From contig JAYENL010000056.1 of assembly GCA_034722055.1 (NCBI GenBank), forward strand, positions 1 to 13,355: a stretch of DNA of 13,355 nucleotides, given 5' to 3'. The position numbers were made by a program, and so were the translations under genes. The notes under the pieces were generated by a model, which saw nothing but the letters and a program-made list of their open reading frames with translations, made no database searches and was not told where the DNA came from. How positions within the stretch are numbered: position 1 is the first letter of the stretch; every line of letters begins with the position of its first letter. This DNA comes from Armatimonadota bacterium (GTDB lineage: Bacteria > Armatimonadota > Zipacnadia > Zipacnadales > UBA5352). Shown here piece by piece: positions 1 to 13,355 of this stretch.

Positions 1-120
1 CGATGCTGGAGCCTCAGACGGCCCCTCCGGACAGCAGACAGCGCATCGCCAGTCGCCACGAGGTGGGGAAAGGTAAGCCGCACGACGACACCACACTGCT
101 GAGCCCTTGCTCAACTCCAT
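1..120 (-). CDS. Possible 5' part of a further operon gene (hypothetical protein, truncated by the window edge)
   Basis: ATG at 120-118 is preceded by GGAGG (131-127). There are 40 open codons to the window edge (MELSKGSAVWCRRAAYLSPPRGDWRCAVCCPEG...), 38 nt after the ATPase stop and on the same strand. No recognisable domain. Confidence 0.35.
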   Translation of the reverse strand, partial: MELSKGSAVWCRRAAYLSPPRGDWRCAVCCPEGPSEAPAS

Positions 121-158
121 CGCAGGCCTCCTGCAGGATGTGAGTAATGCATAGCTGC

Positions 159-1331
159 TTAGGCGGGAACGATGACGTCCATCAGCTCCGCGTCATCGCT
201 CACCTGGGTCTCCTCAGCGAACACCGCCTGCAGGTGGACGTCGCCGGCGGCGTCGAACTTGGGTACGATCATGCCGATGTCCGCGTGCGACTGGCTGGCA
301 ATGCGCTCCGAGAGCTGCGTGAACTGCCGCACGTAGGCCCGGGCTACGTGGCGCACCGTGATGGTGTCGCGGTGAGCCAGCCGCCGGGCGCGCGCGAGCA
401 CGCCCTCGATCATGGCCGGCGTCAGGCAGTCAGCCACGCGCACCTCCACCGACGCATGGCCCTGCCGGCCGCGGGCCAGCACCGGGTCGGCCGTCAGCGC
501 GTCCCGCAGCCACTCGCCGACGCCGTCGGCGGCGTCCCACCGCGCGGTGTGGGCGACGACCACCTGCTCCACCATCGACAGCTCCAGCGGCGCGAACGTG
601 ATGTAGTCGCGCAGCCTGCTCTCATTCATCAGGGCCGGGTCGAACATGTTCGCGGTGTAGTTCGAGCTGGTGAAGAAGGTGGCGGCGATGTCCCCGTCGT
701 CGGCGAGCAGCTTCAGGCCCCGGAGCAGCTCCGAGGTGGTGGCCGCAGCGGTGTCGCCGCAGCCGCTGACCGCGCGCTGCGACCAGCGGCGGCTCTGCAT
801 CAGCGACGCCTCGGCATCCTCGCAGGCGATGAAGACGCGGTAGCCATGCTCCAGAGCCAGCTCCCGGGCCGTGGCGAACACTTCCCGGACGATCGCCTCG
901 GAGCGGCCGTAAAGCGAGTCGCGGAAGTGCCCCGGCGGCAGGTCGAAGTAGGCCAGCCTGCCGTCGCAGCGCTGGTCGATCTGGTTTACGGCCCACTTCA
1001 TCGCGGTGGTCTTGCCCACGCCCGTGGGCCCGGTGGCCACCACGAGGCAGCCGCCCTCCTCTGGCTCAAGCGTCGGCTCGATCACCGTCGTCTCCAGGTC
1101 CGTGCGCAGATCCTCAGACAGCACCACGTCGTGCGGGATGGATGGGATCTGGTATCCCGGGCGGCCCGTCTCGGGGATCGCGCTGCACACCAGCACACCC
1201 ACCGGATGGATCGATGACCCGTAGATTGTCATCCCCTCGCGCGCCCGCTCCGCGACCTCGTGGCTCACGTATACATCTCGCAGACGCTGCACCGGGGAGT
1301 CCGACCAGTTCGCCTTCAGGATTGCAGGCAT
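159..1331 (-). CDS. ARC/Mpa/PAN-like proteasomal-type AAA+ ATPase, divergent; C-terminal part of a split gene (partial OB domain + AAA module)
   Basis: Walker A GPTGVGKT; pore-loop region 'SLYGRSEAIVREVFATARE'; Walker-B position 'FIACEDAE'; sensor-1/SRH 'SSNY..MFDPALMNESRL'. The C-terminal 'VEVRVADCLTPAMIEGVLARARRLA...TVRHV' resembles the ARC/Mpa 'SGAMI.NVVDRAK' lid region. Start placed at ATG 1331 (AAGGAG 8 nt upstream); GTG 1340 is the alternative. Confidence 0.85.
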   Translation of the reverse strand: MPAILKANWSDSPVQRLRDVYVSHEVAERAREGMTIYGSSIHPVGVLVCSAIPETGRPGYQIPSIPHDVVLSEDLRTDLETTVIEPTLEPEEGGCLVVATGPTGVGKTTAMKWAVNQIDQRCDGRLAYFDLPPGHFRDSLYGRSEAIVREVFATARELALEHGYRVFIACEDAEASLMQSRRWSQRAVSGCGDTAAATTSELLRGLKLLADDGDIAATFFTSSNYTANMFDPALMNESRLRDYITFAPLELSMVEQVVVAHTARWDAADGVGEWLRDALTADPVLARGRQGHASVEVRVADCLTPAMIEGVLARARRLAHRDTITVRHVARAYVRQFTQLSERIASQSHADIGMIVPKFDAAGDVHLQAVFAEETQVSDDAELMDVIVPA

Positions 1332-1343
1332 CGTCGCCACTCC

Positions 1344-1883
1344 TTAGCTGAGACTGGGCTGATCCGACGTGACTGGCTCTCCGGCGTCCTTCGGCCCGGC
1401 GCCCACGGAGGCGACGCGCCCCTCCTCGGCGCCGAGTATCAGGCGGAACAGATCCAGGCGCTCGTCCGGCCAGTAGACCTCGATGATGAGCGCGCCCGAG
1501 GGGTCGAGCGAGGCCAGGGCCGGGCCCCGGGCCTCGAGCTCTTCAGGCGTGAGCACGGGGTCCTCCCCATCGCTCGGCGGGATGACCGATACCCGCTCGA
1601 ACTCCCCCCGGCCCCGAGAGATCACGAAGAAGCCGCCGCCGAGACCCATCATCACCGGCAGCAGCCGGTTGGGGCCCTGCTCCAGGGCCTCAATGAGCGC
1701 CTGGCGCTCCTCGACCTCCTCTATCAGCGCCTGGCGAGCCGCGCGTGCCTGGTCGGCCAGCAGGCGCGCGTCGCGAGGCCACTCGCACACCGCCACCAGC
1801 GCCTGCCAGGCCTGCTCCACGTCTTCGGCATCGGCGGTCACGAAGCGCTCGATCGCTTCGTTGGCGGACATCCGCTCACTCAC
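1344..1883 (-). CDS. Coiled-coil + OB-fold protein resembling the N-domain of ARC/Mpa/PAN proteasomal ATPases
   Basis: The GTG start overlaps the JAB stop (GTGA), with AAGGAG upstream. A heptad helix 'ARQALIEEVEERQALIEALEQGP' ends in Pro and is followed by beta strands 'FFVISRGRGEFERVSVIPP...ASLDPSGALIIEV', the CC-Pro-OB layout of ARC/PAN. Same reading frame as the downstream ATPase. Confidence 0.7.
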   Translation of the reverse strand: MSERMSANEAIERFVTADAEDVEQAWQALVAVCEWPRDARLLADQARAARQALIEEVEERQALIEALEQGPNRLLPVMMGLGGGFFVISRGRGEFERVSVIPPSDGEDPVLTPEELEARGPALASLDPSGALIIEVYWPDERLDLFRLILGAEEGRVASVGAGPKDAGEPVTSDQPSLS

Positions 1884-2932
1884 GATGTCACACTCTCCTT
1901 GGGGACGGGATCGGCACTGGTGGCGGCTTCCCGGACGGGCGGAAGGTGCTCGTCGCCCACCACCCAGAAGCCGCCCTCGGCGGACACCACGCCCGGCCGG
2001 CTGTAGCCGAAGGCGGTGAGGAGGACTCGCTCGTCGCGCGTCGCCGGCAGCGAGGCCACCCACGACGCCTGATGGGCGTGCGGCAGGCCCTGGCGAAGCT
2101 GCCGGAGGTCCACCGGCGAGAGATCCGCGGGACCGCGCACCGGCCCGGACTCGGCATCGTCATGCTGCTCCTCCGGCAACGCCGCGACCGGATGGCTGTG
2201 GATGATGGCGGCGGTGGGCGATTGCGCCGTCGTCTCCTGGGCGTCGGCGGAGACGTGCACCGAGCCGCTCGTGCTTTCGCCCACGAGCGGGGTGAAGTCA
2301 TCGTAGATGACGATGGGCAGGTGCTTGGTGCCCACCGGCGTGAGCGCGAGCTGACCGTGCAGCACGCCCATGCGCTCGGTGTCAACGTCGGCGCCGACGA
2401 AGTCAAGCACGCGCTCCAGCACCGTGGCGGCGAAGACGCGAACGAACAGCTCCGCCGGCTGTCCAAGGCAGACCCCTGCATTGAGATCGATCTCGACCAC
2501 CGGCGGGATCCGGATGCTGTGCCGCCACGGGGAGGGCTCCTCGCCCAGCAGCCGGATCCCGCTCGGTCCGCTCGGCTCATGGTCAGCCTCGTCGCAGATG
2601 ACCAGGCGGTAGTCCGCGATGTCGTCGGCCGGGCGGTCGTGGACCCCCACGACCTCCGCCCACACATCGTTGATCGCCGCCCGGACCAGCGCGCAGTCCG
2701 GGTCGATGACGCCCAGCAGCGACCCGTCGTCGAGGAAGGCGCCGAAGGCGATGGCCTGATCGCTGCCCGCCACCGACGCCGGCCTGACCTGCGCCTGCAG
2801 CTCGCCGGACCCATCCGCCGAGAGAGCCGCCACCAGCAGGAGCCGCTCCACGATGGGCGTGAACGTGTAGCTGGGCAGGAAGCCCGCGAGCTGCTCGCTA
2901 TCCGTGCGGCTGGTGAACTCGATCTGAACCAT
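1880..2932 (-). CDS. JAB/MPN+ (JAMM) metallo-isopeptidase with N-terminal extension (candidate deubiquitinase / Ubl maturase)
   Basis: JAMM motif: catalytic E in 'TERMGVLHG', then 'IIHSHP' and 'LSPVD'. Start at ATG 2932 with GAGGTG 6 nt upstream; the ORF track uses GTG 2941. Confidence 0.85.
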   Translation of the reverse strand: MVQIEFTSRTDSEQLAGFLPSYTFTPIVERLLLVAALSADGSGELQAQVRPASVAGSDQAIAFGAFLDDGSLLGVIDPDCALVRAAINDVWAEVVGVHDRPADDIADYRLVICDEADHEPSGPSGIRLLGEEPSPWRHSIRIPPVVEIDLNAGVCLGQPAELFVRVFAATVLERVLDFVGADVDTERMGVLHGQLALTPVGTKHLPIVIYDDFTPLVGESTSGSVHVSADAQETTAQSPTAAIIHSHPVAALPEEQHDDAESGPVRGPADLSPVDLRQLRQGLPHAHQASWVASLPATRDERVLLTAFGYSRPGVVSAEGGFWVVGDEHLPPVREAATSADPVPKESVTS

Positions 2933-2955
2933 CGCTGACACCTCTGTTGCGGCTG

Positions 2956-2988
2956 CTCCGGCCGACCGCGCATCGCGGCCGGCCGGAG
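2956..2988 (-). terminator. 15-bp RNA stem-loop between the Ubl and JAB genes (mRNA-stabilising or attenuating hairpin)
   Basis: Minus-strand RNA CUCCGGCCGGCCGCG-AUG-CGCGGUCGGCCGGAG. The only non-Watson-Crick pair is G-U on the transcribed strand. There is no U-tract, so this is not a classical intrinsic terminator. Confidence 0.5.
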
Positions 2989-2993
2989 TGCGC

Positions 2994-3275
2994 TCAGTTC
3001 CCCGTCAAGTCCTGCCTGAGGGTGACGGTGGCCTCGCCCGTCTGCAGGTTCTGGCTGATGGTGCGAGATGGGTCGAGGCGCTGCCCGTCGTGGTAGAGCG
3101 CGCTGCCATCCTGTGAGTCCAGGGCCAGGGCGGCCAGCTCCTTGGCCAGCTCGCCGGTAGGCTTGTCGCCATCCACCGCTGCGCGCAGCAGGGTCGCTCC
3201 CGAGCTGTCGAGTACGGTCAGCTCGATCTCGCCCTCCGCCACCTCAGGCGTCCTCAGCAGCTCCTGTGTGCTCAT
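2994..3275 (-). CDS. Ubiquitin-like beta-grasp protein (EsaB/YukD-like Ubl modifier)
   Basis: 93 aa with a ubiquitin-like pattern: 'IELTVLDSSG', helix 'PTGELAKELAALAL', 'LYHDGQRLDPSRTISQ' (cf. ubiquitin LIFAGKQLEDGRTLSD), final strand 'VTLRQDLTG-N'. ATGA overlap with the upstream gene, GGAGGTGA RBS, and E1/E2/JAB context. Confidence 0.85.
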   Translation of the reverse strand: MSTQELLRTPEVAEGEIELTVLDSSGATLLRAAVDGDKPTGELAKELAALALDSQDGSALYHDGQRLDPSRTISQNLQTGEATVTLRQDLTGN

Positions 3276-3754
3276 CCCGGTTCACCTCCCTTCGGCCAGC
3301 CCGGGCGCGCCGTCGCGGCCTCGACTGCCCGGTCTCCACGCACATCGATGTAGGCTCGCGCCAGCTCAGCATCACAGCACAGGGCCGACGCCCCCTCCAG
3401 GACCACGCGGCCCAGCGAGGTCAGCAGGTCCAGGAGCTGAGACGCGTCGGCAGCGTCGCCGCCCACCTGCAGGCAGATGGCGTCGTCCTCGCGCGCCGCC
3501 CAGGCCGCGAACTCGATCCCGCGGACCTGCCCCTGCACGGCCTGCAGGAAGGCCTCGGTCGCCGCCCAGCCCTCGGGGACGGGCTCCGCGGGCAGCAGAT
3601 GGAGCTGGGCGCGCAGCCGGCCGCCCTCCCGCACGGCCGTGCACCTGGCCAGCAGCGCAGGCCGCAGCGCCAGCCGCCCCGCCGCGATGCCGCCGCCGGA
3701 GTCCCGGACATCGGCCACGCCGGCGCGAGACAGATGGGCCACAAGCTCAGTCAT
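3272..3754 (-). CDS. Hypothetical protein within the Ubl conjugation operon
   Basis: 160 aa, overlapping both neighbours (8 nt with E2, 4 nt with Ubl), with a GGAGGG RBS. No catalytic motif recognised. Confidence 0.75.
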   Translation of the reverse strand: MTELVAHLSRAGVADVRDSGGGIAAGRLALRPALLARCTAVREGGRLRAQLHLLPAEPVPEGWAATEAFLQAVQGQVRGIEFAAWAAREDDAICLQVGGDAADASQLLDLLTSLGRVVLEGASALCCDAELARAYIDVRGDRAVEAATARPGWPKGGEPG

Positions 3755-4379
3755 GCTGAGCGCCTCCCTCCACCCCTGAGGTCAGAATCCGAACGCCGCA
3801 CGCCGCGGGCGGACCAAGCGGCAGGTCGAAGCCGTCCAGCGCGCCCTCGCGCAGCCAGCGCGCCACCCCCAGGGCCAGGGCGTCCGCGTCGGACAGGCTG
3901 TAGCTGCCCTCCTCGAAGCGCAACATCCGCACCAGGCTCATCGCGATGTCCGCCAGGTCGGTCTGATCGATCCGGAAATCATCCATCAGGCACACCCCGC
4001 CGGGCAAGCACGGGACGATGTGCGGGTGGAGCACTGGCGGATATGGTCCGGGCAGAATGAGCAGCCGCGGCGTGCCGTCCGGGGAGGCCAGCAGCTCCAC
4101 GCCCACGTTGATGACAGTGTTGACGGGACTGACCGCGTCCGGCGATTCCGGCCGCCAGAAGCGCGCCCGCAGACCACCCAGCAGGCTCCCAGCCTCCAAC
4201 GCGTCATCCGGCGGCGGCTCGTCGATGCCCAGGTAGCGCGCGGCCAGCGACAGGATGAACTTGGCGTCCTCGGAGCCCGCGCCGCGCATGACGCGGCGCA
4301 GCATCGCCGCCGGAAGCTGCTCGAGCGAGGCCGCCTGGCGGTCGAGATACGCGCGGCGACACTCCGCGTCAGAGCGCAC
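3747..4379 (-). CDS. Ubiquitin-conjugating enzyme E2 (UBC fold)
   Basis: 'PPVLHPHIVPCLPGGVCL' matches the UBC HPN(I)...G.VCL active-site motif, including the catalytic Cys. It is followed by helix 'LADIAMSLVRML' and 'ALALGVARWL'. Start at GTG 4379 (GGAGGTGA upstream); the ORF track uses GTG 4388. Confidence 0.85.
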   Translation of the reverse strand: MRSDAECRRAYLDRQAASLEQLPAAMLRRVMRGAGSEDAKFILSLAARYLGIDEPPPDDALEAGSLLGGLRARFWRPESPDAVSPVNTVINVGVELLASPDGTPRLLILPGPYPPVLHPHIVPCLPGGVCLMDDFRIDQTDLADIAMSLVRMLRFEEGSYSLSDADALALGVARWLREGALDGFDLPLGPPAACGVRILTSGVEGGAQHD

Positions 4380-5550
4380 GGGGCTCACCTCCCACGGTCA
4401 GCGGCGCCACGTGAACGAGGCCCTCCTCGGCCGCATCGCCGCACAGCTCAACCGACAGGCGCCTGCCGCCGTCCACCAGCTCCAGCACCGGCCACCAGGG
4501 CCAGCCGAGCGCCCGCGGCGACAGGTCCCGGACGGGCGCCAGCGCGACCGGCCCGCCCGCAGACACAATCTCACCGGCGACGATGTCGTCACTGCCGCAT
4601 GCCGCACACGACATCCAGCGCCCCAGGAGCATATGCGGCACCTCCGTGATCGCCTCGCAGGCGCTGCAGAACAGCACCCGCGCCGCCGGCCGGGGCAGGA
4701 TGACCTCCGCGTCGGTGCTCGTGTTGAGCGCCGCCTGTATCTCGCCGAAGCTGTCCTCCGACGACAGCGGCAGGCGAACGGACTCGTCGGGCTGGGGCGG
4801 CGGATCGGCCGAGCATACCGGGCAGTCCGCGCGCCGCTCCACCCGCGACCGCTCCGTCTCGCCCGCGGGATCGAGGTGGACCAGCTCCGCCGCCGCCGGC
4901 TCTCGGGCCGCCAGCTCCCCGGCGCTCGCCAGGGCGACGGCCGCCGCCAGGGCCGCGATGTGCGGCTGCGAGTTAGTGGGCGGCGGCTGGGCACGGTTGG
5001 CGACGGTCGCCTCCAGGCCGCGGAGGAAGCAGCCGGTACGCGGCTGCTCCGGATCGCGGCCGAGACACGCATAACAGGCGGCGGCATCGCCCGGGGGCGA
5101 CACGAACACCTCGGCTGCCGCCGGGCCCAGGCCCGTCGCCACGAACGGGAGCCCGTGGCGCGCCGCGACGGCCGCCAGGTAGCTCTGCGTTGCGATCGAA
5201 TCGGTGCAGGCCAGCAGCACGCCGCCCTCCGACGCAAGCCGGCGCCAGTATCCGTCGCCGACCGCCTCGGCCTCCGCAACGATCGCCAGCTCGGCGTCCA
5301 GCCACGGGAAACGCTCTGCGCGGTAGCGATGGACCGACTCGGCCTTATGCAGGCCGGGCTCAGACAGAGGAGGAATGATGTCCTGACCCGGCTCGGCCAC
5401 GTCGGGGTCGATGACATCCAGGCGCGACCGCGGGGCCAGCGCGGCCACGAAGCCACCGGACAGTCCCGCGCCGACCATGCAGGCGTGGATTGCGACGGCC
5501 TGGTCGAGGGTGGGGGTGACGGATTGGCGTGAGATGACGCGCACGGTCAC
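4369..5550 (-). CDS. ThiF/MoeB/E1-family Ubl-activating enzyme with C-terminal Zn-ribbon extension
   Basis: Rossmann GxGxxG 'VGAGLSG', 'IDPD', 'GLHKAE', 'ACTDS'; Zn pair CYAC...CPVC; candidate catalytic Cys in 'RTGC'; extra CSAC...CAAC in the C-terminal ~130 aa. GTG 5550 overlaps the upstream stop (GTGA). Confidence 0.9.
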   Translation of the reverse strand: MTVRVISRQSVTPTLDQAVAIHACMVGAGLSGGFVAALAPRSRLDVIDPDVAEPGQDIIPPLSEPGLHKAESVHRYRAERFPWLDAELAIVAEAEAVGDGYWRRLASEGGVLLACTDSIATQSYLAAVAARHGLPFVATGLGPAAAEVFVSPPGDAAACYACLGRDPEQPRTGCFLRGLEATVANRAQPPPTNSQPHIAALAAAVALASAGELAAREPAAAELVHLDPAGETERSRVERRADCPVCSADPPPQPDESVRLPLSSEDSFGEIQAALNTSTDAEVILPRPAARVLFCSACEAITEVPHMLLGRWMSCAACGSDDIVAGEIVSAGGPVALAPVRDLSPRALGWPWWPVLELVDGGRRLSVELCGDAAEEGLVHVAPLTVGGEPRAL

Positions 5551-6023
5551 GCGGGATCGCCCCCGTCCTCGAACCCGGCCCCGCACGCGAAGCAGCGGCG
5601 CGCGTCCGCACCTCCGCGCGCGCAGAAGGCGCTATCGGTGAGCATCCCGCAGCCGCAGATCAGGCAGGTGTCGCCGCTGGGGATGGGCTGGTGGCAGACC
5701 GGACACGTGCAGGCATCGGGCGCAGGGGCGGGACGCGGGCCGTGGGAAAGGAGGCGAGCGACGAAGGTGGTTCCATCAATGGACAGCGGCGCTGCAGCGA
5801 GGTCAACCAGCCCCCCGAGCACGGGGCGGCCGCGGCATCGCGCCCTGGCGCTGGCCGACGGGGCCAGGATCGCCCAGACCCTTGAGCCGCGAGGGGGGAG
5901 GACGAGCAGTAGACCGTCCCGTGCCGAAGCCGGGCCATGGGGGCCCAGCCACAGCGGCTCGCGGTCCAGCAGAGCCTCCGCGACGGTCGAACTGCGATGC
6001 AGGACCTGGAGGGCAACGCTCAT
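5547..6023 (-). CDS. Degenerate FHA-like domain + prokaryotic RING-type Zn finger (candidate E3 ligase)
   Basis: The C-terminal C-x2-C-x12-C-x-C-x4-D-x3-C-x9-C-x2-C (CPVCHQPIPSGDTCLICGCGMLTDSAFC...CFAC) resembles Prok-RING family 1. The N-terminal beta-rich region 'VWAIL...RCRGRPVLGGLVDL...LSIDG' resembles the C-terminal half of an FHA fold. Start at ATG 6023 (GGGAGGGGG 9 nt upstream). Confidence 0.7.
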   Translation of the reverse strand: MSVALQVLHRSSTVAEALLDREPLWLGPHGPASARDGLLLVLPPRGSRVWAILAPSASARARCRGRPVLGGLVDLAAAPLSIDGTTFVARLLSHGPRPAPAPDACTCPVCHQPIPSGDTCLICGCGMLTDSAFCARGGADARRCFACGAGFEDGGDPA

Positions 6024-6073
6024 CTCGTCCAGCCCCCTCCCGGCGGTAGCATCCATGACCGATGGACGGTTGC

Positions 6074-6101
6074 ATTATAGCGGGGCGACAGTCTGTGTCA
6101 A
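6074..6101 (-). promoter_or_regulatory. sigma70-type promoter for the Ubl operon
   Basis: Minus strand TTGACA (6101-6096), 16-nt spacer, TATAAT (6079-6074). Both boxes are exact consensus in otherwise GC-rich DNA and lie about 50 nt upstream of ATG 6023. Confidence 0.8.
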
Positions 6102-6175
6102 GGGCTCTTGCCAAATCGCACATTATAGAGCGTCGTAATCTCAGTCACTATGCTGCAGAAGTCAGCGAGACGATG

Positions 6176-6204
6176 TTGACGGGCAGGTGCTGTCCGGCTA
6201 CAAT
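6176..6204 (+). promoter_or_regulatory. sigma70-type promoter for the SorC-family regulator
   Basis: TTGACG (6176-6181), 17-nt spacer, TACAAT (6199-6204), upstream of the GGAGG RBS and ATG 6277. Confidence 0.75.
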
Positions 6205-6276
6205 ACGGCCGGCAACCTCGAGCAATGGCGAGGACGAACCGCGGCACACGACGGCTGGGGGGCTGGAGGCACAAGC

Positions 6277-7662
6277 ATGGCTGAACAGCACCACGACATC
6301 GGGGAAGAACAGCGGAACAACGTCGGGCCAGCTACACGGGACGAGCAGGCCCACTTCTTGGGCTACGGGCCAGAGTTGGACACGCGCCAGGCGGAGGAGC
6401 TGGCAGAGGAGTATCATGCGGCGTGGCTGGCTGCGCTGGGGCTGCCAGTTGATGAGATAGCAGCGCGGATGGACGTCTCACGGGCCACGGTCTACCGGCT
6501 GCTCAAGTCCGCCGAGAAGGATCATGGTCTGCTGGATACCCGGCCGCGGGTGGCGCTGCCGGTCGGGGAGGGCGCGGAGCTTCTGTGGCAGCGGGTCGAG
6601 CGCACCGATCTGGGGCGGCAGGTGAAGACACGGCTCGACCAGCGCTATGGAAGCGATACCGCGCCGCGGGAGGTGTTGGTGGCACCCACGGCCAGCCTGA
6701 CCGAGACCGAGCAGGGCGAGCGCAGGAACATACAGGTCGTGCGGCGGGTGGCGCGTGTTGGCGCGCGACGCCTGATGCGGGGGCTGCTGCAGGAGGAAAG
6801 CCCCGTCCGAATCTGCGGCATCAACTGGGGCTTTCACTGCTGGCGCCTCAGTCACTCCCTCCCCGGCGAGCTGTTTGCGCGCCTATCGATGGAGCGGGCC
6901 CGGGACCTGCGCTTCTTCCCGCTGGTGGGCAGCATAGGCCTGATCGACGAGGATCGGGAGCACTACATCGCGGACACCTCCGCCAACTCGAACGCCGAGC
7001 GGTGCGTCGAGAACCTCAGCCGCTACGGGCTGGAGCCGGGCGCACATGCCCAGCGCGACACCGAGTCCCCCATCCCACCGGCGATCGAGCTGACCCAGCC
7101 CTGTGTCATCCCCTTTCCGGTGGACAACAGAGACCACGGGACGTACCTGGAGCAGGTGTGGCGCTACATCGCCTCGGACGTCTCGGTGCAGGCGGTCTTC
7201 GGCGAGGAATGGGCGCTGGCCCAGCTCCACGGTACCGATATGCCGGCACACGACCCTGCTCACGGCCCCCTGCTGCATCGAGCCGACACCCTCATCACTG
7301 GATTGAGCACTGTCCGTGACTCGCGCGCTGTCCGCATCGGCGCTATCGCCGAGCAGTTGGCCGAGCAGGCACGGGAGGCGAGGGCGGTGGGGGAGCTCTC
7401 GGCGCATTACTTCTGTGAAGCGGCGGAGGAGCCCGCGCGTCGCGAGGCGCTTCGCCGGGTCAATCGCTGGGTTGTGGCGCCCACCATCTCCGACTACCAG
7501 CAGTGTACGATACGCGCCCGGCAGACCGGCAGGGGGCTCGGGACTGTGCTGCTGGCCAGCTTCAGTCGCAAGACCGCCGCGGTGGACGCAGCAATCAGCC
7601 GTGGCGCTGCCAACGTCCTGGTGTGCGACGAGGAGCTGGCGAAATCACTGCTGGAGCTGTAG
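6277..7662 (+). CDS. SorC/CggR/LsrR-family sugar-phosphate-binding transcriptional regulator
   Basis: N-terminal HTH 'AAWLAALGLPVDEIAARMDVSRATVYRLLKSA'; sugar-binding domain motifs 'GINWG', 'FPLVGSIG', 'ADTLITG', 'AVGELSAHYF' and 'KTAAVDAAISRGAANVLVCDEELAKSLL'. ATG 6277 follows GGAGG. Confidence 0.85.
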   Translation: MAEQHHDIGEEQRNNVGPATRDEQAHFLGYGPELDTRQAEELAEEYHAAWLAALGLPVDEIAARMDVSRATVYRLLKSAEKDHGLLDTRPRVALPVGEGAELLWQRVERTDLGRQVKTRLDQRYGSDTAPREVLVAPTASLTETEQGERRNIQVVRRVARVGARRLMRGLLQEESPVRICGINWGFHCWRLSHSLPGELFARLSMERARDLRFFPLVGSIGLIDEDREHYIADTSANSNAERCVENLSRYGLEPGAHAQRDTESPIPPAIELTQPCVIPFPVDNRDHGTYLEQVWRYIASDVSVQAVFGEEWALAQLHGTDMPAHDPAHGPLLHRADTLITGLSTVRDSRAVRIGAIAEQLAEQAREARAVGELSAHYFCEAAEEPARREALRRVNRWVVAPTISDYQQCTIRARQTGRGLGTVLLASFSRKTAAVDAAISRGAANVLVCDEELAKSLLEL

Positions 7663-7821
7663 CCGGCAGCCGCCACCCGTAATCCTGGTGTCACGGCTAA
7701 CGGGCCGTGCTTCAGCGCCGCCGGCGGCAGCCCGTGGCGGTCCCAGTGGCCCAAGAGGCTTTGCGGCGCCGGAGCCGCGGCGGAGCATCCGGCGACCGTC
7801 GTGGAGGGAGGCCCCGGCCCC

Positions 7822-8823
7822 TTACGCGAAGTGATCCCAGCCGCCGCGCGGAAGGTCGATGCTCTCGCCGCACTCGTCGAGGGCTGCCACGCCCTCGCCC
7901 TCCTCCACGCGGCCCACCACGCTCAGCCCCACCTCCACGACCGCGGGGAGCTTGCGCAGGGCCTCGACGGCTCCGGCGCCGAGCGCCATCAGCAGCTCGA
8001 AGTCCTCCCCGCCCGCCAGCGCCCAGCGCCGCGCGTCGCACCCCAGCTCCCTGGCAAGCGCCACGCACCCCGTGACTGCCGGGACGCGCTCGGCCTCGAT
8101 GACGGCGCGCACTCCGCTGCGCCGGGCGATGTGCCCGGCGTCCTGCACCAGCCCGTCGCTGATGTCGATCGCTGCGGCGGCCAGCCCCGAGGCGGCGATG
8201 GCTCGGCCGGCCGCGATGCGTGGCTCCGGATGCGCGAAGCGCCGCCGGATCTCGGCCAGCTCCTCGCACTCGAGGGCGTCAGCTCCCAGCGCCTGAAGGG
8301 CCGCGATGGCCGCTGCCGGCCCGCCCAAGGCCCCCGTGACTGCCAGCACCTGGCCGGGCCGTGCGCCGTCGCGGGTGAGCTGCTGGCCGGGAGGGACCAG
8401 GCCCAGCGCCATGATGTCCACCAGCAGGCGCTCGGAGGCGATCACATCCCCTCCGGTCAGGGCGCCTCCGGCGCTCTCTGCGGCATCGGCGATTCCCCGC
8501 AGCAGCGCCTCGGCGCGCTCGACCGGCCACTCGGGCGGCAGGCCGACGGTGCAGAACACCGAGGCCGGGGCCGCGCCCATCGCCGCCAGGTCGCTAAGCG
8601 CCCCGGAGGCCGCGCGCCAGCCGACCCGCTCCGCCGAGAGCCACTCGAGCCGGAAGTGCCGATCCTCCAGCATGGCGTCGGTGGTCACCGCCACCAGCTC
8701 CGGCCCTCCCAGGTCCAGCAGCGCCGCGTCGTCGCCGATGCCCACCACGGTCCTGGGATCGCCGCTGGCCATGCTGGCGATGCGGTCGATGAACCCGAAC
8801 TCCCCGATGTCGCGAAGACGCAT
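7822..8823 (-). CDS. thiL: Thiamine-monophosphate kinase
   Basis: 'MRLRDIGEFGFIDRI', 'GIGDDAA', 'TTDAMLEDRHF', 'LSDLAAMGA', 'GGD', 'IDISDGL', 'GGEDFEL', C-terminal 'GWDHF'. GGAGG RBS before ATG 8823. Confidence 0.96.
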   Translation of the reverse strand: MRLRDIGEFGFIDRIASMASGDPRTVVGIGDDAALLDLGGPELVAVTTDAMLEDRHFRLEWLSAERVGWRAASGALSDLAAMGAAPASVFCTVGLPPEWPVERAEALLRGIADAAESAGGALTGGDVIASERLLVDIMALGLVPPGQQLTRDGARPGQVLAVTGALGGPAAAIAALQALGADALECEELAEIRRRFAHPEPRIAAGRAIAASGLAAAAIDISDGLVQDAGHIARRSGVRAVIEAERVPAVTGCVALARELGCDARRWALAGGEDFELLMALGAGAVEALRKLPAVVEVGLSVVGRVEEGEGVAALDECGESIDLPRGGWDHFA

Positions 8824-9011
8824 CTCAGTGCCTCCCCGAGCGTCCGTGCTCACGTCTCGGAGTTCGCTGAGGGAGTGCCAACTCCCTGCGCGCCGGCGCG
8901 GGAGGAGAGTCCGGTACGAGCGTGGGGAAGGAGCGGACCGGCGTCGAATGGAAGTCAGGAGGTGATGGCCAGCACAGGGCGCGTACATGGCACTATCGGA
9001 GCGTGACTGAC

Positions 9012-10487
9012 ATGGTCGCCGGGGCGTGGGGGCGGCTCCTAGGAGATGTACGCGGTGGCCCCCGTTGGGGGCTTGGGATGCTCGTGACGGCGGCGGCCGT
9101 AGTGTCGTGTCTCACTGCCACCTTGGCGGCAGCGGAGCTGGAGATCGACCCCGAGCATCCCTACTTCTTCCGAGATGGGGACAGGCACGTCTATCTCCTC
9201 GGGGCCTCTGACGACCAGGCTCTCTTCCTGTGGGAGAATGACAAAGGCTTCGACTGGCGGGAATACCTGGAGACGCTTCACGCGCACGGTTTCAACTACG
9301 TAAGGCAGTATGTCACCGCGTGGAACTCCGTGGACACTCCCCGGGAGTATCCAGCGCAGTTCTCAAGCCCGCTATGGGTCTTCGCTCGGCCGGGGCCAGG
9401 GACGGCTCGCGACGGCAAGCCCAAGTTTAATTTGACGCGCTTCAATGGGGAGTACTTCGGCCAGCGCATCAGACCATTCCTTGCCTGCGCCCGCGAGCTG
9501 GGTATCTACGTAGAGCTGACTCTCTTCGCCCGCACCGACCGGGGGACCTGGCCTGGCTGTCTGTACAGCGACCGCAACAATGTCAATGAGCTGGGGCTGC
9601 AGCCACGCCAGCCCGAATCCGACCGGGCCCTGCAGAACGAGCCACTGCTGGCGATCCAGGAGGCCTACGTGTCCAGGGTCCTGGCAGAGACCGCCGAGTT
9701 CGGAAACGTCATATATGAGATCGCTAACGAGACCGGCGGGCACAAGTGGGTCACGCACTTCGTGGACTTCATCCACAACCACCCGGAGCATCCGTCCCAC
9801 CTTGTGTCGGCGGGAGAGCAGATGACGGCCTACGATCCAGTCGCGGGCCCCAACGACATTGTCATCAAGCACCGAGGATGGGGACGGGGAGGCGGCCTCT
9901 ACGCCACGGATGCCCACGTCAAGACCCATCACGACGTCCTCCTGAAGTTCCGAACGGGCAAGCCCATCATCCACAACGAGTTCTTTCTCTACGCCAACCA
10001 GAGCACCGATGACCCGAACTTCGTCCGCAAGATGATGTGGGGCGATTTCACAGCCGCCGGCCACTGCAACTTCTCCGACTTCGCGCACTTCAGGGGAACC
10101 GGCCGGACCATGGACGAGGGCGATCCCGCTCAGCCGCCGCCCCGGGAGATCCTGGAGGGTGGCCGGCACCTCCGCTCCTTCATCGATCGCGTGCCCTTCT
10201 GGCAGATGCGGCCCGCCGACGAGTGTGTCGCGAAGCCGGGTCCGCAGATGCATGCTATGGCGCTGGCCGCCGCCGGGCGATGCTACGTGGTCTACCTGCT
10301 GGGTGGGCCGGTGAGGGCGCTGAGGATGACGGTTCCGGGCGGCGGGTACATCGCGCGATGGTACGACCCCAAGACGGGGCGATTGGGGGAAGCGATCCCG
10401 GTCAGAGCGCGCAACGGGGAGCTGACCCTCTCTGTCCCCGGCTTCGAGCAGGACATCGTGCTGTGGATGCACAGGCCGGGGCCTTAG
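9012..10487 (+). CDS. Secreted clan GH-A-like TIM-barrel glycoside hydrolase (DUF4038/GH140-like) with C-terminal putative collagen-binding-type beta domain
   Basis: Signal peptide ending '...TATLAAA'; 'HGFNYVR', 'ARELGIYVEL', acid/base-like 'NVIYEIANE', nucleophile-like 'PIIHNE', C-terminal 'ARWYDPKTG...DIVL'. Start uncertain (9012 or 9078). Confidence 0.75.
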   Translation: MVAGAWGRLLGDVRGGPRWGLGMLVTAAAVVSCLTATLAAAELEIDPEHPYFFRDGDRHVYLLGASDDQALFLWENDKGFDWREYLETLHAHGFNYVRQYVTAWNSVDTPREYPAQFSSPLWVFARPGPGTARDGKPKFNLTRFNGEYFGQRIRPFLACARELGIYVELTLFARTDRGTWPGCLYSDRNNVNELGLQPRQPESDRALQNEPLLAIQEAYVSRVLAETAEFGNVIYEIANETGGHKWVTHFVDFIHNHPEHPSHLVSAGEQMTAYDPVAGPNDIVIKHRGWGRGGGLYATDAHVKTHHDVLLKFRTGKPIIHNEFFLYANQSTDDPNFVRKMMWGDFTAAGHCNFSDFAHFRGTGRTMDEGDPAQPPPREILEGGRHLRSFIDRVPFWQMRPADECVAKPGPQMHAMALAAAGRCYVVYLLGGPVRALRMTVPGGGYIARWYDPKTGRLGEAIPVRARNGELTLSVPGFEQDIVLWMHRPGP

Positions 10488-10720
10488 CCTATGCATTAGC
10501 CACAATGTGTTCGGAGCCAAAGGCTGCAAGCTAACTTCGCGGCAAGTCAGATGGAGGGGCCGTCGCGCAGCGAAGCAAGCGATGCGATGGTGTGAGCGCA
10601 TGAGCACCGTCGCAGGTTCCACCCCGGCCCATGTCGTTCCTGACGGCGAACGGCAGGTGGCCGGTGCGTCGCGGGTGAAACCGTCTCGCCACGCCCAGAC
10701 CAGCCTGACAGGAGGAACTC

Positions 10721-11857
10721 ATGCACAGGCCCATGCTGGCGTTGCTGGCGATGGTGGCGTGCGGAAGCTGTGCCGCCATGCCCCTGCTGGTGAATGTCCG
10801 ACACGATCTGGTGCGGGAGGGCATCTTCGAGCGCAACCCGGCCGGGGACGGGGAGACCGATGACAGTCCCGCCATCCAGGCGGCCATCGACCACGTCGCA
10901 GAGCGCGGCGGTGGCATGGTCTTCGTCCCGCCTGGCACCTACCGCATCGCCGGGGTGGCGATCCCCGCGGGGGTGACGCTCAGCGGCGCCGGCCCGGAGC
11001 GGACCATCTTCCGCGCGCTGCACAGCTCTCCGATGCTGCTGCCCACCGGCGGGACGCTCCGGGGCTTCACGGCCTACGGGACGCCCACCGAGGAGGTCTC
11101 CGGCGCCGGCTGGGAGATCACCACCGAGCCTGGTAGCGGCGGCACCGCCACCTGTTCCCACATCATCATGGTCCGCGACGCGGAGGCCGTGCGCATCCAG
11201 AACGTGCACGTCATGGAGTCCCGCTACGACTGCCTCTATGTGCGGGGCTCACGCGGGCTGCGCGTGGTCAACTGCCGCTTTGACCGCGCGGGGAGAAACA
11301 TCGTCTCGATGGTGGGCAATGACGAGGACTTCGTCTTCGAGGCCTGCCACTTCGGCTCGCTCTGGCGCCTGTATCACTTCGACATCGAGCCCGCCGGCGG
11401 CCGCTGGGTCCGCGACGGCCTCTTCCTGGGCTGCACCTTCGACGGCACGCGCGCCGGCGAGCGCGGCTCCGACACCTGGGGCGCCATGCTCATCCTCACC
11501 GCCCACGAGGAGCTGGAGAGCCGCGACATCACCATCGCCGGCTGCGTCTTCCACGACATCAGCCTCCGCGTCAACGGCGTCTTCCCCGGCGTCCGGCTGC
11601 TGGGCAACGTGCTCGACGGCCACGGACCGTTCTTTCTGCGCGTGGAGACCAACCCCGTGGGCGAGCTGCGCGACGCGGCGATCAGGGACAACACCTTTCT
11701 CGACGGCGACGAGCCCGCCCAGCGACTGCGCAGCGGCGTGACCTTCACCGGCAGCACGGTCTTTGCGGGGAACACCCCGGCGCCCTTCAACGACGTGCCG
11801 CTCGACGAGCCCGCCACGCTTCAGGAGGCGGCGGAGGACAGGGCCGGGGATCAGTAG
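10721..11857 (+). CDS. Secreted right-handed parallel beta-helix protein (pectate lyase-3/GH28-like N-terminus)
   Basis: Signal peptide; 'AGDGETDDSPAIQAAID...GGGMVFVPPGTYRI'; repeated beta-helix turns ('VVNCRF', 'FEACHF', 'IAGCVF', 'IRDNTF'); AGGAGG RBS. Confidence 0.88.
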   Translation: MHRPMLALLAMVACGSCAAMPLLVNVRHDLVREGIFERNPAGDGETDDSPAIQAAIDHVAERGGGMVFVPPGTYRIAGVAIPAGVTLSGAGPERTIFRALHSSPMLLPTGGTLRGFTAYGTPTEEVSGAGWEITTEPGSGGTATCSHIIMVRDAEAVRIQNVHVMESRYDCLYVRGSRGLRVVNCRFDRAGRNIVSMVGNDEDFVFEACHFGSLWRLYHFDIEPAGGRWVRDGLFLGCTFDGTRAGERGSDTWGAMLILTAHEELESRDITIAGCVFHDISLRVNGVFPGVRLLGNVLDGHGPFFLRVETNPVGELRDAAIRDNTFLDGDEPAQRLRSGVTFTGSTVFAGNTPAPFNDVPLDEPATLQEAAEDRAGDQ

Positions 11858-11876
11858 CAAGCGGCGTCGTTAAACG

Positions 11877-11907
11877 GCGCAGGGCCCGCCGGGAGCGGGC
11901 CCTGCGC
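11877..11907 (+). terminator. Perfect 13-bp hairpin after the beta-helix gene (probable terminator)
   Basis: GCGCAGGGCCCGC-cggga-GCGGGCCCTGCGC, 19 nt after the stop. The U-tract is weak. Confidence 0.6.
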
Positions 11908-12366
11908 ACTGCATTGATGAGGAGCGACACGAGACGAACTGTACAGTAGGTCTGATGCGAGCGAATTCTCAGTCTGCCATCCGTCGGGGCTTCGGCCCAG
12001 GCCCCTGGTCGGCCAATGACCGTCGTCCCGGTAAGTGTCTGAAGCGAGGGCGGAGTGTGTGCCTGTCACGTGAAGGAGGGAGGGTTGGAACCTTCGCGTG
12101 GATCACACAGCCGTCGCTATCGCTACAGGCCTTCCTCCGCCCTCGCATACTATTCGACGTAGTAGCCTCATGAAAGGTTCAACCTGAAAGCAAAAAACTT
12201 GAGCCATTCCGACCACGGCCCTCAGGGCCTTTCCTGCGCCCCTTCATCCCCAGCGACGGGCCAGTGGGCCGCTCCCCCGCGTCACAAGCGATCTCCCTGG
12301 GAGGGCTGCGGAGGCCGGGCGTCCACCGACATAGGCAAAGGATTCCAAAAGTGACGAAATCTTGGT

Positions 12367-12395
12367 TTGACGCAGGCCCATGGTTCTGCTATAAG
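12367..12395 (+). promoter_or_regulatory. sigma70-type promoter with extended -10
   Basis: TTGACG (12367-12372), 17-nt spacer, TATAAG (12390-12395) preceded by TGn; about 40 nt before the prepilin-like gene. Confidence 0.6.
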
Positions 12396-12437
12396 TTATG
12401 GGGCTATGAACTGATTCTCTATCCACGGAGGTGCACG

Positions 12438-13094
12438 ATGCGCAAGGGCTTTACGCTGATCGAGCTGTTAGTCGTCATCGCGATCATCGCGATACTGGCA
12501 GCCATTCTCTTCCCGGTCTTCGCGCGAGCGCGCGAGAAGGCCAAGCAGACGAGCTGTCTCTCCAACGTCAAGCAGCTCATGACCGCGTGCAGGATGTACG
12601 TCGGTGACTATGACGACAACTTCTGCTGGGCGTACCATCAGCCCGGCGCGGTCGAGACGCGCTACTGGTTCAACAAGTGGCTGCCCTATGTGAAGAACAA
12701 GGAGGTGTTCGTCTGCCCCTCCTCGCCCAATCTCAGGTATCGGGGGTATGGCAACTACGGCTACAACATCCGAGGACTGCCGGGCCAGAATACCTCAACC
12801 GGCTATGACGGCTTCGGCTACTACTACGCCGACCATGACACCTGGAACAACGGGGTTGTAAACCTGTCGGACGTGGAGTTTCCTGCCGAGGCCATCGTCC
12901 TGGGTGACCAAAGCGCCAGGGACTACAGCGGGGATGGTCTGTATCTGATCACCTACAGCGTCCTGAACTTCCTGCCCGACGTGCATAACGGTGGCGGTAA
13001 CTACGGCTTCGTTGACGGTCACGCCAAGTGGCTGAAGCCCGAGACTGTGCACGGCGACCCCATCTGCCTGGCCACCCGCAAGGGCATGCCCTGA
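12438..13094 (+). CDS. Prepilin-type N-terminal cleavage/methylation protein with C-terminal H-X9-DG motif (DUF1559-like)
   Basis: '[47 protein letters not shown]', 'VFVCPS', '[16 protein letters not shown]'. GGAGGTG RBS before ATG 12438. Confidence 0.95.
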
Positions 13095-13292
13095 GCGAAG
13101 CCGCGCGATGGCACTCGGCGCCGGATAGGTCGCGAGCCTGCCCGGCGCTTCGTCACGTAGCACATCAGGCCCGCCCGGCATCGACCACAATCGCTGCCAA
13201 CCTGCGGCCCCCGGATGCAGGAGCGAGTCCGTCGGCGCGGAAACTACTCCTCGCGGGCGCACCCCGACCGACCGCGAGGAAGGTGCCAGGCC

Positions 13293-13355
13293 ATGCCCCG
13301 GGAGCACGCGCGCCACCCCAACATCATCTTCATCATGGCCGACGACATGGGCTTC
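13293..13355 (+). CDS. Sulfatase (arylsulfatase-like), N-terminus only, truncated by the window edge
   Basis: Translates as MPREHARHPNIIFIMADDMGF, the sulfatase N-terminal 'PNI...ADD.G' motif. GAGGAAGG lies upstream. Confidence 0.85.
   Translation, partial: MPREHARHPNIIFIMADDMGF

Follow-up and report, generated by a model that had tools for sequence, protein, structure and literature searches.

A proteasomal-type ATPase apparently divided between two genes in a predicted ubiquitin-like operon of an Armatimonadota bacterium

Two adjacent genes on the minus strand of the window (i.e. the whole stretch of 13,355 nt that was analysed, contig JAYENL010000056.1) together correspond to one ATPase of the ARC/Mpa type. 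With moderate confidence, and on the basis of sequence comparison, we favour a heritable split of an ARC-derived AAA ATPase gene, the cut lying in the β1-β2 turn of its second OB fold (OB2). The halves likely rejoin through β-strand complementation, and the ring so formed would unfold or extract proteins tagged with a ubiquitin-like protein (Ubl). The upstream protein would lend its last strand, completing the OB2 barrel of the motor, and such a two-chain subunit would give a 6+6 ring. The coiled coils would catch Ubl-tagged substrates, while the JAB peptidase would trim the final Asn of the Ubl and recycle the tag. The motor would thread the substrate and either release it unfolded or hand it on, in which case ClpP rather than a 20S particle would receive it. 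The two genes and their junction are:

1344 to 1883, minus strand: upstream gene, 179 aa, with helical hairpin and coiled coil, OB1, first OB2 strand and acidic tail, assigned by homology to the N-terminus of the fused protein P0020
159 to 1331, minus strand: downstream gene (motor half), 390 aa, with OB2 β2-β5, AAA ATPase (Pfam AAA, E 2.6e-6) and ARC-type beta-grasp insertion, and no GQYL or HbYX tail
1329 to 1346, minus strand: junction, with TAA (1346-1344) inside the Shine-Dalgarno sequence TAAGGAG (1346-1340), an 8-nt spacer and ATG (1331-1329)

Two separate ORFs are present in all six loci, always adjacent and never found apart. When the read-through query (~575 residues) was compared with 1.84 billion proteins there were 13 matches with E <1e-20, eight to the N part only and five to the C part only. 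Of the six relatives of the motor gene, five encode 384-389 aa and the sixth is a fragment of 293 aa (search range 214-683 aa). Compared with locus L001, dN/dS is 0.25 and 0.19 for the two halves and 0.21 for the JAB gene; by this measure both halves are under purifying selection. Genome G401 has the same cluster and gene order with a fused ATPase orthologue of 539 aa (P0020). All six upstream genes align pairwise, and P0020 is about 26% identical to the split pair, with which it shares motifs along both halves. None of five matches to the P0020 pattern in viral contigs was confirmed. Alignment with three fused relatives reveals a 26-residue stretch at the cut that is absent from the fused forms. 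When these relatives and ARC are aligned with the split pair, the cut maps to the β1-β2 turn of OB2. In a phylogenetic tree the ten split rows lie on one side of a branch (95/99), sister to the three fused rows; the tree took eight of 14 ARC rows, left out the fragment P0007, and has long branches and no secure root. The topology indicates a single origin of the split. An evolved gene fission had been among the suggestions of the first-pass annotation, and it is borne out by the homologues: close relatives are split at the same place on a single branch, the more distant P0020 is fused and selection is not relaxed. The split may be tolerated rather than adaptive.

The split ATPase genes close a predicted FHA/RING-E1-E2-Ubl-JAB operon, which the first-pass annotation had overlooked, as it had the apparent absence of a 20S proteasome. 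The operon comprises the following, together with a regulator adjoining it:

1880 to 2941, minus strand: JAB/JAMM-like peptidase, motif E...HSH...SxxD (invariant in 4/4 rows), with long N-terminal extension
2994 to 3275, minus strand: predicted ubiquitin-like protein and fold, 93 aa, C-terminus LTGN (kept in 4/4 orthologues)
3272 to 3754, minus strand: 160-aa protein conserved in the cluster, with a CesT/YbjN-like chaperone fold as a lead (Atlas feature score 0.88-0.89, under the 0.9 line)
3747 to 4388, minus strand: predicted E2-like protein, HPH...GGVCL with Cys133 (motif invariant in 3/3 rows, Cys kept in G401)
4369 to 5586, minus strand: E1/ThiF-family enzyme (Pfam ThiF E 5e-8, over cut-off) with conserved Cys186 and C-terminal zinc-binding extension
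5547 to 6056, minus strand: FHA-like and RING-like protein, predicted E3 (G401 orthologue: Prok-RING_1 E 1.5e-7, FHA at cut-off; pairwise E 5e-6)
6187 to 7662, plus strand: divergent SorC/DeoR-type regulator (Pfam HTH and Sugar-bind)

E1, RING and JAB genes thus occur together, on the basis of ThiF over cut-off, Prok-RING_1 over cut-off in the G401 orthologue and the JAMM motif. The FHA/RING-like protein of the window has no Pfam match by itself, and the JAB orthologues fall below the Prok-JAB cut-off (E 0.015 and 0.0073). The E2 and Ubl calls come from conserved motifs and context, with no Pfam or PDB match over cut-off: the E2-like protein matches neither database, and the G401 Ubl orthologue has a weak match to Ub-RnfH (E 0.13). 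The HPH...GGVCL protein is a predicted E2 by its likeness to the UBC motif. A gene 69% identical to the regulator occupies the same place in G285, and in the G401 cluster an intact ClpA/C-like ATPase, which has an IGF loop, comes after the fused ATPase. DUF6527 had no match in any cluster protein scanned.

It is possible, if tentative, that the cluster acts like Bil in tagging phage proteins and that the split ATPase pulls tagged virion parts apart, a role that would be compatible with the assembly proposed above. The distribution is patchy (5/79 genomes of the class), and the available sections of PMC10557695 and PMC11601596 describe related operon families that are shown or predicted to be antiviral. 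Against this, PADLOC gives generic matches for the ATPase and none for the other seven proteins of the operon, and the neighbours observed are metabolic rather than defence genes.

The GTG start of the upstream gene overlaps the TGA of the JAB gene. Its product can be divided into four parts:

1677 to 1865, minus strand: predicted helices, residues 7-69, ending with a coiled coil and GPN hinge (AlphaFold2 pLDDT ~70-85; ARC coiled-coil alignment)
1470 to 1676, minus strand: predicted OB1, residues 70-138 (AlphaFold2 five strands and a helix, pLDDT 55-66; profile alignment to ARC OB1)
1404 to 1427, minus strand: orphan β1 strand of OB2, EEGRVASV, residues 153-160, aligned with three fused relatives and ARC OB2 β1
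1347 to 1403, minus strand: acidic tail, residues 161-179, poorly conserved, gained after the cut and absent from the fused relatives (pLDDT <50)

The upstream protein aligns with the N-terminus of P0020 (hhalign 93.2%, E 2.9e-7; 30.7 bits vs a shuffle maximum of 5.1), and carries the N-terminal coiled coil that is a feature of ARC/Mpa, model helix 36-69 being aligned to that of ARC. Mean column conservation over 12 N genes is 0.62 for the orphan strand, 0.65 for OB1 and 0.35 for the tail. The two tandem OB folds emerge from profile alignment through the fused relatives (N-domains alone 95.2%, E 2.5e-8; 99.4% over 414 columns); the split N genes alone align weakly with ARC N-domains (E 0.093; 59.7%, E 8.9e-5). 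Pfam OB models gave zero matches in the window proteins, and the OB parts of both AlphaFold2 models are of low confidence (pLDDT 49-66). With the N-gene model, the OB part of which is thus uncertain, Foldseek found nothing under E 0.001, and the best VIA fold match (Z 7.6) involved helices only, with no OB match. A PDB sequence search with the N profile returned just two designed helical proteins, and ESM Atlas nothing >0.77 for the N gene. A search with the N profile for longer proteins found none among 8000 candidates; it also missed P0020, and is therefore weak. The break had been placed by eye in a long loop of OB2, between LFRLILG and the downstream protein. The alignments uphold its location within OB2, but LFRLILG is the linker just before that fold; the OB2 strand retained upstream is EEGRVASV and the break falls in the β1-β2 turn.

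Where the cut lies bears on the detachable ring raised in the first-pass annotation, in which the upstream coiled-coil/OB1 part would form a hexamer of its own and, by docking reversibly on the motor ring, act as an on-off switch for substrate uptake. The upstream protein does contain the whole of OB1, the split is conserved with a start for each gene, and Mpa OB domains promote hexamer assembly according to the part of PMC8142254 available. Yet the cut passes through a β-barrel and the upstream protein keeps the orphan strand, so that release would leave the motor OB2 one strand short, and the genes are adjacent in 6/6 loci. We consider a detachable ring of this kind rather unlikely; because the cut passes through the barrel, a tight two-chain subunit fits better.

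The motor half contains the following elements:

1185 to 1319, minus strand: predicted remainder of OB2, four strands and one helix, residues 5-49 (model pLDDT 49-65; ARC alignment)
1008 to 1031, minus strand: Walker A, GPTGVGKT, read from the sequence (Lys invariant in 10/10 rows)
816 to 833, minus strand: atypical Walker B, hhhhED instead of hhhhDE (ED in 9/10 rows, DD in one)
438 to 482, minus strand: β-hairpin of the ARC/Mpa-type beta-grasp insertion, then DCLTP (DLVSG in ARC), residues 284-298 (ARC alignment and model)

As references for ARC/Mpa we used the Mpa structures PDB 7PX9, 7PXC and 5KWA, NCBIfam TIGR03689 and other Armatimonadota ARC loci (L008-L034). The motor half aligns with ARC with hhalign 98.9%, E 1.8e-17. 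With its model, Mpa gave the top Foldseek hits (E 2.9e-13), and in VIA-align Mpa entries were on top (Z 21.5-22.4) with Rpt close at 21.2. A PDB profile search listed Pch2, Rpt and p97 while Mpa was missing from the 60 matches shown, and the TIGR03689 score was 16.5 bits vs a curated cut-off of 504.75, which it does not reach. By fold and profile-profile tests, then, the motor half matches ARC/Mpa best. These agree with the ancestry proposed in the first-pass annotation, i.e. the coiled coil-OB-OB-AAA order of ARC/Mpa, and the beta-grasp insertion after the AAA domain, another feature of that family, is present. No GQYL or HbYX motif ends any of 11 split and three fused C-termini. The 27 listed Armatimonadota ARCs likewise have no such motif, so its absence is a weak discriminator.

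Walker B reads DE in ARC and NE in all three fused relatives, and of the two finger arginines of ARC the second is kept and the other lost. ATP hydrolysis is not assured, given the Walker B ED and the single remaining finger arginine. The protein might thus be a slow or dead ATPase that still binds nucleotide and Ubl-tagged proteins, serving as scaffold or sensor without threading. There is also no gate-opening tail, and the neighbouring ClpC-like gene, which was not found in genome G000, is degenerate in the same lineage. But the split rows show little or no variation at the Walker A Lys, the aromatic pore loop, the sensor-1 Asn and the second arginine, and this half is under purifying selection; we regard loss of threading as unlikely.

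20S β, Pup ligase and canonical ARC were found in none of the carrier genomes G000, G417, G285, G362 and G401, where control genome G092 has all three. Only HslV was found, in all five, and PF03136 (Pup-type ligase) had no match; the genomes are 83-98% complete, and a missing proteasome is thus not proven. A search with PF10584 was negative in the control too, and is hence uninformative. A second AAA match in G401 (contig C331), a candidate ARC, was rejected as a Cdc48-like protein on reading. ClpP is present in 4/4 carrier genomes checked. A more speculative extension of our favoured reading, which we offer with some doubt, would make the collar, as a separate protein completing the motor OB barrel in trans, the switch of a proteasome-free 'ubiquitin-segregase'. 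In such a system E1-E2-JAB-Ubl cascades would run in parallel as a pair, the FHA-RING E3 would sense phosphopeptides, and the motor would work despite its ED Walker B.

Re-reading the minus strand confirmed AGC TAA GGA GTG GCG ACG ATG at the junction, with TAAGGAG 8 nt ahead of the ATG; ORF 1883-1344 (179 aa) and ORF 1331-159 (390 aa) do share a frame and differ by one stop, and reading through gives 574 aa with X at the stop. TAAGGAG pairs with the 16S 3' end located on contig C184 of G000. The first-pass annotation had singled out the stop doubling as a Shine-Dalgarno sequence in a shared frame, but this is no more than expected by chance: a crude scan of G000 gave 30 stop-in-Shine-Dalgarno junctions, eight of them in frame. 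A Shine-Dalgarno-like sequence precedes the motor gene in all six loci, and the intergenic gap varies between -13 and about +80 nt.

That the TAA might be read through in a programmed way, giving a full-length 574-aa ARC-like protein, had also been raised. The frame is shared in the window and in 4/6 loci, for which the chance is ~0.10 (binomial). The frames differ, however, in L002 and in the closest relative L001 (84% identical), the stop is TAA, TGA or TAG in different loci, spacers vary by up to ~90 nt and no suppressor tRNA was found in G000. These observations contradict readthrough, which we judge highly improbable. As for the sequence itself, contigs from two of four sequencing runs keep the TAA, with no sense codon: run X1 covers positions 106-3251, and with them the stop, at depth 50 with no differences, and run X2 covers 106-5048 at depth 20 with seven differences, all listed away from the stop; among the pieces listed for X3 and X4 none crosses it, and the evidence is at contig level throughout. 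Both runs covering the stop may be source samples of the assembly, but with five other loci split at the same place, a 26-residue stretch grown at the cut and purifying selection on both halves, both a sequencing error and a fresh nonsense mutation in a gene on its way to decay can be dismissed. From these comparisons the stop is real and marks a gene boundary that is inherited; it is neither an error nor a site of readthrough, and the gene is no pseudogene.

The occurrence of one cluster with either a fused or a split ARC-like motor amounts to a natural experiment. It allows the contribution of the coiled-coil/OB collar to an ATPase of proteasomal type to be studied, along with the question of whether a second chain can complete an OB barrel in trans. 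In bacteria where no proteasome was detected, the cluster ties a eukaryote-like ubiquitin cascade, RING protein included, to a motor of proteasomal type, and that link is relevant to how tagging came to be coupled with unfolding before the 26S proteasome.

Full-text literature on this operon type, split proteasomal ATPases, UBact and Mpa domains contained no account of the split or the cluster that we could find, and supplements may list such operons; the available parts of PMC7203096, PMC8195603, PMC3417536 and PMC11354881 hold nothing specific to either. An ARC-like ATPase may already have been linked to RING-type operons in published work. In Bil (PMC10557695) and Bub (PMC11601596), in the sections available, the Ubl precursor is predicted to be trimmed by JAB and then to pass via E1 and E2; JAB, E1, E2-like and predicted Ubl genes are found here too. 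Bil, as described there, encodes no E3, whereas the present operon has a RING gene and no PADLOC match for E1, E2, Ubl or JAB. Bub is described as requiring DUF6527 (BubE) and Tyr/Ser catalysis, whereas here DUF6527 had no match among the cluster proteins scanned and the E2-like protein has Cys. The same sections mention no operon ATPase for either system ('AAA' occurs in the latter in a reference title only). In the Caldiarchaeum operon, as far as described in the portion of PMC6043591 available, a ubiquitin precursor is likewise processed by the Rpn11-like JAB of an operon with an E1/E2/RING set, but that system is archaeal, has a Gly-Gly motif and has no ARC-like ATPase gene described.

ARC/Mpa has the same domains in identical order, from the coiled coil through two OB folds and the AAA domain to the beta-grasp insertion (Mpa layout from the accessible part of PMC8142254). 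It differs in that here there are two polypeptides cut inside OB2, with Walker B ED, one finger arginine and no GQYL, in an E1-E2-RING-Ubl-JAB operon with no 20S or Pup ligase detected. There is also a likeness to the fused P0020 (G401), P0024 and P0032, a divergent ARC-like subfamily that has the motifs of both halves and is sister on the tree, P0020 being in the same cluster. P0020 is a single chain of 539 aa with Walker B NE, and an intact ClpA/C-like gene follows. Prokaryotic RING-type ubiquitin operons (Pfam Prok-RING_1) were reportedly described by Burroughs, Iyer and Aravind in 2011. Such operons similarly bring E1, E2, RING, Ubl and JAB genes together with a sporadic spread (PMC1779556, from the part available); the present cluster differs from them in its split ATPase and in the further E1/E2-like/JAB/Ubl set that follows.

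The split ATPase and its stop codon are laid out as follows.

1883-1344, minus strand: upstream gene of 179 aa
1346-1344, minus strand: TAA stop codon inside TAAGGAG, 8 nt ahead of the ATG at 1331
1331-159, minus strand: downstream gene (motor half) of 390 aa

The two open reading frames share a common frame and this stop alone lies between them, just as the first-pass annotation had read it. Contigs from two of the four public runs (both may be source samples) span the stop unchanged, and the other two runs have no listed contig piece across it. In a crude scan of the same genome a stop codon lies within a Shine-Dalgarno-like word at 30 junctions, eight of them in frame, so the overlap is an ordinary feature there.

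The stop is a gene boundary. Separate frames are present at all six loci read (the window, L001-L004 and L039), and that this reflects an evolved gene fission we regard as close to certain. Programmed readthrough, one of the readings offered at first, is ruled out because the pair is out of frame at two loci (in frame at four), the stop varies between TAA, TGA and TAG with gaps of up to about 80 nt, each motor gene has its own Shine-Dalgarno-like sequence, and no suppressor tRNA appears in the ARAGORN list for the genome. One of the out-of-frame loci is L001 (84% identity), where the two genes overlap by 13 nt. Sequencing error and recent nonsense mutation are likewise rejected, by the recurrence of the split and by dN/dS values against L001 of 0.25 and 0.19 for the split genes (0.21 for the neighbouring JAB gene). 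Five of the six relatives of the motor half are 384-389 aa in length with 44-84% identity and the sixth is a fragment (search range 214-683 aa). With the read-through sequence (X at the stop) as query, phmmer gave 33 matches among 1.84 billion proteins; of the 13 under E 1e-20, eight cover only the upstream part and five only the downstream part. Those relatives that carry a name are Armatimonadota.

It had been asked whether homologues are fused or split. They are split at the six loci, but a fused orthologue also exists. The upstream-gene profile matches five of 79 class genomes, as short frames in four and in G401 as a long open frame encoding a fused protein of 539 aa, P0020. The N-terminus of P0020 aligns with that profile (hhalign 93.2%, E 2.9e-7), scoring 30.7 bits where shuffles reach at most 5.1, and its C-terminal part scores 116 bits with the motor profile. 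EEGRVASV of the window aligns to a strand in the fused proteins P0020, P0024 and P0032, where a short turn leads from it to a strand that corresponds to ILKANW of the motor; relative to these, the two strands are about 26 residues further apart in the window. When profiles are aligned with 14 ARCs from Armatimonadota (99.4% over 414 columns), the strands map to the first and second of OB2, so the alignments place the cut in the beta1-beta2 turn, supporting the earlier view that the break lies inside the second OB fold. At the ARC locus L010 the Pfam OB-C match begins at the first OB2 strand. Conservation across 12 upstream genes is 0.62 for the orphan strand, 0.65 for OB1 and 0.35 for the tail behind the strand.

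In a tree of 36 AAA modules, with long branches and an unsure root, a branch (95/99) divides the ten split rows from all the rest; three fused rows are sister to them (together 100/99), apart from ARC. The tree is consistent with one fission, and its direction would be from fused to split because ARC and the sister group are all fused.

The ARC/Mpa-like ancestry is supported. From OB2 through the beta-grasp hairpin the motor half can be aligned with ARC (98.9%, E 1.8e-17), and its model (pLDDT 70.6) has Mpa first in Foldseek (E 2.9e-13); in VIA-align 7px9 (Mpa) gives Z 22.2 (rmsd 3.5, 296 aligned), with Rpt near at 21.2. A PDB sequence-profile search ranked Pch2, Rpt and p97 instead of Mpa. 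Compared with ARC-like N-domains, those of the fused trio give a 95.2% match; the split upstream genes on their own reach 59.7% in one comparison and are not significant in another, and fold searches found no OB match for the upstream-gene model (pLDDT 61). The motor half keeps Walker A, the pore-loop aromatic, the sensor-1 Asn and one arginine finger. Its Walker B is ED, an odd form with which the ATPase may be slow or dead. A GQYL or HbYX C-terminus is absent, and the TIGR03689 score is 16.5 against a cut-off of 504.75. By its anatomy the ATPase would work like ARC, but it is not an ARC member by the motif, tail and TIGR03689 tests.

Canonical Armatimonadota ARCs (L008-L034) carry basic C-termini (RRNII or SGVI, for example) and lack GQYL in 27 of 27 among those listed. 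Many ARC-like ATPases (P0023-P0039) are of 500-580 aa, mostly lacking a Pfam OB match; in P0038 (894 aa) two AAA domains come after the two OB domains of proteasomal type, which amounts to the collar of ARC set on a double ring like that of Cdc48.

Upstream of the split pair lie six genes on the same strand.

5547-6056, minus strand: FHA/RING-like gene
Minus strand: ThiF-family E1
Minus strand: E2-like gene with HPH...GGVCL
3272-3754, minus strand: 160-aa gene, between E2 and Ubl
2994-3275, minus strand: 93-aa Ubl-like protein ending LTGN
1880-2941, minus strand: JAB protein with JAMM motif

Gene order is identical in L002, L039 and G401, and all six genes align pairwise with their G401 counterparts (E 2e-4 to 5e-36), the first of which matches Prok-RING_1 and FHA. 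In the RING-like domain the split lineage has Asp at the position of a His ligand in G401. The 160-aa protein scores 0.88-0.89 in the ESM Atlas to CesT/YbjN chaperone-fold clusters, which we take as a lead only. The LTGN ending, in which one residue caps a single Gly, is present in four of four orthologues (the Ubl-like gene of G401 lies at L046 14503-14832), and about 165 conserved N-terminal residues of the JAB protein have no Pfam match. The neighbours at 7822-13094 are ordinary (ThiL-like AIRS, DUF6298/apiosidase-like, beta-helix and prepilin-type DUF1559 proteins).

Downstream, a short remnant of a ClpC-like gene is followed in L002, L003 and L039 by a second set of Ubl-like, E2-like, JAB and E1 genes; at the ClpC-like position G401 has an intact ClpA/C-like gene. 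The latter (locus L046, 9336-11897) has two AAA domains and an IGF loop. In the three split-lineage loci (e.g. L039 6159-7307) the gene is cut to about 380 aa, its Walker A is degenerate and no AAA model of Pfam matches it. The last four cluster genes of the window's genome are on another contig, C129.

C129 5713-9636, minus strand: E2-like (394 aa), JAB (355 aa), E1 (455 aa) and a 104-aa gene

Neither the ClpC-like gene nor the second Ubl gene turned up in this genome. The C129 genes lie behind a multi-copy repeat at the contig end, different from the two short repeat elements at 1-150 of the window, just downstream of the ATPase gene, in which the window's contig ends and which occur at about 50 places in the genome among the matches listed. 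Second Ubl-like proteins end YAGGGGV, YAGGGGE, YTGGAGE or HVGGA. At its end (L046 3204-4020) the G401 cluster has two more genes, one for 157 aa and one for a 76-aa protein with the C-terminus WRVG, which resemble another E2-like/Ubl pair; neither has a Pfam match.

Each of the five carrier genomes (83-98% complete) has one PF00227 match, which reads as HslV, and none has a Pup ligase or canonical ARC; the control genome G092 carries 20S beta, ligase and ARC. ClpP is present in the four carrier genomes tested. By reading only, a Cdc48-like AAA gene adjoins a MoxR-like AAA gene in G401 (L056 1-2918).

Two genes, a conserved split, a cut position set by alignment and the operon context are directly observed, and a mechanism can be proposed from them. 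A strand of the upstream protein would close the OB2 barrel of the motor, so the pair is likely to be a tight two-chain subunit, in a 6+6 ring like that of Mpa. In Mpa, tag binding is a function of the coiled coil, and substrate enters the pore by way of the OB rings (PMC8142254); by analogy the same may apply here. In the manner of Bil and Caldiarchaeum Rpn11, the JAB would cut off the terminal Asn of the Ubl and so expose Gly. Since neither a 20S particle nor a gate-opening tail was detected, the motor would serve as an unfoldase or a segregase that may act ahead of ClpP. We consider this mechanism as a whole slightly better than evenly balanced.

Operons with E1, E2, RING, Ubl and JAB are known predicted families (PMC1779556, PMC10557695). 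A full-text search, with incomplete coverage of the prokaryotic ubiquitin-operon literature, found no description of a split proteasomal ATPase. What is new is that the split runs through the OB barrel and that the same cluster also occurs with the ATPase fused, as a control.
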